DNA from: a virus
Lineage: Duplodnaviria; Heunggongvirae; Uroviricota; Caudoviricetes
Reading direction: 5' to 3' (one strand)
DNA length: 45,005 nt
Virus record (IMG/VR): IMGVR_UViG_2778261502_000007
Span: 1-45,005 of that record
In this document: piece after piece, positions 1 to 45,005 of the stretch
Numbering within the stretch: position 1 is the first letter of the stretch
How the letters are laid out: each line of letters begins with the position of its first letter
Made by a program: the position numbers and the translations under genes
The notes under the pieces: generated by a model
Told to the model about the DNA's origin: nothing
Databases searched by the model: none
The model's input: the letters and a program-made list of their open reading frames with translations, nothing else

Positions 1-2733
1 CCCGGTTTCTTCATCAAACCCGAAATAGCTGATTTCAGATTTGCGATCCGGGTGGTTGAGTAGCCTTGCTGCATCAGTATTGTTTTGCAGTGCAGCGTGA
101 ATATTTTTTGCCTGTTCATACATATCTGAACTGATAAACGTTTTCCCGGCGTTTTCTTCTTGCTGGCGTTTTTGCCAGTCCTCCAGGGTAACCAGTTCCG
201 GGCGAATTTTCCGGGCGATTTCGGTTAATTGCTCTTTCGTGCCACTGATGTTGTAAGGCAAAGATTTAGCACGTTCTTTTTTCGCCAGTTCTGGATCTAT
301 AGTTTCAATTTGCTCCAGAAGTTGCTCCCGTGTTCCACTGGTTTTCAACAGAGGAGGGAGGGTTGCATTGTATTCTCTAATGCAGGCTTTCATTGCCGAT
401 GCAGTATGTTTCTCCTCCTCCGGAATACGCTGGAATTCCACCGGAAGCGAACCGTAAAGGATGCCTGTTTCTTCGGCTCCAGCACTTACCGACAGTGGCT
501 GGATAAGAGTGCTGTTGTAGCTTTCGATCCACTCTTTCATCTGCTCTGGTGTCATCAGTGCTGGCAGACTGGCATTGTGTTTTTTGATAATGGCGATCAG
601 TTCGTGAGAAGTGGTAACCACATGTTCAGGAACCGGTACCGGAATAGCATATTCATCAGCGAACTTATCCGTTTCCAGAACATAGCTGTGAATGATCCGC
701 CCACGCAGCAATGCATCACTTTCCTCACTCGGAATAGTTCCGGCAATGTGCCGTCCGTGGTAATACATCAGGCTGATACGAGCATCCTTCAGCATTGTGC
801 TGCTTATTCCATTGGCAGAGTGATAAACCTCGTTCGGGAGGTTTTCATAGCGGCCTGGTTCGAAATATGATGGCCACATGATTTCAGTTGCTACAGGAGC
901 TGACGCTTCACCAGTTTCATCACTGCAATTGTGATGCGGATCGCTGCCAGCGTTCTCCTTGTGCAGATGTTCAGCGCCTTCCATTTCCTCCGGATCTTTT
1001 TCCTGAGATTCATCCAGATTTTCTTCATTAAAGGTTTCCTGATACGTTGCGTCGCCCATTACCACAGCACAGTCAGGGCAGCTATCCCCGCCAGTCTGAC
1101 CGCAGGCATTGCAGACTTTTTCCGGTTCATGTTGCACTACTGGCTCAGGTTGTTTCACATCCGGGCTAGTTTTTTCAGTTTCTGGCGTGTTTTGTTCCGT
1201 TTCTGGCTGGTTCTGGTACACAGAATCGCGAGTCTGGATCCCCTTAACCCATTTCGGATCGTTCGGGTCGCTAATCCCTTCAACGAACTCACCACGCGAG
1301 GCCGCCAGCAATTTGTCTGCATCGACAGGATTTTTGGGCGGAATGTTTTTCCTGGCTTCATGGAGTTCTGCCCGCTTTTTCTGGTATTCCGCATCAACAG
1401 GGTTTACCTGTGACTGAGCATCCAGCGGCTGCGTGTCCTGATGATGTTCAGTTGCGTCCGGTTCCATTGTTTCAGCCGTTGCCTGTTTATCTGCCATTGT
1501 TCCAGATGGTTGTAGTTTTTCTTCATCATCCTGTTTTCCTTCTTCTGTTACACGCTGTGGTATCGGGGCAGAGGAGCGACCGCAGGCAATATCCACGATT
1601 TCCGGATCAGGGTTGGCATGATCGGTTTCAGTCAGTACTTTGTTCAGATATTCAGTGACGTGCGCGGGGATGACCTCGATCCCAATTGGTGCTTCTTTCA
1701 CGGACGCAACCACGATGGCGCGTGAATAATCCAGCCCGCCAGGCATAGTGATGAATTTGTCGCGGAAAACAGAAAAGGGCGGTTTATTTTCAGCGATAAT
1801 TTCCTCAATGCGTTTAGCGTGTGCTGGATGAAGGTTATAGATGTCCACGTCCATTGAACGGGCCAGTACGCCAGTGGCTACATCGCGCGCCAGTGACGTC
1901 AGATCGTGGACGAAACCTTCGCCGCGATCGGTGAGGTTCCCGCCGCCAGCATTAGCACCGGAAGCCGTGCGAGTGATGCGTGAAACACGATTCCCTTTTC
2001 GCCATTCTTTTGTCAGAAGACCGCGATCAATGTGTTCGGTATCCAGCCAGGCTGAAATGAAATTCTTAAATTCATAGGGCTGATGTTTTTTCGTGATAGA
2101 GAAAACTGCCTTAATTGCATCAGTCAGGCGGAGCAGGGCGGCATTATCCAGAGTTGTCGGTTCTGCCATGCCGCGTATGGCCAACAGCAGATTCTGGACA
2201 TAGCTGTTTTCCTGATCCATCTCAAGAGCAGTAATGTGTTCGCGTTGTTCTCGGGTGGCATGATGCAGGTATTTCCGATCCCCGGCCGCATACGTAAAAA
2301 TGTGCAGAAGACGCTGTGTGAAGCGCAAAGTAGATACAGAGACTTCGCAATCCTGGCAATCCCCGTGAGCGTCTGCCTGTGTGTTTTCTTCCTGGCCTCC
2401 CGCCGGTTCTTCGATTTCCGGTGCATTATCCTGATGGTGAACGTCGTCTGGCGCTGCTCCCGGTTTTAGTTCCCAGGTCATGGAGTCTTTGCTGAGTTGA
2501 TAGCGTTCACTCCAGGTAAAATCGATCTCACCTTCAGGGGGAAGGTCATTAACGACAGGAAAATTCGTGGCAACAGGTTTAAAATAGCTGCTCAGTTTTT
2601 TACCTGACTTAACGAGCAGGTAATCCAGAGTGGCACAGGTCGATTCAAAATCGTCGCTTGCCCACAGGACGACGTCAGGTTCACCGGATGATTTTTTCGC
2701 TTTCCGTAACAGGAAGAGTGGTTTTGTGCTCAT
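1..2733 (-). CDS. recE: RecE-like exodeoxyribonuclease VIII (5' portion; gene runs past window start)
   Basis: Minus-strand frame starts at ATG 2731-2733 with GAGG about 10 nt upstream and reads [26 protein letters not shown]..., later ...[30 protein letters not shown]..., matching Rac RecE as recalled. No ORF-track fragments in this frame, consistent with an open frame to the window edge. Confidence 0.75.
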
Positions 2734-2834
2734 TGTTTTTTAACCTCAACTCAGATTAAAATTCGTTTTGTTCAGTGAATGATCTTGCCGGATACACACT
2801 GTTCATAGCCTGCGCCATACGCAGGCTATTTCTT

Positions 2835-3110
2835 TCAGATTTCACCGTTTAATTTCATTGCAATCAGAGTTGCCAGAAATCCGGCTTTTTTTTCTGCGGG
2901 CAGATTCTTTCCGATGTGAACCAGGCACATTTTTGTGACACCTTCATCAAGTGTTTTTACGTTGCCTGATGGACCGTCGATATCAACCACAGTGAATGGG
3001 GTTTCTTTATTTTCTGTTTTAATCACGTAGCCAATGCGCTTTCCTTCCAGATTAACCTCGTGAACAATGTCATCGGTAGTTACAACAGTGGCTTCATAAC
3101 TGGTAATCAT
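2835..3110 (-). CDS. racC: RacC-like small protein (91 aa)
   Basis: Internal ATG of track ORF 2835..3158; product MITSYEATVVTTDDIVHEVNLEGKRIG...; sits between recE and ydaE as in Rac. Confidence 0.6.
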   Translation of the reverse strand: MITSYEATVVTTDDIVHEVNLEGKRIGYVIKTENKETPFTVVDIDGPSGNVKTLDEGVTKMCLVHIGKNLPAEKKAGFLATLIAMKLNGEI

Positions 3111-3184
3111 GTTTTTCTCCTTAATTAAGGTTGAGCGAATCCCTGCCATTGCTGGCATAAATTCAGTTTCGAATAGTCAGTTAA

Positions 3185-3355
3185 TTAAAGTTCGTGTGCC
3201 ATCTGGTCTTTTTCGACACATATTTCACTACAATATTTTTTCATTTCCGTCGTTGGGATAACTCCACGCATGAAATGAAGTGGTCTTTTAATGCTTTTGC
3301 TTTCTTCAACTTCTTTATCGCAAAGGTGGTAAGCACATTTTATTTTCTTAGTCAT
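3185..3355 (-). CDS. ydaE: YdaE-like Cys-rich small protein (56 aa)
   Basis: Hand translation [56 protein letters not shown]; below track size cutoff; start overlaps kilR stop (ATGA). Confidence 0.55.
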   Translation of the reverse strand: MTKKIKCAYHLCDKEVEESKSIKRPLHFMRGVIPTTEMKKYCSEICVEKDQMAHEL

Positions 3356-3576
3356 CACCATGACTCCGCCTTTACAGGTAAACCATCACGACCGAGGAAG
3401 ACTTTGATCATGCAGTCAGTAATGCATGTTTTTGTGGTCAGGCTACGGATATAAAGTTTCCTCTTTTTAATATTATTTGCCGAGGCAATATATGTCCGGC
3501 CTTCATGAAGAACATAATCGCCAGGAGTCACACACTGACGTGGTATTTCATCAGTTCCGAAGTGATGTGCAATCAT
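3355..3576 (-). CDS. kilR: KilR-like division inhibitor (73 aa)
   Basis: Track ORF 3355..3588; second ATG ([15 protein letters not shown]...) has GGAG 7 nt upstream; ends ...PVKAESW. Confidence 0.6.
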
Positions 3577-3921
3577 AATTATCTCCATTTTTACAAATGA
3601 ACTTTGTTGATGCGGCGCCTGGTGCCTCCAGGTGACTGCAACCAGTTAACAATTACAGTCGGCTTTCCCACCCAAACCAATAAGGACTAACATGACTTTT
3701 AACTGTGCCGCGTGCGCTTAGCCGCATTCACCGCATCACAAAATTCACTTTAAAAAGGGCGGACATCAGTCGAACTTCAAGAAAAAACTGATGCCGCCAA
3801 GACTACACACAGCAGTGTTGTTATTCACAACCGGAGGCGCACTCCCACCATTTAAATTTAACAGACAAGACCGACTCTTTATGGATATCGGAAATGCGCC
3901 TTCGTGTTGTATGCCTGTCTT

Positions 3922-3949
3922 TTTACCACTTCAGGCTCGGTGGTATACT
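3922..3949 (+). promoter_or_regulatory. Sigma70-like promoter with extended -10 (TTTACC, 16 nt spacer, TGgTATACT)
   Basis: Motifs read directly, about 33 nt upstream of ATG 3982. Confidence 0.4.
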
Positions 3950-3981
3950 GGAGTTTCCACACAACCAGTAGGGAATTACTT

Positions 3982-4215
3982 ATGCCTATTCAATCTCAAC
4001 ACAAAAATATTGATTATCTTTCCGCCAGATTAGAGGCTACCGCGCTTGTTCTTGAAGAACTTGTTAAACTTCTTACGCCAGAGCAGCGTGAAAAACTGAA
4101 TCTGGCAATTGCCGGGCGTTGCCCAGGCGTGAAAAATGCGTCTCTCAGGAATAGAAATTCTCCCGCATATCAATTATTACAGTTCATCAATGATCGCGTC
4201 GGCTGCAGCGATTAA
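3982..4215 (+). CDS. Hypothetical 77 aa protein at sieB-equivalent position
   Basis: Internal ATG of track ORF 3904..4215 (MPIQSQHKNIDYLSARLEATALVLEEL...); own promoter; convergent with leftward operon. Confidence 0.5.
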   Translation: MPIQSQHKNIDYLSARLEATALVLEELVKLLTPEQREKLNLAIAGRCPGVKNASLRNRNSPAYQLLQFINDRVGCSD

Positions 4216-4482
4216 TTTTTCTAATGCCTCTTCGACATGATAATTATATGGTTGTAGTGACCTGAAATCTGCAATTGCATCAGCCAGGTTTCGTGCCATT
4301 ACGGCTGGCGCGATTTTTTTTGCTGCTGATACCCGGCTGGCGAGTTCCAGTGCGAGACGTGCCTGCCCTGGAGTTAACTCTCTTTCCTTTGCCATTGTTG
4401 ATGCCTGTACAGACAATTCATACGCCAGACAAAATACAGCATTATTCGTTTCTAGCGGATCAATACCCTGAGTAAATGTCAT
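4177..4482 (-). CDS. Hypothetical acidic 101 aa protein, first gene downstream of OL-like operators
   Basis: Track ORF 4177..4527; ATG at 4482 (MTFTQGIDPLETNNAVF...) preceded by GGGGAGAG; no Arg-rich motif. Confidence 0.5.
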   Translation of the reverse strand: MTFTQGIDPLETNNAVFCLAYELSVQASTMAKERELTPGQARLALELASRVSAAKKIAPAVMARNLADAIADFRSLQPYNYHVEEALEKLIAAADAIIDEL

Positions 4483-4649
4483 CTCATCTCTCCCCTTAAC
4501 GCCGGGTGGCGGAACTAACTGCTGCACTGCAAAATTTGAATCCCGCCGTCATGTTCATACGCCTCGGGCTGGCTACTTAACCCCTTACCACTGCCTGGTA
4601 ACTCGAAGTATTGCCCTGCGTTCTGTGGGGCGGGGTGGGTTGATAGGTA

Positions 4650-4695
4650 TATAATGTACTTTATGTTCATTGTTGTAAAGTACTTTAAGTACATT
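4650..4695. promoter_or_regulatory. OL-like operator cluster (three GTAC-core sites)
   Basis: ATGTACT at 4654-4660, AGTACT at 4679-4684, AGTACA at 4688-4693; GTAC cores spaced 24 and 9 bp; same motif as 5190-5268. Confidence 0.4.
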
Positions 4696-4769
4696 TTGTA
4701 TGTAAAAAAATGAGATGGGATAAAGTGAAGCACAAACCCGGAGGGGGACGCTACCGGATTTATGCTGGT

Positions 4770-5189
4770 TTAAGAGGCTTTTTGTTTTTTCTTTCGTGCT
4801 AACTCTTCGTAAATTGCATTGTACTTCTGTTTTTTCTCCTCAAGAGTTTTTAAAAGTTCATCTGTCTCACTGTCAGGGAGCTCGTCCAGAAGGTCAATGA
4901 TGATTTTTTGTCTTGGATTTAACTCCTGATAGAAACGTACCTGTCCACTTTCTTCTGTATCCTCTCCCAAAAGATAGGTTGGTGTTGTTCCAATTAGTGT
5001 TGCTAATTCCCTTAATTTCTCTCGGCGAGGAATTGTTTCGCCATTAAACCATTTGCTAACCGCTTTTGGTGTTAATTTCATTCGACGGGCAATTTCTGCC
5101 TGCCTTCCATGTTGTTCATAACCAGCGTTTTCACAGGCTAGCGCAAGCCTACTGGCGAACTCTTTACGCGCTTTATCTTCATGAACCAT
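4770..5189 (-). CDS. XRE-family HTH repressor (CI/DicA/RacR-like), 139 aa
   Basis: HTH segment QAEIARRMKLTPKAVSKWFNGETIP; C-terminal charged helical tail; divergent from Cro-like gene. Confidence 0.75.
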   Translation of the reverse strand: MVHEDKARKEFASRLALACENAGYEQHGRQAEIARRMKLTPKAVSKWFNGETIPRREKLRELATLIGTTPTYLLGEDTEESGQVRFYQELNPRQKIIIDLLDELPDSETDELLKTLEEKKQKYNAIYEELARKKKQKAS

Positions 5190-5268
5190 AAGTTCAATGA
5201 TATTCGCTCTTGAATGTACTGTCAGTTCTGTTATAACATGTACTCAAAGTTCACATTGTGAGGGTGAT
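5190..5268. promoter_or_regulatory. OR-like divergent promoter/operator region
   Basis: 79 bp between divergent repressor and cro-like starts; two ATGTACT sites (5214-5220, 5238-5244) spaced 24 bp. Confidence 0.5.
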
Positions 5269-5523
5269 ATGAACCAGAAAACACTTGAAGATGTAATCAA
5301 AACTGTTCGCGTTTCTGTTGTGGCCGACGTTTGTGGTGTCAGCCAAAGAGCAATCTACAAATGGATGGATAACGGAAAATTGCCTCGCACAGAATATACC
5401 GGCGAAACAAATTACGCTGAAAAAATCGCTCATGCATCAAACGGATTATTTTCTGCCGATGCAATTTTAACTATTGGCAGAAATAAAACTACTACGAAAA
5501 AGCGGATGGGAGTTGATTCATGA
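5269..5523 (+). CDS. Cro/YdaS-like HTH protein (84 aa)
   Basis: Internal ATG of track ORF 5197..5523; HTH VADVCGVSQRAIYKWMDNGKLP. Confidence 0.65.
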   Translation: MNQKTLEDVIKTVRVSVVADVCGVSQRAIYKWMDNGKLPRTEYTGETNYAEKIAHASNGLFSADAILTIGRNKTTTKKRMGVDS

Positions 5524-5942
5524 AAATCAAGCATGAGCACATCGAATCAGTGTTGTTAGCCCTGGCAGCCGAAAAAGGGCAGGCATGGGTAGCCAATGCA
5601 ATTACTGAAGAATATCTGCGCCAGGGGGGCGGCGAATTGCCCCTGGTTCCAGGCAAGGACTGGAACAATCAGCAGAATATCTATCACCGTTGGTTGAAAG
5701 GTGAAACGAAAACGCAAAGAGAAAAAATTCAGAAGCTGATCCCAGCAATTCTGGCAATCCTTCCGCGCGAGCTGCGTCACCGACTCTGCATCTTCGATAC
5801 CCTGGAACGCCGTGCATTACTGGCGGCGCAGGAAGCGTTGAGTACGGCGATTGATGCGCATGATGATGCAGTCCAGGCCGTTTACCGGAAAGCGCATTTC
5901 AGCGGCGGCGAGTCGTCCGGCGATTCTGTCGTAGTGCATTGA
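5520..5942 (+). CDS. ydaT: YdaT-like protein (140 aa; CII-position regulator)
   Basis: ATGA overlap with upstream gene; length and position match Rac ydaT as recalled. Confidence 0.55.
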   Translation: MKIKHEHIESVLLALAAEKGQAWVANAITEEYLRQGGGELPLVPGKDWNNQQNIYHRWLKGETKTQREKIQKLIPAILAILPRELRHRLCIFDTLERRALLAAQEALSTAIDAHDDAVQAVYRKAHFSGGESSGDSVVVH

Positions 5943-5986
5943 TTGAAATTAATCGTGCCGGACTGTTTTGTTCGGTATCAGTTAAA

Positions 5987-6430
5987 TGTAACGCTCACAG
6001 CGTTACAGGGTGAAAACAATATGGCTTCAAACTGGATAAAGCTCGAGGTTATTACGCCGGATAAGCCGGAAATATTCAGGCTTGCTGAGATTCTGAATAT
6101 TGATCCAGATGCCGCATTAGGGAAAGTCATTCGCTTCTGGGCATGGGCGGATCAACAAATGATAGACGGTAACGCAGAGTGTAACGCACGCGGCGTTACA
6201 AAAAGCGCAATTGATCGCATCACTTTTATGGCTGGTTTTGCTGATGCGTTAATTCAGGTTGGATGGCTGGTCGAAACTAATGGTGTGTTGTCGCTTCCTA
6301 ACTTTGAGCGCCATAACGGGAAAAGCTCTAAAAAACGGGCGGTTACAAACGAGAGAGTTACAAAAATACGCGAACTGAAACGAAAAGGTAACGCTGCCAG
6401 CGTTACACAAACGGATCAAAAAGCGTTACC
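5987..6430. repeat. Iteron-like GTAACGC / GCGTTAC repeat cluster (candidate origin)
   Basis: Perfect palindrome TGTAACGCTCACAGCGTTACA at 5987-6007; related inverted pairs near 6181-6199 and 6388-6407; half-sites near 6169, 6342, 6357, 6423. Confidence 0.45.
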
Positions 6431-6809
6431 AGAGGAAGAGGAAGAGGAAGATATAAATACTGATCTCCCTCTAAATCTCCCTCACCAAAAACGAGCGACT
6501 AAAAAATTCGACCCGTTGTCAGTTGCTCTGCCTGAGTGGTTGCCGGAAACACTCTGGCATGAGTGGGTTCAATTCAGGCAGGCATTGCGAAAACCGATTC
6601 GAACGGAGCAGGGCGCTAACGGGGCGATACGGGAGCTGGAAAAATTCCGCCAGCAGGGTTTTACCCCTGAGCAGGTGATTAGACACAGCATTGCCCATGA
6701 ATACCAGGGCTTGTTCGCGCCGAAAGGCGTTCGGCCTGAGACGTTGCTTCGACAGGTTAACACCGTCTCGTTTCCGGACAGTGCGATCCCACCAGGCTTC
6801 AGGGGGTAA
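6021..6809 (+). CDS. ydaU: Replication initiator-like protein (YdaU/O-like)
   Basis: Track ORF 5943..6809 begins with TTG; ATG 6021 (MASNWIKLEV...) has GGGTGA upstream; immediately upstream of DnaC-like gene; start uncertain. Confidence 0.5.
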   Translation: MASNWIKLEVITPDKPEIFRLAEILNIDPDAALGKVIRFWAWADQQMIDGNAECNARGVTKSAIDRITFMAGFADALIQVGWLVETNGVLSLPNFERHNGKSSKKRAVTNERVTKIRELKRKGNAASVTQTDQKALPEEEEEEDINTDLPLNLPHQKRATKKFDPLSVALPEWLPETLWHEWVQFRQALRKPIRTEQGANGAIRELEKFRQQGFTPEQVIRHSIAHEYQGLFAPKGVRPETLLRQVNTVSFPDSAIPPGFRG

Positions 6810-6815
6810 CGAAGC

Positions 6816-7562
6816 ATGAAAAATATTGCGACAGGCGGCGTTCTGGAACGTATCCGCAGACTGGCCCCGCCACATGTAACCGCGCCATTCAGGACGGTGG
6901 CGGAGTGGCGCGAGTGGCAACTTGCAGAAGGCCAGAAACGTTGTGAGGAGATCAACCGTCAGAATCGTCAGTTGCGGGTGGAAAAAATCCTGAATCGCTC
7001 CGGCATCCAGCCGTTGCACCGCAAATGCTCGTTTGCGAATTACCAGGTGCAGAACGACGGCCAGCGATACGCGTTGAGTCAGGCGAAATCTATCGCTGAC
7101 GAACTGGTTACCGGATGCATAAATTTCGCGTTCAGCGGAATGCCTGGTACCGGAAAAAACCATCTGGCGGCGGCTATCGGGAATCGCCTGCTGAAAGATG
7201 GCCAGACAGTGATTGTGGTTACCGTGGCGGATGTCATGAGTGCTCTACACGCCAGCTATGACGATGGGCAATCAGGCGAAAAATTTTTGCGGGAACTGTG
7301 CGAAGTGGATCTGCTGGTTCTTGATGAAATTGGCATTCAGCGCGAGACAAAAAACGAGCAGGTGGTGCTGCACCAGATTGTTGATCGCCGGACAGCGTCG
7401 ATGCGCAGCGTGGGGATGCTGACAAACCTGAACTATGAGGCCATGAAAACATTGCTTGGCGAGCGGATTATGGATCGCATGACCATGAACGGCGGGCGCT
7501 GGGTGAATTTTAAATGGGAGAGCTGGCGCCCGAATGTTGGTCAGCCAGGAGTTGAAAAGTAA
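6816..7562 (+). CDS. ydaV: DnaC-like helicase loader (248 aa)
   Basis: Walker [14 protein letters not shown], Walker [10 protein letters not shown]; strong SD upstream. Confidence 0.8.
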
Positions 7563-7584
7563 TTTTTACCGGGAGGAAATTTTA

Positions 7585-8346
7585 ATGGAGACCGTTTTTG
7601 ACGCACTGAAAGCAATGGGAAAAGCCACGTCGGTAGAACTGGCAGCGCGACTTGATATCAGTCGTGAAGAAGTGCTGAACGAGCTGTGGGAACTGAAAAA
7701 GGCTGGCTTCGTTGATAAAAGCGTATACACCTGGCGTGTGGCTGATAACAACGTTCAGCAGGAACAGCCAGCACAGGCAGTACTGCCGGAAGAAACCACT
7801 ACGGCAACAGTGACGAAAATTTCGGAGAGCGATTTAACTTCGACGATTGAACAGCGTGGTCCACAAACGGCGGATGAACTGGCTACGCTGTTCGGTACAA
7901 CATCCCGCAAAGTGGCTTCAACGCTGGCAATGGCAATCAGCAAAGGTCGTCTGATTCGCGTTAATCAGAACGGTAAATTTCGTTACTGCATGCCGGGCGG
8001 TAATTTACCAGCAGAGCCGAAAGTTAAATCGATAGCGGAAACCGATGGTAAAGCCTTTCCTCAACCAGCAGGTGTTGCGTTACCGGTACAGGAAGCTGCA
8101 ACACAGGAAGATATTAAAACAGAAACTGTAGCGGACATTGTGCAGTCGTTGCCATCGTTCACCGAAACACAAGCGGATGACCTGGTTTTGCCATCGCTGC
8201 ATATGGCAAATCGCGAACTGCGTCGGGCGAAAAATCATGTCCAGAAGTGGGAGCGTGTCTGCGCCGCGCTGCGGGAACTGAACAAGCACCGGGATATTGT
8301 TCGACAGATTGTCTATTCCTCCAGTCGTATTGTGTCGGACAAGTGA
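7585..8346 (+). CDS. Hypothetical protein with two tandem winged-helix-like segments
   Basis: ATG 7585 after GGGAGG; segments [30 protein letters not shown] and [32 protein letters not shown]. Confidence 0.5.
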
Positions 8347-8361
8347 TTGCCGGAGGCGCTT

Positions 8362-8784
8362 ATGGCAAAAGTATTTACACAAGAAGAGCGGGAAAAAATT
8401 AAGGGGCAGGTTGTTGAACTCGTGCGCCAGAGTGGGCGCGAGACGTTACGACAACTGGAAGCCAAGACAGGTGCGACAAGATATTTAATGAGCGTTCTCG
8501 CCAGAGAGCTGGTTGCCAGTGGCGATGTATACAATTCTGGCTACGGGTTATTTCCCTCTGAACAGGCTCGTAAGGACTGGCAAAACGCCCGCAAAAAACT
8601 CTCGAGGGCAAAGGCGAAGAAACCGGCTGTGGTTGATCCGGGCTTTATCTGGTCGTTACCAGATGGAGAAATACGTCGTTATGACAGGCGTCTAAACATA
8701 ATCTGTCGCGAGTGCCGGAAGAGCGAAACTATGCGGCGTGTACTGGCGTTCTACCAGGGGAATTTTCAGGAGGTGTTATCGTGA
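8362..8784 (+). CDS. Hypothetical 140 aa protein
   Basis: ATG 8362 with GGAGG 6 nt upstream; track ORF starts at TTG 8347. Confidence 0.45.
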   Translation: MAKVFTQEEREKIKGQVVELVRQSGRETLRQLEAKTGATRYLMSVLARELVASGDVYNSGYGLFPSEQARKDWQNARKKLSRAKAKKPAVVDPGFIWSLPDGEIRRYDRRLNIICRECRKSETMRRVLAFYQGNFQEVLS

Positions 8785-9332
8785 GTGAAATTAACCATCA
8801 GGTACTACGTGAGATAGCAAAACAGGCAACACAGGGCGAATGGGTCGCATTTATTTCGACGGGTACTGGTACGTATGCGGTGCATACGCCCGGTGATAAA
8901 CGATGTGAAGACGTTATCAAATGGCCCGGTTTTGACGGACAGAAAAACGCAGAGAACAACGCTCGTTATATCGCAGCTTTCAACCCTGCAGTAGTGCAGG
9001 CGCTGCTGGATGAGCGGGAAGCCCAAAACAAGCATATAGGAGAGTTGGAGGCTAATCTTGTGGCGCTGGCGGCGGAGAATGCAGAGGTGAAGGCGATATG
9101 TGATGACCGTCGCAGGTTTATCATGAATGTGGTGCAACTTGGGCATATCAAAGCGCCAGCAATGAAAACAAAATCGGGGCTTGAAACAATTCGTATTGCT
9201 ATATCACCACAAAAGCCCACTCCGGCCACCGATGTTTTTCTGGCTGAAGTGCGGGCGTTGCGTTTAACGACCTTTGCGCGGCGTTTGTCAGGCACGCAAA
9301 AGTTGCAGGGCTGGATGATGTCGATACCGTAA
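8781..9332 (+). CDS. Ead/Ea22-like protein
   Basis: GTG start after AGGAGG; N-terminus SEINHQVLREIAKQATQGEWVAF plus coiled-coil segment resemble Ead/Ea22 family as recalled. Confidence 0.45.
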   Translation: MSEINHQVLREIAKQATQGEWVAFISTGTGTYAVHTPGDKRCEDVIKWPGFDGQKNAENNARYIAAFNPAVVQALLDEREAQNKHIGELEANLVALAAENAEVKAICDDRRRFIMNVVQLGHIKAPAMKTKSGLETIRIAISPQKPTPATDVFLAEVRALRLTTFARRLSGTQKLQGWMMSIP

Positions 9333-9491
9333 CGCTTAATGAAGCAACGGATGCGCTGCTGCATTGTGTGGAACAGCTTCGCGCTCCAGAATAATTAAAT
9401 TTAGTACTGTAAATAAAATTTAATCCTTAACCGGAGGGATTCCTGCAACCTCAATACATCAGGAGTCCGTCCGAAAGGGCGGTAATGAAAA

Positions 9492-10469
9492 ATGACAGAA
9501 TTAACCAAAGAGCAATTAATCGAAGAAGCCAAATTAAAAATAGCGATTGCGAAATGCCACCCCAATTCAGGGATGGCACGGGTAGAGGGCGAGTTATTCA
9601 AAATTGCACTGGCATCGCTGGAAGCAGAACCGATAGCGTGGGTATGCGGAGAAAACATAATCCTGTTTAATCCTGACACAGTTGAAGCATACGCAAAACG
9701 CGCGGAGATATCGCCTAAACCACTATATGCCGCGCCGCCAGTTCCTGTAATACAGGCTGATGTCGCGCAAGCAATTGAAAATCTCAAGCAGAAGTTAGTG
9801 GAATGCAATCGCTATAACTACTGCGCAGATGCAGTTAAAGGTGTTGAGGATGCCAGCCGCGTCTTTGCACTCCAAAATCAAAATATGTCAGCACCGATAA
9901 CGCCGGAGGCCATTGAAAACGCAATTGAATACATCCGCAGTATCGCTTTTCACATCGATGAAGACGATTACCACGGCAAACATATTGCGTATTTCATGCG
10001 ACAAGCATTGGCCTGGCTGGAAGGGCATTCATGCTGCGATGACAGACAAGGTAAAGCCGACAATCAACCAGTACGCGGTAACCAGGCTGCCGAATTCAAT
10101 AACGGTAATGAGTGGAACGGCAATCCTGATATTGATGACGCAATCATCATGCTCGACCGCATAGATACGCTGGAAAGTTGCGATGATGACCGTATTGAAG
10201 CGGTTAAGGCCGTTTTGCGTGGACTGGCTGGCAACTCTCCGGTAACTCCGGATGGTTGGATAAGCTGTAGTGATGCTGTTCCTGCGGAATACTGCGATGT
10301 GATTCTTTGCGATGATCTCGGGAATGTATTCCCCGGTTCCTGGGATAAGGTTTTTTGCCCCACTCGTGGCGGGAATAAGATGGCTTTTGTGGACAAAGAC
10401 GGCGTCGAAGTAGAGAGCTCAACTCACTGGATGCCGCTACCGGAACCATCGCAGGAGGTGAATCAATGA
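9492..10469 (+). CDS. DUF551-like protein (325 aa)
   Basis: C-terminal ...HWMPLPEPSQ motif recalled for DUF551. Confidence 0.5.
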   Translation: MTELTKEQLIEEAKLKIAIAKCHPNSGMARVEGELFKIALASLEAEPIAWVCGENIILFNPDTVEAYAKRAEISPKPLYAAPPVPVIQADVAQAIENLKQKLVECNRYNYCADAVKGVEDASRVFALQNQNMSAPITPEAIENAIEYIRSIAFHIDEDDYHGKHIAYFMRQALAWLEGHSCCDDRQGKADNQPVRGNQAAEFNNGNEWNGNPDIDDAIIMLDRIDTLESCDDDRIEAVKAVLRGLAGNSPVTPDGWISCSDAVPAEYCDVILCDDLGNVFPGSWDKVFCPTRGGNKMAFVDKDGVEVESSTHWMPLPEPSQEVNQ

Positions 10470-10549
10470 GCTGGCCTGAAGCATTCACAACGGTAGGAAT
10501 TGCAATGGCGGTGGCGCTGGTGGTGTATTCGATTTGCCGCTGGGGATAA
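10466..10549 (+). CDS. Candidate 27 aa single-TM peptide
   Basis: ATGA overlap with DUF551 stop; MSWPEAFTTVGIAMAVALVVYSICRWG; below track cutoff. Confidence 0.25.
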   Translation: MSWPEAFTTVGIAMAVALVVYSICRWG

Positions 10550-10679
10550 AAACGATTTGCGGGAAAAGGATAGTTAAGTAGAATTGCTGCGGGTGCTTGA
10601 GGCTGTCTGCCTCGGGCATGCCACTGTAAGGCAGACAGAGAAAAGCCCCAGTTAACATTACGCGTCCGGCAAGACGCTT

Positions 10680-10760
10680 AACATTAATCTGAGGCCAATT
10701 TCATGCTTTGCACATGTAGGTTAGCCTCTTACGCGCCGGAAGGCAAGGAGAAGCAGGCTA
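10680..10760 (-). ncRNA. Sok-like antisense RNA (approximate)
   Basis: Inferred from hok family organisation only; boundaries not determined. Confidence 0.3.
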
Positions 10761-10915
10761 TGAAGCAGCAAAAGGCGATGTTAATCGCCCTGATCGTCAT
10801 CTGTTTAACCGTCATAGTGACGGCACTGGTAACGAGGAAAGACCTCTGCGAGGTACGAATCCGAACCGGCCAGACGGAGGTCGCTGTCTTCACAGCTTAC
10901 GAATCTGAGGAGTAA
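10760..10915 (+). CDS. hok: Hok/Gef-family type I toxin (51 aa)
   Basis: MKQQKAMLIALIVICLTVIVTALVTRKDLCEVRIRTGQTEVAVFTAYESEE; in-frame upstream leader from 10703; structured 5' region with 9 bp inverted repeat CTGTCTGCC...GGCAGACAG. Confidence 0.85.
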   Translation: MKQQKAMLIALIVICLTVIVTALVTRKDLCEVRIRTGQTEVAVFTAYESEE

Positions 10916-11381
10916 GAGACCTGGCGGGGGATAAATCCCTCGCCACCTCTGATGTGTCAGGCATCCTCAACGCACCCGCACTTAACCTGCTTTGGCGGGT
11001 ATATTTTATCTGTGAATGTTTTTATAAAAATAATGCCCACGCACAGCATAAAACAAAAAGTATTACAGATAAAAAAGGAACGTAATGTGCAGATTTGTTG
11101 TTTTCCATATTTACTCACCTTAATATGATTAACCCTGATAGGGTTGTTATTTCAGCGGTTTTCAAATGAGATATTATGGTGATCTGACAAATTTGCATAA
11201 CATTAAAATTTAATTTGTTTAACCGCTTTTAATAATAAGCGTTGTTTGTATCCCAGCAATCTGTTGTTTGGTTTTTATTCCATTAAGGTGGGGGCTTTAC
11301 ACTGGAACCAGTTTATTTATACTTTATACGTCAGCCTGAACAACTGGCATCTGCTGCACTGCGCCATCGAGAGATTGAGAA

Positions 11382-11981
11382 ATGGCGCATATACAACTGG
11401 TCAAACAAACCTCTTCTGGTTTACTTCTCCCGGCGACGCCGGAGAGTTGCGATTTTCTGCATCAAATCAAAATAGGTGAGTGGATACACGCAGACTTTAA
11501 GCGTGTGCGTAACTACGCATTCCACAAGCGTTTTTTCAAACTCCTGCAACTCGGATTCGATTACTGGACTCCGGTCGGTGGGGCGATCACGCCTCGTGAA
11601 CGAACACTGGTGTCAGGTTTCGTTGATTACCTGTGTGACTCGGTAGGCAGGGAACATACGCCAGCCCTGAGCGAAGCCGCAGAGCAATATCTGAATACAG
11701 TTGCGACACGCAGAACCCGGGATACGGCATTGCTAAAGTCGTTTGAGGCTTTTCGCGAGTGGGTAACCATTCAGGCTGGATTTTACACCGAACATTTTTA
11801 TCCGGACGGTAGCCATGGGCGTCGGGCGAAATCCATCGCTTTTGCGAATATGGACGAAACCGAGTTTCAGCAGGTTTATAAATCTGTACTGAATGTGCTG
11901 TGGAACTGGATTCTGTTCCGTAAATTTTCCTCTCCGGAACAAGTCGAAAATGTGACTGCACAGCTGCTGGAGTTTGCGTGA
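11382..11981 (+). CDS. Conserved nin-region protein (possibly DUF1367-like)
   Basis: 199 aa; family from memory, low certainty. Confidence 0.45.
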   Translation: MAHIQLVKQTSSGLLLPATPESCDFLHQIKIGEWIHADFKRVRNYAFHKRFFKLLQLGFDYWTPVGGAITPRERTLVSGFVDYLCDSVGREHTPALSEAAEQYLNTVATRRTRDTALLKSFEAFREWVTIQAGFYTEHFYPDGSHGRRAKSIAFANMDETEFQQVYKSVLNVLWNWILFRKFSSPEQVENVTAQLLEFA

Positions 11982-12271
11982 TGGCAGATTTACGTAAAGC
12001 GGCGCGGGGCCAGATGTGTCAGGTCAGAATTCCTGGGTACTGCAATCACAATCCCGAAACTTCCGTGCTGGCGGATTACAGACTGGCGGGGACGTGTGGA
12101 ACAGCGACAAAGCCACACGATATGCAGGCTGCAATTGCCTGTAGCTCATGCCACGATTTAATCGACGGGAGAGTAAAAACCAGCGATTACACCAAAGAAG
12201 AATTACGCCTGATGCATGCAGAAGGTGTTTTTCGCACACAAGAAATCTGGAGAAAGGAAGGTTATTTATGA
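11978..12271 (+). CDS. YbcO-like Cys-rich protein (DUF1364-like)
   Basis: MMADLRKAARGQMCQVRIPGYCNHNPETSVLA... with several Cys/His; ATGA overlap with Q gene. Confidence 0.5.
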   Translation: MMADLRKAARGQMCQVRIPGYCNHNPETSVLADYRLAGTCGTATKPHDMQAAIACSSCHDLIDGRVKTSDYTKEELRLMHAEGVFRTQEIWRKEGYL

Positions 12272-12819
12272 TTTACCCAACAAATACAGGAAAAAGCGGG
12301 GAACACCTTCGTCTCACCACGCTGGAAAGTGTCTGGATTCAGGGAAAACTGCGTATGTGGGGGCGCTGGTCGTATATTGGCGGCGGTAAGACGGGGAATA
12401 TGTTTAACCAGTTGCTGGCATCCAAAAAATTGACGAAAACAGCCATCAATGAAGTTCTGCGCAGGATGAAAAAAGCGGGGATTGATAAGACGGAACTGGA
12501 GGCATTTTTGCGGGAAATGCTCGACGGTAAGCAGAAAAGCTGGTTGTCTCATTGTACTGATGCCGAGGCGTTATGTATTGATCGGGTAATTAGCGAAGTG
12601 CTGGTCGAGTATCCGGGATTAATTAGCATCCTCCGACAACGATATGAAGGGCGGGGAATGAGCAAACTGAAAATGGCAGAGCAGTTAAATGAAAATCATC
12701 CTGACTGGACATTAATTACCTGTCGACGTCGTATCGATCAATGGCTGATGATTGCTGAATTTATGCTTTATAAACCAATGTTCACGGCACAAAAAAAACT
12801 ATTGCAAAGTGAGCAATAA
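12268..12819 (+). CDS. Q-family late antiterminator (183 aa)
   Basis: ATG 12268 after AAGGAAG; ...KLRMWGRWSYIGGG... resembles QuuD-type Q; followed by terminator, promoters and late genes. Confidence 0.55.
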   Translation: MIYPTNTGKSGEHLRLTTLESVWIQGKLRMWGRWSYIGGGKTGNMFNQLLASKKLTKTAINEVLRRMKKAGIDKTELEAFLREMLDGKQKSWLSHCTDAEALCIDRVISEVLVEYPGLISILRQRYEGRGMSKLKMAEQLNENHPDWTLITCRRRIDQWLMIAEFMLYKPMFTAQKKLLQSEQ

Positions 12820-12887
12820 GCTGCTTCAATTCAGTTACGCTTCGCAAAGCTGTATCGCGAGGTTAACCAGAAACGTGAACTTAAAAA

Positions 12888-12910
12888 CCCGCCACTGGCG
12901 GTTTTTTTTA
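12888..12910 (+). terminator. Intrinsic terminator downstream of Q
   Basis: CCGCC-ACT-GGCGG stem followed by T8. Confidence 0.5.
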
Positions 12911-13003
12911 TTCCTGAAGCCTGATTAAAAAATGCGCGATTAAATGGTCGTATAAAATATATTTTGTGTACATTTGTGACTGTTTTTAAATTTATATAAA
13001 AAG

Positions 13004-13072
13004 TTGACAAAATAGAAAACTAAAAATAAATTTACAAAACTTGACGCTGCGATGTATTGCAGTTTTATTATT
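13004..13072 (+). promoter_or_regulatory. Tandem promoter-like elements upstream of tRNAs
   Basis: TTGACA (13004-13009), 17 nt, TAAATT; second TTGACG at 13041 with AT-rich -10. Confidence 0.4.
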
Positions 13073-13141
13073 TAAACGTATTATTTGCCGCAGTTCTTCA
13101 GGGGGGAGTAATTGCGATATATTCCTGTCTGAGGAAATAAT

Positions 13142-13217
<76 letters not shown>

Positions 13218-13220
13218 TAT

Positions 13221-13295
<75 letters not shown>

Positions 13296-13660
13296 GCAAA
13301 ACAAATGAGGTATAGGTTTTTCAGCACTGGCGTTTTTTTCGCGGGAAAGGTCTCGTATATCCTTTATCGCTCTCCCGAATTATAATGGAGACCAGTTATG
13401 ATTTCGGTGCTGTGTTTTTTGATACTATCGGAATAGTGCATTATTGGTGGGATTTTTTTGATGTTTCCTGGCAGGGGCTGATTATGCACTATCCCGATGT
13501 TATTAACATCACAAAATGAGGTGAGCCCCATGTGCGGGGGTGGTTTAAGTGGTTGTTTAGCGGGGAAACTACAGTATCTGATGGTATGTCAGGTATTTCG
13601 GGAGGCACCCGACACCTCACCTATATTATAATAATACTCTTCAGCACTTACTGATTTGAC

Positions 13661-13688
13661 CACCGCCTTAACAGGCGGTTTTTTTTCG
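13661..13688 (+). terminator. Intrinsic terminator
   Basis: CCGCC-TTAACA-GGCGG plus T8. Confidence 0.5.
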
Positions 13689-13859
13689 GTAATTTGCAGA
13701 ATTGTACGCTGAATAAGCATTACATCGTTAAATTTATAACTTATTCCGAATATGCGGTGCTTGCTTATTGTTAGCTTGCTGACATTTCTGTATCTTGCTG
13801 CGCCGCAGGTTTCCCCTGTAACGACGCTTGTATGATGAATCATTTAAACTTTGTAATTT

Positions 13860-13891
13860 GCCAGCCAGTCTCTGGTGGCTGGCTTTTTTTT
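13860..13891 (+). terminator. Intrinsic terminator
   Basis: GCCAGCCA-loop-TGGCTGGC plus T8. Confidence 0.55.
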
Positions 13892-13945
13892 GCAAGGTGT
13901 TCTGATAGTTCTGTTCGTCAGACTGGATTCCCGCAGAACAAAAAG

Positions 13946-14027
13946 CCGTCACTAACTCATTGGGTAAGAGTGCATAACACATATTGTTGTTTTGTGGTGC
14001 GGGGTTCGAGTCCCCGGTGACGGTCCA
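13946..14027 (+). other. tRNA-like element (tRNA remnant or atypical tRNA)
   Basis: Canonical acceptor CCGTCAC/GTGACGG, T-arm CGGGG-TTCGAGT-CCCCG and 3' TCCA, but anticodon arm does not fold canonically. Confidence 0.3.
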
Positions 14028-14054
14028 CTTGTAATGGTAAATATACTTTTAACA

Positions 14055-14077
14055 GGCTCGCTTCGGTGAGCTTTTTG
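14055..14077 (+). terminator. Hairpin with UUCG tetraloop and T-run
   Basis: GGCTCGC-TTCG-GTGAGCT then TTTTT. Confidence 0.4.
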
Positions 14078-14110
14078 TATGAGTTCAATCCGGTTTATAT
14101 TGGCGAAAAA

Positions 14111-14148
14111 GGGCGCGGCTGTCGGATTAAAGCCGCGGGACAAAGTCC
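14111..14148 (+). repeat. Structured motif copy A
   Basis: GCGGCT-GTCGGATTAA-AGCCGC then GGAC-AAA-GTCC; followed by ATG at 14149. Confidence 0.5.
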
Positions 14149-15010
14149 ATGAAGAAGAATAAGTATCTGCCTCCTTCAGGAGACATGTTTATACTACTAA
14201 GCATTTAGAATGGTTTAAATCCTCAGATTAACCTTAATTTCAGATAAGGCTTATTTCATTTTTTCGCGCACACCCGGCGCACATCAAAAACCACATAACC
14301 TTTCAGGGGTGAGCTTACGGGATGATCAGTGTGACTTGAGCTGGTCACTCCGGGCGGAGGCTCATCCACTAAAAGGAAACGTCACGATGTTTGGGATTTT
14401 CAAAAGAAAACCCGTAAGCCCATTGTTGAAATAAAGATGATGGAAAACTACGTGATAATGGGCGGCCGGTGGGTGTTTTCATGTGGCAAGAATCATTTTT
14501 CAGATTATTACAGTTGAAGTGATTTTATTCCTTGTTATTATACACCTGTCTTCTGGGAGAGTTATCTTATTCCCCGATAAGAATCCATATGAAGAGTAAA
14601 AATCGTTCAGGAAACAGGATCGCTGATTTGTAATTGGCTAGTCAGTGGCTGGAATCGCTCTGGCAGTAGATGAGACTCACTTATATTAAGCACTGACGCT
14701 TTATTCGTGGTAAGTTTTCGTAACTGTCGCTTTTTGTTTTGTAATAAAAACAAAACATCACGGTGTTGGTGTTGTTATTTTACAATAGCGGGATGGTGTA
14801 TTTTCGGTAGAAATGTTGTGTTTCTTTGGAGAGTCGGAAATACATCATTCCGGTGTTGTAAATAACACCAAAGAGATGTTTCCCGGTATGAGAGTGGTTT
14901 ACATTGTTGCTTTTGGAACCACAATATCTGGCATAAAGTCAGATATTCAGGGAAGTCCACAACATCTCAATTTCACTACAATAAAAATGATTCATCTTCA
15001 GCATTGTTCA

Positions 15011-15036
15011 ACCGCCGCACTAGGCGGTTTTTTTTG
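15011..15036 (+). terminator. Intrinsic terminator
   Basis: ACCGCC-GCACTA-GGCGGT plus T9. Confidence 0.55.
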
Positions 15037-15120
15037 TGTTGAATTCAAAAAAATACACGGACACTGATAATGTCCGTGTGGCAATGCCATGTAAGTCAAC
15101 GATGAATATGACACAAAAAA

Positions 15121-15157
15121 AACGCGACCGTCGGATTAAGGTCGCTGGACAAAGTCC
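15121..15157 (+). repeat. Structured motif copy B (compensatory stem changes)
   Basis: GCGACC-GTCGGATTAA-GGTCGC then GGAC-AAA-GTCC; followed by GTG at 15158. Confidence 0.5.
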
Positions 15158-15397
15158 GTGAAGCATAACGAATTTCCGTTCCTCCCCCCGTTCGGGAAGT
15201 GCAAAAAGTATATAAATTAATTTTTCTCGTTTAAACAGGAAAGTTAATCTGAATTTCTGGTAATCCTTATTCCCGTACATTAATTCTTCGCTTTTCATAT
15301 CAGACTATGTCACACAAAAGGCATTTGCGGATTCCTTCGATGGGATGTTGTTTTTTACGGGCCGCTGGTGGCCTTTTTTATTTACAGGAGAAAAAGT

Positions 15398-15787
15398 ATG
15401 TCTGAACCCTTATCCGGTTCCGGCACGGCTGCGGCGCTCGGCGGGGCGACGGTATTCGGGCTCTTTACCGGAACGGATTTCGGGATTGTGTTTGGTGCGT
15501 TCGCCGGGGCGTTATTTGTGGCAACGATACCGCAGCAGCTTTCAGCCTGGCGGATAGCGGCGCATTTTCTGGTGTCGTTCATTATCGGCGTGCTGGGGGC
15601 AGAGGTTCTGGCATCCTGGCTGGTCAGGCATACAGAGTTTGACGGTGCACCTGTCGATGCATTGTGTGCAGTGCTGGTGTCAGTGGTGTCGGTGAAGATT
15701 CTGTCGTTCATCCACCAGCAGGATATCGCATCACTGGTGTCCGGCCTGTTCTCCCGCCAGCGGGGTGGGGGAGGCGGCAATGCCTGA
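15398..15787 (+). CDS. Holin-like multi-TM membrane protein (129 aa)
   Basis: ATG 15398 after AGGAG; several Gly/Ala-rich hydrophobic segments; first gene of lysis cassette. Confidence 0.5.
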   Translation: MSEPLSGSGTAAALGGATVFGLFTGTDFGIVFGAFAGALFVATIPQQLSAWRIAAHFLVSFIIGVLGAEVLASWLVRHTEFDGAPVDALCAVLVSVVSVKILSFIHQQDIASLVSGLFSRQRGGGGGNA

Positions 15788-16058
15788 TAACCTTTCTGGA
15801 TTGCTGAATGTAGCGTTATGCACGGTTATCGTGTTGACGCTTTTTTTTTATCGTCGTCATGATTCCAGACATAAACCGCTGATGTCATGGCTGGCTTGGC
15901 TGCTGATGCTGCTTTATGCCCTTGCGCCACTCAGCTATCTGTGTGGTCGTCTGTTAGCGGCGAACTGGCTGGTGGTGTTTTTTAATCTGCTGTTCTGCGT
16001 GCTGGTGATACGTGCACGTGGGAATGTTTCAAAAATCCTTGCATTACGAAGGTACTGA
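15780..16058 (+). CDS. Second holin/antiholin-like membrane protein (92 aa)
   Basis: ATG 15780 after GGAGG; three hydrophobic segments; overlaps neighbours. Confidence 0.5.
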   Translation: MPDNLSGLLNVALCTVIVLTLFFYRRHDSRHKPLMSWLAWLLMLLYALAPLSYLCGRLLAANWLVVFFNLLFCVLVIRARGNVSKILALRRY

Positions 16059-16059
16059 A

Positions 16060-16605
16060 ATGAAGTCGAAAGATGAAATTTTTGACGAAGTTCTGGGAAA
16101 AGAGGGCGGTTACGTCAACCATCCGGATGATAAAGGTGGTCCGACCAAATGGGGCATTACTGAAAAAGTCGCCCGGGCGCACGGATATCAGGGCGATATG
16201 CGTGACCTGACGCGCGGGCAGGCGCTGGAAATACTCGAGGCGGATTACTGGTACGGCCCACGTTTTGACCAGGTGGCAAATTTGTCCCCGGATATTGCCG
16301 CAGAGCTGTGCGACACAGGCGTGAACATGGGACCAACTGTGGCGTCCAGAATGCTTCAACGCTGGCTGAACGTTTTCAACCTGCGCGGGAAACTGTATCC
16401 GGATATGGATGCAGACGGACGTATCGGCCCACGGACTATTAATGCGTTACGGGCATATCTGAAAAATCGCGGCAGAGATGGAGAGTTGGTAATGCTGACC
16501 GCACTGAACTGTACGCAGGGGGACCGCTATCTGGAACTGGCAGAGAGACGGGAGGCCAACGAGTCGTTTGTCTACGGCTGGATGAAAGAGCGCGTGGCAG
16601 TTTAA
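16060..16605 (+). CDS. Endolysin, GH108-type muramidase-like
   Basis: Motif EGGYVNHPDDKGGPTKWGIT typical of GH108 N-terminus as recalled; position after holins. Confidence 0.65.
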   Translation: MKSKDEIFDEVLGKEGGYVNHPDDKGGPTKWGITEKVARAHGYQGDMRDLTRGQALEILEADYWYGPRFDQVANLSPDIAAELCDTGVNMGPTVASRMLQRWLNVFNLRGKLYPDMDADGRIGPRTINALRAYLKNRGRDGELVMLTALNCTQGDRYLELAERREANESFVYGWMKERVAV

Positions 16606-16704
16606 AAACTGACGCTGAAGTGCTGAACACCCTCAACTTATTTCGGCTCTATTCTGAATTTACGATGGGCAAAAGTCAGGGTAATGGCGTCAGATGGCAA
16701 AAAG

Positions 16705-16745
16705 CAAAAACCCCGGCTGCGGTAACAGTCCGGGGTTTTCTGTTT
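16705..16745 (+). terminator. Intrinsic terminator
   Basis: CCCCGG-loop-CCGGGG followed by TTTTCTGTTT. Confidence 0.5.
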
Positions 16746-16772
16746 CTGGCCTTGGGTAAGGCAAAGGAAAAC

Positions 16773-16955
16773 ATGAGGAATTATAAACTAATTCTGTTGA
16801 GGTTGACTATGAAAAACGGCCTTGAATTGAAAGCGCCTGTAACTGATGACATCAGCAGAGCGGTGGCTTTTGCCATTAAGTGGGTGGCTGTCGGTATCGC
16901 TGTGTCTCCGATGCTGTATGGGCTGGCAAAATTGATCGTTGCGCTGAAATCGTGA
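16773..16955 (+). CDS. Small membrane protein (60 aa; alternative start 16809)
   Basis: Internal starts of track ORF 16620..16955, both with SD; C-terminal hydrophobic helix. Confidence 0.4.
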   Translation: MRNYKLILLRLTMKNGLELKAPVTDDISRAVAFAIKWVAVGIAVSPMLYGLAKLIVALKS

Positions 16956-16977
16956 GTGGGGGAATTAAGGGGTAAAT

Positions 16978-17112
16978 ATGTCAGACAGCATTATAAAACT
17001 GGCGCGGATTCTCTGTGTGGTTGTTGGTCTTTCATTTTCAGCAATGTTGGTTGCTATTTTCATTTCCACCGCCTGGCGAGTATTGAGCTTATCCGGGTTG
17101 ATTGGTGGATAG
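16978..17112 (+). CDS. Small single-TM protein (44 aa)
   Basis: ATG after AAGGGG; MSDSIIKLARILCVVVGLSFSAMLVAIFISTAWRVL...; below track cutoff. Confidence 0.4.
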   Translation: MSDSIIKLARILCVVVGLSFSAMLVAIFISTAWRVLSLSGLIGG

Positions 17113-17116
17113 CGAG

Positions 17117-17299
17117 ATGAAGCGGAAGCACTGGACACACAGAATGCCACGAACGGCGGCGAAATGGGCACTGGTAGCGATACTGGTGCCTTTTTTATTG
17201 GTGGGATGCGTCAGCCTGGATAAGGCGCGCCAGCTTTTCGATACAGCTTCTCAGGTCTGTGAAATTGTCGACGGTGTTCGGCAGTGTATGCAGAACTGA
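17117..17299 (+). CDS. Small lipoprotein (60 aa)
   Basis: Signal peptide with lipobox LLVGC; two further Cys in mature part; not proline-rich. Confidence 0.5.
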   Translation: MKRKHWTHRMPRTAAKWALVAILVPFLLVGCVSLDKARQLFDTASQVCEIVDGVRQCMQN

Positions 17300-17473
17300 T
17301 CGCCTGTAAGAGCAGAATATTTTGCTGAAAAATGATGAGTGCGCCAGCGTACAGAAAGCATGAAATTCTGCTGCGTGTGCCAATTTTATCTTATTCATTC
17401 TAAATCTTGCCGAATCAAGATGAACTTTGATCAACTGCCCGGGCGGCAAGGGGCATTAAAACAGGAGAAAATT

Positions 17474-17581
17474 ATGTGGAAACCTACTGGTGACAAGTTA
17501 ATCACCGCATTGATTGACGGCAAGCCACAATACTTACGCATTGAAATGAGCGGTCAGCATACTCGTTTGATTCGTGAGTAA
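17474..17581 (+). CDS. Small 35 aa protein
   Basis: ATG after AGGAG; MWKPTGDKLITALIDGKPQYLRIEMSGQHTRLIRE. Confidence 0.3.
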   Translation: MWKPTGDKLITALIDGKPQYLRIEMSGQHTRLIRE

Positions 17582-17704
17582 CAGGCATTACAGCAGCCCT
17601 TCATGGTGAGGGGGTGCGATAATGCCAAAGCTCGTCATCGGCACCCGCCGCGCACCCAGCGCACTGGCCGATAGCGGGCTTTTTTATTCATAAAGCGAGG
17701 CTGT

Positions 17705-18493
17705 ATGAGCGAGAAATTGAAGATCGTCTATCGCCCGTTACAAGAACTGTCTCCGTATGCACACAATGCCAGGACACACAGCCCTGAGCAGGTGGCACAA
17801 CTGGTAGAAAGCATTAAGCAATTCGGCTGGACTAATCCGGTGCTGATTGATGAAAAGGGCGAAATTATTGCTGGTCACGGTCGCGTTATGGCGGCTGAAG
17901 TGTTCAGAATGGATTCCGTTCCGGTCATCGTTCTGTCAGGTCTGACGGATGATCAGAAAAAGGCGTACCGCCTGGCAGATAATCGCCTGCCGATGAATGC
18001 TGGCTGGGATGAAGATCTGTTACGGATGGAGCTGTCGGAGCTAATCAATGCTGATTTTGATATTTCCCTGACAGGATTCAGCCCGACAGAAATTGATGAA
18101 CTGTTGACGGATATTTTGCCAGGTACAGGAAATGAGGAGGAACCGTACACGACGAAAATTGATACGCCTGTTTATGAGCCGTCAGGCGATAAACCGGATA
18201 TCAGTGAACTGTACGACGATACGAAAACTCAGGAGCTGATCAGCCGGATACGTTCGGCGTCCCTTGATCCTGATATCGAAAAATTCCTCCTGTGCGCGGC
18301 AGAACGCCACACGGTGTTTAATTTCAGCAGAATTGCGGATTATTACGCTCACGCCCCCGCTGAAATTCAGCACCTTTTTGAGGAGTCGGCGCTGGTGATC
18401 ATTGATTACCAGCAGGCTATTGAAAATGGATTTGTCCGGATGACGCAGCACATGGTGGAGATCATGCATGGCGGGGAGGAGGAATATGCGTGA
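17705..18493 (+). CDS. ParB N-terminal-domain (ParB/Srx-like) protein
   Basis: ...NPVLIDEKGEIIAGHGRVMAAEV... matches ParB box pattern; acidic C-terminal half. Confidence 0.65.
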   Translation: MSEKLKIVYRPLQELSPYAHNARTHSPEQVAQLVESIKQFGWTNPVLIDEKGEIIAGHGRVMAAEVFRMDSVPVIVLSGLTDDQKKAYRLADNRLPMNAGWDEDLLRMELSELINADFDISLTGFSPTEIDELLTDILPGTGNEEEPYTTKIDTPVYEPSGDKPDISELYDDTKTQELISRIRSASLDPDIEKFLLCAAERHTVFNFSRIADYYAHAPAEIQHLFEESALVIIDYQQAIENGFVRMTQHMVEIMHGGEEEYA

Positions 18494-19418
18494 TGATTTT
18501 TGCGCCTTTATTCTGACTCACGGGCGACCGGACAAAGTTCTGACTTACCGGACGTTGCGTCGTGCTGGCTATACCGGGAAAATTTTTATCGTTGTTGATG
18601 ATGAAGATAAGACACGGCATCAGTACATAGCTGATTTTGGTGAACAGGTGCTGGTGTTTTCCAAAGCCGATATCGCCAGTCGTTTTGACGAAGCCGATAA
18701 TTTCGGTGACCGCCGCTCAATTTTTTACGCCCGTAATGCCTGTTTCGACCTGGCAAAACTGGTCGGGTGTAAATACTTCATTCAGCTCGATGATGATTAT
18801 CACGAGTTCCAGTTTCGGGTGGATCGCAACTATGACCAGGCCTATTTTCCGATAAGGAAACTGGATGCGATCCTTTCTGAAATGCTGGCGTATTACGAAT
18901 CAATACCCGCGCTTTCCATCGCTATGTCGCAGGGCGGGGATTTTCTTGGTGACAATGGCGCTCATGCTTCATGGGTGAAACGTAAGGCAATGAACAGCTT
19001 TATCTGTTCGGTTGACCGACCGTTCTCATTCATGGGACGCATTAACGAGGATGTGAATACGTACACGAATCTCGGTCGCCGTGGAGAATTGTTTATGACG
19101 ATCGGTGCTGTCCAGTTAGGGCAGAAACAGACGCAGAAAAACAGTGGCGGAATGACCGAGCTGTATCTGGATTCCGGAACCTACGTTAAAAGTTTTTACT
19201 CCGTCATGTATGCACCGTCATGCGTAAAAATCTCACTGATGGGCGCCAGCCATAAACGCATTCACCACCAGGTCACCTGGAACAACGCTGCAGTAAAAAT
19301 TCTTCACGAAAAATACAGGAAGAAGACACCCTGCATATCAATGGGGGTGACAAATGATTCCGTATTCGAAAGTCGAGTCTCTGGCAGCGTGCCGGATGAC
19401 TGCACAACAAATCGCTGA
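18486..19418 (+). CDS. GT-A-fold-like protein with DxD motif (possible glycosyltransferase)
   Basis: FILTHGRPDKVL...IFIVVDDED and YFIQLDDDYHEF fit GT-A beta-alpha-beta plus DxD pattern; no TM segments; start taken from track ORF 18468 codon offsets. Confidence 0.4.
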   Translation: MRDDFCAFILTHGRPDKVLTYRTLRRAGYTGKIFIVVDDEDKTRHQYIADFGEQVLVFSKADIASRFDEADNFGDRRSIFYARNACFDLAKLVGCKYFIQLDDDYHEFQFRVDRNYDQAYFPIRKLDAILSEMLAYYESIPALSIAMSQGGDFLGDNGAHASWVKRKAMNSFICSVDRPFSFMGRINEDVNTYTNLGRRGELFMTIGAVQLGQKQTQKNSGGMTELYLDSGTYVKSFYSVMYAPSCVKISLMGASHKRIHHQVTWNNAAVKILHEKYRKKTPCISMGVTNDSVFESRVSGSVPDDCTTNR

Positions 19419-19605
19419 CGTTCTGGATGTTGATCTGAATCGACTGAAAGAAAATCGGGAAGCAATGACAAATTTTTATGCGTCCATCCGTAAGGGCAGA
19501 GCGAAAGGTGAAGCCGAGTTACGGGCGGCATTGTTTAAGCTTGCCAGAAAAGGGGATGCCTTTGCTCTGCGCGAACTACTCAGGGTGGATAAAAATCAGG
19601 ACTAA
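19354..19605 (+). CDS. Small HTH protein upstream of terminase
   Basis: 83 aa, HTH-like MTAQQIADVLDVDLNRL; overlaps 3' end of previous gene. Confidence 0.35.
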   Translation: MIPYSKVESLAACRMTAQQIADVLDVDLNRLKENREAMTNFYASIRKGRAKGEAELRAALFKLARKGDAFALRELLRVDKNQD

Positions 19606-19608
19606 CTG

Positions 19609-20691
19609 ATGAGCAGACCGGACTGGGGGGCGTTGCAGCAGGAGTATATTGCTGAATACACCCGCTCCGGTATATCTCCGGTGGCATGGTGTGAAGCAAG
19701 GGGACTGAATTACGCAACAGCCCGTCGTTACATCAAAAAACCTCCGAAAAATGCGCAGGCAGAAGTGCGCAAAACTGCGCAAAAAGGTGCGCAAAAGAAA
19801 ACTGCGCAAAAGCGAACCGGCAAAACGGGGAAGGAAAAATCCAGAGTGGTTGTTTCTCCCGTTGCAGGAAATGATCAGGAAATTTTATTCAATCCCGATG
19901 AATTCGGCATCTCAGAGCAGCAGACGAAATTTGCGATGCTGGTTGCACAGGGGAGAAAACTCGTTGAGGCATATCGCCTGGCAGGATACGAGTCAGAGGG
20001 GAATGCGGCCTACGTAACTGCCAGCCAGCTCCTAAGAAATCCTAAGGTTTATCGGGCTATCTCATGGTTCCGCAATCAGTACCAGAAACGCTATACCGCA
20101 GACCTGGATTTACTGGTGAGTCAGTTGATGGCCATTGTCCAGGCCGACCCCAATCAGTTAGCACAATTTCGCCGTGTTAACTGCCGTTATTGCTGGGGCG
20201 AGAATCATCTCTACCAGTGGCGCGATATAGCAGAATTTGATAAGGCAGCGGCGCAGGCTTCCAGAGATGGCAAACCCGAACCGGAATATGGAGGCCTTGG
20301 CTTTGTTGATAACGCCATACCCAATCCGGACTGCCCGAAGTGCTGCGGTGAGGGAACGGGGCAGCTTTATATGGCTGATACCACTCTGCTTGATGGGGAT
20401 GCACGGCAATTATATGCAGGGGCAAAGCTCGGGAAATTTGGTGTTGAGATCCTGCTGGAGGATAAGTCTGCCGCCCGGCGCGAACTTATCAAGCTGATAA
20501 TGGCGACGAAAGGAAGTTCTGCTGGTGGTGCAACTGACAGTCGCAATGATCTGGAGCTTGAAGGACTGAGGCTTCGCAATGAAAAGCTGCGCACTGAGAT
20601 TGAAAACCTCAAAAAAGGCGTGGGTGGTGAGAATAACGAAATAATTATCCACAACTCTCTGCCGATGCCGGGAGTGGATAATGTCGATTGA
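19609..20691 (+). CDS. Terminase small subunit-like
   Basis: N-terminal HTH GISPVAWCEARGLNYATARRYIKK, basic linker, coiled-coil; overlaps terminase large subunit start. Confidence 0.55.
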   Translation: MSRPDWGALQQEYIAEYTRSGISPVAWCEARGLNYATARRYIKKPPKNAQAEVRKTAQKGAQKKTAQKRTGKTGKEKSRVVVSPVAGNDQEILFNPDEFGISEQQTKFAMLVAQGRKLVEAYRLAGYESEGNAAYVTASQLLRNPKVYRAISWFRNQYQKRYTADLDLLVSQLMAIVQADPNQLAQFRRVNCRYCWGENHLYQWRDIAEFDKAAAQASRDGKPEPEYGGLGFVDNAIPNPDCPKCCGEGTGQLYMADTTLLDGDARQLYAGAKLGKFGVEILLEDKSAARRELIKLIMATKGSSAGGATDSRNDLELEGLRLRNEKLRTEIENLKKGVGGENNEIIIHNSLPMPGVDNVD

Positions 20692-22009
20692 AATCTACCT
20701 CCCAAAACCTCATGAGGGGCAAATAGCTGCATGGACGGCGGCAATAGAGGAACGCTTCCACGCGGTATGCTGTGGTCGTCGCTGGGGTAAAACGGTGATG
20801 CTGGTGAATATCGCTACCAGTTTCGCGACGCGGAAATTTGCCGTTCCTACCACCGGGCAGCTTATCGCGGGTAGGGTGGGGATTTTTACCGCACAATACC
20901 GCCAGTACCAGGAAATCTGGGATGAAATTAGCGCCGTTCTGCAACCGCTGATCCTCAGCCAGTCAAAAAATGAAAAGCGCATCATTCTCCGTAATGGGGG
21001 GCGCATCGACTTTTGGGTAACGGACAATAACAAACTGGCCGGGCGTGGGCGTAAGTATCACGCTGTGCTGATTGATGAGGCCGCATTCACTAAATCGCCG
21101 GAAATGCTCGAGGAAATCTGGCCCCGCGCTATACGCCCGACGCTTGTCGATTACCGTGGCTGTGCCTGGGTATTTTCCACACCAAACGGTATCGACGAGA
21201 GCAATTTTTTCTACGCGATATGCCACGATGAATCCCTGGGATTTGTCATGCACCATGCGCCAACTTCATCGAATCCGTATATTCCGAAAGAAGAACTGGA
21301 GGAAACGGAGAAGAAATCCGATCCGCGCGTATGGCAGCAGGAATATCTTGCCGAGTTCGTGGACTGGTCCAAAGACGCGTTACTTGATGTCGATAAGCTG
21401 CTGGTGGATGGTCAGCCGGTTGACATGCCGCCGCACTGCGACATGATTTTCGCAGTGATGGATACGGCACTGAAAGGCGGGACCGAAAATGACGGTACAG
21501 GCGTGGTGTATTTCGCCTGGGAGTCAACATATTCGGACGAGCCAAAACTGACGATTATTGACTGGGATGTGACGCAAATTAAAGCGTCATTGCTTCCTGA
21601 GTATATCCCCGGTGTTTATGACAACCTCGAACGCCTGGCGAAATTATGCCGTCCGCGTCTGGGCAGCCAGGGAATTTTTATGGAAGACGCTGCGATGGGG
21701 GCGATCCTCAACCAGAAAGCGGAAACCGAAGGCTGGGATATGACGCCGATTAAATCGGCACTAACCAGCAAAGGCAAAGACGAACGGGCGGTGATGGCAT
21801 CCGGATATCACTATCAGGGGATGTGCAAAATCGTCCGGGAGGCTTACGACAAGACCGTTTCATTCAAACGCACCACTGCAAACCACCTCATTAAACAAAT
21901 CGCCGGGTTCCACCTGGCAGACAAAGACGCGCATAAACGTGCTGATGACCTTTTCGATTGTTATACCTACGGATTGATCATCGCGCACGGTAATTACGCG
22001 GCGTTGTAA
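20681..22009 (+). CDS. Terminase large subunit
   Basis: Walker A-like CCGRRWGKT, Walker B VLIDEAAF, C-terminal nuclease-like acidic residues. Confidence 0.75.
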   Translation: MSIEIYLPKPHEGQIAAWTAAIEERFHAVCCGRRWGKTVMLVNIATSFATRKFAVPTTGQLIAGRVGIFTAQYRQYQEIWDEISAVLQPLILSQSKNEKRIILRNGGRIDFWVTDNNKLAGRGRKYHAVLIDEAAFTKSPEMLEEIWPRAIRPTLVDYRGCAWVFSTPNGIDESNFFYAICHDESLGFVMHHAPTSSNPYIPKEELEETEKKSDPRVWQQEYLAEFVDWSKDALLDVDKLLVDGQPVDMPPHCDMIFAVMDTALKGGTENDGTGVVYFAWESTYSDEPKLTIIDWDVTQIKASLLPEYIPGVYDNLERLAKLCRPRLGSQGIFMEDAAMGAILNQKAETEGWDMTPIKSALTSKGKDERAVMASGYHYQGMCKIVREAYDKTVSFKRTTANHLIKQIAGFHLADKDAHKRADDLFDCYTYGLIIAHGNYAAL

Positions 22010-22022
22010 AAATCAGGATATT

Positions 22023-23462
22023 TTGATGGCAGAGATCGAGATTACTGGCGGCCTCGATTCAGCACTGATGCGTATTCTTGAGGCTGAAGAAATTCAGCCG
22101 GGAACCGATATCGGCTATGAATTGTGTAAGCTGCTGTGGCAATTCCATCCTCTGGGCGGAAAACTTGTCGAAAAACCCATACTGATGGCGATGTGTAAAC
22201 CGCGGCAGTATAACGTGGAGACAGACCCTGACGAGAGGGTTGTACGGCGTTTCCAGGAAGTATGGGAACGTATGAAGGTTAACGAGAAGATTAAAAATCT
22301 GTTTTTTTTGTCTCGTTGCTACGGTGCCGCAGCGATCGGCGTGGGCACCGACAGTGTTTCATGTCGAGAGCCGCTTCCGACATTCGGACTGACAGAAGAG
22401 GATGTGTATATCAACGCGTGGGATCCGTTGAACGCTTCCGGTTCGATGGTGACTGACCAGAACCCAAACAGCCCGTTTTTCCAGGAAGCCAATAAAAAGC
22501 TGAAGATTGGCGGAAAAGACTGGCATCCGTCGCGCACACTTAAAATCTTCAACGGCACACCGATTTATCTGGAGTTTCAGAGTTCAACGTTCGGATTCAC
22601 CGGGCGAAGCGTGTTTCAGCGAGTTCTTTATTCCCTGAAATCCTATATCAATACGATGGAGGCGAATGATCTCGTCAGCCAGAAGGCAGGCGTACTGGTG
22701 GCTAAAGTTGTGCAGAACAGTTCGAAAATTGACGGGATCATGGCTGCTGCCACGGGGCGTAAAAGGGAAAACGTGAAAGCCGCCAAAAATAAAGGCGTGT
22801 TGAGTATTGGAAAAGACGAAGACGTAAGTTCACTGAACCTGCAAAACATCGACGGGGCGCTGAATACTGCCCGCGACAACATCATTGCTGATATTGCCGC
22901 CGGGAGTGATGTTCCGGCCATTATTATCAAGGAAGAAGCGTTCAGTAACGGATTCGGTGAAGGTAAGGAGGACTCGAAAGCCATCAGCCAGTATATCGAT
23001 GGTGTGCGCCAGCAGATTGAGCCTGTGATGGATTATTTCGAACGCCTGGTGCAGTACATCGCCTGGAACGAGGAATTTTATCAGTCGCTGAAAAATGATT
23101 ACCCGGACATTATAACCGACGACTATAAAACCACGTTTTACCAGTGGCGACGTGAATTTACCGCGACGTGGCAGGAGCTGGTGGAGGAGTCGCCGGACAA
23201 ACGCCGGGAAAGCGACAGTAAAGTGATTCAACAGGCGATAGCACTTTTCTCTGCCGTGTCGCCACAGGTTGATCCTGAAAACCGCGCCGCCCTCGCTGAA
23301 TGGCTGGCAAGCCTTGTTAATGCCACGCAAACCTATGGCGAAGCTCCACTCATCATTGATGTGGACGCGCTGGCGAATTATGAACCACCGAAGCAGGAGA
23401 CGCCTGATGGCAATTTCCAGCCGGGCGGTGAGGAAGAAGAAACGGATCAGGACGCTGTATGA
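22023..23462 (+). CDS. Portal protein (putative)
   Basis: 479 aa directly after terminase large subunit; acidic C-terminus. Confidence 0.5.
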   Translation: MMAEIEITGGLDSALMRILEAEEIQPGTDIGYELCKLLWQFHPLGGKLVEKPILMAMCKPRQYNVETDPDERVVRRFQEVWERMKVNEKIKNLFFLSRCYGAAAIGVGTDSVSCREPLPTFGLTEEDVYINAWDPLNASGSMVTDQNPNSPFFQEANKKLKIGGKDWHPSRTLKIFNGTPIYLEFQSSTFGFTGRSVFQRVLYSLKSYINTMEANDLVSQKAGVLVAKVVQNSSKIDGIMAAATGRKRENVKAAKNKGVLSIGKDEDVSSLNLQNIDGALNTARDNIIADIAAGSDVPAIIIKEEAFSNGFGEGKEDSKAISQYIDGVRQQIEPVMDYFERLVQYIAWNEEFYQSLKNDYPDIITDDYKTTFYQWRREFTATWQELVEESPDKRRESDSKVIQQAIALFSAVSPQVDPENRAALAEWLASLVNATQTYGEAPLIIDVDALANYEPPKQETPDGNFQPGGEEEETDQDAV

Positions 23463-24240
23463 GGTTCTGACGGATGCCGTTAACTACTACGTAAATCACG
23501 GGTGGGATAGCGAAAAATCATTGCTCGAATGGTGCCGGAAACTCCGTGTAGCCGCTCAGCGAGAAACCCCTGATGATACCGTAGCCAGAAGACATCTCAC
23601 CGCTATCTACAGCCGTCTTGTCATCGACGGCGGGGCATTACGGGATCAGCCTCCTGATGGCCCTAAAAAAATCACTGTTGAAAAACTGAAACCTGAGTTT
23701 CGTAAGGAACTCGACAGGCGAATTTTCGCCAGTGCCAACCTGATAAAACTCAACCGCGAACAGGCTATCGAGAAAACCATACAGCGTTTTCAGGGATGGG
23801 TTACGTCCATTCCGCCTGACGGGGTGAGCGAAATTGATCGCCGGGAAGTGAAGTCCGGTTTTCAGAAGTCCCTGAAGGATATGGATTTTATCAGTCGCCG
23901 GGTGGCAATTGATCAGGGGTATAAGCTGGCAAGCAACGTTAAGTATCTGCTGGCTGTTCAGAGTGGAGCGATTGCTCTGCGCTGGCATTCTAACTGGCGG
24001 CGTCCGGGCTACAAATACCGACAGGACCACAAAGAGCGCGACGAGAAAATTTATCTCCTCCGCAATTCGTGGGCGCTGGAGCAGGGGCTGATTAAGCCCG
24101 TATATGGTTTTTATGACGAAATCACTGCTGCCGGGGAGGAGGTTTATTGCAGTTGCGATGCACTGCCGATCTACGCCCCTCAGAAACTACCCGACGAATT
24201 TTTAACGGAGAAGGGCAAACGTGAGTTTAACCGAGCTTGA
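23407..24240 (+). CDS. Head morphogenesis / minor capsid protein (putative)
   Basis: ATG 23407 after AGGAGA; position after portal; start uncertain. Confidence 0.4.
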   Translation: MAISSRAVRKKKRIRTLYEVLTDAVNYYVNHGWDSEKSLLEWCRKLRVAAQRETPDDTVARRHLTAIYSRLVIDGGALRDQPPDGPKKITVEKLKPEFRKELDRRIFASANLIKLNREQAIEKTIQRFQGWVTSIPPDGVSEIDRREVKSGFQKSLKDMDFISRRVAIDQGYKLASNVKYLLAVQSGAIALRWHSNWRRPGYKYRQDHKERDEKIYLLRNSWALEQGLIKPVYGFYDEITAAGEEVYCSCDALPIYAPQKLPDEFLTEKGKREFNRA

Positions 24241-25543
24241 AGTGGCAGAACGCATCAGGGACGGAACCGTACCGTCTCCAGTGAAATTCTCCAACATGTG
24301 GCTGGTGAATTTGCGAATAACCGGAACCGGGCTTGCCTATCGCGCCGGGCTGAAAGAGCACGTCTGGCGTGATCCAAAGCTCTATCTGAACGAGGAGTTT
24401 TTAAGGCGATGCAATGGCCTTCCGGTTATCGCAAACCATCCTGACGACGCAGTTCTGACGGAGGAGGATTTTAAATCGCGGATCGTCGGTAGCGTCATGC
24501 TGCCGTATATCCGGGGTGATGAGGTATGGGCGGTGTGCCGCGTTTACCTCCAGAGCATTGTTGAAGAAATCACTGAGGGGGATGTTTCGACAAGCCCGTC
24601 GGTGGTGTTCAACAGCACATCAGGAAATGTGGAAGTACAGGAAGGTGACACCAATTTTTTAATCGAAGGCGTTCCTTTCCTTGTTGATCACATTGCCCTG
24701 GTGACGAAAGACCACGGCTCGCTGGGCGTGTGGGATAAAGACCGGATCCCCGCAGGGGTTGAAGTGACAAACACAGGTGAAATCGAGATGGAAAAAGAAG
24801 AACTCCAGGCCCTGTTACAGGGGGTTGTGAGCGATGCCCTGCAAGGCATTAATCAGAAAATCGATGGTGTCGTTACGCGCATGGACTCTCTGGAACAGCG
24901 GGACAAAGCGCGGGCGGACGCCGAAGAACAGGCGAAAAAAGAGGCCGGAGAAAAGGCCAAAGCCGATGAAGCCGCAGAGGAACAGCGTAAAGCTGATGAA
25001 GCTGCGGCAAAGGAGGCGGAAGAAAAAGCCAAAGCTGACGAGGCAGCAGCCAAAGATGCTGAGGAGAAAGCAAAGGCTGATTCCGAAGCGGAAGAACAGC
25101 GTAAGGCTGACGAGGAGGCAGAAAAAGAACGCAATGACTCTGCCCTGGCAGAAGCGCAGGCAAAAGCCGACTCCGCATTCAGTGCCTGCGGTAAAAACGC
25201 GCCAGCACCGTTTTCTGGTGAAAATGCGCTGGACTACCGCAAGCGTGCGCTAATCGCTATGCAGAAACACTCTCCGGCACATAAGGACGTCAATATTCGC
25301 GCGATTGCGGATTCTGCAACGCTGGCTGTGCTTGAGGACGCAATTTTCAGTGCCGCCCGTCAGTCCATCGAAAAAGAAATGATGAGTACGCAGGGGCAAC
25401 TGCATAAACGTATCCGCAACGATGAAGCCGGGCGTCGCATTACTGAATATCAGGGCGATCCGAACGTCTGGCTGAGTGCCTTCAAAATTCCGGGGCGTCG
25501 TCTGGCAAAAATTAACACTCAAGGGAGCCTGAACAATGGCTGA
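24221..25543 (+). CDS. Scaffold/protease-like head protein with central coiled-coil repeats
   Basis: GTG start after GGAGAAGG; central KADEAAxxEEKAKADE tandem repeats; between portal and capsid. Confidence 0.4.
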   Translation: MSLTELEVAERIRDGTVPSPVKFSNMWLVNLRITGTGLAYRAGLKEHVWRDPKLYLNEEFLRRCNGLPVIANHPDDAVLTEEDFKSRIVGSVMLPYIRGDEVWAVCRVYLQSIVEEITEGDVSTSPSVVFNSTSGNVEVQEGDTNFLIEGVPFLVDHIALVTKDHGSLGVWDKDRIPAGVEVTNTGEIEMEKEELQALLQGVVSDALQGINQKIDGVVTRMDSLEQRDKARADAEEQAKKEAGEKAKADEAAEEQRKADEAAAKEAEEKAKADEAAAKDAEEKAKADSEAEEQRKADEEAEKERNDSALAEAQAKADSAFSACGKNAPAPFSGENALDYRKRALIAMQKHSPAHKDVNIRAIADSATLAVLEDAIFSAARQSIEKEMMSTQGQLHKRIRNDEAGRRITEYQGDPNVWLSAFKIPGRRLAKINTQGSLNNG

Positions 25544-26153
25544 TATTAACTTTCATCCGTTTAAAAACCGTGGAGCATTTGGTGGCCTTTTTAACGTCGA
25601 ATCCCGTGGGCTGATGCAGGGGGATGCGCAGGATGATCCGGTAATTCGTCTGCAACTTTGCTCCGGACGACTGAACAGCAAAATCACTGAACCGGTATGG
25701 GGTGGTGTCGGTGTTATCGAGTGCATCGCTACCGCGAAAGACAGTGTTAACGGCGCGGTTATCAAGCAGGCCACGAAGGACGCCTGTAACGCCTTTACGG
25801 TCTTTAATCAGGCATTTCATGGCATTACCACGTCGGATAATCCGGTGCCGTTATATCTCGCGGGTGGCTTTGTTCACTATTACCGCGTTGGCTCAGGCGC
25901 CCGCATTCCTCTCCCGGTCAGTGCAGAAGTTGTTGCGTTGGCTGATGGCAATAACACCGTTGCTGCCAGTGGTTTTGTGTGGGACCTGACAAATAACGTC
26001 ATTGATGTTTACACGGGAACGCCGGGGGCTAACCCGAAAGTGGACATTAAGTTGCTGATGGTTTCAGTTGAAGGAAACCTGACGGTGAAAAAAGAGGATG
26101 GCGGTAACGTTGTCTGGGAAATCGGCAAGCCGTGCGGCCTGTTTTTAATTTAA
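25536..26153 (+). CDS. Head structural protein (unassigned)
   Basis: 205 aa, immediately upstream of major capsid gene. Confidence 0.35.
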   Translation: MADINFHPFKNRGAFGGLFNVESRGLMQGDAQDDPVIRLQLCSGRLNSKITEPVWGGVGVIECIATAKDSVNGAVIKQATKDACNAFTVFNQAFHGITTSDNPVPLYLAGGFVHYYRVGSGARIPLPVSAEVVALADGNNTVAASGFVWDLTNNVIDVYTGTPGANPKVDIKLLMVSVEGNLTVKKEDGGNVVWEIGKPCGLFLI

Positions 26154-26167
26154 GGGGATATTAATTA

Positions 26168-27196
26168 ATGAGCGCATTTACTCCCGCGACTACTTTTGTG
26201 TCGCCGTCAATGGTGCTGCCGGAAATGATCGTGCAACAGAGCATGGCTTCCGGGGCGTTTGAAGTCCTGGCTGGTGGTGCTCCAGCGGTAAAAATCAGTT
26301 CCAGTGATTTGATGGTCTATCAGAAATATCTGCGCATGACCTCGCAGGCGCAGGTCAGCCAGTCTCTGCCGGGCCAGTTACCGTCTTCCAGTATCTCTGG
26401 CGGCTATGACGGGATGATGACTTACCGAATTTCTTCCCGTTCGCAATACAGCTATCTCGATACTGATGCAGCAGATCGCTGGGGCTATTCTCTGATTGAA
26501 GGCCTGCGCCTGGCTAACCGCCAGGGACACGCTCAAATGTTGCGTAATATGCTGCTGTATGGCGTGAATGCAGCTAATAACGAGGGGATCACCAACTCCC
26601 CGAATGCAGTGACGTTGAATCTGGGTAACGACAGCAAAGGCAATGATTCTTACACCACCTGGGACTCCGGCGAGATGGCTAAATTTATGCTTGGCCTGAT
26701 TGCTGACCAGAAAACCCGCATGTTGCTGCTGGGGCAGCCATTAACGACAGTCATTCTGAGTCCGCAGCGATTCATGAAGGCGCTGGAGTGGACAGGAATT
26801 GTTGAGCTGACCAGTTACCAGCGTCCTGGAGGCGGTACCGGAACAGTGGGGACGATGGTTAAAGACGTCGCTGATAAGGCGACAGGCGATGACATCATTT
26901 TCTGCCAGGATGACACGCTGATTGGTAAGGGGGCTGGTGGTAGTGACCTGATCATCGTTACGAACCCGACGATTGAGGTTCCGGAAGCGCGTCACGCTAT
27001 TAACACCAATATTTTCTCCACGCTGGTCCCTAACCAGCAGGCCGTCAACGTGATGTTCTGCGACATGGCAGCGCCGACGGAAATCCCGTCCCCTATGCCG
27101 GATGGCGGCCTGACCACGTTGTATACCATGCGTGCGACACCGGGCTGGAACTTCCGCCCGGAGGGGATCACCCTGTTGTCTGCCAAATACGCATAA
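26168..27196 (+). CDS. Major capsid protein (putative)
   Basis: 342 aa in capsid position, followed by strong intrinsic terminator. Confidence 0.5.
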   Translation: MSAFTPATTFVSPSMVLPEMIVQQSMASGAFEVLAGGAPAVKISSSDLMVYQKYLRMTSQAQVSQSLPGQLPSSSISGGYDGMMTYRISSRSQYSYLDTDAADRWGYSLIEGLRLANRQGHAQMLRNMLLYGVNAANNEGITNSPNAVTLNLGNDSKGNDSYTTWDSGEMAKFMLGLIADQKTRMLLLGQPLTTVILSPQRFMKALEWTGIVELTSYQRPGGGTGTVGTMVKDVADKATGDDIIFCQDDTLIGKGAGGSDLIIVTNPTIEVPEARHAINTNIFSTLVPNQQAVNVMFCDMAAPTEIPSPMPDGGLTTLYTMRATPGWNFRPEGITLLSAKYA

Positions 27197-27215
27197 ACGT
27201 TCAATCTGATAACGC

Positions 27216-27241
27216 GGGGAGCTAAATGCTCCCCTTTTTTG
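27216..27241 (+). terminator. Intrinsic terminator after capsid gene
   Basis: GGGGAGC-TAAAT-GCTCCCC plus T7. Confidence 0.6.
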
Positions 27242-27253
27242 TGGGAAAAATTT

Positions 27254-27724
27254 ATGAAGCTCTACATCGCTAACTGCTCACGTCAGCCGCACACGTTCAA
27301 CTACAAACTCCCCGAAAAAACGCAGTCGTTCGGTGTGACAATTCCGTCCGGACGTCAGCATATGATCGAAAATCAGTCCGATATTATCGACCACATCATC
27401 CGACAGCATGAGCCTTACGGATTCCAGCGTTGTGACAAGGTGGACAAGAATTTTTCCGGTATCTGCTATTCCATCGATAAACCTGTGAGCGTCGGTCGTA
27501 TTGAGGATTGCGCGGAGCAGAAAACGGAAAATCTGGAATCCATGTCAGAGGAAATTCTCGCGGCCAGCGCCGTATCGCTGAATAACGCAGTGGATCAGGC
27601 GGTGATTCAGAGCGGCGAAAAACCTCAACCGGGCGGTATTGAGATGGAAATCACCGGAGAAGCGATCAACACCGAACAGGAAAATCCGCCCAGCACAAAG
27701 CGAAATATTAAGGTTAAAAAATAA
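27254..27724 (+). CDS. Hypothetical head/neck-region protein
   Basis: 156 aa; acidic C-terminal tail. Confidence 0.35.
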   Translation: MKLYIANCSRQPHTFNYKLPEKTQSFGVTIPSGRQHMIENQSDIIDHIIRQHEPYGFQRCDKVDKNFSGICYSIDKPVSVGRIEDCAEQKTENLESMSEEILAASAVSLNNAVDQAVIQSGEKPQPGGIEMEITGEAINTEQENPPSTKRNIKVKK

Positions 27725-28164
27725 TGACCCTGTGTCCGTCACTGGAGGGGTTTATTCGCTTCGTTCGTGATGACATGAAAGTACCGGTTCACGCCATTGC
27801 TGACGATGATCCGACGCTGGAATGTTGCTTTCAGTCTGCGATGGAGCTAATCCCTCACGATCAGGGGCTGGAGCGTTTACCCATCATCTATGTGCGAACG
27901 GTTTATAACGCTGCCGCCTCATTCCTCCTGAATTTCGCCCCCGGCTCGTGGTTTGCCAACCTGCGAAAAAAACTCAATCTTGGGAGTCTGGTAACAGGAC
28001 TCGTCAGCGCGGCAGCAGACCAGGGGACATCGGGTTCGATCACCATCAGCGACGCGCTGAGTAATCTGTCTTTGCTGGATTTGCAGATGTTGCAGGATCC
28101 GTATGGACGACAGGTTATTGCGGTGCTGATGCAGATGGGCACGGTATGGGGGTACACGCCATGA
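27724..28164 (+). CDS. Head-tail joining protein (putative)
   Basis: Position and size only. Confidence 0.3.
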   Translation: MTLCPSLEGFIRFVRDDMKVPVHAIADDDPTLECCFQSAMELIPHDQGLERLPIIYVRTVYNAAASFLLNFAPGSWFANLRKKLNLGSLVTGLVSAAADQGTSGSITISDALSNLSLLDLQMLQDPYGRQVIAVLMQMGTVWGYTP

Positions 28165-28601
28165 AACTCTGTTTTGGTGTTATCGACCAGCCGTATGACT
28201 ACGGCGACGAACCGGGAAAAACCACGTTCGACGTGGCCTGTGACCTCGAGGAGAGATACGAAATTTTTACGCACTTCTGGGAAATGCATAAGGACGAGAT
28301 TATCCAGGAGGCAGGTACTGAACTGGCGTACCAGTTGGTCAATCACCTTAAGCATAAGGCTCCGCTACCAGGCGAGCATTTTCTGGAAGGGACTGAGAAG
28401 ATTTTCCATATTTTTCTTGAAACTGAAGAAATGGCCGGGATGACGATTAACGGAAACCCTGTGCCAACTCAGGCCGCGCTACTGGGCGTTAACTCCAGGC
28501 TTAAGGACAAATATACCGGGGAGCGGCGTCCGTCATTCATAGACGGCGGCCTGTTTAAGGGCAGCTTTATAGCGTGGATAGATAACAATGCCGAGTCTTG
28601 A
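28161..28601 (+). CDS. Head-tail joining / neck protein (putative)
   Basis: Position and size only; overlapping starts. Confidence 0.3.
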   Translation: MKLCFGVIDQPYDYGDEPGKTTFDVACDLEERYEIFTHFWEMHKDEIIQEAGTELAYQLVNHLKHKAPLPGEHFLEGTEKIFHIFLETEEMAGMTINGNPVPTQAALLGVNSRLKDKYTGERRPSFIDGGLFKGSFIAWIDNNAES

Positions 28602-29532
28602 TGAATTAGCCGAACAGCACAGTTCGCAGCTCTCATCCGTTCTTAAATCCGCAGTTGAAACCATCTCGTCAGACCAGGAAATCACATTCAGGCTTTATGT
28701 CCGGCAGGTTCTGCCGCTGGATGGTTTTGTCTATTGGGTTAATGCGGAAATCATCAGTTGCGATGAACTGTGTCGCCTGAATATTGAGTCACCAACTCGT
28801 CTGAAAATCAAAGGCAGCCTGCATCGTCAGGTTATTGCGATTCAGGACGAGTCTGTCTCGAAGGATGTGAACAACATTATTTTCACGCCTGTTCAGCAGG
28901 TTGATGATTTTAATGTGGAAAATCCCGATGCGATCTATCTCGGTGAGTACTGCGGCGTCCAGTTCGCTTTTTCACGAATGGAGAGCCGCTATCAGCAGTC
29001 GGGTATTTTTCATTATCGCGGCATGGCGATTTTACCAACTATGCGTTCTCAGATTATCGACTGCGAGGAGGATATCAGCGACGAGCAGATCATCTCCAAC
29101 AGCATCCCGATCTGGCTGCAAATGAAAGATGCCGCGACCGTGTATCCGTCTTACCTGGTACCTCAGAACCTTCGTCCTCCGTATATCGCGGTGGATGTTC
29201 GCAACAGCATTCCGTTGCAGGTGGCTCCCATTGTTTTCGGTGGTGAGCGATTCCAGCTCGTCCAGGATTCGGTTCGCCTGACGCTTTACGGATTCAGCAA
29301 CAAAATGGCGCTGGATCTTGTCGACTCGGTGGTGAACAGGGCGCTGGAGGAGGAAAAGTTTGGTGTAACTAATATTCCGGTGGTTCAGGACGCAAAGTCG
29401 GGACAGGTTGAAATCAACGCTCTGGCGAAGAAAAAGATTGTCGATTTTGACGTGAATTACTACCAGAGCACCGCCCGGGAAATATCCCGGCAGTTGATTG
29501 AAAAAGTTATTTGTAAATATGAGGTTAAATAA
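28588..29532 (+). CDS. Virion structural protein (neck or tail terminator candidate)
   Basis: 314 aa between head-tail genes and sheath. Confidence 0.3.
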   Translation: MPSLDELAEQHSSQLSSVLKSAVETISSDQEITFRLYVRQVLPLDGFVYWVNAEIISCDELCRLNIESPTRLKIKGSLHRQVIAIQDESVSKDVNNIIFTPVQQVDDFNVENPDAIYLGEYCGVQFAFSRMESRYQQSGIFHYRGMAILPTMRSQIIDCEEDISDEQIISNSIPIWLQMKDAATVYPSYLVPQNLRPPYIAVDVRNSIPLQVAPIVFGGERFQLVQDSVRLTLYGFSNKMALDLVDSVVNRALEEEKFGVTNIPVVQDAKSGQVEINALAKKKIVDFDVNYYQSTAREISRQLIEKVICKYEVK

Positions 29533-30869
29533 TGGGATTTAATATCGTCACGGTGAATGTGTCCCAGACCATCGGGGCTATACCCTCGAATTTGCAGCAG
29601 ATGTCTGCGGTTCTCTCGTTTGGCTCCACGACTAATGAGCCGGGGAAGCCTGTATTACTCACCAGCAATCAGGATATTAACGATCTGGTTAAAAATCCGA
29701 TTGCTGCGTTGTCGGCGGCTGCCGCAGGAAAATCTGCGGCAAACGTCACCGTTACGATGACGCTTCCGGAAGGGAGCAACATCCGACGCGAAAACAGTTC
29801 TGAGGTGAAAATTGTTGTTTCCGGGTGTTCGCCCGACGCGTGGAATGGCGAATATACTGCTACCGTCACGGATGAAAAAACACTGACCTGGACGATTGCT
29901 GATTCTCAGCTTTCCGGTTCGCCAGTGACACTGGGGCAGTTTTCCATTGTCGGCAGTGAAAATCTGGTGACGGCAGTAAACATGTTTTTTGCCCAGGGAA
30001 ATTCAGTTGGGATTTACCTGCTGGAGCTGGGAGTACAGAAAGGCGGGGTCAGTAAGGAAATCGCTGCACTGAAAGCTTATATGGAAGATCCGCTCCTGCG
30101 GTTTTATGCGTATCTGGTGCCGCAGCCGTGGGATGGTGACGCAGAATTTATCAGTCTGGCAAAACTCCACACCGCCAACGAAGCGATGCAGTATTTCTTC
30201 GTGCTGACGAAAACGCCGGACGACACGAATTACGTTTCGCCTTATGCCGGTATTAAGTCGGTTATTGCAACGGCGGATGATACGTACCCGGCGACAAACG
30301 CGGCAGCAGCCGTAATGTGGAACTATGTTTCCGCATCACCTTCAGAAATCAACAAGGTGCCGCCGATGGCATTTCGCTATCTGCAGGCGGTAAATGCCCA
30401 CAAGGGCAAAAATTCCATTCTGACCACGATGACGAAGCAGAATATTAACTACGTCGACACGGGGGCTGAGGGTGGAATTTCCAACACGATTCTGGTGAAA
30501 GGCGTTACCAGTGACGGTAACGATATGACGTACTGGTATTCCGTGGACTGGGTGCAGATTAATGTCGATATGCAGCTCGCCAACACGGTGATCAACGGCA
30601 GCAATAACCCAATTAACCCGCTTTACTACAACCAGGACGGGATCGACCGTCTACAGCAGGTCGCACAGGCGGTGTTCAATACGGGCGTATCTTACGGCCT
30701 GGTCAACGGTCAGCCTGTCGTCGATGCAGTGCCTTTCCGCCAGTATATCAACACTAATCCGAATGATTACGGTATCGGGCGTTATGCGGGCCTTTCGGCC
30801 TCCTATACGCCGATGCGCGGATTTGTCGAAATCATTTTTAACATCAATGTGACAATGCAGCTTTCGTGA
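29532..30869 (+). CDS. Tail sheath protein (putative)
   Basis: 445 aa followed by 147 aa tube-like gene, chaperone with frameshift, then tape measure. Confidence 0.5.
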   Translation: MGFNIVTVNVSQTIGAIPSNLQQMSAVLSFGSTTNEPGKPVLLTSNQDINDLVKNPIAALSAAAAGKSAANVTVTMTLPEGSNIRRENSSEVKIVVSGCSPDAWNGEYTATVTDEKTLTWTIADSQLSGSPVTLGQFSIVGSENLVTAVNMFFAQGNSVGIYLLELGVQKGGVSKEIAALKAYMEDPLLRFYAYLVPQPWDGDAEFISLAKLHTANEAMQYFFVLTKTPDDTNYVSPYAGIKSVIATADDTYPATNAAAAVMWNYVSASPSEINKVPPMAFRYLQAVNAHKGKNSILTTMTKQNINYVDTGAEGGISNTILVKGVTSDGNDMTYWYSVDWVQINVDMQLANTVINGSNNPINPLYYNQDGIDRLQQVAQAVFNTGVSYGLVNGQPVVDAVPFRQYINTNPNDYGIGRYAGLSASYTPMRGFVEIIFNINVTMQLS

Positions 30870-30880
30870 GGGACTGAACC

Positions 30881-31324
30881 GTGCCTAATCCAATGATCCC
30901 CGTTGGCACCCTTAACCGGGTTCGCGCCAGCGTTAAATTCACCTCTCATTCCGAACTGAATGTGTCCGCCTCATTTCTGGCAAAAGAAGGCGTCGAATTG
31001 TCCTTTCAGGGCAATATCACGGAGTTTTTACCTGCTATGACGGGAGCCGTGCAGTCGCCGCAGCCATACATGATTTTACAGGCGCGTGTTCATCTGCTGC
31101 GTAGCCAGGCGCTGGGAAAACAATTCAAGGCGCAATGGGAAAAGAACGCCACGATCGGCGACGCAAAAGTGTATAGCGACAGCACGGTATTCGGTGACTT
31201 CGATATCTATAACACGGCGATCACCAACGTGCAGGATATGACCTTCGCCGGGGGCGAGCCGGGTGTGGCCATCACCATTACCGGTACGTATTACATCAAC
31301 TCTGAAATGTGGGATCTGGTATGA
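30881..31324 (+). CDS. Tail tube protein (putative)
   Basis: 147 aa between sheath and chaperone. Confidence 0.5.
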   Translation: MPNPMIPVGTLNRVRASVKFTSHSELNVSASFLAKEGVELSFQGNITEFLPAMTGAVQSPQPYMILQARVHLLRSQALGKQFKAQWEKNATIGDAKVYSDSTVFGDFDIYNTAITNVQDMTFAGGEPGVAITITGTYYINSEMWDLV

Positions 31325-31938
31325 AAATCTCCCGAAATCTGAATCTGATTATTCCTGTCCGGACAGAAAAGGGTAATGGCTGGATCCATGCCACGCCGAT
31401 CAGCAAAGAGGTGTTTAAAGAGCATTTCTTCATTCTGAGTAAAACTTTTTCTGCCATTTTTTCTGAAGGTCTTGGCGTCGTTGCGGGTCCGCGTATCGCC
31501 TGCCTTATGCTGGAAAGGATCTCCTCAGATATGAATATCTGGGATGGCGAAAAGGGCGTTCGCAATACGCTCGTGAATGAAATCATTCGCCTTGCGAATC
31601 TGGTTTACCCAGCCGAAGGGAAAGGCTACGACACGATCCCGCTTGATATGGCGCTGGAGCGCGGCATCGTTGAATTTGATGATGTGGCAGGTGAACTCGT
31701 TTTTTTTACATGCGTCTCGTCGATAAACACACCGGAGCAGACGGAACAGATGATGCTGGCAGTCAGTGGAATGTGGAACAGTCGCATTTCATCCTTGAGT
31801 CTTACGGAATGGATTGCTTCATTGCCGACATTGAAGCCTGTCGCCAGTTCTGGCGCGACGGCGAGCACGTTATCAGCGACATCCTCGACTACTCAGCCGG
31901 AGACGGATTCAGCGACATCTGGGCAAATTCCGGTCTGA
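31309..31938 (+). CDS. Tail assembly chaperone
   Basis: Immediately upstream of tape measure; contains slippery heptamer. Confidence 0.55.
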   Translation: MGSGMKISRNLNLIIPVRTEKGNGWIHATPISKEVFKEHFFILSKTFSAIFSEGLGVVAGPRIACLMLERISSDMNIWDGEKGVRNTLVNEIIRLANLVYPAEGKGYDTIPLDMALERGIVEFDDVAGELVFFTCVSSINTPEQTEQMMLAVSGMWNSRISSLSLTEWIASLPTLKPVASSGATASTLSATSSTTQPETDSATSGQIPV

Positions 31939-32012
31939 ATGTAAAAACAGCAGCTCAGTTTCGTGAGCTGCGTAAATGCACGACGCCGGGAGGTGTATTG
32001 AATGTCAGGTAA
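31695..32012 (+). CDS. -1 frame extension of tail chaperone (frameshift product, candidate)
   Basis: -1 frame open from 31695, joins track ORF 31710..32012; slip site T TTT TTT at 31701-31707. Confidence 0.45.
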   Translation, partial: TRFFYMRLVDKHTGADGTDDAGSQWNVEQSHFILESYGMDCFIADIEACRQFWRDGEHVISDILDYSAGDGFSDIWANSGLNVKTAAQFRELRKCTTPGGVLNVR

Positions 32013-33990
32013 TCAGATGCCGGTTCTGACACTGGACGTTAATGAAGAACGTCTTAAGCGACTTGAGGCGATATTTGAAAAGTATCGCAACGGGCTGATG
32101 ATTGGCCCTGCCGGTACGCCTCTTAAAATACCTTCAAATACAGGTCCGGGAGGTGGCGTCCGGCAGACAACTACAGGCGGAGAAGCCAATCAGGCTCCCA
32201 GGAAACCATCTTCACCCGCGCCAGTTTCGGCTGCTTCCACTGATGGACGTTTAAGGGATGAAAAAGGGCGCTTTGTTGGAAGCGGGAAAACACCTGATTC
32301 GCTGGTGAGCAACTATAAAGGTCGCGGCGAAACGATGTTTGATAAGTACCTCAGCGGGCTGGGTAAAAACGCTCAGGGGACGCTGAAAACTTACAAACAG
32401 ATCAATTCAACGCTTAAAACGACTAATTCCCGGTTAAAAAGCCTGTTTAAAACCACGGTTTCGTGGGGGGCGAAAATAGCTGCAATAGGGGTTGCGGGGC
32501 CGTTTGGCTACGGCTATATGGCAAGTAAAGTCGCGGCACAGTATAGCGTAGCTCAGGGTTTAGGGATGGAAACCGCCCAAATGCAGGCCGCACGTGCCAC
32601 CTATTCGCCATATTTTTCTGGCACAGAAGAGCTGGTTCAGCATCTGGCTAACGCACAGAAAAACCCGAACGATCCAAACTATGCTGGCCTGGTTAGTCTT
32701 GGAATTGATCCGCGAGATGGTGCTGCAAAGAATCTGCCCAAACTTATGAGCGCGCTTGCATCTCTCGTTAAGCAATATAAAGGTTCAGGACTTACTCAGG
32801 GGATTCTCAACGGACAAGGGCTTGGATTTGTTGATGTCGCGACAACTAACCAGATGGAAGCGAATCTGGACAAGATCCCCCAACTGAATGAGAAATTTGC
32901 AGCAAATACCAGGTTACTCGGCACTTACCTCACGCCAGCTATGCAGTCAGGTTATCAGGACACGGTGAGTAACCTGATGGTAAATGGAAACAGAATATCA
33001 AATTCCTGGTATGCAGCTCTCGCCAGATATAACCCACTAATCAGAGGTGCATCAGATGGACTGACATCCAATATTGAAGGTTTTCTGAATGGTGGAAATT
33101 TTAAAAAAATTCTCACTGAGGCTGGCGAAGGGCTGGAGAAACTTGGTAAGTGGCTGAATAGCGAACAATTTAAAAATGATCTTGACGATTTTTCTCTGGC
33201 GGTGAGCCGGATTGCAAAAGCAATATGGTCAGCTATCAAATGGATCGGTGGGGAAGATAAATATCTCCCCGGAACCGGAGTTGGTGCTGAACAGGCAGAT
33301 CCAGTTCTTGCGGCATTTGGGAATAAATATCTCGGTGGTGCGTTGCCGGGAGCAAACCCGATGACAAATCAGTATACGGGTGAGTTTTATAAACAGGATG
33401 ATGTATATAAAAATTACCATATGCCTAATGATTTAAAGAGAAATATTCAGAACTTTGTAGAGCAAGCCAATAATACTTATCGACTTCCTAAAAATATGAT
33501 GTCAGCTATTGCGGAGGTTGAATCTTCGTGGAATCCTCTTGCAAGAGGAACTCCAGATGAAAAAGGTAGATTCGCTAAGGGGTTGTGGCAATTCTGGGAT
33601 AGCACCGCAAAACAGTATGGTCTGGTGGGTGATGATGTTTATGACCCAAATAAATCCACTCTTGCGGCTGGCCGCTTTTTAAATGATCTGAATCGGCGTT
33701 ATAAAGGCGATGTGGCAAAAATGCTTACGGCATATAACGGAGGTCGTATTGATAGAGATGGAAATCTAAGTTTGAGAATGGAGACTGTAAAATATTTAAT
33801 TAAATTATTGCCTCAGATACAGGGAGCCTTGGATCAACACCCTGGTATTATGAATCAGCTAAGAAATGCCAGAGATAACCTTCAGGGTGCTGGCAAAAAT
33901 GCCCGCGCAATAATTGAGCTTCAGGTGCGACAATCGCCGGGTTCCGACATACTGGCACAACTCGCCGGAACGCAACAAATACCGGGGTAA
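32002..33990 (+). CDS. Tail tape measure protein with lytic transglycosylase-like motif
   Basis: 662 aa, Gly-rich and helical; motif AIAEVESSWNPLARG...GLWQF resembles SLT catalytic region. Confidence 0.6.
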   Translation: MSGNQMPVLTLDVNEERLKRLEAIFEKYRNGLMIGPAGTPLKIPSNTGPGGGVRQTTTGGEANQAPRKPSSPAPVSAASTDGRLRDEKGRFVGSGKTPDSLVSNYKGRGETMFDKYLSGLGKNAQGTLKTYKQINSTLKTTNSRLKSLFKTTVSWGAKIAAIGVAGPFGYGYMASKVAAQYSVAQGLGMETAQMQAARATYSPYFSGTEELVQHLANAQKNPNDPNYAGLVSLGIDPRDGAAKNLPKLMSALASLVKQYKGSGLTQGILNGQGLGFVDVATTNQMEANLDKIPQLNEKFAANTRLLGTYLTPAMQSGYQDTVSNLMVNGNRISNSWYAALARYNPLIRGASDGLTSNIEGFLNGGNFKKILTEAGEGLEKLGKWLNSEQFKNDLDDFSLAVSRIAKAIWSAIKWIGGEDKYLPGTGVGAEQADPVLAAFGNKYLGGALPGANPMTNQYTGEFYKQDDVYKNYHMPNDLKRNIQNFVEQANNTYRLPKNMMSAIAEVESSWNPLARGTPDEKGRFAKGLWQFWDSTAKQYGLVGDDVYDPNKSTLAAGRFLNDLNRRYKGDVAKMLTAYNGGRIDRDGNLSLRMETVKYLIKLLPQIQGALDQHPGIMNQLRNARDNLQGAGKNARAIIELQVRQSPGSDILAQLAGTQQIPG

Positions 33991-33993
33991 AAG

Positions 33994-34662
33994 ATGTCAC
34001 TTAATTACTTTGGACAAGCTTTCAAACTGGCGTTTGAAGTTTCGCCCATTCTTTTAGTTGATGGCATAGCGTCGAAAATTCCCGGCGGGGTGATGCCGAT
34101 TGTTGTTCTGACCGAAGGACTAAGTATCGCGAACGGTCTGCTGCATGGAGAGATTCATACACGCTCGATGGCGGCATTCACGCCAATGGCCGGGACAACG
34201 CTGGTCCAGCAGGATATTTGCAACCTGAATTTCTATAACCAGGTAACGGCAGCGAATGCGACCGTCAGGAAGCCCAATCGGGTAGTCATGCAGATGATCC
34301 GTCCGGCATCAACGGAGGACGGTGGCTACACCACTAAGGGGATGACGTTTACGGCGCTGAAAATGGCGCTTGATATGCATAACCAGTATGGCGGTTGCTA
34401 CACCGTTCTGACTCCCTCGTTTATCTACACGCGCTGTCTGATGCGGTCGTTTATCGATACATCCGGTTTCTCTGAGCAGAACAAGCAGGTTCAGCACACC
34501 TGGCAGATTGAGTTTGAGCAACCATTATCGTCTGTCGAACAAACGGTAAAAACGCTGGCGAGCGTTCTGGATAAATTTGATAAAGGGATGCCGTCAGACG
34601 GGCCGCTATCGTGGTCAGGTATTAAGAACCAGGTCGTGCAGGAGTTTGGTATTGGCTTATGA
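33994..34662 (+). CDS. Tail/baseplate assembly protein (unassigned)
   Basis: Position after tape measure. Confidence 0.35.
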   Translation: MSLNYFGQAFKLAFEVSPILLVDGIASKIPGGVMPIVVLTEGLSIANGLLHGEIHTRSMAAFTPMAGTTLVQQDICNLNFYNQVTAANATVRKPNRVVMQMIRPASTEDGGYTTKGMTFTALKMALDMHNQYGGCYTVLTPSFIYTRCLMRSFIDTSGFSEQNKQVQHTWQIEFEQPLSSVEQTVKTLASVLDKFDKGMPSDGPLSWSGIKNQVVQEFGIGL

Positions 34663-34925
34663 CAACGTTAATTCCTTTCAAACCAGACGGGCGAGGTCCG
34701 TTTCAGTTCACGGCCAGAATCGGAGAATATGAAACATTCGCCCGCGTTCCGTTTAACCTGTATGCAAATCGTTACTACCTGGAACTGAAAGACAGTTCTG
34801 GAGACGTGATTGTTTACATGCCGCTGATTGCGTCACCTGACAGTTACGACATCAATCTGGCGCTGCCTTGCTCACCGGGGAAACTTGTTTTTCGCGAAAG
34901 TACGAATCAGTTTGAGGTTTCGTAA
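34659..34925 (+). CDS. Small tail/baseplate protein
   Basis: 88 aa, overlapping starts. Confidence 0.3.
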   Translation: MTTLIPFKPDGRGPFQFTARIGEYETFARVPFNLYANRYYLELKDSSGDVIVYMPLIASPDSYDINLALPCSPGKLVFRESTNQFEVS

Positions 34926-35932
34926 TGCGTTATTACCGACTGGAAATTATTAATCCTAAAACAGGCAAGCCGCCAGTGGATAGCAATGGAAAACCCATTG
35001 GACCTTTTGATACCAGTGAAACACCAGGATGTGGGTTGCATGTTGAATTTGACTTTGAAGTAACCGGCCTGGATGTAGTCTGTTCGGGCACGATGCTGAC
35101 GATCTATGGATTACCAATTGACATGCTGAAGCAAAGTGTAAGCTTGCAGGGGGGGCTGGTCCGTATGAAAGCAGGCTTTGTTCAGGGGTTACCACTGGCA
35201 AATAAGGATCAACAGGGGGAGGTAATCTATGGTGAAATTTATCTGGCCTATGCCAACTGGATCGGCACGAACCAGACTTTAAACCTGGTAATAAATCCAA
35301 GCATACGCAAAACCGATGACGGTAAACCTTTTTCAATTGAGGGGCAGGGGGAAGCAGGCGAAAGGGTTGGCGATGTTTTAGTCCGCGCTTTGCAAAAAGC
35401 ATATCCCAATAAATTGATTGATTGCACAGTCAGCGACAACCTGGTTTTGCCAGAGCCGTGGACGGGTAAATATACGGAGATTGGTTCTCTGGCTATGGTC
35501 GTAAAAAACGCTTCTATTGCGATGATGCGTAATGAAAGGTATAGCGGAATCGCGATCAGTATTCTTTCCGACAGAATACGAATCTACGATAACGCATCAG
35601 CAAAGTGGGGTGAGCCAAAAACAATTCATGCCCATGAACTGGTCGGGCAGCCGACATGGATAGCGCCGTTTACCGTCAGCTTCAAATGCCCGATGAGGGG
35701 CGATATCAGATGTGGTGATGTGGTTAATTTGCCGGAGGGGCTTTATTCGGGCGCCGCGTCGATAGTGATGGCTAATACAATGGCTCCTGGCGTTATCTCC
35801 AAAAACTCGACCACGTTTACCGGGAAATTTCTTGTGAAATCGGTCAGACACATTGGTTCGTATCTGACAGCCGATGGCGATGCCTGGGTGACGGTATTCG
35901 AGGCATATGCTGAGAACTGGGCGAGGGTGTAA
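34925..35932 (+). CDS. Baseplate hub-like protein (gpD/Mu P-like, putative)
   Basis: 335 aa, position relative to spike. Confidence 0.35.
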   Translation: MRYYRLEIINPKTGKPPVDSNGKPIGPFDTSETPGCGLHVEFDFEVTGLDVVCSGTMLTIYGLPIDMLKQSVSLQGGLVRMKAGFVQGLPLANKDQQGEVIYGEIYLAYANWIGTNQTLNLVINPSIRKTDDGKPFSIEGQGEAGERVGDVLVRALQKAYPNKLIDCTVSDNLVLPEPWTGKYTEIGSLAMVVKNASIAMMRNERYSGIAISILSDRIRIYDNASAKWGEPKTIHAHELVGQPTWIAPFTVSFKCPMRGDIRCGDVVNLPEGLYSGAASIVMANTMAPGVISKNSTTFTGKFLVKSVRHIGSYLTADGDAWVTVFEAYAENWARV

Positions 35933-36645
35933 TGTCAAACGCTCAAAAATTACCGTTTCTCCGAACGCTGTCGGAGATGATGACCAGTTCTGGTAACCAG
36001 CAAGCCGAGCTTAAAGGTCGTGAATTGCCCTGCCATGTTGTAGATGTCAGTGGGCAGATAGTGACCGTTCAGTTTGATATGTTGCCAGAGGGGATCAACT
36101 TTCCGCAGATAACAATCCCTGTCGCCACATTCCCGTATATCCGTTACCCGATACAGCCGGGTGATCGAGGAGTAACAATTTCCGCTGATGTATCCCTGCG
36201 CGGTGTGTCCGGGTTGGGAACAGGTATGGCGACACTCTCTTACTCGATGTCGCTCACTCCACTATTTTTCGTGCCACTGGCAAACAAGGAATGGTCCGAC
36301 GAAGATCCGCAAAAAATCGTTTTGTACGGTCCTGACGGCGCAATTCTCAAAACAGAGGATGGCAGTAGCTCGGTAACGGTGGCTCCGGAAGAAATCAGGC
36401 AAAAGTCGAAAGCTGTTTACCTCGAGGCCGAAGATATTTTCCTGAACGGGAAAATTCACCTCAACGGACCGATCGTCCAGGACAAAGCCCAGATGAAGGA
36501 TACAACCGCTTCGCTGATTGGTCCTCTCAAGGTCGAGAAGGATGCAGTTATCAACGGCGTGAGCGTCAGCGGCCACAGTCACGATGTGACTGGCGTTCAA
36601 AGCGGCGGCAGCACGATTACGTCGAAGCAACCAAATCCGGGTTAA
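35932..36645 (+). CDS. Baseplate spike-like protein (gpV-like, putative)
   Basis: 237 aa; beta-rich C-terminus. Confidence 0.35.
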   Translation: MSNAQKLPFLRTLSEMMTSSGNQQAELKGRELPCHVVDVSGQIVTVQFDMLPEGINFPQITIPVATFPYIRYPIQPGDRGVTISADVSLRGVSGLGTGMATLSYSMSLTPLFFVPLANKEWSDEDPQKIVLYGPDGAILKTEDGSSSVTVAPEEIRQKSKAVYLEAEDIFLNGKIHLNGPIVQDKAQMKDTTASLIGPLKVEKDAVINGVSVSGHSHDVTGVQSGGSTITSKQPNPG

Positions 36646-36682
36646 TACCGGTTTATTTCACTTTAAATTCTATCCATAAAGC

Positions 36683-36725
36683 GAAAGCCCCGAACTGTTG
36701 CAGCAGTTGGGGCTTTTTGTTTCTG
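36683..36725 (+). terminator. Intrinsic terminator inside tail operon
   Basis: GCCCC(G)AACTG-loop-CAGTTGGGGC plus TTTTTG. Confidence 0.5.
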
Positions 36726-36771
36726 ACCTTGAATACGGCAAGGGATAATTACGTATGTTTGGAGGTCTTCC

Positions 36772-36939
36772 GTGATTAATTTTAGCGGAGGAGACTGGAT
36801 TGTGGAAGCTCTAAAATTGCTCGAAAGAAGTCCGGTTCTAAGAAGAATGTTTTATACAGTTCTTATAGTTATCGGAGGGTTTGCTGTTGCTAAATCTCTT
36901 CCGGGAATCGCAGAGATCATAAAGGTTCTAAATGGATAG
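36772..36939 (+). CDS. Small hydrophobic protein in AT-rich patch (about 55 aa; alternative GTG 36800)
   Basis: GTG starts each after GGAGG; segment MFYTVLIVIGGFAVAKSL; local AT-richness. Confidence 0.3.
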   Translation: MINFSGGDWIVEALKLLERSPVLRRMFYTVLIVIGGFAVAKSLPGIAEIIKVLNG

Positions 36940-37002
36940 CGAACTGATTCCTAAGGCTAAGACAACTCCGCAAGGAGCAGATAAAGCTGTGAGGATAATC
37001 GT

Positions 37003-37350
37003 ATGAGAACATGGGGCCGCGTCACCGACGCGAACGGCAACAAAAAATGGGTTGCTGTAGAATCTGACGCCAACGGTGATTTCTCCTACGGCTGGCTGAC
37101 GACGCTCATTCAGACGTTAAAGCTGGGGTTGGGGGAGTCGCCGTTTTACGCGAATTACGGTATTCCAGCGCAGCAGTGCATCGTGCAGCAAATTTACCCG
37201 GACTACTATGTGAACATGGTTCAGCAACAGTTTGCCGGGTATTTTGCATCACTGGCAATTTCAAGGGGAGATGGGACTGAGAACCCCACCTATAACATCG
37301 ATGTTGTGTTTTTTAATGGGACCAGCTACCGTACGCAGGTTCCGACATGA
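37003..37350 (+). CDS. Baseplate wedge gp25/W-like protein (putative)
   Basis: 115 aa; GESPFYANYGIP resembles gp25-family PFxPxFG motif; SD GAGGATAA. Confidence 0.4.
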   Translation: MRTWGRVTDANGNKKWVAVESDANGDFSYGWLTTLIQTLKLGLGESPFYANYGIPAQQCIVQQIYPDYYVNMVQQQFAGYFASLAISRGDGTENPTYNIDVVFFNGTSYRTQVPT

Positions 37351-37403
37351 AAGCATGTTTTTACTTGCCTGATGCAGTCGGTGACTCTAAACTCTGCGGA
37401 CTT

Positions 37404-37452
37404 TTGTATCTGGCTAAAGTAAAAATCGTGGTATATAGTCGTTAACAACGAC
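37404..37452 (+). promoter_or_regulatory. Extended -10 promoter plus 15 bp perfect palindrome operator
   Basis: TGGTATATA at 37429-37437; GTCGTTAACAACGAC at 37438-37452; GAGGGA SD; ATG 37466. Confidence 0.5.
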
Positions 37453-37465
37453 TGAGGGACAAGAC

Positions 37466-38038
37466 ATGGCAATAGGTTACGCATTCGCATTGGCGGCAAT
37501 TACGCAGCAGGTTAATCAGATTAATGAATCTGTTAATGGTGCGTTTCTTCCGTTGATCTCAAATGCCTGTGAAATGCCGCAGAGACTTAATGCTGAAGAA
37601 GCTTTCAGACGTTGTTCTGCAATTGCCGGGCTATCTCAGGAAGTTGAAAACACTGCTACCGCAGGAATGCGTCATCTTGAAGCGTTCCGTGATGGAAAGT
37701 TAGTGGCGGATAACCTTCCAGAGGATTTTTTGCCGCATCTTGACGGTTTGGCAAAAGCATGTCGCGGTGCGAAAATTCACATCGTGGAGATGTTTTCGGT
37801 CGCGGAAAAATCGCCGATGTGGCAGGGGCATTTGGGCATACTTCGTCCGCTGAAACGGAAGTATGTACGCGCCTTAACTGCCGTTGAAAATACTGCTGTT
37901 CAACTGGCCGCAGAAGTTAAACAGGTTTTACCTGCGCGGCCAGAATCTTTACCATCTCAAGTTACTCGCGAAGAGGCGATTAATCTGATTACAGCATCCC
38001 ACAAAATGCTGGGCGTCAACACACCGAAATGGATGTGA
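37466..38038 (+). CDS. Hypothetical 190 aa protein, upstream partner of YafO-like gene
   Basis: Predicted helical, no recognisable DNA-binding motif; stop 1 nt before next start. Confidence 0.5.
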   Translation: MAIGYAFALAAITQQVNQINESVNGAFLPLISNACEMPQRLNAEEAFRRCSAIAGLSQEVENTATAGMRHLEAFRDGKLVADNLPEDFLPHLDGLAKACRGAKIHIVEMFSVAEKSPMWQGHLGILRPLKRKYVRALTAVENTAVQLAAEVKQVLPARPESLPSQVTREEAINLITASHKMLGVNTPKWM

Positions 38039-38039
38039 T

Positions 38040-38456
38040 ATGGCGAAGGTCAGTATAACAGGTGAGTTGTGCCATCTCGCGGCTGCGCACAAATACGCGC
38101 AAATGCTGGCAGATTTTCTTTCAAATGGTTCACAATACTGGTGTTTTGGTTCGCTTGGTGGTTTCGAAAGAAATTATGATGCGATGGCCGCGAACATCAG
38201 AAAAATACACTTAAAGTTACCTGGTGATAAACCATGGCCTCCAGATGCGCCGTTAAGTGCAAGAACCTGTGATAATTTCCTTGTTTTCGCACAGCACCTT
38301 TACGATGATGAGCACTACCAGATTCTTGCAATCATAAACCCTGATGCACATCAGCGTGTGGATGCGATGCTTCCACGACTGGTAAGGCTTGCAGAGGAAA
38401 AATTTATTGAACTTTCCTCTGATGAGTTAGCCAGGCTAAAAACCTATGACGCTTGA
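38040..38456 (+). CDS. YafO-like toxin family protein (138 aa)
   Basis: Pattern ADFLS...FG...IRKIHLKL...PWPPD...FLVF...DDEHYQILAIINPDAH parallels E. coli YafO as recalled (ADFIS...HIHL...PFPP...HLVY...DEQAWLLIAILKPEPH). Confidence 0.5.
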   Translation: MAKVSITGELCHLAAAHKYAQMLADFLSNGSQYWCFGSLGGFERNYDAMAANIRKIHLKLPGDKPWPPDAPLSARTCDNFLVFAQHLYDDEHYQILAIINPDAHQRVDAMLPRLVRLAEEKFIELSSDELARLKTYDA

Positions 38457-38457
38457 A

Positions 38458-45005: not shown

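Follow-up and report, generated by a model that had tools for sequence, protein, structure and literature searches.

What is a small rightward gene doing in the middle of a leftward operon, at the very place where the Rac prophage of Escherichia coli K-12 keeps its superinfection exclusion gene, sieB? The gene lies near the left end of the 45,005 nucleotides of viral DNA analysed here (the window), a Rac-like lambdoid prophage of E. coli. Positions 3700-4518 are 96-97% identical to prophages of cattle and STEC strains and to phage Rac-SA53, whose annotation supplies the names rac10, for the gene in question, and rac11, for its convergent neighbour; both are 'hypothetical proteins' there. An earlier, sequence-only reading of the locus had proposed that rac10 has a strong promoter of its own, that it serves the lysogen in some protective capacity, and that its overlap with the convergent gene permits antisense interference. 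The answer developed below is that the gene is real, that its promoter and leader are embedded in an element homologous to the sas antisense RNA of phage P22, and that this element probably marks a widespread slot in which rac10 is one of many interchangeable cargo genes under the same switch.

A rightward gene inside a leftward operon

The PL-like promoter of the window (TTTACA-17-CATTAT, 4651-4679, minus strand) lies directly downstream, on the minus strand and at lower window coordinates, of a DicA-like repressor gene (4770-5189, minus strand). It is followed by the conserved PL leader (4480-4640), by rac11 (4177-4482; 101 aa from its ATG), which is the first gene of the early-left operon, and, just beyond rac10 on the PL-downstream side, by a KilS/DicF-like RNA and kilR (3355-3588). 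Then come ydaE (3185-3361), a racC-like gene (2835-3158) and recE, which runs off the left end of the window, and all of these genes are on the minus strand. In the other direction a cro/YdaS-like gene, ydaT (5520-5942) and the replication genes follow one another on the plus strand. The initial description of rac10 as convergent with the early-left operon was correct as to orientation, but the gene does not merely sit at the operon's end: because kilR, ydaE, racC and recE lie further downstream of PL, rac10 is antisense inside the operon.

The slot itself is that of sieB. The window matches the Rac prophage of K-12 over 2800-3944; at 3945-4479 the homology lapses, K-12 having sieB-ydaF-ydaG in that stretch, and from 4480, which is precisely where the first PL gene has its start codon, the leader is again 98.8% identical. 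These breakpoints bracket sieB-ydaF-ydaG, bearing out the assignment of the locus to the sieB position of Rac, and they indicate that rac10 and rac11 form one exchanged module between a conserved left element and the PL leader. As expected of an occupant of this slot, rac10 points rightward, with the kil/ral side on its left and the first PL gene on its right. The module is present in 18 of 5426 complete E. coli genomes.

The coding sequence of rac10 occupies 3982-4215 on the plus strand, with its ATG at 3982 and its stop codon at 4213-4215, and yields the 77 aa first attributed to it; the longer span once given for the locus, 3922-4215, starts at the first base of the -35 hexamer and not at the gene. 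A Shine-Dalgarno-like AGGGA, read from the sequence, stands at 3970-3974, 7 nt before the ATG, and other loci of the same layout (the short type described below) have AAGGAA at the equivalent place. In codon alignments of the E. coli, metagenome, Salmonella and Pantoea copies dN/dS is 0.14-0.31, with a dS of 0.67 to the metagenome copy and of about 3 to that of Pantoea (upper synonymous divergence 1.5-3). The product is identical to protein cluster P0001, and its counterpart in strain C7, 97% identical, is the hypothetical protein WP_001559054.1. The frame is small, belongs to no recognised family and follows a promoter match that is not significant alone, all of which would suit a chance reading frame or one that is not expressed; that is hardly credible, however, for an ORF that has stayed intact, at a dN/dS far under 1, between lineages saturated at synonymous sites, and that has a conserved Shine-Dalgarno sequence and promoter and NCBI protein annotations in many genomes. 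rac10 is a real gene under purifying selection.

Its product is soluble, mildly basic (pI 8.7) and all-helical, with a maximum Kyte-Doolittle value of 1.05 over 19 residues, and its AF2 model is that of a small helical protein (pLDDT 74.7) for which Foldseek found no match with E < 1 in the PDB or BFVD. The sequence-only reading had left the product without an assigned function and suggested a profile search; searches of Pfam, PHROGs, PADLOC and NCBIfam with Rac10, and likewise with Rac11, gave nothing above threshold. Weak Pfam matches of Rac10 to the IraP anti-adaptor (PF10796; 13.9 bits, cut-off 23.2) and to LTXXQ (PF07813; 14.2 bits, cut-off 24.3) stayed below the curated thresholds (E ~0.08-0.09). 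Sequence-profile matches in the PDB, which for Rac10 were only designed helical proteins and for Rac11 one weak SH3 domain (E 0.17), were treated as composition artefacts. Rac10 belongs to a very small family of hypothetical proteins: a search of 5.8 billion proteins gave 9 clusters at 90% identity, and one of 1.84 billion gave 6 representatives at 50%, with members of 74-90 aa, all from Enterobacterales and none informatively named, that share the core RLEA..(L/I)VLEEL(I/V)K.L(S/T)PEQR..L .. P.V .. YQL.

Whatever its position, Rac10 is not a SieB. Against the 160-195 aa of SieB, a membrane protein with the PF14163 domain and hydrophobic N-terminal segments that aborts the lytic growth of superinfecting phages, stand the 77 soluble residues of Rac10, which has no PF14163, PHROG or NCBIfam SieB match and no similarity to SieB or to any defence family. 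Unlike P22 SieB, it also has no internal Met codon from which an Esc-type product might start, so that the translational switch between SieB and Esc in P22 cannot apply literally here.

The convergent neighbour is constrained as well. Rac11 is soluble, acidic (pI 4.7) and helical, and in codon alignments from the same four sources its gene has a dN/dS of 0.22-0.39 at a synonymous divergence of up to 1.1-1.6. A homologue search among 5.8 billion proteins returned 6 clusters, none of them informatively named, and the model is of low confidence (pLDDT 57.7), too poor for a fold search. The two coding sequences overlap tail to tail at 4177-4215. The overlap, put at about 39 nt in the sequence-only reading, is exactly 39 nt, and it is the same in the E. 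coli, Salmonella and Pantoea copies; within it the rac11 frame is conserved (LIAAADAxxDEL is nearly invariant) and the C-terminus of Rac10 is variable. rac10 was accompanied by rac11, always with this overlap, at all 11 loci from E. coli, Salmonella, Pantoea and the metagenome. A rac11 relative (47% identity) nevertheless stands beside an unrelated Zn-ribbon cargo gene in another locus (L110), so that the two, though linked, do not strictly depend on each other. In a Salmonella prophage (L005) the pair directly adjoins a genuine sieB, whose product is recognised by profile. The pair does not look like a type II toxin-antitoxin system either, being convergent, with separate promoters of which one is repressor-controlled, and matching no TA family.

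The transcript of rac10 is predicted to continue well into its neighbour. The plus strand has a terminator-like hairpin and T8 run at 4291-4321, inside and antisense to rac11, which would give an mRNA of about 365 nt overlapping rac11 by some 145 nt. All four copies, from E. coli, Salmonella, Pantoea and the metagenome, have a hairpin and T-run 98-99 nt past the rac10 stop codon, folding at -14 to -18 kcal/mol (in Pantoea only -7.8), although this conservation may partly reflect coding constraint on rac11, whose conserved codons the hairpin overlaps. Judged as an excludon, then, the pair has a 39-nt overlap of coding sequences and a rac10 terminator placed 98 nt beyond the stop codon within rac11, the transcript ends being predictions. 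The tail-to-tail geometry on which the suggestion of antisense interference was founded is thus as described, but the 39-nt overlap is probably the lesser antisense effect, as the whole of rac10, ribosome-binding site included, is antisense to read-through from PL.

The control region of rac10

The candidate promoter P_rac10 occupies 3922-3949 on the plus strand and consists of a -35 hexamer TTTACC (3922-3927), a 16-nt spacer that ends in TG (3942-3943) and a -10 hexamer TATACT (3944-3949); a consensus scan matches 9 of 12 positions and places the predicted transcription start at about 3955-3957. The strong extended -10 promoter of the sequence-only reading is there, and it is conserved, but its match to consensus is by itself not beyond chance, since the scan finds 5 sites in 3300-5300 and 3.3 ± 1.9 in shuffles. 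The TG and positions T1, A2 and T6 of the -10 hexamer persist in nearly all loci of the short type, with many unrelated genes downstream. This retention, despite the fact that hexamer positions 3-6 double as one arm of a covarying hairpin (H3, below), is the best evidence here for P_rac10 as a functional promoter, and from it we infer that the promoter is active.

The promoter is part of something larger. When rac10 loci are aligned, a 64-nt block that extends from just upstream of the -35 hexamer to the Shine-Dalgarno sequence (3912-3975; TGCCTGTCTTTTTACCACTTCAGGCTCGGTGGTATACTGGAGTTtcCACACAACCAGTAgGGAA) is almost unchanged, in contrast to the free divergence of the rac10 coding sequence and of the DNA that precedes the block. 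Identity within the block is 88-95% among the E. coli, Pantoea and metagenome copies, and 94% between the window and Pantoea. Searches for the first half of the block find it in 137 phage records and 1731 of the 5426 E. coli genomes. The block stands upstream of sieB in lambda and in P22, of ymfI in e14 and of a gene in SfII (SfII_36), and in a variant form before sieB of the K-12 Rac prophage, and it also precedes genes of Klebsiella and Cronobacter phages and one gene of a P2-like prophage. An Rfam scan of 3000-5600 in the window gave no match in the block, and readings of it as a LexA box or as a nut site were rejected on sequence.

What the block is becomes apparent on the other strand. 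A 127-nt sas antisense RNA has been sequenced from P22-infected cells (PMC13397905, Table 2); it maps exactly to P22 29636-29762 on the minus strand, contains the block, and extends from the start codon of sieB across the promoter to a point about 17 nt beyond the block, which is therefore the 3' portion of sas. Reviews of the original work state that sas turns off SieB translation during lytic growth of P22. The annotated P22 record places P_sieB at 29690-29720 and the transcription start at 29727, both downstream of the block, so that in P22 the block is not the sieB promoter. The homology of the rac10 control element to the sas region is shown by a covariance model (R1), which scores the block of the window at 83.7 bits (E 7.5e-17) and P22 29652-29713 (minus strand) at 72.6 bits; the homology covers only the 3' 64 nt, the 5' part of the sas RNA being specific to the cargo gene. 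The same 64 nt thus hold the predicted promoter and leader of rac10 on the plus strand and, on the minus strand, the counterpart of the structured 3' part of P22 sas. The end of the block is 7 nt from the rac10 ATG, and a minus-strand RNA from PL cannot reach the block without covering the Shine-Dalgarno sequence and the ATG, a geometry that makes such an RNA antisense to the initiation region. Because promoter and leader are embedded in P22's sas element, the architecture of the control region is, judged by its homologies, supported more strongly than the sequence-only reading saw.

The minus strand also offers evidence of RNA structure. Hairpin H3 (3946-3970; in the minus sense UACUGG, 13 nt, CCAGUA) covaries, five of its six pairs being changed on both sides, and its stem takes forms as different as CTGG/CCAG, CTTGG/CCAAG, TCTCG/CGAGA and CCTTTT/AAAAGG, among others. 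The covariation score is 0.18, against 0.079 ± 0.006 in shuffles (none of 500 reaches 0.18), and all slid controls are lower; the underlying alignments, of 66 and then 77 instances, were fitted to a covariance model built from 45 sequences and so lean towards the structure. A simple hairpin-count control was discarded as too permissive, with a hairpin of >=4 bp in 76% of shuffles. With a predicted start at about 3956 the rac10 mRNA would hold only the 3' arm of H3, so that the hairpin can form only in minus-strand RNA, and the H3 loop is complementary to the predicted 5' end of that mRNA.

A candidate H-type pseudoknot lies inside the block (3913-3944, minus strand), in which, in plus-strand letters, stem S_B would pair GCCTG (3913-3917) with CAGGC (3932-3936) and stem S_A would pair ACCAC (3925-3929) with GTGGT (3940-3944), leaving a loop 3 that is A-rich in the minus sense. 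The interleaved pairing is kept in four divergent sequence solutions: GCCCGG/CCGGGC with ACCACC/GGTGGT in Rac of K-12, GCCGGG/CCCGGC with ACCACG/CGTGGT in the P2-like prophage (L137), ACCCGC/GCGGGT in a Leclercia element (L157) and ACCGC/GCGGT in four viral contigs. There are also uncompensated single changes in the stems (ACCCC, ACCTC, GCATG, GCTTG); the stems are otherwise invariant and so provide little covariation information; and the nested fold of 3890-3990 (minus strand) is no more stable than shuffled sequence (z = +0.79). For these reasons we treat the pseudoknot as a hypothesis.

Two layouts and many cargo genes

Comparison of 128 block instances in fetched loci distinguishes two layouts. 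The long type, found in P22, lambda and most sieB genes, has a hairpin and then a separate promoter behind the block, with the ATG some 100 nt from where the block begins. In the short type, to which the window, e14 ymfI, SfII_36 and many others belong, the GGTGG of the block leads directly into TAT..T, forming a TG-extended -10 with its -35 inside the block, and the offset of the ATG is fixed at 66-71 nt. Measured from GGTGG, the ATG of rac10, whose promoter is fused to the block, is 42 nt away, compared with 76 nt in P22 and lambda, where a separate promoter lies further downstream.

The genes that follow are diverse. By BLAST clustering, and by hhalign against the Rac10 profile, the ORF that comes first behind the block belongs to one of at least 25 unrelated families. 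Those of the long type are SieB and SieB-like membrane proteins; in the short type there are many soluble proteins of 59-163 aa. A helix-Pro-helix pattern that seemed common to Rac10 and other short-type cargo was dropped, as hhalign probabilities were <=4% for 20 of 20 families. Ten cargo representatives searched against Pfam and PADLOC gave nothing significant apart from sub-threshold zinc-ribbon matches and, for one family, a candidate-defence match (PDC-M14A). Several leader types, that of the window among them, are common to different cargo families.

The nearest known system is the sieB-sas-esc cassette for superinfection exclusion in P22 and lambda, with which rac10 shares its slot, its rightward direction antisense to the PL operon and its place beside the first PL gene, as well as the homologous upstream element that is the 3' part of sas on the minus strand; expression in the lysogen and antisense silencing in the lytic cycle would be expected of both. 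The neighbouring PL gene differs, being rac11 here and the N/gp24 antiterminator in P22 and lambda. In prophage e14, ymfI has the same short-type block as rac10, with TATGCT as its -10, and it shares 63 nt with ymfJ, the convergent first gene of PL, beside the repressor gene ymfK, an arrangement like that of rac10, although YmfI and YmfJ have no sequence similarity to Rac10 and Rac11. RNA-seq of K-12 lists both ymfI-ymfJ and sieB-ydaF as convergent excludons (PMC12288877), and ymfJ is induced late in the SOS response and ymfI hardly at all (PMC11002266); by analogy, these data fit the general picture of PL-linked antisense control. The slot also resembles prophage cargo hotspots such as the defence hotspots of P2 and P4, where many unrelated small genes occupy a fixed place between conserved flanks, with the differences that the conserved flank here is the promoter and antisense-RNA control element itself and that SieB is the only known defence actor among the cargo genes.

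What Rac10 may do

On balance we lean towards an account in which rac10 is a lysogen-expressed accessory ('moron') gene in the sieB slot, silenced by a sas-like antisense RNA driven by PL, and may act in exclusion or abortive infection. In a lysogen the repressor would hold PL off, and the constitutive-looking P_rac10 would produce the mRNA that ends inside rac11, so that Rac10 is made. Were PL to fire, upon induction or in an incoming relative with the same leader, transcription would pass through rac11, then run antisense across all of rac10 and continue past the block towards the KilS/DicF-like RNA and kilR. The resulting antisense RNA would contain sequence complementary to the ribosome-binding site and start codon of rac10 and, after it, a conserved structured 3' domain (H3 and possibly the pseudoknot), which might plausibly serve both for pairing, through the H3 loop and the 5' end of the mRNA, and for stability of the 3' end. 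Pairing, cleavage of the RNA duplex and transcriptional collision could together shut Rac10 off. A consensus scan near 3985-4060 for a minus-strand promoter of a discrete sas-like RNA, a type about 105-127 nt long that accumulates in lytic growth, found none, and a dedicated promoter inside each of so many unrelated cargo genes is unlikely; the RNA, which we infer from these sequence features, would thus probably be processed from PL transcripts. The sas RNA of P22 is said to be processed from PL transcripts as well. A function that is switched off for lytic growth is probably one harmful to lytic growth, and Rac10 might accordingly be useful to the lysogen as a means of excluding, or aborting infection by, other phages, as in the case of SieB; a defence function is nonetheless speculative, drawn from position and from the SieB analogy.

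Rac10 could also be imagined as a lysogenic-conversion or host-modulating protein that has nothing to do with defence, for example one that binds a host regulator, with the control element simply ensuring its production in the lysogen. We think this unlikely, if worth taking seriously. It would suit a soluble, helical protein without a membrane or enzymatic signature, the sub-threshold resemblances to LTXXQ and to the IraP anti-adaptor, and the general dearth of significant Pfam or PADLOC matches among the other cargo of the slot, save for the zinc-ribbon and PDC-M14A cases; yet the Pfam scores are far under their curated cut-offs, SieB, alone among the slot's occupants in having been characterised, is an exclusion protein, and a function harmful to phage development accounts more readily for an antisense off-switch linked to the lytic cycle. 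The constant company of rac11 raises another thought, that the two proteins form a module in which Rac11, made early from PL, is an antidote that neutralises Rac10 during the phage's own lytic growth, as Esc does in P22. Their co-occurrence with an unchanged overlap at 11 of 11 loci, their opposite charges and opposite regulation, and their exchange as one unit would all be accommodated, but linkage alone could account for the co-occurrence, a Rac11 relative keeps company with unrelated Zn-ribbon cargo, and the model of Rac11 is of low confidence. We consider such an antidote doubtful, and any interaction between Rac10 and Rac11 speculative.

It might also be that the protein is secondary and the main function lies in RNA, with transcription from P_rac10 against PL acting as an excludon or insulator that damps leaky early-left expression, and toxic KilR in particular, in the lysogen. 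The presence of kilR and the KilS/DicF-like RNA just downstream on the PL side, the conservation of the promoter block whatever the cargo, and the reported excludons at the K-12 counterparts (PMC12288877) point this way. Against it, Rac10 itself is under clear purifying selection, and the block is not conserved as a promoter, given that sieB has its own promoter downstream of it in P22 and lambda; a primarily RNA-level role is therefore improbable.

Returning to the favoured account of a lysogen-expressed gene silenced from PL, the larger interest lies in generalisation. The P22 sieB/sas arrangement itself is known, reportedly described as early as 1993; what is new here is the extension of the sas-type block to unrelated cargo and the fusion of the promoter to the antisense-RNA element. 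We tentatively propose, as an idea that may well prove wrong, that the 64-nt element is a portable self-immunity switch, with a promoter on one strand and a structured, possibly pseudoknotted 3' domain of an antisense RNA on the other, and that it marks a hypervariable slot of lambdoid and some P2-like prophages for genes harmful to lytic growth, which are silenced when PL fires. Rac10 and at least 20 other unannotated cargo families would then be a reservoir of exclusion or abortive-infection proteins, and phages with a common leader type could silence each other's cargo in trans. The sieB/sas arrangement would be a general cassette of many enterobacterial prophages and not the peculiarity of one gene; it would allow direct tests of how lysogens are protected and how a prophage escapes its own weapon, and an antisense RNA that is poorly characterised and absent from Rfam would gain a structured domain. 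The conserved block would furthermore provide a sequence handle for finding lysogen-expressed genes such as rac10. A SieB alignment was too divergent to seed a genome scan, and a scan of GTDB genomes seeded with KilR brought up a single new divergent element, that of Leclercia L157.

Mosaic boundaries in the PL leader and immunity region

Homology between the window and the Rac prophage of K-12 resumes precisely where the first early-left (PL) gene has its start codon and runs through a 160-nt PL leader (4480-4640, minus strand) with 98.8% identity, although the genes that flank this leader differ between the two, with ydaG in Rac K-12 facing rac11 in the window on one side and unlike repressors on the other. 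The leader could contain a conserved regulatory site. The adjoining immunity region (4641-5513), where a cro/YdaS-like gene accompanies a DicA-like repressor of 139 aa, is unlike that of Rac K-12 and that of the related phage Rac-SA53, and conservation returns at ydaT (5514-5940). Mosaicism thus breaks the homology a third time in a stretch of 2 kb.

The block and its cargo in other genomes

The block, a conserved 64-nt sas-like element, recurs in divergent form in E. coli 04-00955 (locus L137, 1491-1554), where both stems of the candidate pseudoknot carry compensatory changes and a 64-aa cargo ORF is adjoined by a convergent gene and then by a Cox-family gene. Because this copy sits in a P2-like context, the block is not limited to lambdoid phages. 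In another Rac-like prophage (L110, 7104-9137), a block and leader of the window's type precede an unrelated zinc-ribbon cargo gene, followed by a relative of rac11 (47% identity); a RelE/ParE-like pair is inserted ahead of the repressor. The rac10-rac11 pair itself occurs in Salmonella Hull (L003 and L004, 6001-8549), where four minus-strand genes come next on the PL side: a pair of small ORFs, then a Q-like antiterminator and the replication protein P. This layout is unusual and is that of a rearranged prophage.

Gene calls and distant relatives of Rac10

Some gene calls, among them protein P0020 and that at locus L112, begin at an ATG within the -10 region (TATGCTGGAG...) and thereby acquire spurious N-terminal extensions (MLEF.H.QQG..) that are the translated conserved leader. 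The leader-derived N-terminus of P0020 incidentally suggests that distant Rac10 relatives likewise lie behind the block. Six separate stretches of the 1652-aa protein P0021 match the Rac10 profile (E 7.8e-07), which probably reflects helical-repeat composition and not homology.

Small-RNA matches and tRNA genes

Upstream of kilR, the window holds two minus-strand small-RNA matches, one DicF-like (3757-3849; Rfam, 42.8 bits, under the gathering score of 48) and one STnc100-like (3569-3755; 32.2 bits). Both are counterparts of the KilS sRNA/kilR 5' UTR of Rac K-12 (b4833), which was reported on the basis of RIL-seq (PMC8175672). Three plus-strand tRNA genes (Thr-TGT, Gly-TCC and a Tyr-type gene with anticodon ATA) lie at 13142-14027, among the prophage's late-regulatory sequences.

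Follow-up and report, generated by a model that had tools for sequence, protein, structure and literature searches.

The initiator gene and its protein family

The window, by which we mean the whole 45,005-nucleotide stretch of DNA that was analysed, contains a region that gene content and profile matches identify as the early-right operon of a Rac-like lambdoid E. coli prophage. A cI/RacR-like repressor gene on the minus strand (4770–5189) is followed by a Cro/YdaS-like gene (5269–5523), a YdaT/cII-like gene (5520–5942), a plus-strand initiator gene of 262 codons (6021–6809), the plus-strand gene for a DnaC-like helicase loader, YdaV (6816–7562; Pfam IstB_IS21, 6e-20; phrog_50, 8e-85), and a DUF1627 gene that comes after ydaV in the operon. 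By megablast, the 1-kb region recurs at 92–97% identity in the complete genomes of about 680 E. coli, and also in induced phages. The homologous gene of the induced phage vB_EcoS-666R9 is annotated as ‘DNA replication protein O’, and in RefSeq a gene of the window type is called ‘hypothetical protein’ and one of the K-12 type ‘YdaU family’.

The 262-residue protein matches the profile phrog_2509, ‘replication initiation protein’, along its entire length (residues 1–262 against positions 1–277 of 277; E = 1.2e-86). The gene had been predicted from its sequence to encode an O-like initiator, and a role in replication initiation is backed by this match, by the DnaC-like loader encoded directly downstream and by the cI/Cro/cII-like context. 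The term ‘O-like’ does not extend to homology: BLASTP of the window initiator against lambda O detected none (E = 1.5). The ‘O-like’ profile phrog_678 was matched in part only, by residues 76–236. No Pfam family was matched by the 262-residue protein, including Phage_rep_O, DUF1376, Rep_3 and RepA. NCBIfam returned a marginal match of 19 residues to the DnaT domain (PF17948/NF002770; E = 0.0033), which at 17 bits against a cutoff of 201 does not place the protein in that family.

An AlphaFold model divides the protein into an N-terminal winged-helix-like domain (residues ~10–122), a disordered linker (residues ~123–170) and a C-terminal helical domain. The N-terminal domain (hereafter N-domain) is modelled as helices with a β-hairpin, and its sole structural neighbours are winged-helix DNA binders, all of them weak matches (Foldseek E > 0.5). 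The family that it defines has no Pfam or NCBIfam model. An exhaustive search with the N-domain alone nevertheless retrieved 6,437 protein clusters at 50% identity with E ≤ 1e-3, and 3,980 with E ≤ 1e-10. Phage homologs carry labels as varied as ‘primosomal protein I’, ‘replication protein O’, ‘pyocin large subunit’, ‘endopeptidase’ and ‘hypothetical’.

The C-terminal domain varies within the family, being YdaU-type in the window, DnaT-like in phage ZX5 and in locus L147, and different again elsewhere. The gene downstream always encodes a helicase or a helicase loader, which is DnaC-like in the window and in phage PAN70, DnaB in Ralstonia and lambda-P-like in Pseudomonas. In the window the YdaV loader is the likely partner of the initiator C-terminal domain. 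Mild support for the origin reading developed below comes from Pusillimonas, in which a circular, phage-like ‘plasmid’ of 41 kb has no recognisable replication-initiation genes other than those for this initiator and an ATP-binding loader.

Half-sites, palindromes and the layout shared among homologous loci

Counting both strands, the window contains 15 exact copies of the heptamer GTAACGC/GCGTTAC, compared with 4.4 ± 2.3 in shuffled sequences, none of which (0/100) reached 15. Eight of the 15 fall within 5988–6429 (starts at 5988, 6000, 6169, 6181, 6193, 6388, 6400 and 6423), where the rest of the window would predict 0.07 in 444 bp (Poisson P ~ 1e-14). The original prediction of at least three inverted GTAACGC/GCGTTAC pairs with extra half-sites, lying within and just upstream of the gene, is thus confirmed by eight exact copies. 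The pairs form three palindromes of 21 bp, TGTAACGC-N5-GCGTTACA, that are 193 and 207 bp apart. Palindrome 1, TGTAACGC-TCACA-GCGTTACA (5987–6007), occupies the intergenic spacer between ydaT and the initiator gene, 14 bp before the ATG at 6021. Palindrome 2 (6180–6200) lies inside the N-domain coding region and palindrome 3 (6387–6407) in the linker coding region.

Extra exact half-sites are found at 6169–6175 and 6423–6429. The first of these extends palindrome 2 into a site of the form GTAACGC-N5-GTAACGC-N5-GCGTTAC (forward, forward, reverse; 6169–6199), which encodes DGNAECNARGVT and is referred to here as the N-domain site. The second closes the linker array (6377–6429), which comprises a degenerate forward copy, GAAACGA (6377–6383), followed by GTAACGC (6388–6394), GCGTTAC (6400–6406) and GCGTTAC (6423–6429), and which falls in the disordered linker at residues ~119–137. 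The last two half-sites of this array are 23 bp rather than 12 bp apart, equivalent to one extra helical turn. Weak, degenerate reverse copies, of uncertain relevance, are present at 6339–6361, namely GCGGTTACA (6339–6347) and GAGTTACA (GAGTTAC at 6355–6361).

The repeats leave their mark on the protein, as had been proposed for the VT dipeptides: forward sites are translated as G-N-A or C-N-A, and reverse sites as G-V-T, S-V-T or A-L-P. Relative to ZX5 and most distant homologs, a 12-bp insertion at 6176–6187 (four codons, ‘ECNA’) adds one half-site and one spacer to the N-domain site, and this extra unit is common to relatives from Serratia, Pantoea and Pectobacterium. Growth of the arrays proceeds by such 12-bp steps of four codons. 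The description of the sites as ‘iteron-like’ holds only in a loose sense, as they are neither tandem iterons of ~19 bp nor, more broadly, the tandem direct repeats of ~17–22 bp of classical iterons; the units are 7-bp half-sites with a 12-bp period and mixed orientation, set in convergent phased arrays.

The last half-site is followed directly by a polypurine tract of 21 nt on the plus strand, AGAGGAAGAGGAAGAGGAAGA (6431–6451), which encodes EEEEEED. It leads into a 10-nt A+T-rich stretch, TATAAATACT, a GATC site and then a direct repeat, ATCTCCCTC-TAA-ATCTCCCTC, these elements together spanning 6452–6483. The GC content of 0.375 over 6420–6479 is the lowest of the region, and the purine skew is strongest there; the A+T-rich stretch is a short one, and the tract is rich in GA, not AT-rich in the classical sense. 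The candidate origin had been placed at 5987–6430. The repeats do lie inside these limits, but the 3′ limit falls short, and the unit probably reaches on through the polypurine tract at 6431–6451 and the A+T-rich stretch.

No DnaA box was found near the repeats within 5900–6600. An exact DnaA-box consensus, TTATCCACA, is present at 20645, far from the replication module, with a one-mismatch box on the opposite strand at 20673, 28 bp away. Palindrome 3, read on the minus strand (6388–6406) and followed by CTTTTCGTTT, scores as intrinsic-terminator-like and is the sole such match; the score is probably incidental to the purine-rich top strand.

The layout is not confined to E. coli prophages. 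Scanning one genome per species gave 71 loci from Enterobacterales, Pseudomonadales, Burkholderiales, Planctomycetota, Verrucomicrobiota (including Akkermansia), Ignavibacteriae and Acidobacteriota, and about 60 homologous loci in at least five phyla have in common an N-domain palindrome, a linker half-site array and a polypurine tract. The same layout is seen in the phage genomes of Salmonella epsilon15, Xanthomonas CP2, Pseudomonas PAN70, Vibrio 1.211 and Ralstonia Raharianne. In the Escherichia phage ZX5 and the Klebsiella phage ST11-OXA245phi3.2 (~71% DNA identity), GTAACGC-N5-GCGTTAC occupies the same place in the N-domain, and an array of four half-sites (forward, forward, reverse, reverse; 12-bp period) ends at the same GAGGAAGAGG tract. 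In epsilon15 (L155) the N-terminal cluster of GTCCGC half-sites is found at +54 to +100 rather than at ~+150, and the usual position of the N-domain site (L155 1625–1650) is taken by a different direct repeat, two copies of TTGACGG 12 bp apart.

When the loci were aligned by anchoring on the longest purine run in the linker, forward half-sites were followed by reverse half-sites, the last of them abutting C(C/T)-AGAGAAGAGAAGAGAAGA-TA. The array adjoins a conserved polypurine tract (AGAGAAGAGAAG...) and ends directly at it in most of the 55 loci listed. Across 5-kb loci, exact GTAACGC is nearly confined to gene offsets of ~+148/+160 and ~+335 to +426. The density of locus-specific half-site 6-mers in the linker segment is 30 times that in the 5-kb flanks. 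Spacings between half-sites peak at 11–13, 22–24 and 33–35 bp, with about 12 bp between linker copies, which keeps the sites in helical phase. Because spacings vary between 11 and 13 bp, a strict search for 12-12-12 arrays found only six, and these were used solely for the spacer-complementarity test described below.

Upstream half-sites are a less constant feature. Some loci have them at −30 to −60, and relatives from Shigella/E. coli (L084/L085) and from Serratia, Pantoea and Winslowiella (L086, L087, L089 and L090) have a pair at about −30 to −56. The upstream palindrome is absent from ZX5 and ST11-OXA245phi3.2 and missing in many homologs.

Downstream of the polypurine tract, 13 of 68 loci have two C-tracts with a 12-bp period, translated mostly as PPxxPP. 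This pair corresponds to ATCTCCCTC-TAA-ATCTCCCTC in the window (6463–6483) and to two copies of ATCCCCCCC in K-12 ydaU (L001 2412–2432), and is also present in L003, L157, L159, L086, L114 and L128; in several loci a G-tract stands next to it, giving CCCCCC..GGGGG. The pair may serve as a further DNA element, or it may be a proline motif belonging to one C-terminal module; with its presence in only these 13 loci it was left out of the core origin model.

Selection on the DNA and rival readings of the repeats

We looked at codon usage at the N-domain site in 34 distinct loci. GGT was used in 33/34 (background 51/245), AAC in 33/34 (background 84/144) and GTT in 34/34 (background 94/251), and this fixation holds across loci of 39–68% GC, those at 60–68% included. 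Among homologs, one and the same linker DNA word is translated in all three frames, as GNA/SVT/ALP in the window and as VTQKVTPTALQKELP in ZX5, and the polypurine tract starts in two different reading frames (26 versus 24 loci), yielding EEEEEE, EKRRE or REEKR. The sites fall where the AlphaFold model leaves the protein unconstrained, in a low-pLDDT loop and the disordered linker: pLDDT is about 59–71 over residues 41–60, and the N-domain site is part of a surface loop at residues 49–60.

Loci with variant half-sites have every copy switched together, and both arms are changed symmetrically. The classes include GTCACGC/GCGTGAC, GTTGCGC/GCGCAAC, CTAACGC/GCGTTAG and GTCCGG/CCGGAC and, in phages, GTCCGC/GCGGAC (epsilon15) and GTAGACG/CGTCTAC (Raharianne). 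In the GTCACGC class an N>H replacement is always accompanied by a synonymous GTT>GTG change that restores dyad symmetry. The polypurine tract is unchanged across all of the half-site specificity classes. These comparisons show that the half-sites are under selection at the DNA level, co-vary as a set and travel with the N-domain.

Close relatives (L004–L085) were uninformative in this respect. In close E. coli relatives, conservation of the motifs does not significantly exceed that of the remaining N-terminal half (5/56 versus about 73/480 polymorphic columns), and an apparent significance of the motifs came from the mosaic C-terminal half and not from 5940–6420. In 53 distinct close relatives the sequence is nearly invariant to ~6420 and almost fully polymorphic after ~6450, so that a mosaic junction can be placed at 6420–6450. 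Exchange at the polypurine tract therefore involves two separate modules, the N-domain together with its sites and the C-terminal domain. Across the family the N-domain is the only constant partner of the half-sites. ZX5 and epsilon15, phages of the same genus with related hosts, have different half-sites and divergent N-domains (69% and 33% identity to that of the window, respectively), which points to a reader encoded by the phage rather than a host factor.

The selection on the DNA, the co-travel with the N-domain and a modular pattern like that of lambdoid phages led us to adopt the reading that the repeats are binding sites for the prophage's own initiator, in an origin located within and just upstream of its gene. 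We put the probability of this reading at roughly 0.7.

It is unlikely, in our assessment, that the repeats serve as operators only, with the initiator or another regulator autoregulating the replication operon and the true origin elsewhere, for example further downstream or in ydaV. Dyad-symmetric sites are typical of operators, and in iteron plasmids the Rep proteins use inverted repeats to repress their own expression. The position of palindrome 1, upstream of the ATG by 14 bp and beside the ribosome-binding region, would suit such a function, but no sigma-70-like promoter was found near any of the three palindromes, and the best-conserved cluster is the linker array fused to the polypurine tract deep in the ORF, not the upstream site that many homologs do without. 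The known regulator YdaT also fails to fit. The footprinted YdaT-box of Rac and CP-933P YdaT is TTGATT-N6-AATCAA (PMC11879457), and its match in the window, TTGATTCATGAAAATCAA, spans the ATG of the ydaT-like gene at 5513–5530; this cII-like protein was rejected as the binder of the half-sites since its box differs from them and sits separately. In favour of an origin elsewhere, a published ‘oriJ’ amplicon is located in ydaV (PMC3945230). The primers lie in K-12 Rac ydaV, corresponding to 7073–7229 of the window (PMC3945230, supplement), and this placement, which is not a mapping result, does not support an origin in the initiator gene. No fine map of oriJ was found in the literature searched.

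A second alternative, to which we give very little weight, is that the palindromes act as hairpins in RNA or single-stranded DNA, with a role for example in mRNA stability, translation or primosome assembly, rather than as sites for a protein on duplex DNA. Each palindrome does fold as a hairpin of 7–9 bp (z about −2.7 to −3.3), the arm changes in variant classes are compensatory, and some family members have a DnaT-like domain, which is linked to primosome biology. Pairing, however, needs no fixed sequence, yet each locus keeps to one heptamer, conserved across phyla, and unpaired direct-repeat half-sites at helical-turn spacing are common. Moreover, the spacers between outer and inner half-sites are not complementary (4/30 positions), and an Rfam search gave no relevant family.

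That the repeats merely follow from a repeated or conserved peptide motif (GNA...VT), or arose by chance, and have no function as DNA is scarcely credible: although the protein alignment shows almost no variation in the G-N-A and V-T residues, this explanation is effectively refuted by the codon and reading-frame data, with synonymous positions fixed at the N-domain site, the same words recurring in other frames and in the non-coding upstream spacer, the peptide itself confined to a low-confidence loop or disordered linker and N>H always paired with its symmetry-restoring synonymous change, while chance is opposed by the clustering probability of ~1e-14.

A candidate origin and its relation to known systems

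Returning to the repeats as initiator-binding sites in an origin, a mechanism can be proposed in which initiator binding, unwinding of the tract and origin activity are all inferred from the sequence. The winged-helix-like N-domain would bind the 7-bp half-sites GTAACGC, with the initiator sitting as a dimer on the palindromes and side by side on the phased arrays, about one helical turn apart. The array at 6377–6429, together with the polypurine tract and A+T-rich stretch at 6431–6461, would constitute the origin core. Bound initiator may distort and open the adjacent tract (6431–6461), in which the polypurine part (6431–6451) would be an unwinding or single-strand-binding element, after which the C-terminal domain would draw in YdaV, the DnaC-like loader, together with host DnaB. 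The distal sites at 6169–6199 and 5987–6007, about 200 bp apart, are proposed to be auxiliary, contributing to a looped or wrapped initiator complex or to autoregulation. Palindrome 1 in particular may be an auxiliary origin site, an autoregulatory site or both at once.

A broader view, which we offer tentatively and regard as doubtful, is that these loci represent an undescribed module, spread over multiple phyla, in which the origin is hard-wired into the initiator ORF. Such a module would join 7-bp half-sites, arrayed convergently, to a polypurine tract, (GAGAA)n/(GAGGAA)n, that is near-universal. By analogy with DnaA-trios, the GA tract would act in strand opening or single-strand binding, and symmetric half-site switches affecting all copies at once would also rewrite initiator residues. 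The literature searched gave no account of an origin of this type or of the N-domain family, nor of binding or origin activity for any member, and the family is not covered in the paper on Eru replication types.

The finding of wider interest is an unusually clean comparative signal, in which one DNA layout, superimposed on coding sequence, has been kept from E. coli prophages to Planctomycetota and Akkermansia. If confirmed, the origin reading would provide a predicted origin for thousands of phages and prophages, among them Rac-like prophages, epsilon15-like phages and phages of Xanthomonas, Ralstonia and Pseudomonas, for which the initiator is at present ‘hypothetical’ or wrongly labelled ‘primosomal protein I’. 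The half-site classes, of which there are at least six, would supply natural variants for the study of initiator-origin co-evolution and replicon incompatibility. The loci would likewise become a test case of dual coding, in which DNA sites dictate residues (GNA, VT, ALP, EKRRE), and would offer a conserved GA-repeat element with a directly testable role in origin opening.

The Rac prophage of K-12 has the same gene order as the window, with racR/ydaS/ydaT-like genes, then the initiator, ydaV and a DUF1627 gene. The C-terminal 124 residues of YdaU are 78% identical to those of the window initiator, and the alignment is confined to them; the N-domain of YdaU is DUF1376 and unrelated to that of the window. 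Repeats are present at the same linker position in ydaU, followed by an A+T-rich stretch and the C-tract pair. Their sequence, in contrast, is (A/G)ATGTTCAAACA, in three copies (two direct and one inverted; L001 2286–2360, with degenerate copies in addition), and not GTAACGC. A different N-domain and different repeats joined to the same C-terminal domain argue for modularity, with the joint at the polypurine tract. The ydaU repeats and the adjoining A+T-rich stretch are on this comparison a candidate for the core of oriJ.

Since lambda it has been known that an origin can be embedded in an initiator gene, and the echo of lambda ori inside O that had been noted for the window holds up, in that a linker array abutting a polypurine, lower-GC tract parallels ori-lambda, where a purine-rich A+T tract comes after four dyad-symmetric iterons midway through O. 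Both origins (that of the window being predicted) lie in the initiator ORF between a DNA-binding N-domain and a partner-binding C-domain, and in both the dyad-symmetric sites precede a purine-rich, lower-GC tract on the same strand. As in the lambda O/P module, the gene for the helicase-loading partner is directly downstream and, as in lambdoid O genes, the origin region is a mosaic joint between modules. The window differs from ori-lambda in having 7-bp half-sites in convergent phased arrays instead of four tandem iterons of ~19 bp, two further palindromes ~200 and ~400 bp upstream, a GA-repeat rather than an A-rich tract, and a DnaC-like partner rather than P.

Iteron plasmids are comparable in that the sites for their winged-helix initiators (Rep of pPS10, F, RK2 and P1) are repeated beside an unwinding element, and inverted repeats serve in autoregulation. 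Plasmid iterons are direct repeats of 17–22 bp, located outside or upstream of rep, whereas the half-sites of the window are 7 bp long, mostly convergent and inside the ORF, and its initiator has no Rep_3 or RepA homology. SPP1 oriL in gene 38 and the P22 origin in gene 18 also combine a replisome-organizer gene with its own binding repeats and an A+T-rich region, but their protein families and repeats differ from those of the window. The logic of an embedded origin is therefore classical; what appears to be new, judged by the literature searched, is its combination with a protein that is neither O nor DUF1376, and with the half-site arrangement, the GA-repeat tract and the distal palindromes.

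Follow-up and report, generated by a model that had tools for sequence, protein, structure and literature searches.

The interval from ~10556 to ~11008 of a 45,005-nucleotide stretch of viral DNA (IMGVR_UViG_2778261502_000007, referred to here as "the window" at its full length) very probably holds a complete hok/mok/sok module of the hokW/hokD subfamily, with a mechanism like that of plasmid R1 and prophage Sp5 and a role linked to prophage induction. A hok/sok-type type I toxin locus had been proposed at this site in a first-pass annotation, and the assignment is borne out by the toxin family, the mok frame, a Sok promoter and hairpin, covariation between the tac and fbi elements, and homology to the mokW/hokW/sokW genes. 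The span originally given, 10560–10915, correctly located the locus but ended too early, at the stop codon of hok; the transcript is predicted to reach ~11008. Because the 3′ UTR holds a stem-loop, fbi and a terminator, the locus is delimited here as ~10556–11008.

Modules of this kind are already known, having been annotated in phage 933W (1999) and functionally characterized in Sp5 (2021), and activity of the elements in the window copy would be expected by analogy with R1 hok/sok and Sp5 hokW-sokW. The value of the present locus for annotation is that mok, Sok and the 3′ UTR are all present in an intact locus of the hokD/hokW type, for which RefSeq-style annotation calls "hokD" alone.

Toxin gene and overlapping mok frame

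The hok toxin gene (10760–10915, + strand) encodes an intact product of 51 aa, MKQQKAMLIALIVICLTVIVTALVTRKDLCEVRIRTGQTEVAVFTAYESEE. This product matched the Pfam family HOK_GEF (PF01848) with E=1.2e-23 and 82.9 bits against a cut-off of 22, covering 42 of 42 profile positions, and PHROG 251 ("MokW-like host killing") with E=6e-33. The generic Hok models of NCBIfam matched it below their curated cut-offs (51.4 versus 73 bits); the NCBIfam search with the window Hok returned no HokD-specific model and Hok matches at sub-threshold scores only. The protein is 100% identical to RefSeq WP_000813255.1 (annotated as HokD, E. coli CD45) and 94% identical to HokW of phage 933W. It shares 50 of 51 residues (98%) with K-12 HokD/RelF, the one change being S49P, in agreement with the near-identity to Hok/RelF toxins noted in the first-pass annotation. 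The hok Shine-Dalgarno (SD) sequence AGGAG (10746–10750, + strand) lies 9 nt before the ATG at 10760 and adjoins the Sok −35 box on the opposite strand; CAAGGAG is nearly invariant in the alignment of 41 loci described below (alignment A4).

The in-frame leader extension that had been noticed upstream of hok corresponds to a mok ORF of 70 aa (10703–10915, + strand), which starts with the ATG at 10703, is in frame with hok and ends at the common stop codon, as do mokW and hokW in 933W. The offset between the two start codons is 57 nt, as in the annotated mokW/hokW pair of 933W, and many homologous loci also have an in-frame N-terminal extension of hok. The mok SD, GAGG (10691–10694, + strand), stands 8 nt before ATG 10703 and is invariant in A4. 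It is covered by Sok and, in the full-length fold, sequestered by the element termed ucb. An overlapping mok frame with its own SD is present, and translation of hok through mok would represent coupling of the kind described for the known system.

The Tyr47 codon of hok lies within a TACG motif (10898–10901, + strand) that is a candidate site for A-to-I editing by TadA, by which Tyr would become Cys. The longer motif TACGAA is invariant at this codon in 41 of 41 aligned loci. TadA editing of the homologous Tyr, A-to-I and therefore Tyr-to-Cys, is known from K-12 hokC, hokD and hokE (PMC5630033). When the window sequence was folded, a local hairpin presenting the TACG motif was weak and not significant.

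Related loci and their alignment

Related loci were collected by a scan of one genome per species, which gave 53 loci. The 41 distinct loci having GGG[TC]GCTT 141–170 nt before the hok ATG were aligned (A4); they come from Escherichia, Shigella, Kluyvera, Citrobacter, Pseudocitrobacter, Photorhabdus, Pantoea, Erwinia and Kalamiella. To avoid fitting the alignment to the structure, A4 was not edited by hand. Note that the Photorhabdus fbi, which is without the bulged C, is shifted by one column in A4, due to which pairs 7–12 of helix 1 are under-counted as unpaired.

Imposed on the 41 loci, the full-length structure of the window RNA was 84.6% paired, compared with 38–43% for controls with partners slid by 1–3 columns, although this "cells paired" measure is favoured by the structure having been taken from one member of the alignment. 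Counts of pairs in which both sides have changed are less affected. The covariation score was 0.174 versus 0.06–0.08 in the slid controls, and none of 500 shuffles reached the observed pairing and covariation values. Duplex prediction with RNAduplex, using an 80-nt 5′ window against a 100-nt 3′ window, produced over-extended duplexes and diluted z-scores; only the core tac/fbi sequences were read from it, and support for pairing was instead drawn from A4 and the pair counts.

By megablast, the locus was matched in 4728 of 5426 complete E. coli genomes, where it is annotated as hokD (best match 98.3%), and in 102 phage records including 933W with its annotated mokW, hokW and sokW.

Several of the collected loci are unusual in their surroundings. 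Photorhabdus species have many hok/sok copies, and a contig of Photorhabdus temperata (L035) carries three tandem hok leaders at 2356, 2985 and 3603, spaced by ~620–630 bp and each matched by the Rfam model. In Erwinia sp. CGal63 (L051) a hok leader at 2292 stands ~95 nt past three CRISPR-DR4 repeats (2050–2197), such that the hok/sok locus directly adjoins a CRISPR array.

Predicted ends, promoter and structure of the mok-hok mRNA

A scan with Rfam, which had been suggested as a check for Sok and hok mRNA elements, matched RF01794 at 10591–10765 on the hok-sense strand (113.6 bits, E=3e-25), a score that argues against a chance origin of the locus. RF01794 bears the name "sok antitoxin", but its matches lay on the hok-sense strand in all loci, and the hok AUG is where its consensus stops. 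The model describes the leader of the hok mRNA and not antisense Sok, and its strand should therefore not be taken as the strand of Sok.

The full-length mok-hok mRNA is predicted to be ~418 nt long (10591–11008, + strand). Its 5′ end was placed at ~10591 using position 1 of the Rfam model and the conserved motif GGGYGCTT, which lies 141–170 nt before the hok ATG; its 3′ end was placed using a terminator-like hairpin and T run. The putative hok/mok promoter (10556–10584, + strand) consists of a weak −35-like hexamer, TTTGCG (10556–10561), and a −10 hexamer, TAGAAT (10579–10584). A hexamer of the form TAnnAT or TAnnnT is found 6 nt before GGGYGCTT in 41 of 41 loci, with TAGAAT, TATAAT, TATATT and TAGTAT as variants, and the −35 region is not conserved. 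The intrinsic terminator-like hairpin, ACCUGC/GCGGGU followed by a U-rich tail (10985–11008, + strand), forms helix 19, which is poorly aligned across loci (49% paired); the terminator is accordingly supported in the window sequence only.

The minimum free energy (MFE) structure of the full-length mRNA has −173 kcal/mol (z=−7.1), and in it the two ends of the molecule are paired together. The translational activator element tac, GGGUGCUUGAGG (10591–10602, + strand), is nearly invariant in A4 and can pair with either fbi or ucb. The fold-back inhibitory element fbi, the 13-nt sequence CCUCAACGCACCC (10965–10977, + strand), is complementary to tac and is part of inverted repeat I3. In the MFE, 10591–10601 pair with 10966–10977. 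This tac-fbi helix (helix 1) is 88.8% paired over the 41 loci, and its pair 4/410 covaries, being UA in 26, CG in 11 and UG in 3.

The ucb or anti-SD box, AAGCCCC (10643–10649, + strand), was recognized in both the full-length MFE and the fold of the isolated 5′ domain. In the former, C10646–C10649 pair with the mok SD, G10691–G10694. The pairs concerned (57/108, 58/106 and 59/105) are invariant across loci, and covariation is therefore evidence neither for nor against them. When the first 60 nt were folded alone, GGG.GCUU paired with AAGC.CCC, which joins tac to ucb (−32 kcal/mol, z=−3.6), and this tac-ucb stem is the consensus structure of the Rfam model matched by the window. The arms of the leader's inverted repeat, 10592–10612 and 10629–10649, account for the long inverted repeat reported in the first-pass annotation. 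Since ucb can be held by the mok SD or by tac, the leader has the makings of the switch described for R1 hok mRNA (PMC9841398). The MFE of a 3′-truncated RNA had a short 5′ tac hairpin with the mok SD still paired and did not convert into the open form with tac-ucb pairing, and an open structure of the Rfam type lay ~19 kcal/mol above the leader MFE, with imperfect threading in the third hairpin. For these reasons the open form is treated here as one expected from homology.

A 3′-UTR stem-loop, GGCGGGGGAU/AUCCCUCGCC (10922–10946, + strand), folds with −18.5 kcal/mol (z=−4.85); its helices (17–18) are 97.6% paired over the 41 loci, with some compensatory changes. By analogy with R1 (PMC9841398), this candidate protector would shield the 3′ end of the processed mRNA.

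Predicted antisense RNA and its promoter

Sok is predicted to be a 71-nt RNA transcribed from the − strand, from 10711 to 10641, the ends having been assigned by homology to the annotated sokW misc_RNA of 933W in alignment A1. In its fold (−28.6 kcal/mol, z=−4.7), an unpaired 5′ tail of 15 nt precedes a long hairpin, and a U run closes the RNA. Compensatory pairs are present in the hairpin across the 41 loci: pair 62/102 is AU in 28 and GC in 13, and pair 66/97 is GC in 28 and AU in 12.

The Sok promoter (10718–10746, − strand) comprises the −35 hexamer TTGCCT (10746–10741), a 17-nt spacer and the −10 hexamer TAACCT (10723–10718). It is convergent with hok, and the predicted start is ~10711. 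All 41 loci have TTGCCT or TTGACC on the opposite strand just before the hok ATG, and positions A−11 and T−7 of the −10 element are invariant in A4. In alignment A1 with 933W, the −10 hexamer of the window is the one mutated in the "pro-less" construct of sokW (primer YO-421; PMC8621323, Table 2). A scan for strict consensus promoters placed both the hok and the Sok promoter below threshold, due to there being only 3–4 matches of 6 per hexamer; the promoter calls made here are based on conservation across loci and on the published mutation of the sokW promoter. The first-pass annotation had named a missing Sok promoter and a disrupted hok ORF as findings that would count against a hok/sok locus; the promoter is conserved and the ORF is intact.

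The hairpin that Sok would target (10693–10727, + strand; a helix of the Rfam model, −9.1 kcal/mol) holds the mok start codon and has a 7-nt loop, CUUUGCA (10706–10712). The 5′-terminal bases of Sok, in its unpaired tail, are complementary to this loop, which contains UUUG, a motif of the YUNR type. In R1 hok/Sok, a U-turn role of the YUNR-type loop is established. A cis-encoded Sok with its own promoter and with complementarity to the mok initiation region is, as far as sequence can indicate, present in the window.

Comparison with known systems

The closest characterized relative is the mokW/hokW/sokW locus of the Stx2 phage 933W and the Sakai prophage Sp5 (AF125520; Takada et al. 2021, PMC8621323), which matches the window locus with 92.4% DNA identity across 93% of the query. 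The two loci share the in-frame 70-aa mok, the 71-nt Sok region, identical tac and fbi, an identical Sok −10 and spacer sequence, and a conserved 27-aa ORF just before the locus. HokW of 933W differs in three C-terminal residues (TA to VD, final E to K), and the sequence past fbi, including the terminator, diverges. Their positions also differ: the 933W locus is near the right end of the record beside L0134–L0136, whereas the window carries its copy in the nin region, flanked by the replication genes and Q. Because the 933W/Sp5 locus lies elsewhere in the phage genome, its physiological role may not transfer.

In K-12, hokD (relF) of the cryptic prophage Qin is nearly identical to the window in the SD, ORF, 3′ stem-loop, fbi and terminator, and it too belongs to a lambdoid element, where it precedes a Q-like antiterminator gene that has the same orientation. 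Unlike the window locus, it has no hok promoter, tac, ucb, Sok gene or promoter, or mok start; homology to the window begins at ~10746, and relBE is found 71 nt upstream instead. An Rfam scan of the K-12 hokD locus gave no match. The window carries the locus in its intact form and K-12 a truncated version of that form, and the two provide a clean natural contrast.

Among the collected loci, one in Kluyvera sp. (L028) and one in E. coli ECDA1023 (L007) have relBE-type sequence in place of the leader directly before hok, like K-12 Qin, indicating that the relBE-hokD truncation is not confined to E. coli K-12.

The hok/mok/sok (parB) locus of plasmid R1 resembles that of the window in its tac/fbi, ucb and mok SD elements, in having Sok antisense to the mok initiation region, and in its 70-codon mok; an R1-type plasmid copy was matched by RF01794 in the same orientation as the window. 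HokW-type toxins have only ~44% identity to R1 Hok (PMC8621323). The R1 replicon is a conjugative plasmid and the window a phage, and the Sok hairpin of the window has a 16-nt insertion relative to the Rfam consensus. In R1 the mok AUG is at 116–118 and the hok AUG at 174–176 (PMC9841398), an offset of 58 nt that places mok out of frame, versus 57 nt and in frame in the window.

An IncFII plasmid, pMTY1886 (L057, 344–559), has mok in frame at a 57-nt offset and a Hok that is 100% identical to the R1 Hok query. Set against the 58 nt of R1, this means that the mok frame is not conserved even among close R1-type loci. The 57-nt in-frame offset is common to the window, mokW, mokC-type loci and this one IncFII R1-type variant, and the variability of the frame fits the view that translation of mok matters, not the Mok product.

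Chromosomal mokC/hokC (gef) shares the in-frame mok and the 5′ end GGGTGCTTGAGGC with the window, and it has a conserved Sok −35 element (TTGACC) and a toxin 82–84% identical to that of the window. It differs in being without the 16–18-nt insertion in the Sok hairpin, in having a −10 element of the CACTCT type, and in its chromosomal, non-phage context.

Proposed mechanism

On the model of the characterized systems, the weak promoter would give rise to a stable mRNA of ~418 nt in which the 5′ tac pairs with the 3′ fbi. In this closed form ucb would mask the mok ribosome-binding site, and no translation would take place. Slow trimming from the 3′ end back to the stem-loop at 10922–10946 would remove fbi, after which tac could capture ucb and the mok SD and start codon would become exposed in the loop of a hairpin. 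As long as the element stays transcriptionally quiet, this loop and the mok initiation region would be paired by Sok, the short-lived 71-nt RNA made from the convergent promoter inside mok. Such pairing would block translation of mok and hence of the coupled hok, and would leave the duplex open to RNase III. Once the supply of Sok ends, Mok and Hok would be translated, and the 51-aa Hok would enter and collapse the inner membrane. By analogy with hokW-sokW, the trigger would be prophage induction, and Hok would speed lysis and phage release.

Biological role

The data on induction of hokW-sokW, taken with a survey of hok loci, point to an induction-coupled aid to lysis as the most likely role of the module, by analogy. 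HokW arrests growth, and sokW, which was detected by northern, counteracts it, partly via RNase III and Hfq (PMC8621323). After RecA-dependent induction the sokW RNA is lost, and HokW becomes detectable in the inner membrane; deletion of hokW-sokW delayed growth arrest by ~40 min and halved the phage released (PMC8621323). The survey found HokD to be toxic on overexpression, hok genes to be ~four-fold enriched in prophages, and hok loci not to be enriched near defence systems (12% versus 9.4% expected; bioRxiv 10.1101/2025.08.07.668861).

These same observations bear on the two roles suggested in the first-pass annotation, prophage stabilisation and abortive infection. Everything that post-segregational killing requires is present, namely an mRNA with a stable closed form and a short Sok whose promoter is conserved, and the enrichment of hok genes in prophages would suit a module that acts as in R1: upon loss of the prophage, the unstable Sok would disappear, the stable hok mRNA would stay and the cell would die. 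We nevertheless regard such prophage addiction as somewhat unlikely, because the hokW-sokW deletion in Sp5 had no growth phenotype unless the prophage was induced, the measured effect being on lysis and release (PMC8621323), and because chromosomal hokA, hokB and hokC are reported to be unable to mediate post-segregational killing (as cited in bioRxiv 10.1101/2025.08.07.668861). A defensive function has less in its favour. A lytic phage that stops transcription would cause Sok to decay, and Hok could then kill the cell before the phage completes its cycle; this regulatory logic fits abortive infection or superinfection exclusion, and R1 hok/sok is reported, as cited in PMC8621323, to have cut the plating efficiency of T4 by 42% and to have reduced plaque size. 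That result was obtained with a high-copy plasmid, not with single-copy loci of the hokW/hokD type, and together with the lack of enrichment near defence systems it makes defence quite improbable as the main role. Either addiction-like stabilisation or exclusion of other phages is possible as an additional role beside the induction-coupled aid to lysis.

The locus might instead be a remnant that is never expressed, as hokD of the K-12 Qin prophage is regarded, to which its protein is 98% identical. The K-12 gene, however, has only the SD, ORF and 3′ UTR in common with it, has relBE upstream and has no Rfam match, whereas the window copy keeps the leader, mok, Sok promoter, tac and fbi without disruptions. 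A relic of this type was rejected by alignment A2, and we consider it extremely improbable.

The nin-region location of the module suggests that toxin release could be tied to early phage transcription. The replication genes, hok and Q are all on the + strand, and we offer the tentative and rather doubtful proposal that this early rightward operon position, with the Sok promoter opposing it, allows derepressed early transcription after induction to switch the module on directly. Through transcriptional interference, early transcription could occlude the Sok promoter that faces it, and read-through hok-sense RNAs would carry tac away from a free 5′ end. The one mildly new idea here is that, through placement in this operon, derepression of early transcription could bring about the loss of Sok. 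If true, it would account for the RecA-dependent loss of sokW RNA on induction, hitherto unexplained, and Hok would be a built-in lysis accessory timed by induction rather than an addiction or defence module.

Phage context and neighbouring features

The carrier is, by its gene content and order, a Rac-SA53-like lambdoid temperate phage with hok in its nin region; its immunity, replication, nin/Q, lysis, packaging, head and tail modules follow the lambdoid order. From ~5197 to 12819 all genes are on the + strand; a repressor gene (4770–5189) is on the − strand upstream. The order on the + strand is O-like, DnaC-like loader, DUF1627, DUF551, 27-aa ORF, hok, DUF1367, DUF1364/HNH and Q-like antiterminator, past which come tRNAs and the genes for holin, endolysin, terminase, portal, head and tail fibres; the protein genes were assigned using PHROG and Pfam. 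The late region is 95.2% identical to phage Rac-SA53 over 82%, and the early region is ~93–94% identical to Rac-type E. coli prophages. The first-pass annotation had called the locus prophage-borne. That it is phage-borne is supported, as only phage genes are found in the window; an integrated state is not, as neither host genes nor an attachment junction was found within the 45 kb, the left end being already in the recE-like region and the right end in the tail-fibre genes.

A record named "Actinobacillus phage vB_Apl-pPE4" (PP818812.1) is ~95% identical to the late region of the window, with a hok locus at 94.4%. It resembles an E. coli Rac-SA53-like phage, and its host attribution is questionable.

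Past the Q-like gene, the tRNA region (13142–13295 and 13946–14027, + strand) encodes tRNA-Thr(UGU) and tRNA-Gly(UCC), on which Rfam and ARAGORN agree. ARAGORN alone also called a tRNA-Tyr of 82 nt whose anticodon, AUA, is unusual; this third call falls below the Rfam gathering score and is doubtful.

The 27-aa ORF (10466–10549, + strand) encodes a hydrophobic peptide, MSWPEAFTTVGIAMAVALVVYSICRWG; it overlaps the DUF551 stop codon (ATGA), and 41 nt separate its end from the start of the hok mRNA. Searches of Pfam, NCBIfam and PHROG gave no match for it. It is conserved, though with substitutions, in both 933W (MTWPEAFANVGTVMAVVLVVYSICRWR) and E. coli CD45, where it is unannotated, and its product may be a small peptide of the membrane that is associated with the hok cassette. 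Downstream, an AT-rich spacer of 373 nt (11009–11381) separates the hok terminator from the DUF1367 gene. It contains a promoter-like site (11102–11129) and terminator-like hairpins at 11130–11146 and 11224–11241, and in E. coli CD45 a hypothetical CDS is annotated in the equivalent gap.

Follow-up and report, generated by a model that had tools for sequence, protein, structure and literature searches.

A probable small-RNA slot with two tandem, partly decayed gene modules in the late operon of a lambdoid P27-like prophage

The window, by which we mean the whole stretch of 45,005 nt analysed here, contains an interval flanked by Q, two holins and a GH108 endolysin. Seven ORFs of 61-92 aa and none longer lie between the tRNA-Gly gene (13221-13295) and the start of the holin gene (15398), so the wording of an earlier note on this DNA, which had seen no convincing ORF over 60 aa, was slightly overstated; its sense holds, as no ORF of at least 60 aa in the interval gave a Pfam or PHROGs match at E ≤ 0.1. 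A terminator scan of positions 12700-15500 revealed 16 terminator-like sites versus 2.9 ± 1.4 in shuffles, and all four intrinsic terminators listed in that note (near 13661, 13860, 14055 and 15011) were recovered, the site at 14054 with a weak U-tract only. GC-rich hairpins followed by a U-tract are predicted at 13662, 13860, 15010 and 15359 on the plus strand and, by scan and folding, at 15079 and at the ends of both minus-strand sRNA genes on the minus strand. The same arrangement recurs in independent viral contigs, one with the whole interval (L115) and two with its second half (L068, L091), and the interval is therefore not an assembly artefact. The features of the region are as follows.

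12148-12819, Q gene (DUF1133/Phage_antitermQ; family match)
12889-12909, GC hairpin between an A-run and a U-run (bidirectional terminator), just 3' of Q (terminator scan, repeat analysis)
13004-13032, plus, best sigma-70-like site TTGACA-17-TAAATT, candidate late promoter (10/12 match)
13046-13073, plus, hairpin and U-rich tract 3' of the candidate late promoter (scan, relatives)
13142-13295, plus, genes of tRNA-Thr(UGU) and tRNA-Gly(UCC) (ARAGORN, Rfam)
13296-13340, plus, remnant similar to the tail end of an STnc100-like unit (CAGCACTGGCGTTTTTTT), terminator 5' arm missing (repeat family D3, sequence)
13456-13686, plus, putative STnc100-family sRNA gene, copy 1, intact, 5' end inferred (Rfam, model R1, covariation)
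13662-13679 and U8, plus, terminator (scan)
13735-13892, plus, conserved unit of about 160 nt with a strong terminator at its end (13860-13891) (homologs)
13860-13883 and U8, plus, terminator (scan)
13946-14027, plus, pseudo-tRNA derived from tRNA-Arg (ARAGORN, alignment)
14054-14083, plus, hairpin (14054-14073) and weak U-tract 3' of the pseudo-tRNA (scan)
14106-14184, minus, predicted sRNA gene of about 79 nt, copy 1 (model R2, covariation, folding)
14191-14219, minus, predicted promoter of minus-strand copy 1 (invariant alignment columns)
14387-14448, plus, TerB-family gene stump of 62 nt, codons 1-21 with a frameshift (tblastn, nucleotide comparison with L003)
14487-14579, plus, weak fragment like the 3' part of an STnc100-like unit, lacking a terminator (R1)
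14627-14652, plus, degenerate repeat of the terminator part of the 13735-13892 unit (repeat D6, 81% identity)
14778-15036, plus, putative STnc100-family sRNA gene, copy 2, full length, terminator 15010-15036 (R1)
15010-15029 and U8, plus, terminator (scan)
15045-15079, minus, perfect hairpin and U7, putative back-up terminator 3' of minus-strand copy 2 (scan, z-score)
15115-15200, minus, predicted sRNA gene of about 86 nt, copy 2 (R2, repeat, folding, alignment)
15207-15235, minus, predicted promoter of minus-strand copy 2, TTTAAA-17-TATACT (scan; aligned with the copy 1 promoter)
15359-15380, plus, hairpin (15359-15374) and U6 directly 5' of the holin ribosome-binding site (scan)
15398-15787, plus, first holin gene (Phage_holin_8), start of the lysis cassette (family match)

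On the flanks, the candidate late promoter is conserved only loosely in relatives, and conservation gave no confident position for PR' there. The hairpin at 13046-13073 is maintained by compensatory changes in relatives, and that at 15359-15380 is kept in P27-like phages and E. coli prophages. At the Rfam gathering thresholds only the two tRNAs and sok were recovered; weaker Rfam matches to GcvB, VqmR, Qrr, mir-983 and tmRNA were rejected as terminator or tRNA-arm artefacts.

Copy 1 of the plus-strand pair displays the complete STnc100 architecture, that is, an outer helix round the hairpins P1-P4, one of them the CGGGAGGCACCCG hairpin, and a Rho-independent terminator (13662-13686). It aligned with Rfam STnc100 (RF02076) over the full length of the model (positions 1-206) at 28.4 bits (E = 0.0012), below the gathering threshold of 47 bits, and copy 2 was not reported by Rfam. 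Our own covariance model R1, built from relatives only and excluding the two window copies, scored copy 1 at 157 bits (E = 5e-41, 13515-13696) and copy 2 at 109 bits (E = 5e-28, 14870-15045), flagging non-pairs in the latter. R1 also recovered true STnc100 in EPEC (36 bits, E = 3e-8) and in 933W (E = 0.006), not PasD, so that covariance models detect the window copies and the known family in both directions; MAFFT aligned both copies with bona fide STnc100 and PasD. The consensus of the STnc100-like family comprises 30 pairs, six of which show compensatory changes. Copy 2, about 75% identical to SerU-LTIIb, may be non-functional, given its broken P1 and P4 hairpins.

With STnc100 (EcOnc27 of EHEC Sp5/933W) and its relative PasD the window copies share the position, on the late plus strand 3' of Q, tRNAs and cargo, 5' of the lysis genes and convergent with a minus-strand sRNA gene, as well as the size class of about 230 nt, the outer helix, an identical CGGGAGGCACCCG hairpin and a Rho-independent terminator. 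EcOnc27 is a discrete Hfq-dependent RNA of 235/247 nt in EHEC (Tree et al. 2014, PMC4104026). In comparison, the window subfamily reaches 28 bits against the 47-bit cut-off and shows no BLAST similarity to STnc100, its gene lies directly 3' of tRNA-Thr/tRNA-Gly and not of stx or an esterase, and the single-stranded stretch 5' of the terminator, which contains the seed in PasD, has another sequence here. On this combined evidence the two copies are best described as a putative divergent STnc100 subfamily overlooked by Rfam-based annotation.

The duplicated two-hairpin motif described earlier is present at 14106-14159 and 15115-15168 with 80% identity, and the 9 bp perfect hairpin at 15055-15079 is likewise real (z = -3.15). 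Both are features of the minus strand, a point that the earlier note had missed; the U-tract of the perfect hairpin lies on that strand, making it a minus-strand terminator. Read 5' to 3', minus-strand copy 1 consists of a 5' hairpin, single-stranded AUACUUAUUCUUCUUCAU, a GGAC-UUU-GUCC hairpin and a terminator with U5, preceded by a predicted promoter with a -35 of TTTAAA (14214-14219), a 17-nt spacer and a -10 of TAGTAT (14191-14196). Copy 2, with its predicted -10 at 15207-15212, shares the 3' domain of copy 1, differs in the 5' domain and is convergent with STnc100 copy 2. R2, a covariance model of the minus-strand family, matched exactly these two places in the window (106 bits for copy 1, 70 bits for copy 2).

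In the alignment of this family, 94.7% of the cells are paired and six pairs change on both sides. None of 500 shuffles reached the observed pairing values, a significance that is overstated because the sequences are related and recombining. The asymmetry between the strands is modest in overall pairing (94.7% on the minus versus 92.5% on the plus strand); U.G pairs, found in 17 of 38 sequences, form on the minus strand only, and U-tracts 3' of the motif hairpins also occur there only. The -35 and -10 hexamers are invariant, even with diverging flanks, and a conserved 3' part of 45 nt is joined to a variable 5' part, the RNA ends being predicted. The exact motif was found in at least 115 viral contigs; a pattern scan of genome contigs used a loose pattern and gave mostly chance matches. 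Among the matches listed for the extended motif with an adjacent GTC, all are Escherichia or Shigella except one contig from a Bacillota metagenome bin (L199). The family had no Rfam match at E ≤ 10 and none to AsxR/AgvB or PasA, and a literature search with the motif sequence found nothing relevant; it appears to be uncatalogued, being contained in none of the libraries searched.

Among 121 occurrences, 61 have the STnc100 motif some 185 nt upstream of the minus-strand one. In 933W, STnc100 on the plus strand is convergent with AsxR on the minus strand, and convergent Hfq-bound sRNA pairs 3' of PR' have been described (Tree et al. 2014, PMC4104026); the predicted plus/minus pairing of the window matches these STnc100(EcOnc27)/AsxR pairs of Stx phages (Tree 2014). 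AsxR and AgvB, anti-sRNAs that sequester a core sRNA (GcvB, FnrS) (Tree et al. 2014), occupy the same kind of place as the genes predicted here: in the cargo ("moron") slot, on the strand antisense to the late operon, and convergent with an sRNA of the STnc100 type. Like AsxR/AgvB/EcOnc03 (RF02703, RF02702), the predicted RNAs would join a variable 5' domain to a conserved 3' domain some 45 nt long, made up of a small hairpin, a terminator and a U-tail. They differ in being 79-86 nt long by prediction, with an extra 5' hairpin, versus 51-60 nt, and show no sequence or model similarity: R2 had no match in 933W, and the conserved 3' 42 nt of AsxR/AgvB (...GUAUCUCAUGC..UUGCCCGAACCCAYUCGGGC) is unmatched by, and unrelated to, the minus-strand family. 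PasA and PasC of EPEC, which in lambdoid prophages are often near terB and tRNA genes, are also minus-strand and just 5' of the holin (Pearl Mizrahi 2021; Zhu, Shabalina & Storz 2026 preprint), whereas their sequence and terminator are unrelated to the family described here; the interval gave no BLAST match to the EPEC PasA, PasC and PasD loci, nor did R2 match the PasA/PasC loci (L006, L008).

Two further plus-strand elements lie between STnc100 copy 1 and minus-strand copy 1. Homologs of the 13735-13892 unit, 73-93% identical, occupy the same slot in other prophages; its terminator covaries, the rest lacking support in RNAalifold, and the unit is a candidate sRNA or leader of the tRNA-Arg module. 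The tRNA-like element reported earlier was called by ARAGORN as tRNA-Tyr(ata) at 13946-14027, with C33 and U37, but stayed below the threshold of the Rfam tRNA model (RF00005), lacking the combination of cloverleaf, canonical 7-nt anticodon loop and at least 29 bits. Compared with tRNA-Arg, the acceptor, D and T arms are retained and the anticodon arm has a new sequence with 5 nt inserted. The pseudo-tRNA aligns with the argN-type tRNA-Arg of the Stx-phage cluster ileZ-argN-argO (933W), which likewise places tRNA genes and several intrinsic terminators between PR' and the cargo/lysis genes; here the functional tRNAs are those for Thr and Gly, and the Arg copy is without its anticodon arm.

Relatives carry intact terB and DUF3927 in this interval. 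In the window an intact TerB ORF (about 141 aa) is absent, residues 1-21 alone being left, split over two frames, and the prospect of a pseudogenised ORF, revealed by an intact gene of relatives aligning across the region, was borne out for 62 nt only. Segment 14449-14745 had no match in 5,426 complete E. coli genomes, and R1 scored the fragment of 93 nt within it (14487-14579) at a marginal 14.4 bits (E = 0.026). Such relics, together with the decayed tRNA-Arg, the damaged hairpins of STnc100 copy 2, the truncated terminator remnant at 13296-13340 and the degenerate one at 14627-14652, speak for mostly non-functional debris, left inert when illegitimate recombination destroyed a cargo locus of terB-DUF3927 and tRNA genes. 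We regard this as unlikely for the interval as a whole: in STnc100 copy 1 and both minus-strand copies every helix, terminator and promoter hexamer is still present, dozens of otherwise mosaic prophages conserve these elements through compensatory changes, and about 1.1 kb of the interval is equally free of ORFs in the relatives with intact terB.

Somewhat less probable still is that the structures act in cis on the late transcript, through processing, pausing/antitermination or a leader for holin translation, and are not separate sRNA genes. All elements do lie inside the Q-dependent late transcription unit, the hairpin with U6 stands immediately 5' of the holin ribosome-binding site, and a CCUCC-rich plus-strand stretch opposite minus-strand copy 2 could, speculatively and from reading the sequence, pair with the holin Shine-Dalgarno. 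In the case of processing, the tRNA-like element, which retains its acceptor and T arms, would serve RNase P/Z and the hairpins RNase III/E. The U-tract, wobble pairs and promoter hexamers of the two-hairpin motif are found on the minus strand only, STnc100 is a discrete RNA in EHEC, and the Rfam search found no put-, nut- or qut-like known family. Small proteins encoded by the conserved blocks, such as a plus-strand ORF of 19-32 aa in a type I toxin-antitoxin-like pair, are highly improbable: a start of the form ATG/GTG-AAG-AAG-AAT-AAG faces the unpaired region of the minus-strand RNA exactly, a 32-codon frame ending in INLNFR is kept in some relatives and a hok/sok module exists elsewhere in the window, but the toxin-antitoxin reading was rejected since the frame is unconserved (19 and 20 aa in the window, a 1-nt insertion in L003) while substitutions keep the RNA hairpin and not the peptide, which is not hydrophobic, and the ATG sits within a hairpin and lacks a good Shine-Dalgarno sequence; nor does any ORF of at least 60 aa have a family match.

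We therefore return to the sRNA genes. The earlier note had left the density of RNA structure open between a cluster of small RNAs, antitermination or processing sites, and a decayed cargo locus. The first and the last apply at once, the sRNA cluster on the grounds of STnc100 homology, covariation, conserved promoters and terminators and a convergent layout known from lambdoid prophages, the decayed cargo on those of the terB stump, the pseudo-tRNA-Arg, the sRNA fragments and the damaged second STnc100 copy; dedicated antitermination or processing sites found no support from any test run. The interval is probably the late-operon cargo ("moron")/sRNA slot of a lambdoid P27-like prophage, holding two tandem, partly decayed sRNA-gene modules and no protein cargo. 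That there are two tandem modules had escaped the first description.

Each module would comprise a plus-strand STnc100-family gene of about 230 nt with a strong intrinsic terminator at its end, and a minus-strand sRNA gene of about 80 nt that has a sigma-70 promoter of its own and whose RNA would consist of a 5' hairpin, an unpaired stretch, a small GGAC/GUCC hairpin and a terminator followed by a U-tail. A small hairpin followed by a terminator and U-tail at the 3' end is the usual Hfq-binding module. Module 1 would additionally hold the conserved 160-nt unit and the decayed tRNA-Arg and end with the first 21 terB codons, and module 2 would stand in place of terB and DUF3927, adjoining the holin. 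In the lysogen each sRNA would be transcribed from a promoter of its own or, on the plus strand, possibly be processed out of the tRNA transcript, and the sRNAs would work in trans by way of their variable regions. At least four strong terminators in series on the plus strand would keep the lysis genes silent; upon induction, Q-modified RNA polymerase would read through all of them. Recombination at shared sRNA tails and terminators could have produced the mosaic and its fragments.

The promoter and 3' half of the minus-strand family also adjoin serU in about 99% of complete E. coli genomes. Tentatively, the minus-strand element may represent an uncatalogued prophage family of Hfq-type sRNAs that share the construction of the anti-sRNAs, the 3' handle being constant and the 5' targeting domain exchangeable; a domesticated copy would have become fixed between serU and yodB, where about 99% of E. 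coli would carry it, a reading we regard as possible only. The serU-yodB copy, K-12 included, would in that case keep the -35/-10, the 5' hairpin and the terminator. This relic does not figure among the published sRNAs in the available portions of the Pearl Mizrahi supplements, Tree Table S2 part 5 and EcsR1/2. If the reading is true, it would be an unannotated core-genome sRNA of phage origin, directly testable in K-12.

The layout itself is already known from Shiga-toxin phages; what the comparison adds is a putative divergent STnc100 subfamily and a further predicted antisense sRNA family. Porcine, murine and commensal E. coli also carry predicted convergent sRNA genes of this kind, in prophages that are P27-like and non-Stx. 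For annotation, antisense ORFs placed over these RNAs by PGAP and others would be better left uncalled. Prophage sRNAs of this slot (AsxR, AgvB, PasA-D, STnc100) rewire host sRNA networks and virulence in EHEC/EPEC. If expressed, the RNAs described here would enlarge the known set of phage-borne regulators and offer an example of modular sRNA evolution, in which terminator handles are conserved, 5' domains can be exchanged and recombination takes place at shared tails.

The late region of the window is lambdoid and P27-like, and the region studied, which extends over 2.1 kb from the tRNAs to the first holin, lies among the following features.

Features in and around the interval
12148-12819: Q antiterminator (DUF1133/Phage_antitermQ)
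13142-13295: tRNA-Thr and tRNA-Gly
13456-13686 (+): predicted STnc100-family sRNA gene, copy 1
14106-14184 (-): predicted minus-strand sRNA gene, copy 1
14778-15036 (+): predicted STnc100-family sRNA gene, copy 2
15115-15200 (-): predicted minus-strand sRNA gene, copy 2
from 15398: lysis cassette with two holins (PF16931, PF05449) and a GH108 endolysin

The earlier note had described 13296-15367 as poor in ORFs and rich in RNA structure, and correctly so: every feature it listed was found in the window, the interval holds only seven ORFs (61-92 aa), none with a match in Pfam or PHROGs, and a consensus scan returned 16 terminator-like sites versus 2.9 +/- 1.4 in shuffles. Its leading interpretation, a cluster of small RNAs, was broadly right. 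Two features need correction: the U-tract of the perfect hairpin (15055-15079) is on the minus strand, and the duplicated 54-nt motif (14106-14159, 15115-15168) likewise belongs to that strand. Outside the interval, a sok antitoxin RNA (RF01794, 113.6 bits) lies at 10591-10765 (+), which implies that the nin region, upstream of Q, carries a toxin-antitoxin module of the hok/sok type.

In a permissive Rfam scan, 13492-13691 aligned over the full STnc100 model with 28.4 bits, against a gathering score of 47 (E=0.0012), and in MAFFT alignments both 13480-13695 and 14830-15040 align with genuine STnc100 and the PasD1/PasD2 regions of EPEC, sharing GGUGA...hairpin, a CGGGAGGCACCCG hairpin and a terminator. 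Related loci yielded 40 distinct STnc100-like versions, of which 23 were aligned; the RNAalifold consensus of these has an outer helix around four hairpins, which is the STnc100 architecture, and 6 of its 30 pairs show compensatory changes. A covariance model trained on the relatives, with the window excluded, scored 157 bits at 13515-13696, 109 bits at 14870-15045 (hairpins P1 and P4 being flagged as broken) and a marginal 14.4 bits at a fragment, 14487-14579. It also recovered the real STnc100 of E2348/69 (36 bits, E=3e-8) and that of 933W (16.7 bits, E=0.006), and did not match PasD. The STnc100 subfamily of the window scores under the Rfam threshold. From the tRNA-Gly 3' end to the sRNA, the block is kept as a unit in many prophages; therefore, either a weak promoter (TATAAT at 13381-13386) or processing of the tRNA transcript may generate the 5' end of copy 1. 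G/U-rich runs at 14760-14790 (CACGGTGTTGGTGTTGTTATTTT) and 13406-13422 (GGTGCTGTGTTTTTTG), in the 5' parts of the units, are similar to the R1 seed of GcvB, a likeness that is not significant, the Rfam match to GcvB being 20.6 bits (E=0.11). Public annotations place antisense "hypothetical protein" CDSs over the STnc100-like sRNA (loci L004, 3292-3573, and L002, 4359-4676), probably spurious calls, since the equivalent 84-aa ORF of the window, 13589-13843 (-), has no family match.

In minus-strand orientation, the 54-nt motif consists of GGAC-UUU-GUCC, a GC hairpin of 6-7 bp whose loop is UUAAUCCGAC, and a U-run, a pattern found exactly in 115 IMG/VR contigs. The loci collected, the window and E. 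coli loci among them, give 52 distinct 165-nt versions. In the alignment, TTTAAA is invariant and a 17-nt spacer separates it from a TAnTAT hexamer; after about 7 nt there follow a 5' hairpin, the conserved single-stranded AUACUUAUUCUUCUUCAU, a small hairpin and a terminator. Pair counting shows 94.7% of cells paired and six pairs changed on both sides, values reached by no shuffle, and sliding the partners out of register lowers pairing to 40-54%. At one pair of the 5' hairpin, 17 of the 38 sequences have U.G and 16 have U-A; read on the plus strand, those U.G pairs would become C.A mismatches. In the window, the corresponding covariance model detected two copies and no more (106 and 70 bits). 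Both are minus-strand copies, which have the 3' domain and promoter in common and differ in their 5' domain. The model also matched phage SerU-LTIIb and locus L004, and gave no hit in 933W or in the Pas loci of EPEC. An STnc100 motif is located some 185 nt upstream in 61 of 121 occurrences, and the two genes therefore converge. No Rfam family matched the minus-strand RNA, and the family appears to be uncatalogued.

Among 5,426 complete E. coli genomes, 5,354, including K-12 derivatives, also carry the predicted promoter of this family (-35/-10) and its 45-nt 3' domain between serU and yodB. The 5' hairpin and single-stranded region of this copy (1493-1650 of the K-12-type locus) differ from those of the prophage family; the site has no annotation or Rfam match, and no report of an sRNA at this position was found in the literature. 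The copy could represent a prophage sRNA that has been domesticated, or else an inert relic left at the attachment site serU.

Best coverage of the 2,581-nt query 12820-15400 by phage records was <=27%, and that of 13296-15400 by any complete E. coli genome <=59%. Window positions 13141-14448 show 92% identity to the ETEC1749 prophage, which continues with an intact terB, DUF3927 and the holin; in the window terB ends after 21 codons with a frameshift inside (14387-14448), and the 860 nt that follow (14449-15310) stand in place of terB and DUF3927. Within that stretch, 14778-15300 shares about 75% identity with the region from tRNA to holin in SerU-LTIIb. The interval therefore consists of two tandem modules with their junction inside terB. 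The whole arrangement recurs in one IMG/VR contig (L115) and its second half in two others (L068, L091). About 300 nt, 14449-14745, occur only in three IMG/VR contigs, and the 5,426 complete E. coli genomes gave no match to them; what is recognisable there is a degenerate terminator and, weakly, a fragment of an STnc100 tail.

Between the sRNAs, 13735-13892 is a conserved 160-nt unit ending in a strong terminator, to which covariation is confined; homologs (73-80% identity) fill the same slot in other prophages, and in one of these (L246) the unit is followed by a genuine tRNA-Arg. In its acceptor, D and T arms, the stretch 13946-14027 can be aligned with phage tRNA-Arg(UCU) and 933W argN; the anticodon arm, however, has been rewritten and has gained a 5-nt insertion, which makes the element a pseudo-tRNA. 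The ETEC1749 prophage also has a second decayed tRNA-Arg, unannotated and situated between its tRNA-Ile and tRNA-Thr (L003 2264-2343), and such copies seem to recur in this slot. Two further pieces look like remnants: 13296-13340 of an sRNA tail, and 14627-14652 of the terminator of the 160-nt unit.

This kind of locus is already known. Convergent pairs of Hfq-bound sRNAs were described for the cargo ("moron") slot 3' of PR', where the partners on the minus strand, AsxR, AgvB and EcOnc03, are conserved over the 42 nt at their 3' end and vary at the 5' end, together with EcOnc27 of EHEC, a 235/247-nt RNA whose 247-nt form is destabilised without Hfq (Tree et al. 2014, PMC4104026). By its published probe sequence, EcOnc27 is the EHEC STnc100, and in 933W STnc100 (+) and AsxR (-) directly abut. 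PasA, PasC and PasD occupy the same region, PasD being linked to STnc100 (Zhu, Shabalina and Storz, 2026 preprint). The minus-strand RNA of the window is like AsxR/AgvB, and likewise PasA, in position and design, but different in sequence.

In the lysogen the sRNAs would be expressed and would act in trans; like their reported relatives, they may serve as sponges for other sRNAs or as GcvB-like regulators. Stacked terminators at 13662, 13860, 15010 and 15359 would keep the lysis genes insulated until they are read through by polymerase modified by Q, and those on the minus strand (15079 and those of the two sRNAs) would shield plus-strand genes from antisense transcription. A hairpin with U6 at 15359-15380 (+), 18 nt ahead of the holin start codon and kept in phiP27 and E. 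coli prophages, would be the last terminator or a translational element right at the lysis cassette. SerU-LTIIb carries the tRNA-tRNA/STnc100-like/holin module twice in tandem (1100-2430 and 3030-4130), with the minus-strand sRNA model matching in the first module only (1741-1831; weakly at 1671-1736), which suggests that the slot grows through module duplication, as in the window.

Follow-up and report, generated by a model that had tools for sequence, protein, structure and literature searches.

The window, i.e. the whole stretch of 45,005 nucleotides that was analysed, comes from a Caudoviricetes virus (IMG/VR record IMGVR_UViG_2778261502_000007). It contains the late leader of a lambdoid prophage, in which a Q-type antiterminator gene is followed by a promoter-like site, two tRNA genes, a run of sRNA-like units that each end in a terminator, the holins and an endolysin, see Table 1. 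RefSeq annotates an "antitermination protein Q" at the equivalent position in relatives, and the presence of a Q-type antiterminator upstream implies late, antiterminated transcription through the region. The two tRNA genes, tRNA-Thr(UGU) and tRNA-Gly(UCC), score 72.3 and 63.4 bits in Rfam. They correspond to the last two genes of a cluster that in lambdoid prophages comes immediately after the Q antiterminator, tRNA-Ile2(CAU)-X-tRNA-Thr(UGU)-tRNA-Gly(UCC), where we refer to tRNA X as slot 2. Slots 1 and 2 are absent from the window. The phage Thr and Gly genes are ~98.7% identical to the host genes thrU and glyT, and tyrU is missing between the phage copies.

Downstream of the two tRNAs, the leader is a mosaic of sRNA and terminator units, including an STnc100-like unit and PasA/PasC-like terminators (bioRxiv 10.64898/2026.05.13.724894); the resemblance of the neighbouring units to the Pas sRNAs is limited to the terminator region. 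Between positions 12700 and 14500 there are 11 terminator-like sites where 1.9 are expected, and two of these, at 13860-13883 and 14054-14073, flank an 82-nt tRNA-like element, located 650 nt downstream of tRNA-Gly. A consensus scan of the plus strand from 13300 to 14500 found no sigma-70-like promoter. Compared with the prophages of strains WAT and 2009C-3133, where the element is absent, the window lineage has an extra segment of ~410 nt (13692-14096), made up of an sRNA-like unit and its terminator and then the element, its trailer and a second terminator. Strain A10 has homology to the window only over the element and its trailer, ~12 nt in front of them and part of the hairpin. Two other possible contents of this region were considered and rejected: decayed copies of the neighbouring tRNAs in the flanks gave no significant local alignment (the best being a 9-mer of the Gly T arm, p ~0.06), and the open reading frames that overlap the element on either strand are without Pfam or PHROG support as protein genes.

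Table 1. Features of the late leader, parts of the tRNA-like element and the related 82-nt gene L115. Positions are those of the window except for the last line.
Feature	Position	Strand	Description
Q-type antiterminator gene	12148-12819	+	Pfam DUF1133 346.9 bits, Phage_antitermQ 27 bits
Promoter-like site	13004-13032		upstream of the two tRNAs
tRNA-Thr(UGU)	13142-13217	+	slot 3; ARAGORN, Rfam
tRNA-Gly(UCC)	13221-13295	+	slot 4; ARAGORN, Rfam
Upstream intrinsic terminator	13860-13891	+	closes an sRNA-like unit (terminator scan)
tRNA-like element, whole, 82 nt	13946-14027	+	ARAGORN gene call with exactly these ends
Acceptor stem, 5' strand CCGTCAC	13946-13952	+	pairs with GTGACGG at 14017-14023, 7/7 Watson-Crick
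D arm	13955-13971	+	stem ACTC/GAGT, loop ATTGGGTAA with G18G19
Remodelled central domain	13972-13999	+	28 nt vs 23 nt in relatives; alignment to the tRNA-Lys family and L115
T arm CGGGG-TTCGAGT-CCCCG	14000-14016	+	5-bp stem, canonical T loop
Discriminator U73 and encoded CCA	14024-14027	+	CCA at 14025-14027; invariant in all alleles and the whole family
Conserved 26-nt trailer and intrinsic terminator	14028-14080	+	hairpin 14054-14073, then T run
Holins	15368 onward		plus endolysin
L115, 82-nt slot-2 gene	726-807	-	IMG/VR contig UViG_2684622582_000006, inside a tRNA cluster

The upper half of the element is that of a canonical elongator tRNA. It has the 7-bp acceptor stem with a discriminator base and 3' CCA, a D arm in which U8 and A14 are present (TA-ACTC-ATTGGGTAA-GAGT), and a T arm with a 5-bp stem and a loop of the UUCRANY type. 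The acceptor stem is paired in 100% of the eight distinct sequences, the sole change being from U-A to U.G, while the T arm is identical to that of the canonical prophage tRNA-Lys in loci L002 and L006. Thus, both the reading of the sequence and the ARAGORN gene agree with the first-pass annotation, which had described a tRNA-like element with an intact acceptor stem and T arm. As read from the sequence, the features recognised by tRNA-processing enzymes are shown to be intact throughout, i.e., the 7-bp acceptor stem, U73-CCA, the D loop with G18G19 and the T arm.

The central domain is different. It is composed of a 2-nt linker (GC), the stem ATAAC/GTTGT, the loop ACATATT and a variable region of 9 nt, TTTGTGGTG. 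A 5-7-5 arm, ATAAC-ACATATT-GTTGT, can be drawn at 13974-13990, with C33, the triplet A34-U35-A36 and U37, and this is the only arm in the element that is homologous to an anticodon arm. In a canonical tRNA, a single nucleotide at position 26 precedes a 5-bp stem, the 7-nt loop contains U33 and position 37 is a purine; the element does not have this arrangement. Nor does the variable region, 9 nt long in the homologous fold, match the 4-5 nt of class I tRNAs or the stem-loop of at least ~10 nt of class II tRNAs. The earlier claim that no standard 5-7-5 anticodon arm with U33 can be formed therefore holds, given C33, U37, the 2-nt linker and the 9-nt variable region. Since these features of the anticodon arm and variable region depart from the canonical ones, the element is not classed as a standard tRNA.

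Annotation tools disagree on this gene. ARAGORN reports it at exactly 13946-14027 on the plus strand, with a length of 82 nt and the name tRNA-Tyr(ata). The label is unstable: the commonest allele, which differs by one or two loop bases, is named Val(aac) in another fold, and nothing is reported for the metagenome contig L140. The Rfam tRNA model (RF00005) did not report the element in a scan of the whole window, nor in one of 1.3 kb. When positions 13944-14029 were searched alone, the model gave 36.7 bits against a gathering score of 29, with an 11-nt insertion in the loop; the commonest allele (CV839) and L115 had no RF00005 match even when searched alone. For comparison, neighbouring tRNAs score 63-74 bits and the slot-2 tRNA-Lys 44 bits. 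This marginal and filter-dependent detection explains why the locus is blank in RefSeq, where none of the 16 genomes with the element has an annotation at this position. Of the other Rfam models for tRNA-shaped RNAs, the tmRNA and mascRNA models matched the T arm only and stayed below their gathering scores (tmRNA 16-19 vs 47 bits, mascRNA 17 vs 42.5 bits), and the YrlA model gave no match over the element, or at most a sub-threshold one. Phage tRNA counts and genome annotations are thus unreliable at this locus, as RefSeq misses the gene and the names given by ARAGORN contradict each other (Tyr, Val or nothing).

Sequence and structure comparisons reveal where the element comes from. The 211 nt around it match 16 of the 5426 complete E. 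coli genomes at 92-93% identity, and the next-best matches among these genomes are annotated prophage tRNA-Lys genes, with 81% identity over exactly the element. A covariance model (R1), built solely from eight 77-nt members of the slot-2 family, assigns the element of the window 67.7 bits (E ~4e-19) over the full model, positions 1-77, against only 36-38 bits for unrelated tRNA-Gly genes. Homology to the slot-2 family is therefore found in both sequence and structure. Judged by these alignments, the element is a genuine, diverged member of the lambdoid slot-2 tRNA lineage, i.e., an orphan paralogue. The same homology to an annotated tRNA family (81%, 67.7 bits) rejects a chance fold or a false positive of ARAGORN. 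The 25-nt 3' half of the element also speaks against chance, as it occurs once in the window where shuffled sequences give an expectation of 0. Kinship to the host tyrU was also rejected, as by inspection the arm of the element has no similarity to tRNA-Tyr.

Between the slot-2 tRNAs and the element, the acceptor stem, D arm and T arm agree, as do U8, U73, the CCA, some of the anticodon stem (..AAC/GUU..) and the final GUG of the variable region. However, the slot-2 tRNAs are 77 nt long, and the 82-nt element has the 2-nt linker, the 9-nt variable region, U37 and another loop. Of the five nucleotides added with respect to a canonical family member, one follows the D stem and the other four belong to the variable region. 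The anticodon stem reads AUAAC/GUUGU instead of UCAAC/GUUGA and the D-stem pair G10-C25 is replaced by A10-U25, while the acceptor and T arms are identical. The genomic positions also differ. The slot-2 tRNAs lie within the cluster, between Ile2(CAU) and Thr(UGU) with spacers of 1-3 nt, whereas the element stands alone between two terminators and without a RefSeq annotation.

The slot-2 family itself can be described as a constant body with a changeable anticodon loop. Its commonest sequence is found in 798 of the 5426 complete E. coli genomes (~15%), and a pattern scan found the shared 3' half in more than 119 viral contigs. In RefSeq, the slot-2 genes are annotated as tRNA-Lys, tRNA-Arg or tRNA-Thr. 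The loops include the canonical Lys loop CUUUUAU; CCUUUAA, the dominant form, a "Lys" that has C33 and whose T stem contains an A.C mismatch; CCUGUAA, annotated as Thr; and UUUCUAA and CUUCUAA, both Arg. There is also an 8-nt loop, CUUUUUAU, and an Edwardsiella relative has a loop of 6 nt. Because the dominant tRNA-Lys, present in about every seventh E. coli genome, has C33, this base alone should not be taken as disabling within the family.

The comparison of the element with the tRNA clusters of related prophages, suggested by the first-pass annotation, thus led to true tRNAs of the same family. That annotation had also named the outcome that would speak against it, namely no tRNA-like score from the tools and no tRNA at the equivalent position in any related phage, and instead both the scores and the tRNA family exist. 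Its proposal of a decayed third phage tRNA or an unusual tRNA stands in so far as the element is a tRNA-derived, third tRNA-type gene beside Thr(UGU) and Gly(UCC); on the choice between decayed and unusual, the evidence points both ways, as discussed below.

One more 82-nt gene, L115, bears on the history of the remodelled arm. Unlike the element, it is located within a tRNA cluster, in the slot-2 position between Ile2(CAU) and Thr(UGU); it is known from a single contig and is absent from the complete E. coli genomes. L115 and the element have in common the 2-nt linker, a 5-bp A/U-rich stem, A32, C33, U38 and the 9-nt variable region, and all 21 pairs of the cloverleaf. The rebuilt arm is therefore old and heritable, since the 82-nt architecture is common to both. 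The loops are different: L115 has ACCAGAU (CAG, A37) and the clade of the element ACRUAUU, so that positions 34-37 are wholly different between the two lineages (GUAU or AUAU vs CAGA), while 32, 33 and 38 are kept. Pattern scans of viral, metagenome and genome contigs revealed no further members of the 82-nt subfamily beyond 14 viral contigs, one metagenome contig and L115, and the INPHARED phage collection contained no match to the element.

The commonest allele of the element differs from L115 at 15 positions, five of which lie in stems, and none of the 21 pairs is broken. One of the stem changes is a compensatory double change at pair 10-25, which is A-U in the element and G-C in L115 and all 77-nt relatives, with a G.U intermediate in the Edwardsiella locus L031. 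The other three are switches between Watson-Crick and G.U pairs. The 5-bp central stem ATAAC/GTTGT is paired in all eight sequences, with a U.G pair that becomes C-G in L115. In 200,000 simulation runs with the same number and type of substitutions placed at random, all pairs remained intact by chance with P = 6e-4 (0.06%), or P = 0.004 given five hits in stems. A pseudogene in neutral decay would have lesions gene-wide and pairs breaking at the neutral rate; against L115, 0/21 pairs are broken (P = 6e-4), and the element does not appear to have the pattern expected of such a gene.

This comparison argues that the cloverleaf, with its 5-bp "anticodon" stem, persisted through the divergence from the L115 lineage, although the 82-nt subfamily is known from two lineages only and the covariation therefore comes from very few lineages. 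The pair-preserving pattern suggests selection, which would fit a working RNA better than a dead gene. Part of the pattern could instead have arisen from recombination with functional paralogues.

The U/G-rich 3' side of the central domain, GUUGUUUUGUGGUG, allows several pairing registers for the 5' strand, and four differing registers are obtained from the minimum free energy (MFE) fold, the RNAalifold consensus, the alignment to the family model and the Rfam alignment. For the allele in the window, the homologous cloverleaf has an energy of -23.3 to -24.4 kcal/mol, compared with ~-27.3 kcal/mol for the MFE and RNAalifold folds, the two alternatives with computed energies; in either of these pairings the 28 nt are 3-4 kcal/mol more stable. 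The three other registers of the central arm appear to be as stable as, or more stable than, the 5-7-5 arm. In L115 the order of the energies is reversed, and the MFE and RNAalifold folds each lose four of their eight pairs. These two pairings were therefore rejected as the conserved structure, and the cloverleaf is taken to be that structure, because the alternatives are broken in L115 and the energy order is reversed there. The alternative pairings may still form in the window allele, and the lower arm of the element is weak according to these predicted energies, and probably dynamic.

Within its clade, the element has 7 segregating sites in 82 nt, with a pi of ~0.025-0.026, while the flanks have ~0.13 segregating sites per site, so that the element is about twofold less diverse, a difference that is not significant. 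The trailer is about as conserved as the element, with a pi of 0.036. The window, L023, L017 and A10 have A at position 34 and the other alleles have G, so that most alleles have G34-U35-A36, and position 32 is either A or G. Allelic variation is also seen in the Thr and Gly tRNA genes of these loci, and by inspection, without a count, their stem changes appear to preserve pairs. Mismatches in the T stem are found in two minor alleles of the element, that of L017 and that of L018 together with L140. From these alleles, it seems that the constraint on the element is now relaxed and that it is drifting in some prophages. The signs of decay are thus C33, U37, the polymorphic wobble base, the rarity and the T-stem lesions in two alleles.

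We suggest that the element encodes a processed, tRNA-shaped and effectively non-decoding RNA, i.e., a pseudo-tRNA whose fold was maintained until recently, and we favour this explanation with modest confidence. As the element has no promoter of its own and lies between terminators, its transcription would depend on the Q-antiterminated late transcript or on read-through of the sRNA-like unit that precedes it. Cleavage by RNase P and trimming of the 3' end could then release a stable, tRNA-shaped RNA of ~82 nt, since the features recognised in these steps are intact and CCA is encoded. Decoding by this RNA would be absent or very poor, in view of C33, U37, the variable wobble base, the extra junction nucleotides that set the geometry of the arm, and U73; the product would then in effect be a pseudo-tRNA or a tRNA-like molecule.

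It can be asked whether the element is a working, if unusual, decoding tRNA, for example one that reads Tyr codons, with an altered loop that resists host anticodon nucleases and so rescues translation during lytic growth. The fold is conserved, most alleles have the tyrosine anticodon GUA, and A or G at position 34 keeps the nominal Tyr assignment. Moreover, the two loops of the subfamily, GUA (Tyr) and CAG (Leu), are of types that in bacteria belong to class II tRNAs, and the variable region is lengthened. However, these 9 nt do not form a true long arm, and A34 is not a natural base in a bacterial Tyr anticodon. C33 replaces the near-universal U33 of the U-turn, and position 37 is U, where a modified purine is normally required in tRNAs for A/U-rich codons. 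The TyrRS and LeuRS of E. coli require A73, and the U73 of the element is unfit for both. In addition, the central arm has more stable competing folds, and the element is rare, occurring in 16 of 5426 genomes. There are precedents for phage tRNAs that counter tRNA nucleases, as the tRNA-Thr(UGU) of phage 21 protects lambda-like phages from P2 OLD (PMC12445682) and a phage tRNA-Tyr(GUA) protects against the PtuAB of retron-Eco7 (PMC11555353), and it has been proposed that mutations in the anticodon loop could make phage tRNAs resistant to nucleases of this kind (PMC10264068). On balance, we regard a decoding function as unlikely.

The complete difference of loop positions 34-37 between two lineages with a conserved body could also be explained if the 82-nt subfamily were a deliberately non-decoding mimic, with a body that is recognised by enzymes of tRNA processing as well as by those that target tRNAs, and which acts as a decoy or competitive inhibitor of tRNA-targeting enzymes such as anticodon nucleases, modification enzymes or toxins of the host or of competitors. 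The fast-changing loop would then be part of an arms race at slot 2, where the anticodon loop shows an unusual turnover on a constant body, with UUU, UCU and UGU anticodons, C33 and loops of 6 and 8 nt. The neighbouring tRNAs match known nuclease targets, Thr-UGU and Lys-UUU (PMC12445682, PMC11464382). However, relaxed selection in cryptic prophages should lead to the same turnover of the loop, the element is rarely found and some alleles have T-stem lesions. The idea is purely inferential, and no such decoy tRNA is documented in the literature examined; we judge it improbable.

In a further explanation, the tRNA-shaped body is a handle for RNA processing, where RNase P or RNase E would cut at its ends and thereby free neighbouring RNAs or make them more stable. 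The candidates are the 3' trailer with its terminator, as a putative Hfq-binding fragment of the 3'ETS type, or the upstream sRNA-like unit. A precedent exists in E. coli, where the 3' external spacer of a tRNA, 3'ETS-leuZ, acts as an sRNA sponge. Here, the element shares its low diversity with the 26-nt trailer and the terminator, and the three act like a single conserved module, which is the only block common to the window and A10, and the surroundings are a mosaic of sRNAs and terminators. However, the terminator itself is not conserved in A10, and the paired anticodon stem is left unexplained. A processing handle is therefore quite unlikely in our view.

Finally, tRNA genes are common sites of integration, and the first-pass annotation had listed an integration target among its candidates. 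The element would then be an attachment site or its remnant, in which the 3' half of a tRNA has been duplicated by site-specific recombination. Such a site should have a repeat of the 3' part of the tRNA at its other end, but no second copy of the 25-nt 3' half exists in the 45-kb window with up to three mismatches allowed. The element retains both tRNA halves, with homology to the slot-2 family in each, and its place is well inside the late leader, with Q on one side and the holins on the other. Nor do the "empty" sites differ by a repeat-flanked island; instead, they differ by the exchange of the ~410 nt sRNA/terminator module between prophages. The idea was not borne out, and we consider it highly improbable.

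The non-decoding pseudo-tRNA that we favour can be compared with several known systems. Among the tRNA-shaped transcripts that are processed by tRNA enzymes, the "tRNA-Other" of Bacillus cereus, the stable RNAs of the phage T4 tRNA cluster and mascRNA all have an aberrant or absent anticodon function. The likeness to the element is conceptual only, without a sequence relationship. Like the anti-defence phage tRNAs, the element belongs to a late-expressed set of phage tRNAs, and its changes concentrate in the anticodon arm. However, the tRNAs in the phage 21, T5 and retron-Eco7 cases have a canonical 7-nt loop and decode, while the element has C33, U37 and extra nucleotides. The phage 21 tRNA-Thr(UGU) is the same kind of gene as that in the lambdoid cluster, and the T5 tRNA-Lys neutralises PARIS (PMC11464382). 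The cited work on anti-defence concerns these other phage tRNAs and not the element (PMC12445682, PMC11464382, PMC11555353, PMC10264068).

If the element is only a drifting relic, the finding is ordinary, and the locus itself is probably of little consequence. The pattern of loops across the family is of more note for tRNA-targeting immunity, as phage tRNAs are now viewed as counter-measures to immune systems that cleave tRNAs. In the slot-2 family, the alterations include C33, loops of 6 and 8 nt, switches between Lys, Arg and Thr and, here, an expansion by 5 nt. A prophage tRNA family with a fixed body and a repeatedly altered anticodon arm would be a natural place to seek nuclease-resistant tRNAs or decoys.

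Prophage tRNA clusters of the lambdoid type, with the order Ile2(CAU)-X-Thr(UGU)-Gly(UCC), contain constant tRNA bodies with anticodon shifts and odd loops, see the table. The dominant gene at the second position (slot 2) is a 'tRNA-Lys(UUU)', found for instance in the compared locus L004 (677-753) and at more than 100 other loci, and carried by 798 of the 5426 complete E. coli genomes. Its loop (CCUUUAA) carries C33, its T stem includes an A.C mismatch, and its score against the Rfam tRNA model is just 44 bits. Copies that are 96-97% identical to it are without annotation in RefSeq. The Edwardsiella hoshinae relative (L031) has an AUAAC/GUUGU stem and a 2-nt linker in common with the 82-nt tRNA-like element of the window.

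Features of the late leader and of prophage tRNA clusters (L-numbers are compared loci or contigs, followed by positions there)
Feature	Location	Detail
Long, near-perfect hairpin	window 13416-13509	directly upstream of the STnc100-like unit
sRNA-like unit	window 13700-13893	GCCAGC...GCTGGC terminator, TTTGTAATT before it
sRNA-like unit	window about 14560-14660	GCCAGC...GCTGGC terminator, TTTGTAATT before it
Slot-2 Lys body with UGU anticodon	L144:393-469	annotated Thr
Slot-3 Thr body with UUU anticodon	L145:472-547	annotated Lys
8-nt loop CUUUUUAU	L003:1502-1579 and L019	ARAGORN 'tttt'
6-nt loop, Edwardsiella hoshinae relative	L031:1226-1302	minus strand

The closest relative found is the IMG/VR contig UViG_2563366820_000003 (L023), with 99.9% identity around the element. 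Among the complete E. coli genomes, none matches window 11000-17000 with an identity above about 86-88% across more than 69% of the region length; the host of the window may therefore be missing from this set of assemblies.

Several sRNA-like units are found in the late leader, and STnc100 and PasD-type sRNAs have been reported beside the Q and TerB genes of lambdoid prophages (bioRxiv 10.64898/2026.05.13.724894). At 13492-13691 lies a unit that matches the prophage sRNA STnc100 below threshold (28.4 bits, compared with a gathering score of 47); the match ends at a terminator (13662-13679), and related prophages carry this unit too. The long hairpin is likewise kept in the aligned related prophages, and its match to mir-983, at 32 bits, is at chance level. 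The TTTGTAATT-containing stretches of the two other units (13850-13875 and 14627-14652) are 81% identical to each other. Their terminators resemble those of the PasA/PasC sRNAs of EPEC E2348/69, although the overall similarity is weak.

A 54-nt direct repeat (14106-14159 and 15115-15168, 80% identity) contains a hairpin (GCGGCUGUCGGAUUAAAGCCGC), then GGACAAAGUCC and then a start codon; the first copy is followed by an ORF of 19 codons (MKKNKYLPPSGDMFILLSI, 14149-14208). This block is conserved upstream of a TerB-family gene across many E. coli prophages. In related prophages this gene comes next after the region, while in the window it is a mere remnant (about 14388-14470): homology extends over the start codon and about 80 nt, interrupted by a 1-nt deletion near 14403, and the sequence beyond is replaced. 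The DUF3927 gene is also absent from the window. In the early region of the prophage, the sok antitoxin RNA (Rfam RF01794) of a hok/sok-type toxin-antitoxin locus gives a strong match (113.6 bits, 10591-10765).

Protection against P2 Old has been reported for a Thr(UGU)-type tRNA (PMC12445682). The tRNA-Thr(UGU) and tRNA-Gly(UCC) of the window (13142-13295) share about 98.7% identity with thrU and glyT of the host (L024:2003-2362), which are part of the thrU-tyrU-glyT-thrT operon. Since the Thr and Gly genes are just 3 nt apart in the phage, tyrU is missing there. This identity, together with the absence of tyrU between the two genes, suggests that the prophage tRNA pair was captured from the host operon.

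Follow-up and report, generated by a model that had tools for sequence, protein, structure and literature searches.

RESULTS

A two-hairpin motif occurs twice in the late leader

The window, i.e., the whole stretch of 45,005 nucleotides that was analyzed (virus record IMGVR_UViG_2778261502_000007, positions 1 to 45,005), carries two copies of a two-hairpin motif, denoted A and B (Table 1). In plus-strand orientation, a GC-rich stem closing the 10-nt loop GTCGGATTAA is followed by the hairpin GGAC-AAA-GTCC and directly by a start codon. The loop and the second hairpin are identical in both copies, whereas two pairs of the stem are changed on both sides (G-C to A-T and T-A to C-G). The pattern GTCGGATTAA-N7-GGACAAAGTCC occurred twice in the window, even with 3 mismatches permitted, and dinucleotide-preserving shuffles (n = 100) gave 0.00 matches. 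The duplicated motif with compensatory stems, described earlier in a sequence-only reading of this DNA, is therefore exact, and the ORFs reported to follow each copy start at these codons and translate into the peptides quoted.

Immediately 5′ of each copy lies an A-run, which is a T-run on the minus strand. The similarity between the copies extends ~150 nt toward higher coordinates (54 nt at 80% identity, patchy beyond). The copies are diverged paralogues and not the product of a recent simple duplication, a case that the sequence-only reading had weighed against its own proposal. That reading had overlooked the A-runs, the extended similarity, and the paralogy of the copies.

Both copies are located inside the late leader in opposite orientation, the plus strand being the strand of the late operon. 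A truncated terB lies beside copy A, and the first holin gene follows copy B at a distance of about 200 nt. In the phage vB_EcoS-683R6, the corresponding gene directly adjoins holin S. A weak STnc100-like unit was found 400 nt away, and a true sok RNA is located elsewhere in the window. Apart from the cis site, scans of the window (loop complement, central stretch, and duplex energy) revealed no target. By eye, the holin start region shows a 13-bp match, which was unranked in the target scan and is not claimed.

Table 1. Coordinates of the features of copies A and B and of the sok RNA in the window
Feature	Position	Strand	Remarks
sok RNA	10591..10765
Copy A U-run	14106..14110	-	A-run on the plus strand
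Copy A terminator stem-loop	14114..14137	-	plus-strand stem CGCGGCT/AGCCGCG, 14114-14120/14131-14137; loop 14121-14130
Copy A small hairpin	14138..14148	-	GGACUUUGUCC
Copy A single-stranded CU-rich stretch	14149..14168	-	predicted fold
Copy A 5′ hairpin	14169..14184	-	predicted fold
Copy A predicted transcript	14106..14184	-	~79 nt; model R1 103.8 bits, E 1.2e-19
Copy A -10-like hexamer TAGTAT	14191..14196	-	putative
Copy A -35-like hexamer TTTAAA	14214..14219	-	invariant in prophage A-type, B-type and K-12 copies
Copy A micro-ORF	14149..14208	+	ATG at 14149; 19 codons + stop; antisense to putative sRNA; judged no gene
Second hairpin-plus-terminator module	15048..15114	-	weaker; directly 3′ of copy B; model R1 19.2 bits, E 0.024
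Copy B U-run	15115..15122	-	A-run on the plus strand
Copy B terminator stem-loop	15124..15145	-	plus-strand stem GCGACC/GGTCGC, 15124-15129/15140-15145; loop 15130-15139
Copy B small hairpin	15147..15157	-	identical to copy A
Copy B 5′ hairpin	about 15181..15199	-	predicted fold; central region differs from copy A
Copy B predicted transcript	15115..15200	-	~86 nt; model R1 73.2 bits, E 2.2e-13
Copy B -10-like hexamer TATACT	15207..15212	-	promoter scan; aligns with -10 of other family members
Copy B -35-like hexamer TTTAAA	15230..15235	-	promoter scan
Copy B micro-ORF	15158..15220	+	GTG at 15158; 20 codons + stop; antisense to putative sRNA; judged no gene

The minus strand has the layout of a putative small RNA gene

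Read on the minus strand, each copy consists of the hairpin GGACUUUGUCC, the GC stem with its 10-nt loop, and a U-run, in this order. This tail is a double-hairpin intrinsic terminator, with a GC hairpin of 6–7 bp (-10 to -12 kcal/mol) followed by the U-run. The 10-nt loop is large for a terminator, and the terminator scan missed the motif because its loop limit was 8 nt. The second hairpin, which the sequence-only reading had placed at a ribosome-binding site, is the small hairpin preceding the terminator of an antisense transcript. The U-run comprises 5–9 residues in most of the 119 prophage copies described below. The weak point is the commonest prophage variant, which has a poor U-run, CUACUUUU, but there a second module with a strong U-run comes next. 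The module directly 3′ of copy B is built in the order GGCAUUGCC, ACACGGAC..GUCCGUGU, and AUUUUUU (terminator scan 15079..15055), and is possibly a backup terminator for copy B. In vB_EcoS-683R6, the equivalent module begins again with GGACTTTGTCC.

About 80 nt upstream of the motif on the minus strand lies the promoter-like sequence TTTAAA-17-TA(A/G)TAT, conserved in an alignment of 58 distinct units; the start predicted from it falls at the 5′ hairpin. All A-type copies have TA(A/G)TAT in the -10 column, where K-12 has TAGTAT. With its 17-bp spacer, the putative promoter of copy A matches the consensus at 8 of 12 positions, and remained below the threshold of the promoter scan. The scan independently recovered that of copy B (TTTAAA-17-TATACT, minus strand 15235..15207; 9/12 positions). 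These hexamers match the consensus at just 8–9 of 12 positions, and we infer from sequence that the promoter is the gene's own. The 5′ end of the copy A transcript was placed according to this promoter, and its 3′ end according to the U-run and the mapped end of the K-12 homologue.

A minus-strand transcript in E. coli M8 would be at most about 290 nt long, since its upstream neighbor on that side is the divergent terB. No conserved ORF was found in the transcript sense of the sequences; ATG codons in this sense are positioned no further downstream than the predicted start, many variants lack them, and their frames differ between K-12 and the prophages. Single-sequence folds gave modest z-scores (-2.4 and -0.8).

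The plus-strand micro-ORFs are not conserved

A model along the lines of the sequence-only reading puts the hairpins in plus-strand late RNA, as a structured leader in which the ribosome-binding site of a small ORF (19–20 codons here; 32 codons in most relatives) would be covered by the second hairpin. The late operon is indeed on this strand, and every prophage copy has an ATG or GTG right after the motif. Moreover, the 32-codon ORF is intact in 86/119 copies, with a pN/pS of 0.37 compared to 0.61 and 0.80 in the other frames; some coding constraint may thus act on the plus strand.

Against the leader stands the state of the ORF itself. That of copy A is a form of the 32-codon ORF truncated by a stop at codon 20, and that of copy B (20 aa) is unrelated to it beyond the first few residues. 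In the K-12 homologue, the start codon is missing (ATA) and a stop follows after 6 codons. In the remaining 33 of the 119 copies the ORF is frameshifted or truncated by 1-nt indels in the hairpin. Variable sites are distributed over the codon positions as 14/11/15, i.e., without third-position bias, and the conserved residues ILLS and GLN overlap the opposite-strand -10 and -35 hexamers. The search for a Shine-Dalgarno sequence ahead of the micro-ORF gave nothing beyond GGGA within the hairpin, and the 32-aa peptide matched no NCBIfam or PHROG family. In addition, the minus strand is the one that suits the conserved promoter, the U-run, and the G.U pairing in the 5′ hairpin, and the RNA 3′ end mapped in K-12 has the corresponding sense. 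The plus-strand reading of the motif, including a leader peptide or uORF-controlled leader, was thus not supported, and we regard a structured leader as very improbable. A type I toxin–antitoxin pair of the hok/sok type did not fit either, as the peptides (MKNNKYWPPSGDMFILLSFRSGLNPQINLNFR and relatives) are without a membrane-spanning stretch.

The stems covary in a prophage family essentially confined to Escherichia

The layout was kept in 119 copies from prophage contigs, and the A-run 5′ of the motif was present in 119/119; B-type copies were found in further contigs too, and E. coli W, M8, and UMNK88 have A-type copies. In 31 distinct variants, 93.7% of the helix cells were paired, compared to 41–55% when the partners were slid. 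Cells changed on both sides numbered 31 versus 13.1 ± 3.5 in shuffles, none of 500 of which reached the observed value; the sample consists of related sequences collected by a pattern that fixed the loops. Five pairs are compensatory, three in the terminator and two in the 5′ hairpin. The stems are under selection for pairing. This bears out the selection on RNA structure that the sequence-only reading had proposed, by the homologue search and covariation alignment it had suggested as a check. Both loops are invariant while the stems vary (among copies gathered with the loop-fixing pattern), and this invariance exceeds what a plain terminator requires. When the small hairpin alone was used as the anchor, one new loop variant, TTAATCCGAT, was found, and the other matches were due to chance.

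The 5′ hairpin also bears on the strand. The commonest variants of the 5′ hairpin (GUCCCC..GGGGGC, 45 copies) form a U.G pair in the minus sense and a C.A mismatch in the plus sense, and of 23 variants folded one by one, 19 gave the more stable hairpin in the minus sense. These folds are a cleaner strand test than the alignment-wide count of G.U versus A.C; that count is only weakly asymmetric (22 versus 15), since in some rows the MAFFT alignment has the 5′ hairpin out of register.

The covariance model R1 detected exactly two sites in the window, copies A and B, the next match being the module 3′ of copy B. Among species-representative genomes, the sole true match was in Escherichia ruysiae, so the prophage form is essentially confined to Escherichia. 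Klebsiella phages share the terB upstream block and have no such gene, which marks a module boundary.

A chromosomal homologue lies in the yodB-serU spacer

Model R1 also found a locus that had been left out of the model, the yodB-serU spacer of E. coli K-12 (54.7 bits, E 1.6e-9). Of 5426 complete E. coli genomes, 5354 (98.7%), K-12 among them, carry this homologue, with little variation. The promoter region and the 3′ module are common to the K-12 locus and the prophage copies, whereas their 5′ halves differ and the flanks are unrelated. The K-12 terminator contains a U.G pair in the sRNA sense only.

A Term-seq study of MG1655 lists an “orphan” RNA 3′ end at 2043181 (+) (PMC7815308, Supplementary file 1). 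This position is the last T of the U-run TTCCTTTTTT of the K-12 homologue in the predicted sRNA sense. Reads at this end numbered 2241 in LB at OD 2.0 and 1864 in M63 at OD 0.4; the end is absent from the LB OD 0.4 listing (PMC7815308). This in vivo support for the 3′ end pertains to the K-12 homologue. The end lies 283 nt after yodB; instead of an independent transcript, it could thus mark a long 3′ UTR of yodB. A literature search on yodB, serU, and sRNA returned no named sRNA.

The K-12 homologue is situated between convergent units, yodB and, in the opposite direction, serU. The element could accordingly act as a terminator or insulator only, devoid of RNA function, that separates yodB from serU in K-12, and phage tRNA or late read-through from antisense transcription in the prophages. 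The surroundings agree with this: the window copies lie downstream of tRNA-like or sRNA-like plus-strand units, in a region where 16 terminators were found versus 2.9 expected. An abundant RNase III-dependent dsRNA cluster extends from the K-12 motif to serU (PMC7373196). Its left edge is 2 nt before the small hairpin, so that serU-sense read-through may end just past the motif. However, an insulator leaves unexplained the promoter-like region, the covarying 5′ hairpin, and the module boundaries, though these are common to K-12 and prophages, as well as the invariance of the loops amid varying stems. In addition, the prophage copies have no U-run after the hairpins on the plus strand. We consider pure insulation improbable.

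The prophage region is mosaic, in that variants of three parts (5′ hairpin, central stretch, and terminator) are shuffled among copies. Together with the truncation of terB in the window, this would suit a decaying relic of a degraded gene or mobile repeat that was spread by recombination of lambdoid prophages. Such a relic is hardly compatible with the compensatory substitutions, the invariant loops, the retention of the element in nearly all E. coli chromosomes, or the condition-dependent expression and precise 3′ end of the K-12 homologue, and we regard it as extremely unlikely.

DISCUSSION

In our proposal, which we consider likely to be correct, the two motif copies serve as 3′ modules of sRNA genes on the minus strand, antisense to the late transcript. 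The structured leader controlling a micro-ORF, as originally suggested, is not supported, because the ORF is unconserved and lacks a Shine-Dalgarno sequence outside the hairpin, and because the K-12 3′ end has the sRNA sense. Each gene would have its own sigma-70-type promoter (TTTAAA, 17 bp, TA(A/G)TAT or TATACT), and its RNA would start at the 6-bp 5′ hairpin. Next would come an unpaired pyrimidine-rich stretch of ~20 nt, the likely pairing region, and a 3′ part consisting of the 4-bp hairpin GGACUUUGUCC, the 6–7-bp GC stem with the loop UUAAUCCGAC, and the U-run. The paralogues, including the yodB-serU homologue, would combine a constant promoter and 3′ scaffold with different 5′ halves. 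Most likely, this small and modular family consists of sRNAs that act by base pairing and are carried as “morons” by lambdoid prophages in their RNA-rich late leader. The analysis shows the motif, its family, the covariation, the conserved promoter-like elements, and, at the homologous K-12 terminator, a real RNA 3′ end. What we infer is where transcription starts, that the prophage copies are expressed, that the RNAs depend on Hfq, and that they act by pairing with host or phage mRNAs.

Regarding the mode of action, the architecture fits trans-acting, chaperone-assisted base pairing, to which we give about an even chance. Alternatively, the minus-strand RNA could act in cis as an antisense to the late transcript upstream of the terB and holin genes. 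Perfect pairing with read-through late RNA would then lead to RNase III cleavage or to a block of leaky lysis-gene expression in lysogens. The YUNR-type motif is typical of antisense RNA loops, and the terminator loop begins with UUAA, which is of this type. The reversed position of the copies within the late leader, the short distance of copy B from the holin gene, and the adjacency to holin S in vB_EcoS-683R6 all point in the same direction, as does the K-12 dsRNA cluster (PMC7373196). Furthermore, PasA, at the same prophage position in EPEC, forms chimeras with its cis-encoded neighbor (PMC8550237 supplement). However, the K-12 homologue retains the promoter and the 3′ module outside any phage late operon. 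A purely cis system also needs no invariant loops, because both partners change together, and the 5′ halves of the paralogues differ like interchangeable seeds. We therefore regard action in cis as rather unlikely; it would be compatible with action in trans, as the two are not mutually exclusive.

More tentatively, an uncatalogued chromosomal sRNA of stationary phase and minimal medium might have been reused by lambdoid prophages as a “chassis” fitted with new 5′ halves. If so, the chassis would keep the host regulation and a loop-recognizing protein partner, while new seeds are delivered or the host RNA is competed. On this view, a protein or an RNA would specifically recognize the invariant loops UUAAUC(C/U)GAC and GGAC-UUU-GUCC, which would be more than parts of a terminator.

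In pathogenic E. coli, host control by prophage sRNAs of the Q-to-lysis spacer (Pas, AgvB, AsxR, and Esr41) is emerging as a regulatory layer. The present family is unannotated, and it would add to these sRNAs a clear modular design in which the 5′ halves are exchangeable and the promoter and 3′ scaffold stay constant. The presence of a homologue in K-12 makes the family easy to study, and a published “orphan” Term-seq 3′ end gains a candidate gene. It also calls for caution, as a covarying hairpin pair beside a start codon can be an opposite-strand terminator.

No match to the family was found among RefSeq features, and a literature text search for the motif sequences gave chance matches in unrelated organisms only. 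In Rfam 15, which includes Esr41, AgvB, AsxR, STnc100, sok, and GcvB, neither copy had a match at E up to 10, nor did the K-12 homologue at E up to 1. The family is nevertheless similar in organization to several known sRNAs. PasA and PasC of EPEC E2348/69 occupy the same niche of lambdoid prophages, being encoded on the minus strand in the interval from the Q/tRNA region to the holin-lysozyme cassette. They have terB and RusA as typical neighbors; their variants have a common 3′ end and differ in the first ~40 nt, and copies were acquired repeatedly (PMC8550237; bioRxiv 10.64898/2026.05.13.724894). In contrast to this shared organization, the sequences are unrelated. The comparison covered PasA, PasC, and PasD; PasB is in a structural-gene operon. 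Identity with the three was rejected: the sequences of the PasA and PasD fragments and of the PasA locus are different (PasA reads ...GAAGUACAUCUAUCCUUUUGAGCCAGCACCUCUCCACCGAAAGUCAGUGCUGGCUGUUUUUUU), and neither the PasA nor the PasC prophage region (PP2 and PP5) of EPEC E2348/69 contains the motif. STnc100/PasD, AgvB, AsxR, and Esr41 (RF02076, RF02702, RF02703, and RF02676) are likewise independent promoter–terminator “moron” units of the Q-to-lysis spacer, yet none of these Rfam families matched either copy.

The Hfq-binding 3′ module of the SgrS and RyhB type consists of a U-rich stretch, one or two hairpins, and a poly-U tail. The predicted RNAs of ~80–90 nt resemble it in their unpaired U/C-rich stretch, short hairpin, GC-rich terminator, and U-run. 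Such a module needs no invariance, whereas the 10-nt loop and the small hairpin of the family are invariant across paralogues. Paralogous sRNA pairs of the OmrA/OmrB type have conserved ends and a variable middle or seed. The family similarly combines a common promoter architecture and 3′ end with divergent internal sequence, but here one paralogue is chromosomal and the others are on prophages, and the whole 5′ half is variable. Finally, the put RNAs of HK022 and boxB of the lambda nut sites are cis-acting hairpins of phage transcripts that lie just downstream of the early promoters and act on the transcribing polymerase. The plus-strand reading suggests a likeness to them, i.e., conserved hairpins (two in put) in a lambdoid phage transcript. 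The present motif differs from these elements in its position within the late leader, in the U-run that comes after it on the minus strand, and in having a homologue outside any phage.

Results

Strand and predicted gene structure

Re-reading of the sequence confirmed the two copies as described. Copy A (14111-14148) has the stem CGCGGCT/AGCCGCG (14114-14120/14131-14137) with the loop GTCGGATTAA (14121-14130), the second hairpin GGAC-AAA-GTCC at 14138-14148 and ATG at 14149. Copy B (15121-15157) has the stem GCGACC/GGTCGC (15124-15129/15140-15145), the same loop (15130-15139), the same second hairpin (15147-15157) and GTG at 15158. In two stem pairs, both partners differ between copies A and B. 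The composite motif pattern matched the window twice, even at 3 mismatches, and dinucleotide-preserving shuffles of the window gave zero matches. The repeat finder delimited a 54-nt core of 80% identity, and similarity extends patchily for ~150 nt toward higher coordinates. The copies are thus diverged paralogues and not a recent simple duplication. An IMG/VR contig (L108 3501 and 4510, minus strand) has the two copies at the identical spacing of 1009 bp and is probably of the same prophage type.

On the plus strand, an A-run marks the 5′ side of each copy (14106-14110 in A, 15115-15122 in B), so that the minus strand reads small hairpin GGACUUUGUCC, GC stem with 10-nt loop, and U-run. Judged by this order, the motif is a predicted intrinsic terminator preceded by a second hairpin; the terminator scan did not list it because its loop limit was 8 nt. 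The A-run was present in all 115 stretches gathered from viral contigs by the motif pattern. A minus-sense alignment of 58 distinct units opens with a conserved block containing the 11-bp palindrome ATAAG-N-CTTAT and AAGGTTAAT, followed by TTTAAA, a 17-bp spacer and TA(A/G)TAT. A 6-bp hairpin starts seven bases past the latter and is followed by ~20 unpaired, CU-rich nucleotides (CUUAUUCUUCUUCAU or a variant of it). The small hairpin and the terminator with its U-run complete the unit. The promoter scan independently found the putative copy B promoter, TTTAAA-17-TATACT, on the minus strand.

In the minus sense, the most frequent 5′ hairpins (45 copies of the type GUCCCC..GGGGGC) form a U·G pair where the plus sense would have a C·A mismatch, and 19 of 23 5′ hairpin variants were more stable in the minus sense. 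The alignment-wide wobble count (22 G·U vs 15 A·C) is less clear, owing to register shifts that MAFFT introduced into part of the rows. The U-run, the promoter-like elements and the wobble pairs favor the minus strand over the plus-strand leader proposed in the sequence-only reading.

The block upstream of the −35 element lies at 14222-14262 (minus sense) in the window and at 1390-1425 in L145, a sequence with the K-12-type yodB-serU locus. Its AAGGTTAAT is close to the ArcA-type GTTAATT core, and the block may be a regulator binding site common to chromosomal and prophage genes. A second hairpin-plus-terminator module follows the sRNA terminator directly; in phage vB_EcoS-683R6, GGACTTTGTCC recurs at its start, and its U-run is strong after the weak one of the first terminator. 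Together, the two modules may give two RNA isoforms.

Coordinates of features in the window and of related loci
Feature	Coordinates	Strand	Details
Predicted sRNA, copy A	14184-14106	-	79 nt
Predicted sRNA, copy B	about 15200-15115	-	86 nt
Second hairpin-plus-terminator module	15048-15114; vB_EcoS-683R6 (L144) 3281-3340	-	directly downstream of sRNA terminator
K-12 MG1655 sRNA-like gene	NC_000913.3 about 2,043,091-2,043,181 (sequences with K-12-type locus: L146 1592-1682; L145 1457-1547)	+	
sok antitoxin RNA	10591-10765	+	Rfam RF01794, 113.6 bits, clear match
DUF1133/Q-like antiterminator gene	12268-12819		one flank of motif stretch
Unit homologous to 14745-15035	13492-13691	+	repeat families D2, D9, spacing ~1350
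tRNA-like sequence, tRNA-Tyr(ata)	13946-14027	+	ARAGORN only; Rfam tRNA model below threshold
terB/tciA remnant	14389-14436	+	15 codons then stop
sRNA-like unit	14745-15035	+	terminator ACCGCCGCACTAGGCGGTTTTTTTT at its end
Lysis cassette	from 15398		Phage_holin_8 (from 15398), second holin, GH108 endolysin; other flank of motif stretch

Covariation and the micro-ORF

Across the three helices of 31 distinct variants, 93.7% of helix cells held standard pairs (41-55% when partners were slid), and five pairs had changed on both sides (three in the terminator, two in the 5′ hairpin). In 31 cells both partners had changed, vs 13.1 ± 3.5 in shuffles, and none of 500 shuffles reached the observed number. 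These results uphold selection on RNA structure, as the stem changes keep pairing. Single-sequence fold z-scores were modest. Run on the window, a covariance model built from the 31 variants picked out copies A and B alone, at 103.8 and 73.2 bits; the next match scored 19.2 bits. Neither loop and none of the four small-hairpin pairs varied among these variants, which had been collected by a pattern fixing those parts; a scan anchored on the small hairpin alone added only one loop variant, TTAATCCGAT. Both loops are invariant though the stems and 5′ halves of the paralogues changed. This exceeds what termination needs and suggests a protein or RNA partner.

That the motif precedes a plus-strand coding ORF is very improbable. 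A 32-codon ORF does follow it directly in 86 of 119 prophage copies, with pN/pS of 0.37 vs 0.61 and 0.80 in the other frames, but this weak signal is partly accounted for by the overlap of the best-conserved residues with the opposite-strand −10 and −35 hexamers. Against coding, the copy A frame stops at codon 20, the 20-aa sequence encoded by copy B is unrelated, frameshifts or truncations (in many cases due to 1-nt indels of the 5′ hairpin) affect 33 copies, and the K-12 homologue has no start codon at this place. Variable sites fall 14/11/15 by codon position, and the peptide matched no family in NCBIfam or PHROG. Like the micro-ORF and the plus-strand reading, the idea of a hairpin at the ribosome-binding site is not supported.

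A homologue in E. coli chromosomes

An unexpected feature of this family is a homologue in nearly every E. coli chromosome. In a sensitive BLAST search with copy A, full-length relatives were found in 297 of 5426 complete E. coli genomes, and its 3′ module was matched over 45 nt in 5354, K-12 derivatives and BL21 included, between yodB and serU. Among species-representative genomes, only Escherichia ruysiae has the prophage form. The yodB-serU locus reads TAAGACTTATC...AGGTTAATTTTGGTATTTAAACC, a 17-bp spacer and TAGTAT, then a different 45-nt body, and GGACTTTGTCC CGCGGCT TTAATCTGAC GGCCGCG TTCCTTTTTT. Homology with the prophage genes extends over its promoter block and 3′ module and ends at the edges of the gene. 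The covariance model, built without this locus, scored it at 54.7 bits (E 1.6e-9). The curated MG1655 RefSeq record has no feature there, and Rfam gave no match to the locus.

MG1655 Term-seq lists an "orphan" RNA 3′ end at 2043181 (+), with 2241 reads in LB at OD 2.0 and 1864 in M63 glucose, and no listing for LB at OD 0.4 (PMC7815308, Supplementary file 1). The printed sequence, AATTATGGACTTTGTCCCGCGGCTTTAATCTGACGGCCGCGTTCCTTTTTT then GACTCAATTA, puts this end on the final T of the U-run and in the sense predicted here. Lying 283 nt past yodB, it could be part of a long yodB 3′ UTR. An abundant dsRNA cluster was captured by p19 at 2,041,159-2,041,583 in U00096.2 coordinates (PMC7373196). After an offset of 1,976 to NC_000913.3, inferred from the serU position, the cluster begins 2 nt ahead of the small hairpin and extends as far as serU, which implies transcription of both strands in this interval.

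Genomic setting

Around the motif, a stretch of 2.6 kb is devoid of long ORFs and represents the leader of the late operon in a lambdoid prophage. It contains tRNA-Thr, tRNA-Gly, one tRNA-like sequence and 16 terminator-like sites (terminator scan; 2.9 expected). The tRNA-like sequence is convergent with sRNA copy A and has a weak terminator at 14054-14080; its E. coli M8 counterpart is called tRNA-Val(aac). E. coli M8 has an intact TerB-family gene (L001 3339-3764) at the place of the terB/tciA remnant. Conservation of the terB upstream block (14248-14388) reaches Klebsiella phages, which have only this adjacent block in common with the window. The sok RNA indicates a hok/sok-type toxin-antitoxin locus.

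In the unit at 14745-15035, GU-rich stretches (CGGTGTTGGTGTTGTTATTTTACAAT) are similar to region R1 of GcvB, and the unit matched GcvB weakly (20.6 bits, E 0.11; gathering score 42); by its sequence, it could be a prophage GcvB mimic. Its homologue gave a sub-threshold STnc100 match (28.4 bits, E 0.0012). STnc100/PasD relatives have been reported beside Pas sRNAs.

Discussion

In the Hfq-binding module of sRNAs such as SgrS, unpaired U/C-rich sequence is followed by a short hairpin and then by the terminator hairpin with its poly-U tail. The predicted sRNAs have this order of parts and, by their layout, may bind Hfq. The 5′ hairpin, central stretch and terminator are differently combined among copies; between paralogues the promoter and 3′ scaffold are retained and the 5′ half changes, as would be expected of exchangeable seeds. 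The genes most likely form a family of promoter-to-terminator sRNA "morons" acting by base pairing. A target search within the window gave no convincing base-pairing target. Because their genes oppose the late transcript, action of the sRNAs on it in cis, as antisense RNAs, is also plausible and is compatible with base pairing in trans.

Rfam 15 has no family matching either window copy, even at E up to 10, and the genes apparently form an uncatalogued sRNA family of known type. Identity with the Pas sRNAs was rejected: PasA and PasD fragments and the EPEC PasA locus have other sequences, and neither the PasA nor the PasC prophage region of EPEC contains the motif. Even so, the closest analogues are PasA/PasC, by comparison of position, strand and neighbours (terB, RusA), and their variants have a common 3′ end with different first 40 nt (bioRxiv 10.64898/2026.05.13.724894), just as the paralogues described here differ in their 5′ parts.

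What the first reader, a model, noticed from the sequence alone, without database searches (positions are those of the whole stretch)
16773..17299. Non-canonical genes after the endolysin: two small membrane proteins and a non-proline-rich lipoprotein
Where an i-spanin/o-spanin pair is expected there are two short single-TM proteins (60 and 44 aa) and a 60 aa lipoprotein with lipobox LLVGC and two further Cys. Neither matches the usual Rz (long periplasmic coiled coil) or Rz1 (Pro-rich) pattern. This could be an unusual spanin arrangement or a lysogen-expressed exclusion lipoprotein.
Basis: partly seen in the sequence, partly recalled or inferred. Interest (0 to 1): 0.4.

Follow-up and report, generated by a model that had tools for sequence, protein, structure and literature searches.

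The report
Partnerless mini-lipoprotein in a phage lysis cassette
Where this E. coli prophage should carry the two-protein "spanin" that breaks the outer membrane at lysis, it has only a conserved 30-residue outer-membrane lipoprotein with no inner-membrane partner, preceded by a mobile pair of tiny membrane-protein genes that also sits next to ordinary spanins in other phages.

Summary
Three small genes follow the GH108 endolysin: A (16773-16955, 60 aa), B (16978-17112, 44 aa) and lipoprotein C (17117-17299, 60 aa). All match PHROG families of unknown function and show purifying selection.

They form two separable modules.

C is the invariant last gene of the phiP27/Rac-type lysis cassette. 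In 78 of 78 related loci it lies downstream of an M15 or GH108 endolysin, and in 33 it follows directly or overlaps. It never co-occurs with Rz/Rz1. It is the only lipobox ORF in the 45-kb window. Kongari et al. 2018 already listed its phiP27 orthologue as a singleton "o-spanin". The i-spanin they paired with it looks spurious, and no i-spanin-like ORF lies near C in 88 loci. The mature peptide is 30 residues, helical, Pro-free, with two conserved Cys, too short for a periplasm-spanning complex.

A and B are a portable insert that also sits between lysozyme R and canonical Rz in O157/Stx prophages, so they are not C's i-spanin. The insert carries a sar-like antisense RNA over A's ribosome-binding site.

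Best reading: C is a partnerless outer-membrane-disruption lipoprotein, and A/B are accessory genes of unknown function. This is inference only.

The parts
15398..15787 (+). Holin-family gene 1 (Phage_holin_8, multi-TM). First gene of the phiP27/Rac-type lysis cassette.
   Evidence: Pfam PF16931 at 3.5e-23 and phrog_198 holin at 1.4e-42. The start is set at the ATG of MSEPLSG, by analogy with the PGAP calls in relatives.
15780..16058 (+). Holin-family gene 2 (3-TM Phage_holin_3_7).
   Evidence: Pfam PF05449 at 2.8e-20 and phrog_217 holin at 5.6e-36. Three hydrophobic segments.
16060..16605 (+). Soluble endolysin (GH108 muramidase plus PG_binding_3). No signal-anchor (SAR) domain.
   Evidence: PF05838 at 1.6e-26 and PF09374 at 4.1e-26. 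No TM segment in the hydropathy scan. Replaced by an M15 peptidase in many relatives.
16707..16739 (.). G+C-rich hairpin (AAAACCCCGG / CCGGGGTTTT) with T-runs on both strands. It looks like a bidirectional intrinsic terminator. It marks the left edge of the A/B insert and forms the 3' hairpin of the antisense RNA.
   Evidence: Read from the sequence. The minus-strand fold is -32.5 kcal/mol, z = -4.8. Conserved, with stem-preserving variants, in 36 unique A-upstream regions. Homology to O157 prophages begins here.
16703..16776 (-). sar-like cis-antisense RNA covering the Shine-Dalgarno and start codon of gene A.
   Evidence: Rfam RF00262 (sar RNA): full model 1-68, 24.3 bits, below the gathering score of 43. 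E = 0.0087 in a 300-nt search and 0.086 in a 3-kb search. The loop CUGUUACCGCAG is identical to the sar consensus. The ends agree with the independently found promoter-like site and terminator.
16780..16809 (-). Sigma-70 promoter-like site (TAGTCA, 18-nt spacer, TATAAT) inside the first codons of A, pointing leftwards. Putative promoter of the antisense RNA.
   Evidence: 10 of 12 consensus match. The -10 box (TATAAT or TATACT) and its spacing are kept in both the A and the diverged A-like families, which have TGGACA, 18 nt, TATACT. Promoter-like sites are not significantly enriched in the region as a whole: 6 found against 3.4 expected.
16773..16955 (+). Gene A: 60-aa small membrane protein with a basic N-terminal 30 residues and a hydrophobic C-terminal half. 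Part of the portable A/B insert.
   Evidence: phrog_1115 at 3.5e-40. pN/pS is 0.26 overall and 0.03 for codons 13-30. The ATG and AAGGAG Shine-Dalgarno are conserved. Found between R and Rz in O157/Stx-type prophages.
16978..17112 (+). Gene B: 44-aa single-pass membrane protein, always immediately upstream of the outer-membrane-disruption gene (Rz or C).
   Evidence: phrog_4906 at 1.6e-19. TM at residues 11-29, score 2.81. pN/pS is 0.12 overall and 0.07 for the C-terminal tail. Present in 276 phage records, mostly Stx phages. It is ORF50, just before Rz, in BP-4795.
17117..17299 (+). Gene C: 60-aa prolipoprotein. It has a 30-aa signal peptide with a conserved basic, His-rich N-region, lipobox LVGC and Val at +2. 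The mature peptide is a 30-aa amphipathic helix with conserved Cys18 and Cys27. Proposed outer-membrane-disruption component.
   Evidence: phrog_7528 at 2.1e-38. Only lipobox ORF in the window. Lipobox and three Cys conserved in about 95 distinct mature sequences. 78 of 78 loci have an endolysin upstream. Mutually exclusive with Rz. AlphaFold gives a helix over residues 12-59 at pLDDT 68. Hydrophobic moment 0.53, p = 0.04. The phiP27 orthologue was called an o-spanin by Kongari 2018.

Best explanation
The interval holds two independent modules.

**(1) Gene C is the last, invariant gene of the phiP27/Rac-type lysis cassette.** The cassette is two holin-family proteins, a soluble M15 or GH108 endolysin, and C.
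- C is made as a 60-aa prolipoprotein from the late lysis transcript and is translationally coupled to the gene before it.
- After lipidation at Cys31 and signal-peptide cleavage, it is sorted to the inner leaflet of the outer membrane, because Val rather than Asp is at +2.
- There, a 30-residue amphipathic helix with two conserved Cys is tethered to the outer membrane.
- I infer that it performs the step Rz/Rz1 performs in lambdoid cassettes: destroying the outer membrane once the endolysin has removed the wall.
- It has no conserved inner-membrane partner and is far too short to cross the periplasm. It therefore cannot work as a canonical periplasm-spanning, membrane-fusing spanin.
- Most likely it destabilises the outer membrane from the outer-membrane side, through insertion or oligomerisation of the helix, perhaps disulfide-linked. 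A host or holin partner remains possible.

**(2) Genes A and B, with a sar-like antisense RNA gene, form a portable insert.** It lands between the endolysin and the outer-membrane-disruption gene of otherwise unrelated lysis cassettes.
- They are accessory small inner-membrane proteins and not C's i-spanin.
- A's translation is probably held down by the antisense RNA, which suggests A is harmful if made at the wrong time.
- Their role may be lysis-timing modulation or something unrelated. It is not established.

**Shown:** gene reality, lipoprotein features, synteny, mutual exclusivity with Rz, absence of an i-spanin, and the modular structure.
**Inferred:** late expression, outer-membrane localisation, the lysis role, and the outer-membrane-only mechanism.
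For: **Position and linkage**
- C lies downstream of an endolysin in 78 of 78 loci with enough upstream DNA. The endolysin may be M15 or GH108. In Lelliottia the holin is of a different type.
- In 33 loci C follows directly. Junctions include ATGA stop/start overlaps with the endolysin or with whatever gene is inserted before C.
- Mosaic breakpoints fall exactly at C's ATG (hit H23).

**Equivalence with Rz/Rz1**
- The same A+B insert, and ant-type inserts, lie between endolysin and Rz in lambdoid phages and between endolysin and C here.
- Among the 80 A-containing loci, 44 continue into Rz and 36 into C. None has both.
- No Rz hit occurs in any of the 88 C loci.

**No other spanin**
- C is the only lipobox ORF in 45 kb, and the window has no i-spanin-like ORF. 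There is none within 3 kb of C in 88 loci.
- PGAP annotates no spanin in the closest complete prophage.
- Pinto et al. 2021 found Rz in 277 of 279 Stx phages. The metallopeptidase-endolysin pham occurs in only two phages and its cluster C excludes the SAR endolysins. I read the two Rz-less phages as this cluster, which the paper does not state outright (PMC8136144).

**Lipoprotein features under selection**
- Lipobox, mature length of 30, and Cys18/Cys27 are conserved. pN/pS is 0.17-0.20.
- The mature part is helical and amphipathic.

**The published i-spanin is spurious**
- The 64-aa TTG ORF in phiP27 is antisense to a 90-aa ORF. That 90-aa ORF stays intact in the diverged relative L073, while the 'i-spanin' frame breaks down to 36 aa.

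**The A/B module**
- pN/pS values, occurrence in 276 phage records and the sar-like RNA.
Against: - No experiment bears on C, A or B, and every PHROG family involved is 'unknown function'.
- Position in a lysis cassette is also typical of morons. Lambda bor, for example, lies next to Rz.
- A 30-residue, slightly acidic lipopeptide (net charge -1) has no precedent as a stand-alone outer-membrane disruptor. The known spanin substitute (the phiKT gp28 peptide, called 'disruptin' in the 2019 preprint) is cationic and unlipidated.
- An inner-membrane partner could be one of the two 'holins', a host protein, or a gene outside the regions examined.
- The strongly conserved basic N-region of the signal peptide is not explained by this model.
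- The AlphaFold model is only moderately confident (pLDDT 68).
- The sar match is below Rfam's gathering score.
- In the window a terminator-like hairpin lies between the endolysin and A/B/C, so co-transcription requires read-through or antitermination, which I assume rather than show.
Confidence: 0.5

Rival explanations
1. C is a conventional two-component o-spanin with a dedicated i-spanin partner. The partner would be A or B or the 64-aa ORF that Kongari et al. paired with it in phiP27. The complex would bridge the inner and outer membranes and fuse them.
For: - Kongari et al. 2018 list phiP27 as a 'separated' two-component spanin.
- An A-family gene lies just upstream of C in 38 of 78 loci, sometimes with its stop codon abutting C's ATG.
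- Kongari et al. note that C-terminally anchored inner-membrane proteins could in principle serve as i-spanins.
- C has the Cys residues typical of disulfide-linked spanins.
Against: - 33 of 78 loci have nothing between the endolysin and C, and no TM ORF after it.
- A and B accompany fully canonical Rz/Rz1 in 44 of 80 loci.
- A has essentially no residues beyond its hydrophobic segment, and B has at most about 15.
- With C's 30 residues that gives about 4.5 nm as helix or about 10 nm fully extended. Neither reaches across a periplasm of roughly 20 nm or more (established knowledge).
- The phiP27 'i-spanin' ORF is not conserved and lies antisense to a conserved ORF.
- In the parts of Kongari's tables I saw, its 32-residue periplasmic part is the shortest listed.
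Confidence: 0.1
2. C is a moron-type lipoprotein carried at the end of the lysis cassette that does not take part in lysis. Examples would be a superinfection-exclusion or receptor-masking lipoprotein (Cor/Llp-like) or a host-fitness factor (Bor-like). The phage would then be genuinely spanin-less and breach the outer membrane some other way.
For: - Small prophage lipoproteins with such roles are well known (Cor, Llp, Bor; my own knowledge).
- About 13% of phages of Gram-negative hosts had no recognisable spanin in Kongari's survey.
- C has no sequence relation to any spanin family.
- The slot between endolysin and terminase is clearly a hot spot for cargo such as ant, KilA-N, A/B, L31 and L33.
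Against: - C is the one constant gene in a slot where everything else varies.
- It is translationally coupled to the preceding late gene and has no promoter-like site or terminator of its own.
- It is strictly mutually exclusive with Rz/Rz1. That fits a functional replacement and is not expected for an unrelated moron.
- From my own knowledge, known exclusion lipoproteins sit beside tail or receptor-binding genes, not endolysins.
- No PADLOC hit.
Confidence: 0.22
3. C works like a colicin lysis protein (bacteriocin release protein). On this view a very small lipoprotein, together with its stable signal peptide, perturbs the envelope and activates outer-membrane phospholipase A (PldA), making the outer membrane leaky.
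For: - Similar size class. As I recall, bacteriocin release proteins have a mature part of about 28 residues, against 30 here.
- The 30-residue signal peptide, including its N-region, is conserved at the protein level at least as strongly as the mature part. pN/pS is 0.16 for codons 1-12 with pS 0.38. This recalls the functional, stable signal peptide of bacteriocin release proteins (my own knowledge, not tested here).
Against: - No hit to Pfam Lysis_col at E <= 0.1.
- The exhaustive profile search finds only C's own narrow family.
- As I recall, mature bacteriocin release proteins are not predicted to be helical and lack extra Cys, unlike C. This was not tested here.
- The gene context is a phage lysis cassette, not a colicin operon.
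- This is a purely analogical idea.
Confidence: 0.08
4. A (or B) with the antisense RNA is a type I toxin-antitoxin-like or otherwise self-contained module, such as an addiction or abortive-infection element. It would have nothing to do with lysis and would merely use the endolysin/spanin junction as a safe insertion site.
For: - The layout matches type I TA systems and P22 sar/ant: a small hydrophobic protein with a cis-antisense RNA over its ribosome-binding site.
- The module moves as a unit between unrelated cassettes.
- A bona fide hok/sok lies elsewhere in the same prophage, so such elements do occur here.
Against: - No similarity to any known type I toxin family in Pfam or NCBIfam, and none in PADLOC.
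- The insert has always been found at one specific site, just upstream of the outer-membrane-disruption gene, on the late-transcript strand and without a sense promoter of its own.
- B also occurs without A, directly before Rz, in hundreds of Stx phages.
Confidence: 0.25

Closest known systems
Two-component spanin o-subunit (lambda Rz1 type). The phiP27 orthologue of C is listed as a singleton 'separated o-spanin' in Kongari et al. 2018 (PMC6139136).
   Same: - Outer-membrane-type lipoprotein signal.
- Encoded after the endolysin in the lysis cassette.
- Small, with periplasmic Cys residues.
- Mutually exclusive with Rz/Rz1 and in the same slot.
   Different: - No cognate i-spanin in most loci, and the published one looks spurious.
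- Mature part is only 30 residues, predicted helical and without Pro, whereas Rz1 is Pro-rich and unstructured.
- No sequence relation beyond the signal peptide.
- Cannot span the periplasm.
Unimolecular spanin (T1 gp11 type)
   Same: A single gene in the spanin slot, with an N-terminal lipoprotein signal.
   Different: No C-terminal transmembrane domain and no long periplasmic beta-rich segment. C is 30 residues after processing, so it has an outer-membrane anchor only.
The phiKT gp28 peptide ('disruptin' in the 2019 preprint): a spanin-independent outer-membrane-disrupting peptide (bioRxiv 10.1101/515445)
   Same: If my reading is right, both are small amphipathic helical peptides that take the spanin's place and act on the outer membrane without bridging the envelope.
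   Different: gp28 is a cationic antimicrobial-peptide-like protein (abstract). As I recall, it has no lipid anchor. C is lipid-anchored with net charge -1 and conserved Cys. There is no sequence similarity.
Colicin lysis proteins / bacteriocin release proteins (Pfam Lysis_col)
   Same: Very small lipoproteins that permeabilise the envelope. In both, the signal peptide is more than a disposable leader: in bacteriocin release proteins it is stable and functional (my own knowledge), and in C it is conserved.
   Different: No sequence match. The mature peptide has a different character, and the genetic context differs. PldA dependence is untested.
P22 sar RNA / ant (Rfam RF00262), for the antisense element in front of gene A
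   Same: - About 70 nt long, transcribed from a promoter inside the 5' end of the target gene.
- Complementary to the target's ribosome-binding site.
- Ends in a hairpin whose loop CUGUUACCGCAG is identical to the sar consensus.
   Different: - Scores 24.3 bits, below the gathering score of 43, and the 5' hairpin is not matched.
- The target is a 60-aa membrane protein, not an antirepressor.
- It lies in a lysis cassette, not in immI.
- The ant inserts in related cassettes do not carry this hairpin.
Accessory small membrane proteins needed for lysis (Mu gp25 releasin; LambdaSo Lcc6), as possible analogues of A and B
   Same: Small single-pass membrane proteins, additional to holin, endolysin and spanin, with a demonstrated role in lysis in other phages.
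   Different: No sequence similarity is claimed. Lcc6 is encoded far from the lysis genes, and releasin serves SAR endolysins. Here the endolysin is soluble, and A/B occur with both SAR-type and soluble endolysins.

Membership tests
Two-component spanin, o-spanin subunit | Lipoprotein signal peptide with a lipobox and an outer-membrane sorting signal (no Asp at +2) | tested here: met
   The sequence is MKRKHWTHRMPRTAAKWALVAILVPFLLVG-C31, with Val at +2. The lipobox is conserved across the family.
Two-component spanin, o-spanin subunit | Encoded in the lysis cassette next to, within, or overlapping a cognate i-spanin gene (a type II inner-membrane protein with a periplasmic coiled-coil domain) | tested here: not met
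   C is in the lysis cassette (78 of 78 loci), but no i-spanin-like ORF lies within 3 kb in 88 loci and there is no Rz homologue. None exists in the window. The published phiP27 i-spanin ORF is not conserved.
Two-component spanin, o-spanin subunit | Combined periplasmic domains long enough to connect the inner and outer membranes | tested here: not met
   The mature part is 30 residues, about 4.5 nm as a helix. A and B add at most about 15 periplasmic residues. Kongari's own range starts at this case, with 62 residues including the doubtful partner.
Two-component spanin, o-spanin subunit | Sequence membership in a known o-spanin family (for example Pfam Rz1) | tested here: not met
   No Pfam or NCBIfam hit. 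hhalign against lambda Rz1 aligns only the signal peptide. The exhaustive profile search finds only 20 representatives, all of C's own family.
Two-component spanin, o-spanin subunit | Required for outer-membrane disruption: null mutants arrest as spherical cells in Mg2+, and the gene complements lambda RzamRz1am | not testable with these tools
   Needs wet-lab genetics.
Unimolecular spanin (T1 gp11 type) | N-terminal lipoprotein signal plus a C-terminal transmembrane domain in one polypeptide | tested here: not met
   The only hydrophobic segment of C is the signal peptide. The C-terminal 30 residues are amphipathic and polar.
Colicin lysis protein / bacteriocin release protein | Sequence match to Pfam Lysis_col and location at the 3' end of a colicin operon | tested here: not met
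   No Pfam hit at E <= 0.1. The context is a prophage lysis cassette.
Colicin lysis protein / bacteriocin release protein | PldA-dependent envelope permeabilisation and a stable signal peptide | not testable with these tools
   Only the conservation of the signal peptide is seen.
Prophage exclusion or fitness lipoproteins (Cor, Llp, Bor) | Sequence membership, or an own promoter with expression in the lysogen | tested here: not met
   No Pfam hit of any kind for C at E <= 0.1, so none to Lambda_Bor. No PADLOC hit. No promoter-like site upstream of C, and it is translationally coupled to the preceding gene. Expression itself was not measured.
phiKT gp28-type ('disruptin') outer-membrane-disrupting peptide | Cationic amphipathic peptide | tested here: not met
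   C is lipid-anchored with net charge -1. It is amphipathic, with a hydrophobic moment of 0.53.
sar RNA (Rfam RF00262) | Covariance-model score at or above the gathering threshold | tested here: not met
   24.3 bits against a gathering score of 43. The full model is matched and E = 0.0087 in a 300-nt search.
sar RNA (Rfam RF00262) | Roughly 70-nt cis-antisense transcript from a promoter inside the target gene's 5' end, covering its ribosome-binding site and ending in an intrinsic terminator | tested here: inconclusive
   The promoter-like site, terminator and match coordinates all agree, and they are conserved in 36 unique sequences. Transcription has not been demonstrated.
Type I toxin-antitoxin system (for gene A plus the antisense RNA) | Small hydrophobic toxin of a known family, repressed by an antisense RNA | tested here: inconclusive
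   The layout fits, but there is no match to any known toxin family. Toxicity is untested.

The most novel reading that the evidence does not exclude
[quoted passage not shown] On this reading a 30-residue, lipid-anchored, disulfide-capable amphipathic helix acts from the outer membrane alone, without any inner-membrane partner. It is present in about 6% of complete E. coli genomes, and its unusually conserved signal peptide may itself be functional. As a lesser point, the A/B/sar-like insert would be an antisense-controlled modulator of the last step of lysis, shared by Stx/O157 prophages.
Probability: 0.3. Interest if true: 0.72.

Novelty: new variant of a known kind. Interest (0 to 1): 0.5.

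Why it matters
How phages without a recognisable spanin breach the outer membrane is an open question in phage lysis. Kongari et al. found that about 13% of phages of Gram-negative hosts have none, and only one alternative, the phiKT gp28 peptide, has been worked out.

This cassette offers a tractable E. coli case.
- It has a single 183-bp gene in the spanin slot.
- The published classification of that gene as half of a two-component spanin does not survive comparative analysis.
- It can be tested directly in the existing lambda RzamRz1am complementation system.

The cassette occurs in Stx2e, Stx2k and LT-II toxin-converting phages and in Rac-type prophages, where lysis controls toxin release.

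The A/B insert is present in roughly a third of complete E. coli genomes, including O157:H7 Stx prophages, and has never been studied. An antisense RNA controlling a gene inside the lysis cassette would be a new layer of lysis regulation.

If C proves instead to be an ordinary moron, the phage becomes a genuine spanin-less case, which is also informative.

Tried and rejected
- **Family searches.** Pfam, NCBIfam and PADLOC gave nothing significant for A, B or C. The only sub-threshold hits (DUF3930, CBU_0592) were rejected as noise.
- **PDB sequence search with the C profile.** It returned only a designed helical repeat protein and a corrinoid protein, both meaningless.
- **hhalign of the C family against Lpp and lambda Rz1.** I had noticed a superficial Lpp-like C-x-S-x-x-K-x-x-Q-L start. 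Only the signal peptides align, so an Lpp-mimic idea has no support.
- **AlphaFold of C.** It gave one long helix at pLDDT 68. This was too featureless to justify a fold search, so none was run.
- **Exhaustive HMM search for remote relatives of C.** It found 20 representatives, all of the same narrow Enterobacterales family, with no bridge to any larger family.
- **Scan of GTDB genome contigs.** It gave only three loci. These were useful mainly for the Lelliottia case, which has a different holin.
- **Do the ant inserts of related cassettes carry the same sar-like hairpin?** They do not. The idea that A simply replaces ant behind a shared sar element was therefore dropped.
- **Tat signal idea for C's N-region.** The divergent subfamily has P-R-R, but the main family has a single Arg and no Tat consensus. 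Rejected on reading the alignment.
- **Alternative start of A at Met13.** Weak constraint on codons 1-12 (pN/pS 0.73) suggested it. The conserved ATG and strong Shine-Dalgarno at 16773, plus the overlap of those codons with the antisense promoter, favour the 60-aa form.
- **Literature.** I found no experimental work on any of the three genes.
Full report
**Setting**

The window is an almost complete Rac-type prophage of E. coli, related to phiP27.
- Its closest annotated relative lies next to ttcA and carries racR, ydaS/T and kilR.
- Its lysis region matches phiP27, phiSTEC1575-Stx2k, SerU-LTIIb and Rac-SA53.

The lysis cassette reads as follows:
- a Phage_holin_8 protein (15398-15787);
- a 3-TM Phage_holin_3_7 protein (15780-16058);
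- a soluble GH108 + PG_binding_3 endolysin (16060-16605).

**The observation**

- A is 16773-16955 (60 aa).
- B is 16978-17112 (44 aa).
- C is 17117-17299 (60 aa).

Each matches a PHROG family of unknown function: 3.5e-40, 1.6e-19 and 2.1e-38. None matches Pfam, NCBIfam or PADLOC.

Across dozens of distinct nucleotide versions, pN/pS is 0.26 for A, 0.12 for B and 0.20 for C. They are therefore real genes.

C has a textbook lipoprotein signal: basic N-region, hydrophobic core, L-V-G-C31, and Val at +2. The mature part is 30 residues with two further Cys. About 95 distinct mature sequences keep the lipobox, the length of 30 and all three Cys.

**C belongs to the lysis cassette, and nothing else in the slot does**

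I fetched 80 IMG/VR loci, three GTDB loci and several annotated phages that encode C.

All 78 loci with at least 1.3 kb upstream of C have an endolysin there, either an M15 peptidase or GH108. Their arrangements are:

| Arrangement | Loci |
|---|---|
| Endolysin directly followed by C (17-nt gap, or overlap) | 33 |
| Endolysin, A+B, C | 24 |
| Endolysin, a diverged A-like gene alone, C | 14 |
| Endolysin, other cargo (KilA-N/Ant-like, L31 and others), C | 7 |

- In Lelliottia the holin is of another family altogether, yet a 58%-identical C still overlaps the end of a GH108 gene.
- C's ATG is always tightly joined to the gene in front, including ATGA overlaps with the endolysin or with an ant-like insert.
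- A mosaic breakpoint in E. coli genomes falls exactly on C's start codon (H23).

C is thus the constant member of a slot in which everything else is exchangeable.

**C occupies the Rz/Rz1 slot and excludes Rz/Rz1**

The very same A+B insert is found in O157:H7 and other lambdoid prophages. There it lies between the SAR-type lysozyme R and a canonical Rz.

B alone sits just upstream of Rz, after an ant insert, in BP-4795. B is present in 276 phage records, mostly Stx phages.

Among the 80 best A-containing IMG/VR loci, 44 continue into Rz and 36 into C. None has both. No Rz homologue occurs in any of the 88 C loci.

**There is no canonical spanin**

- A scan of every possible start on both strands of the 45-kb window finds C as the only lipobox ORF.
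- A hydropathy scan finds no ORF with the i-spanin layout of one N-terminal TM followed by a periplasmic domain.
- The same scan within 3 kb of C in 88 loci returns only obviously spurious alternative-frame ORFs and StxB.
- Pinto et al. (PMC8136144) report Rz in 277 of 279 Stx phages. The metallopeptidase-endolysin pham occurs in two phages and is confined to cluster C. I take the two Rz-less phages to be these, which the paper does not say outright.

**What was already published, and a correction**

Kongari et al. 2018 (PMC6139136) list phiP27 as having a 'separated' two-component spanin.
- Both subunits are singletons.
- The combined periplasmic length of 62 residues is the shortest in their survey.
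- Their coordinates make the o-spanin the 51-aa form of C's orthologue (20706-20861).
- The i-spanin is a 64-aa ORF at 20348-20542.

That i-spanin ORF starts with TTG and is antisense to a 90-aa ORF. It is absent from all but one other locus. In that diverged relative (L073) the antisense 90-aa ORF stays intact at 46% identity, while the 'i-spanin' frame collapses to 36 aa. I conclude that the i-spanin call is spurious.

The 51-aa start is also unlikely. Codons 1-12 of the 60-aa form show abundant synonymous change (pS 0.38) but pN/pS of 0.16. M1, R3, H5, W6, H8, R9 and P11 are invariant in the core family. Met10 is missing in most members.

**What C can and cannot do**

- AlphaFold predicts one continuous helix through the signal peptide and the mature part, at moderate confidence (pLDDT 68). 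Kongari's Jpred table gives 25 of 30 mature residues as helical.
- The mature peptide is amphipathic (hydrophobic moment 0.53, p about 0.04 against shuffles). Its net charge is -1 and it has no Pro.
- Thirty residues make about 4.5 nm as a helix and about 10 nm fully extended. That is far short of the E. coli periplasm, which is about 20 nm or more (established knowledge).
- A has essentially nothing beyond its hydrophobic segment, and B has at most about 15 residues.

A periplasm-spanning, membrane-fusing complex of the Rz/Rz1 kind therefore cannot be built from these parts.

The family is tiny and isolated. An exhaustive profile search of 1.84 billion representatives gives 20 hits, all 44-111-aa relatives or fragments from Enterobacterales, plus two fusions. 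Profile comparison with Rz1 and Lpp aligns only the signal peptide.

C is found in 317 of 5426 complete E. coli genomes, with up to seven copies per genome.

**Most likely mechanism (inferred)**

C is made late with the endolysin, then lipidated and sorted to the outer membrane. Once the wall is gone it destabilises the outer membrane from that side. This could be by insertion or oligomerisation of the amphipathic helix, possibly disulfide-linked through Cys18/Cys27.

The evidence is positional equivalence, mutual exclusivity with Rz/Rz1, translational coupling, and the absence of any other candidate.

Two things keep confidence near 0.5. There is no experiment, and lysis-cassette ends are also favoured sites for morons.

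The protein-level conservation of the basic, His-rich N-region of the signal peptide is unexplained. It recalls the functional signal peptide of colicin release proteins, but that is only an analogy.

**A and B**

They move as a unit. Homology to O157 prophages runs from the hairpin at about 16700/16731 to the end of B.

In front of A lies a G+C-rich hairpin (16707-16739) with T-runs on both strands. Inside A's first codons, on the minus strand, is a promoter-like TAGTCA, 18 nt, TATAAT.

The minus-strand segment between them folds at -32.5 kcal/mol (z = -4.8). Rfam independently matches it end to end to sar RNA, the P22 antisense regulator of ant.
- The match runs 16776 to 16703 and covers model positions 1-68 of 68.
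- It scores 24.3 bits, below the gathering score of 43. E is 0.0087 in a 300-nt search.
- The hairpin loop is identical to the consensus and the stem shows compensated changes.

The promoter geometry and the hairpin are kept in 36 distinct upstream sequences. These include the diverged A-like family, which is only about 44% identical at the protein level.

A is therefore probably under antisense translational control, which suggests that untimely A is harmful. What A and B do is unknown. Precedents for extra small membrane proteins in lysis exist, namely Mu releasin and LambdaSo Lcc6. A self-contained type I TA-like element is a serious alternative.

**Verdict**

- The 'unusual spanin arrangement' reading is right in spirit for C and wrong for A and B.
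- The case is a new variant of a known kind: an o-spanin-like lysis lipoprotein without an i-spanin.
- It carries a useful correction to the published catalogue and a directly testable hypothesis.

Noticed in passing
window 16703-16809, minus strand: A sar-like cis-antisense RNA gene lies over the ribosome-binding site of gene A. It consists of a promoter-like site inside A's first codons and a bidirectional terminator hairpin. Rfam gives a full-length sar match below threshold (24.3 against 43 bits). The element is conserved in all A and A-like upstream regions examined.
   Followed up: partly
L001 (phiP27, NC_003356) 4278-4472 = record 20348-20542: The ORF that Kongari et al. 2018 list as the phiP27 i-spanin starts with TTG and is antisense to a conserved 90-aa ORF. 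In the diverged relative L073 it is broken while the antisense ORF stays intact. It is probably not a gene.
   Followed up: yes
window 17117-17152 (codons 1-12 of C): The N-region of C's signal peptide (M-x-R-K-H-W-T-H-R-x-P-R) is conserved at the protein level: invariant residues, pN/pS 0.16 despite pS 0.38. That is unusual for a signal-peptide N-region and I have no explanation for it.
   Followed up: partly
window 17705-19418: A ParB-N-domain protein (also similar to the N-terminal domain of phage DNA methyltransferases, and related to K-12 ynaK) overlaps a TET-associated glycosyltransferase (PF20691, 3e-35; phrog_842). They lie just before the terminase genes. No TET/JBP gene was noticed nearby. 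This may be a DNA-modification module.
   Followed up: no
window 17474-17581: A conserved 35-aa ORF (phrog_8025, 5.4e-22) lies downstream of C and is found at the same place in several related loci.
   Followed up: no
window 10591-10915: A hok/sok type I toxin-antitoxin locus: Rfam sok at 113.6 bits, and a Hok-like ORF ending at 10915. The relative annotates it as hokD.
   Followed up: no
window 13142-15350: tRNA-Thr and tRNA-Gly, plus a doubtful tRNA-Tyr(ata), are followed by about 2 kb of AT-rich DNA (GC 0.36-0.45) with no long ORF, just upstream of the holins. Relatives carry stx2e (phiP27) at this position. SerU-LTIIb carries a tRNA-Thr beside the same holin/endolysin genes, and its name suggests LT-IIb cargo, which I did not check. 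The segment may be an empty or decayed cargo site.
   Followed up: no
L032, L035, L040, L079, L088 and others, -175 to -2 relative to C: A diverged A-like gene (about 44% identical, C-terminus ...AVRWW) abuts C's start codon in 14 of 78 loci. It has no B and carries its own copy of the sar-like hairpin and promoter geometry.
   Followed up: partly
protein P0013 (E. coli), homologue of C: A natural variant of C has a tandem 10-residue duplication (QLFDTASQVC twice) in the mature helix, which adds a fourth Cys.
   Followed up: no
window about 22023-23462 (by homology to L089 23434-24870): PGAP annotates the gene after the large terminase in the closest relative as an 'anti-CBASS protein Acb1 family protein'. 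It sits where a portal gene would normally be expected.
   Followed up: no
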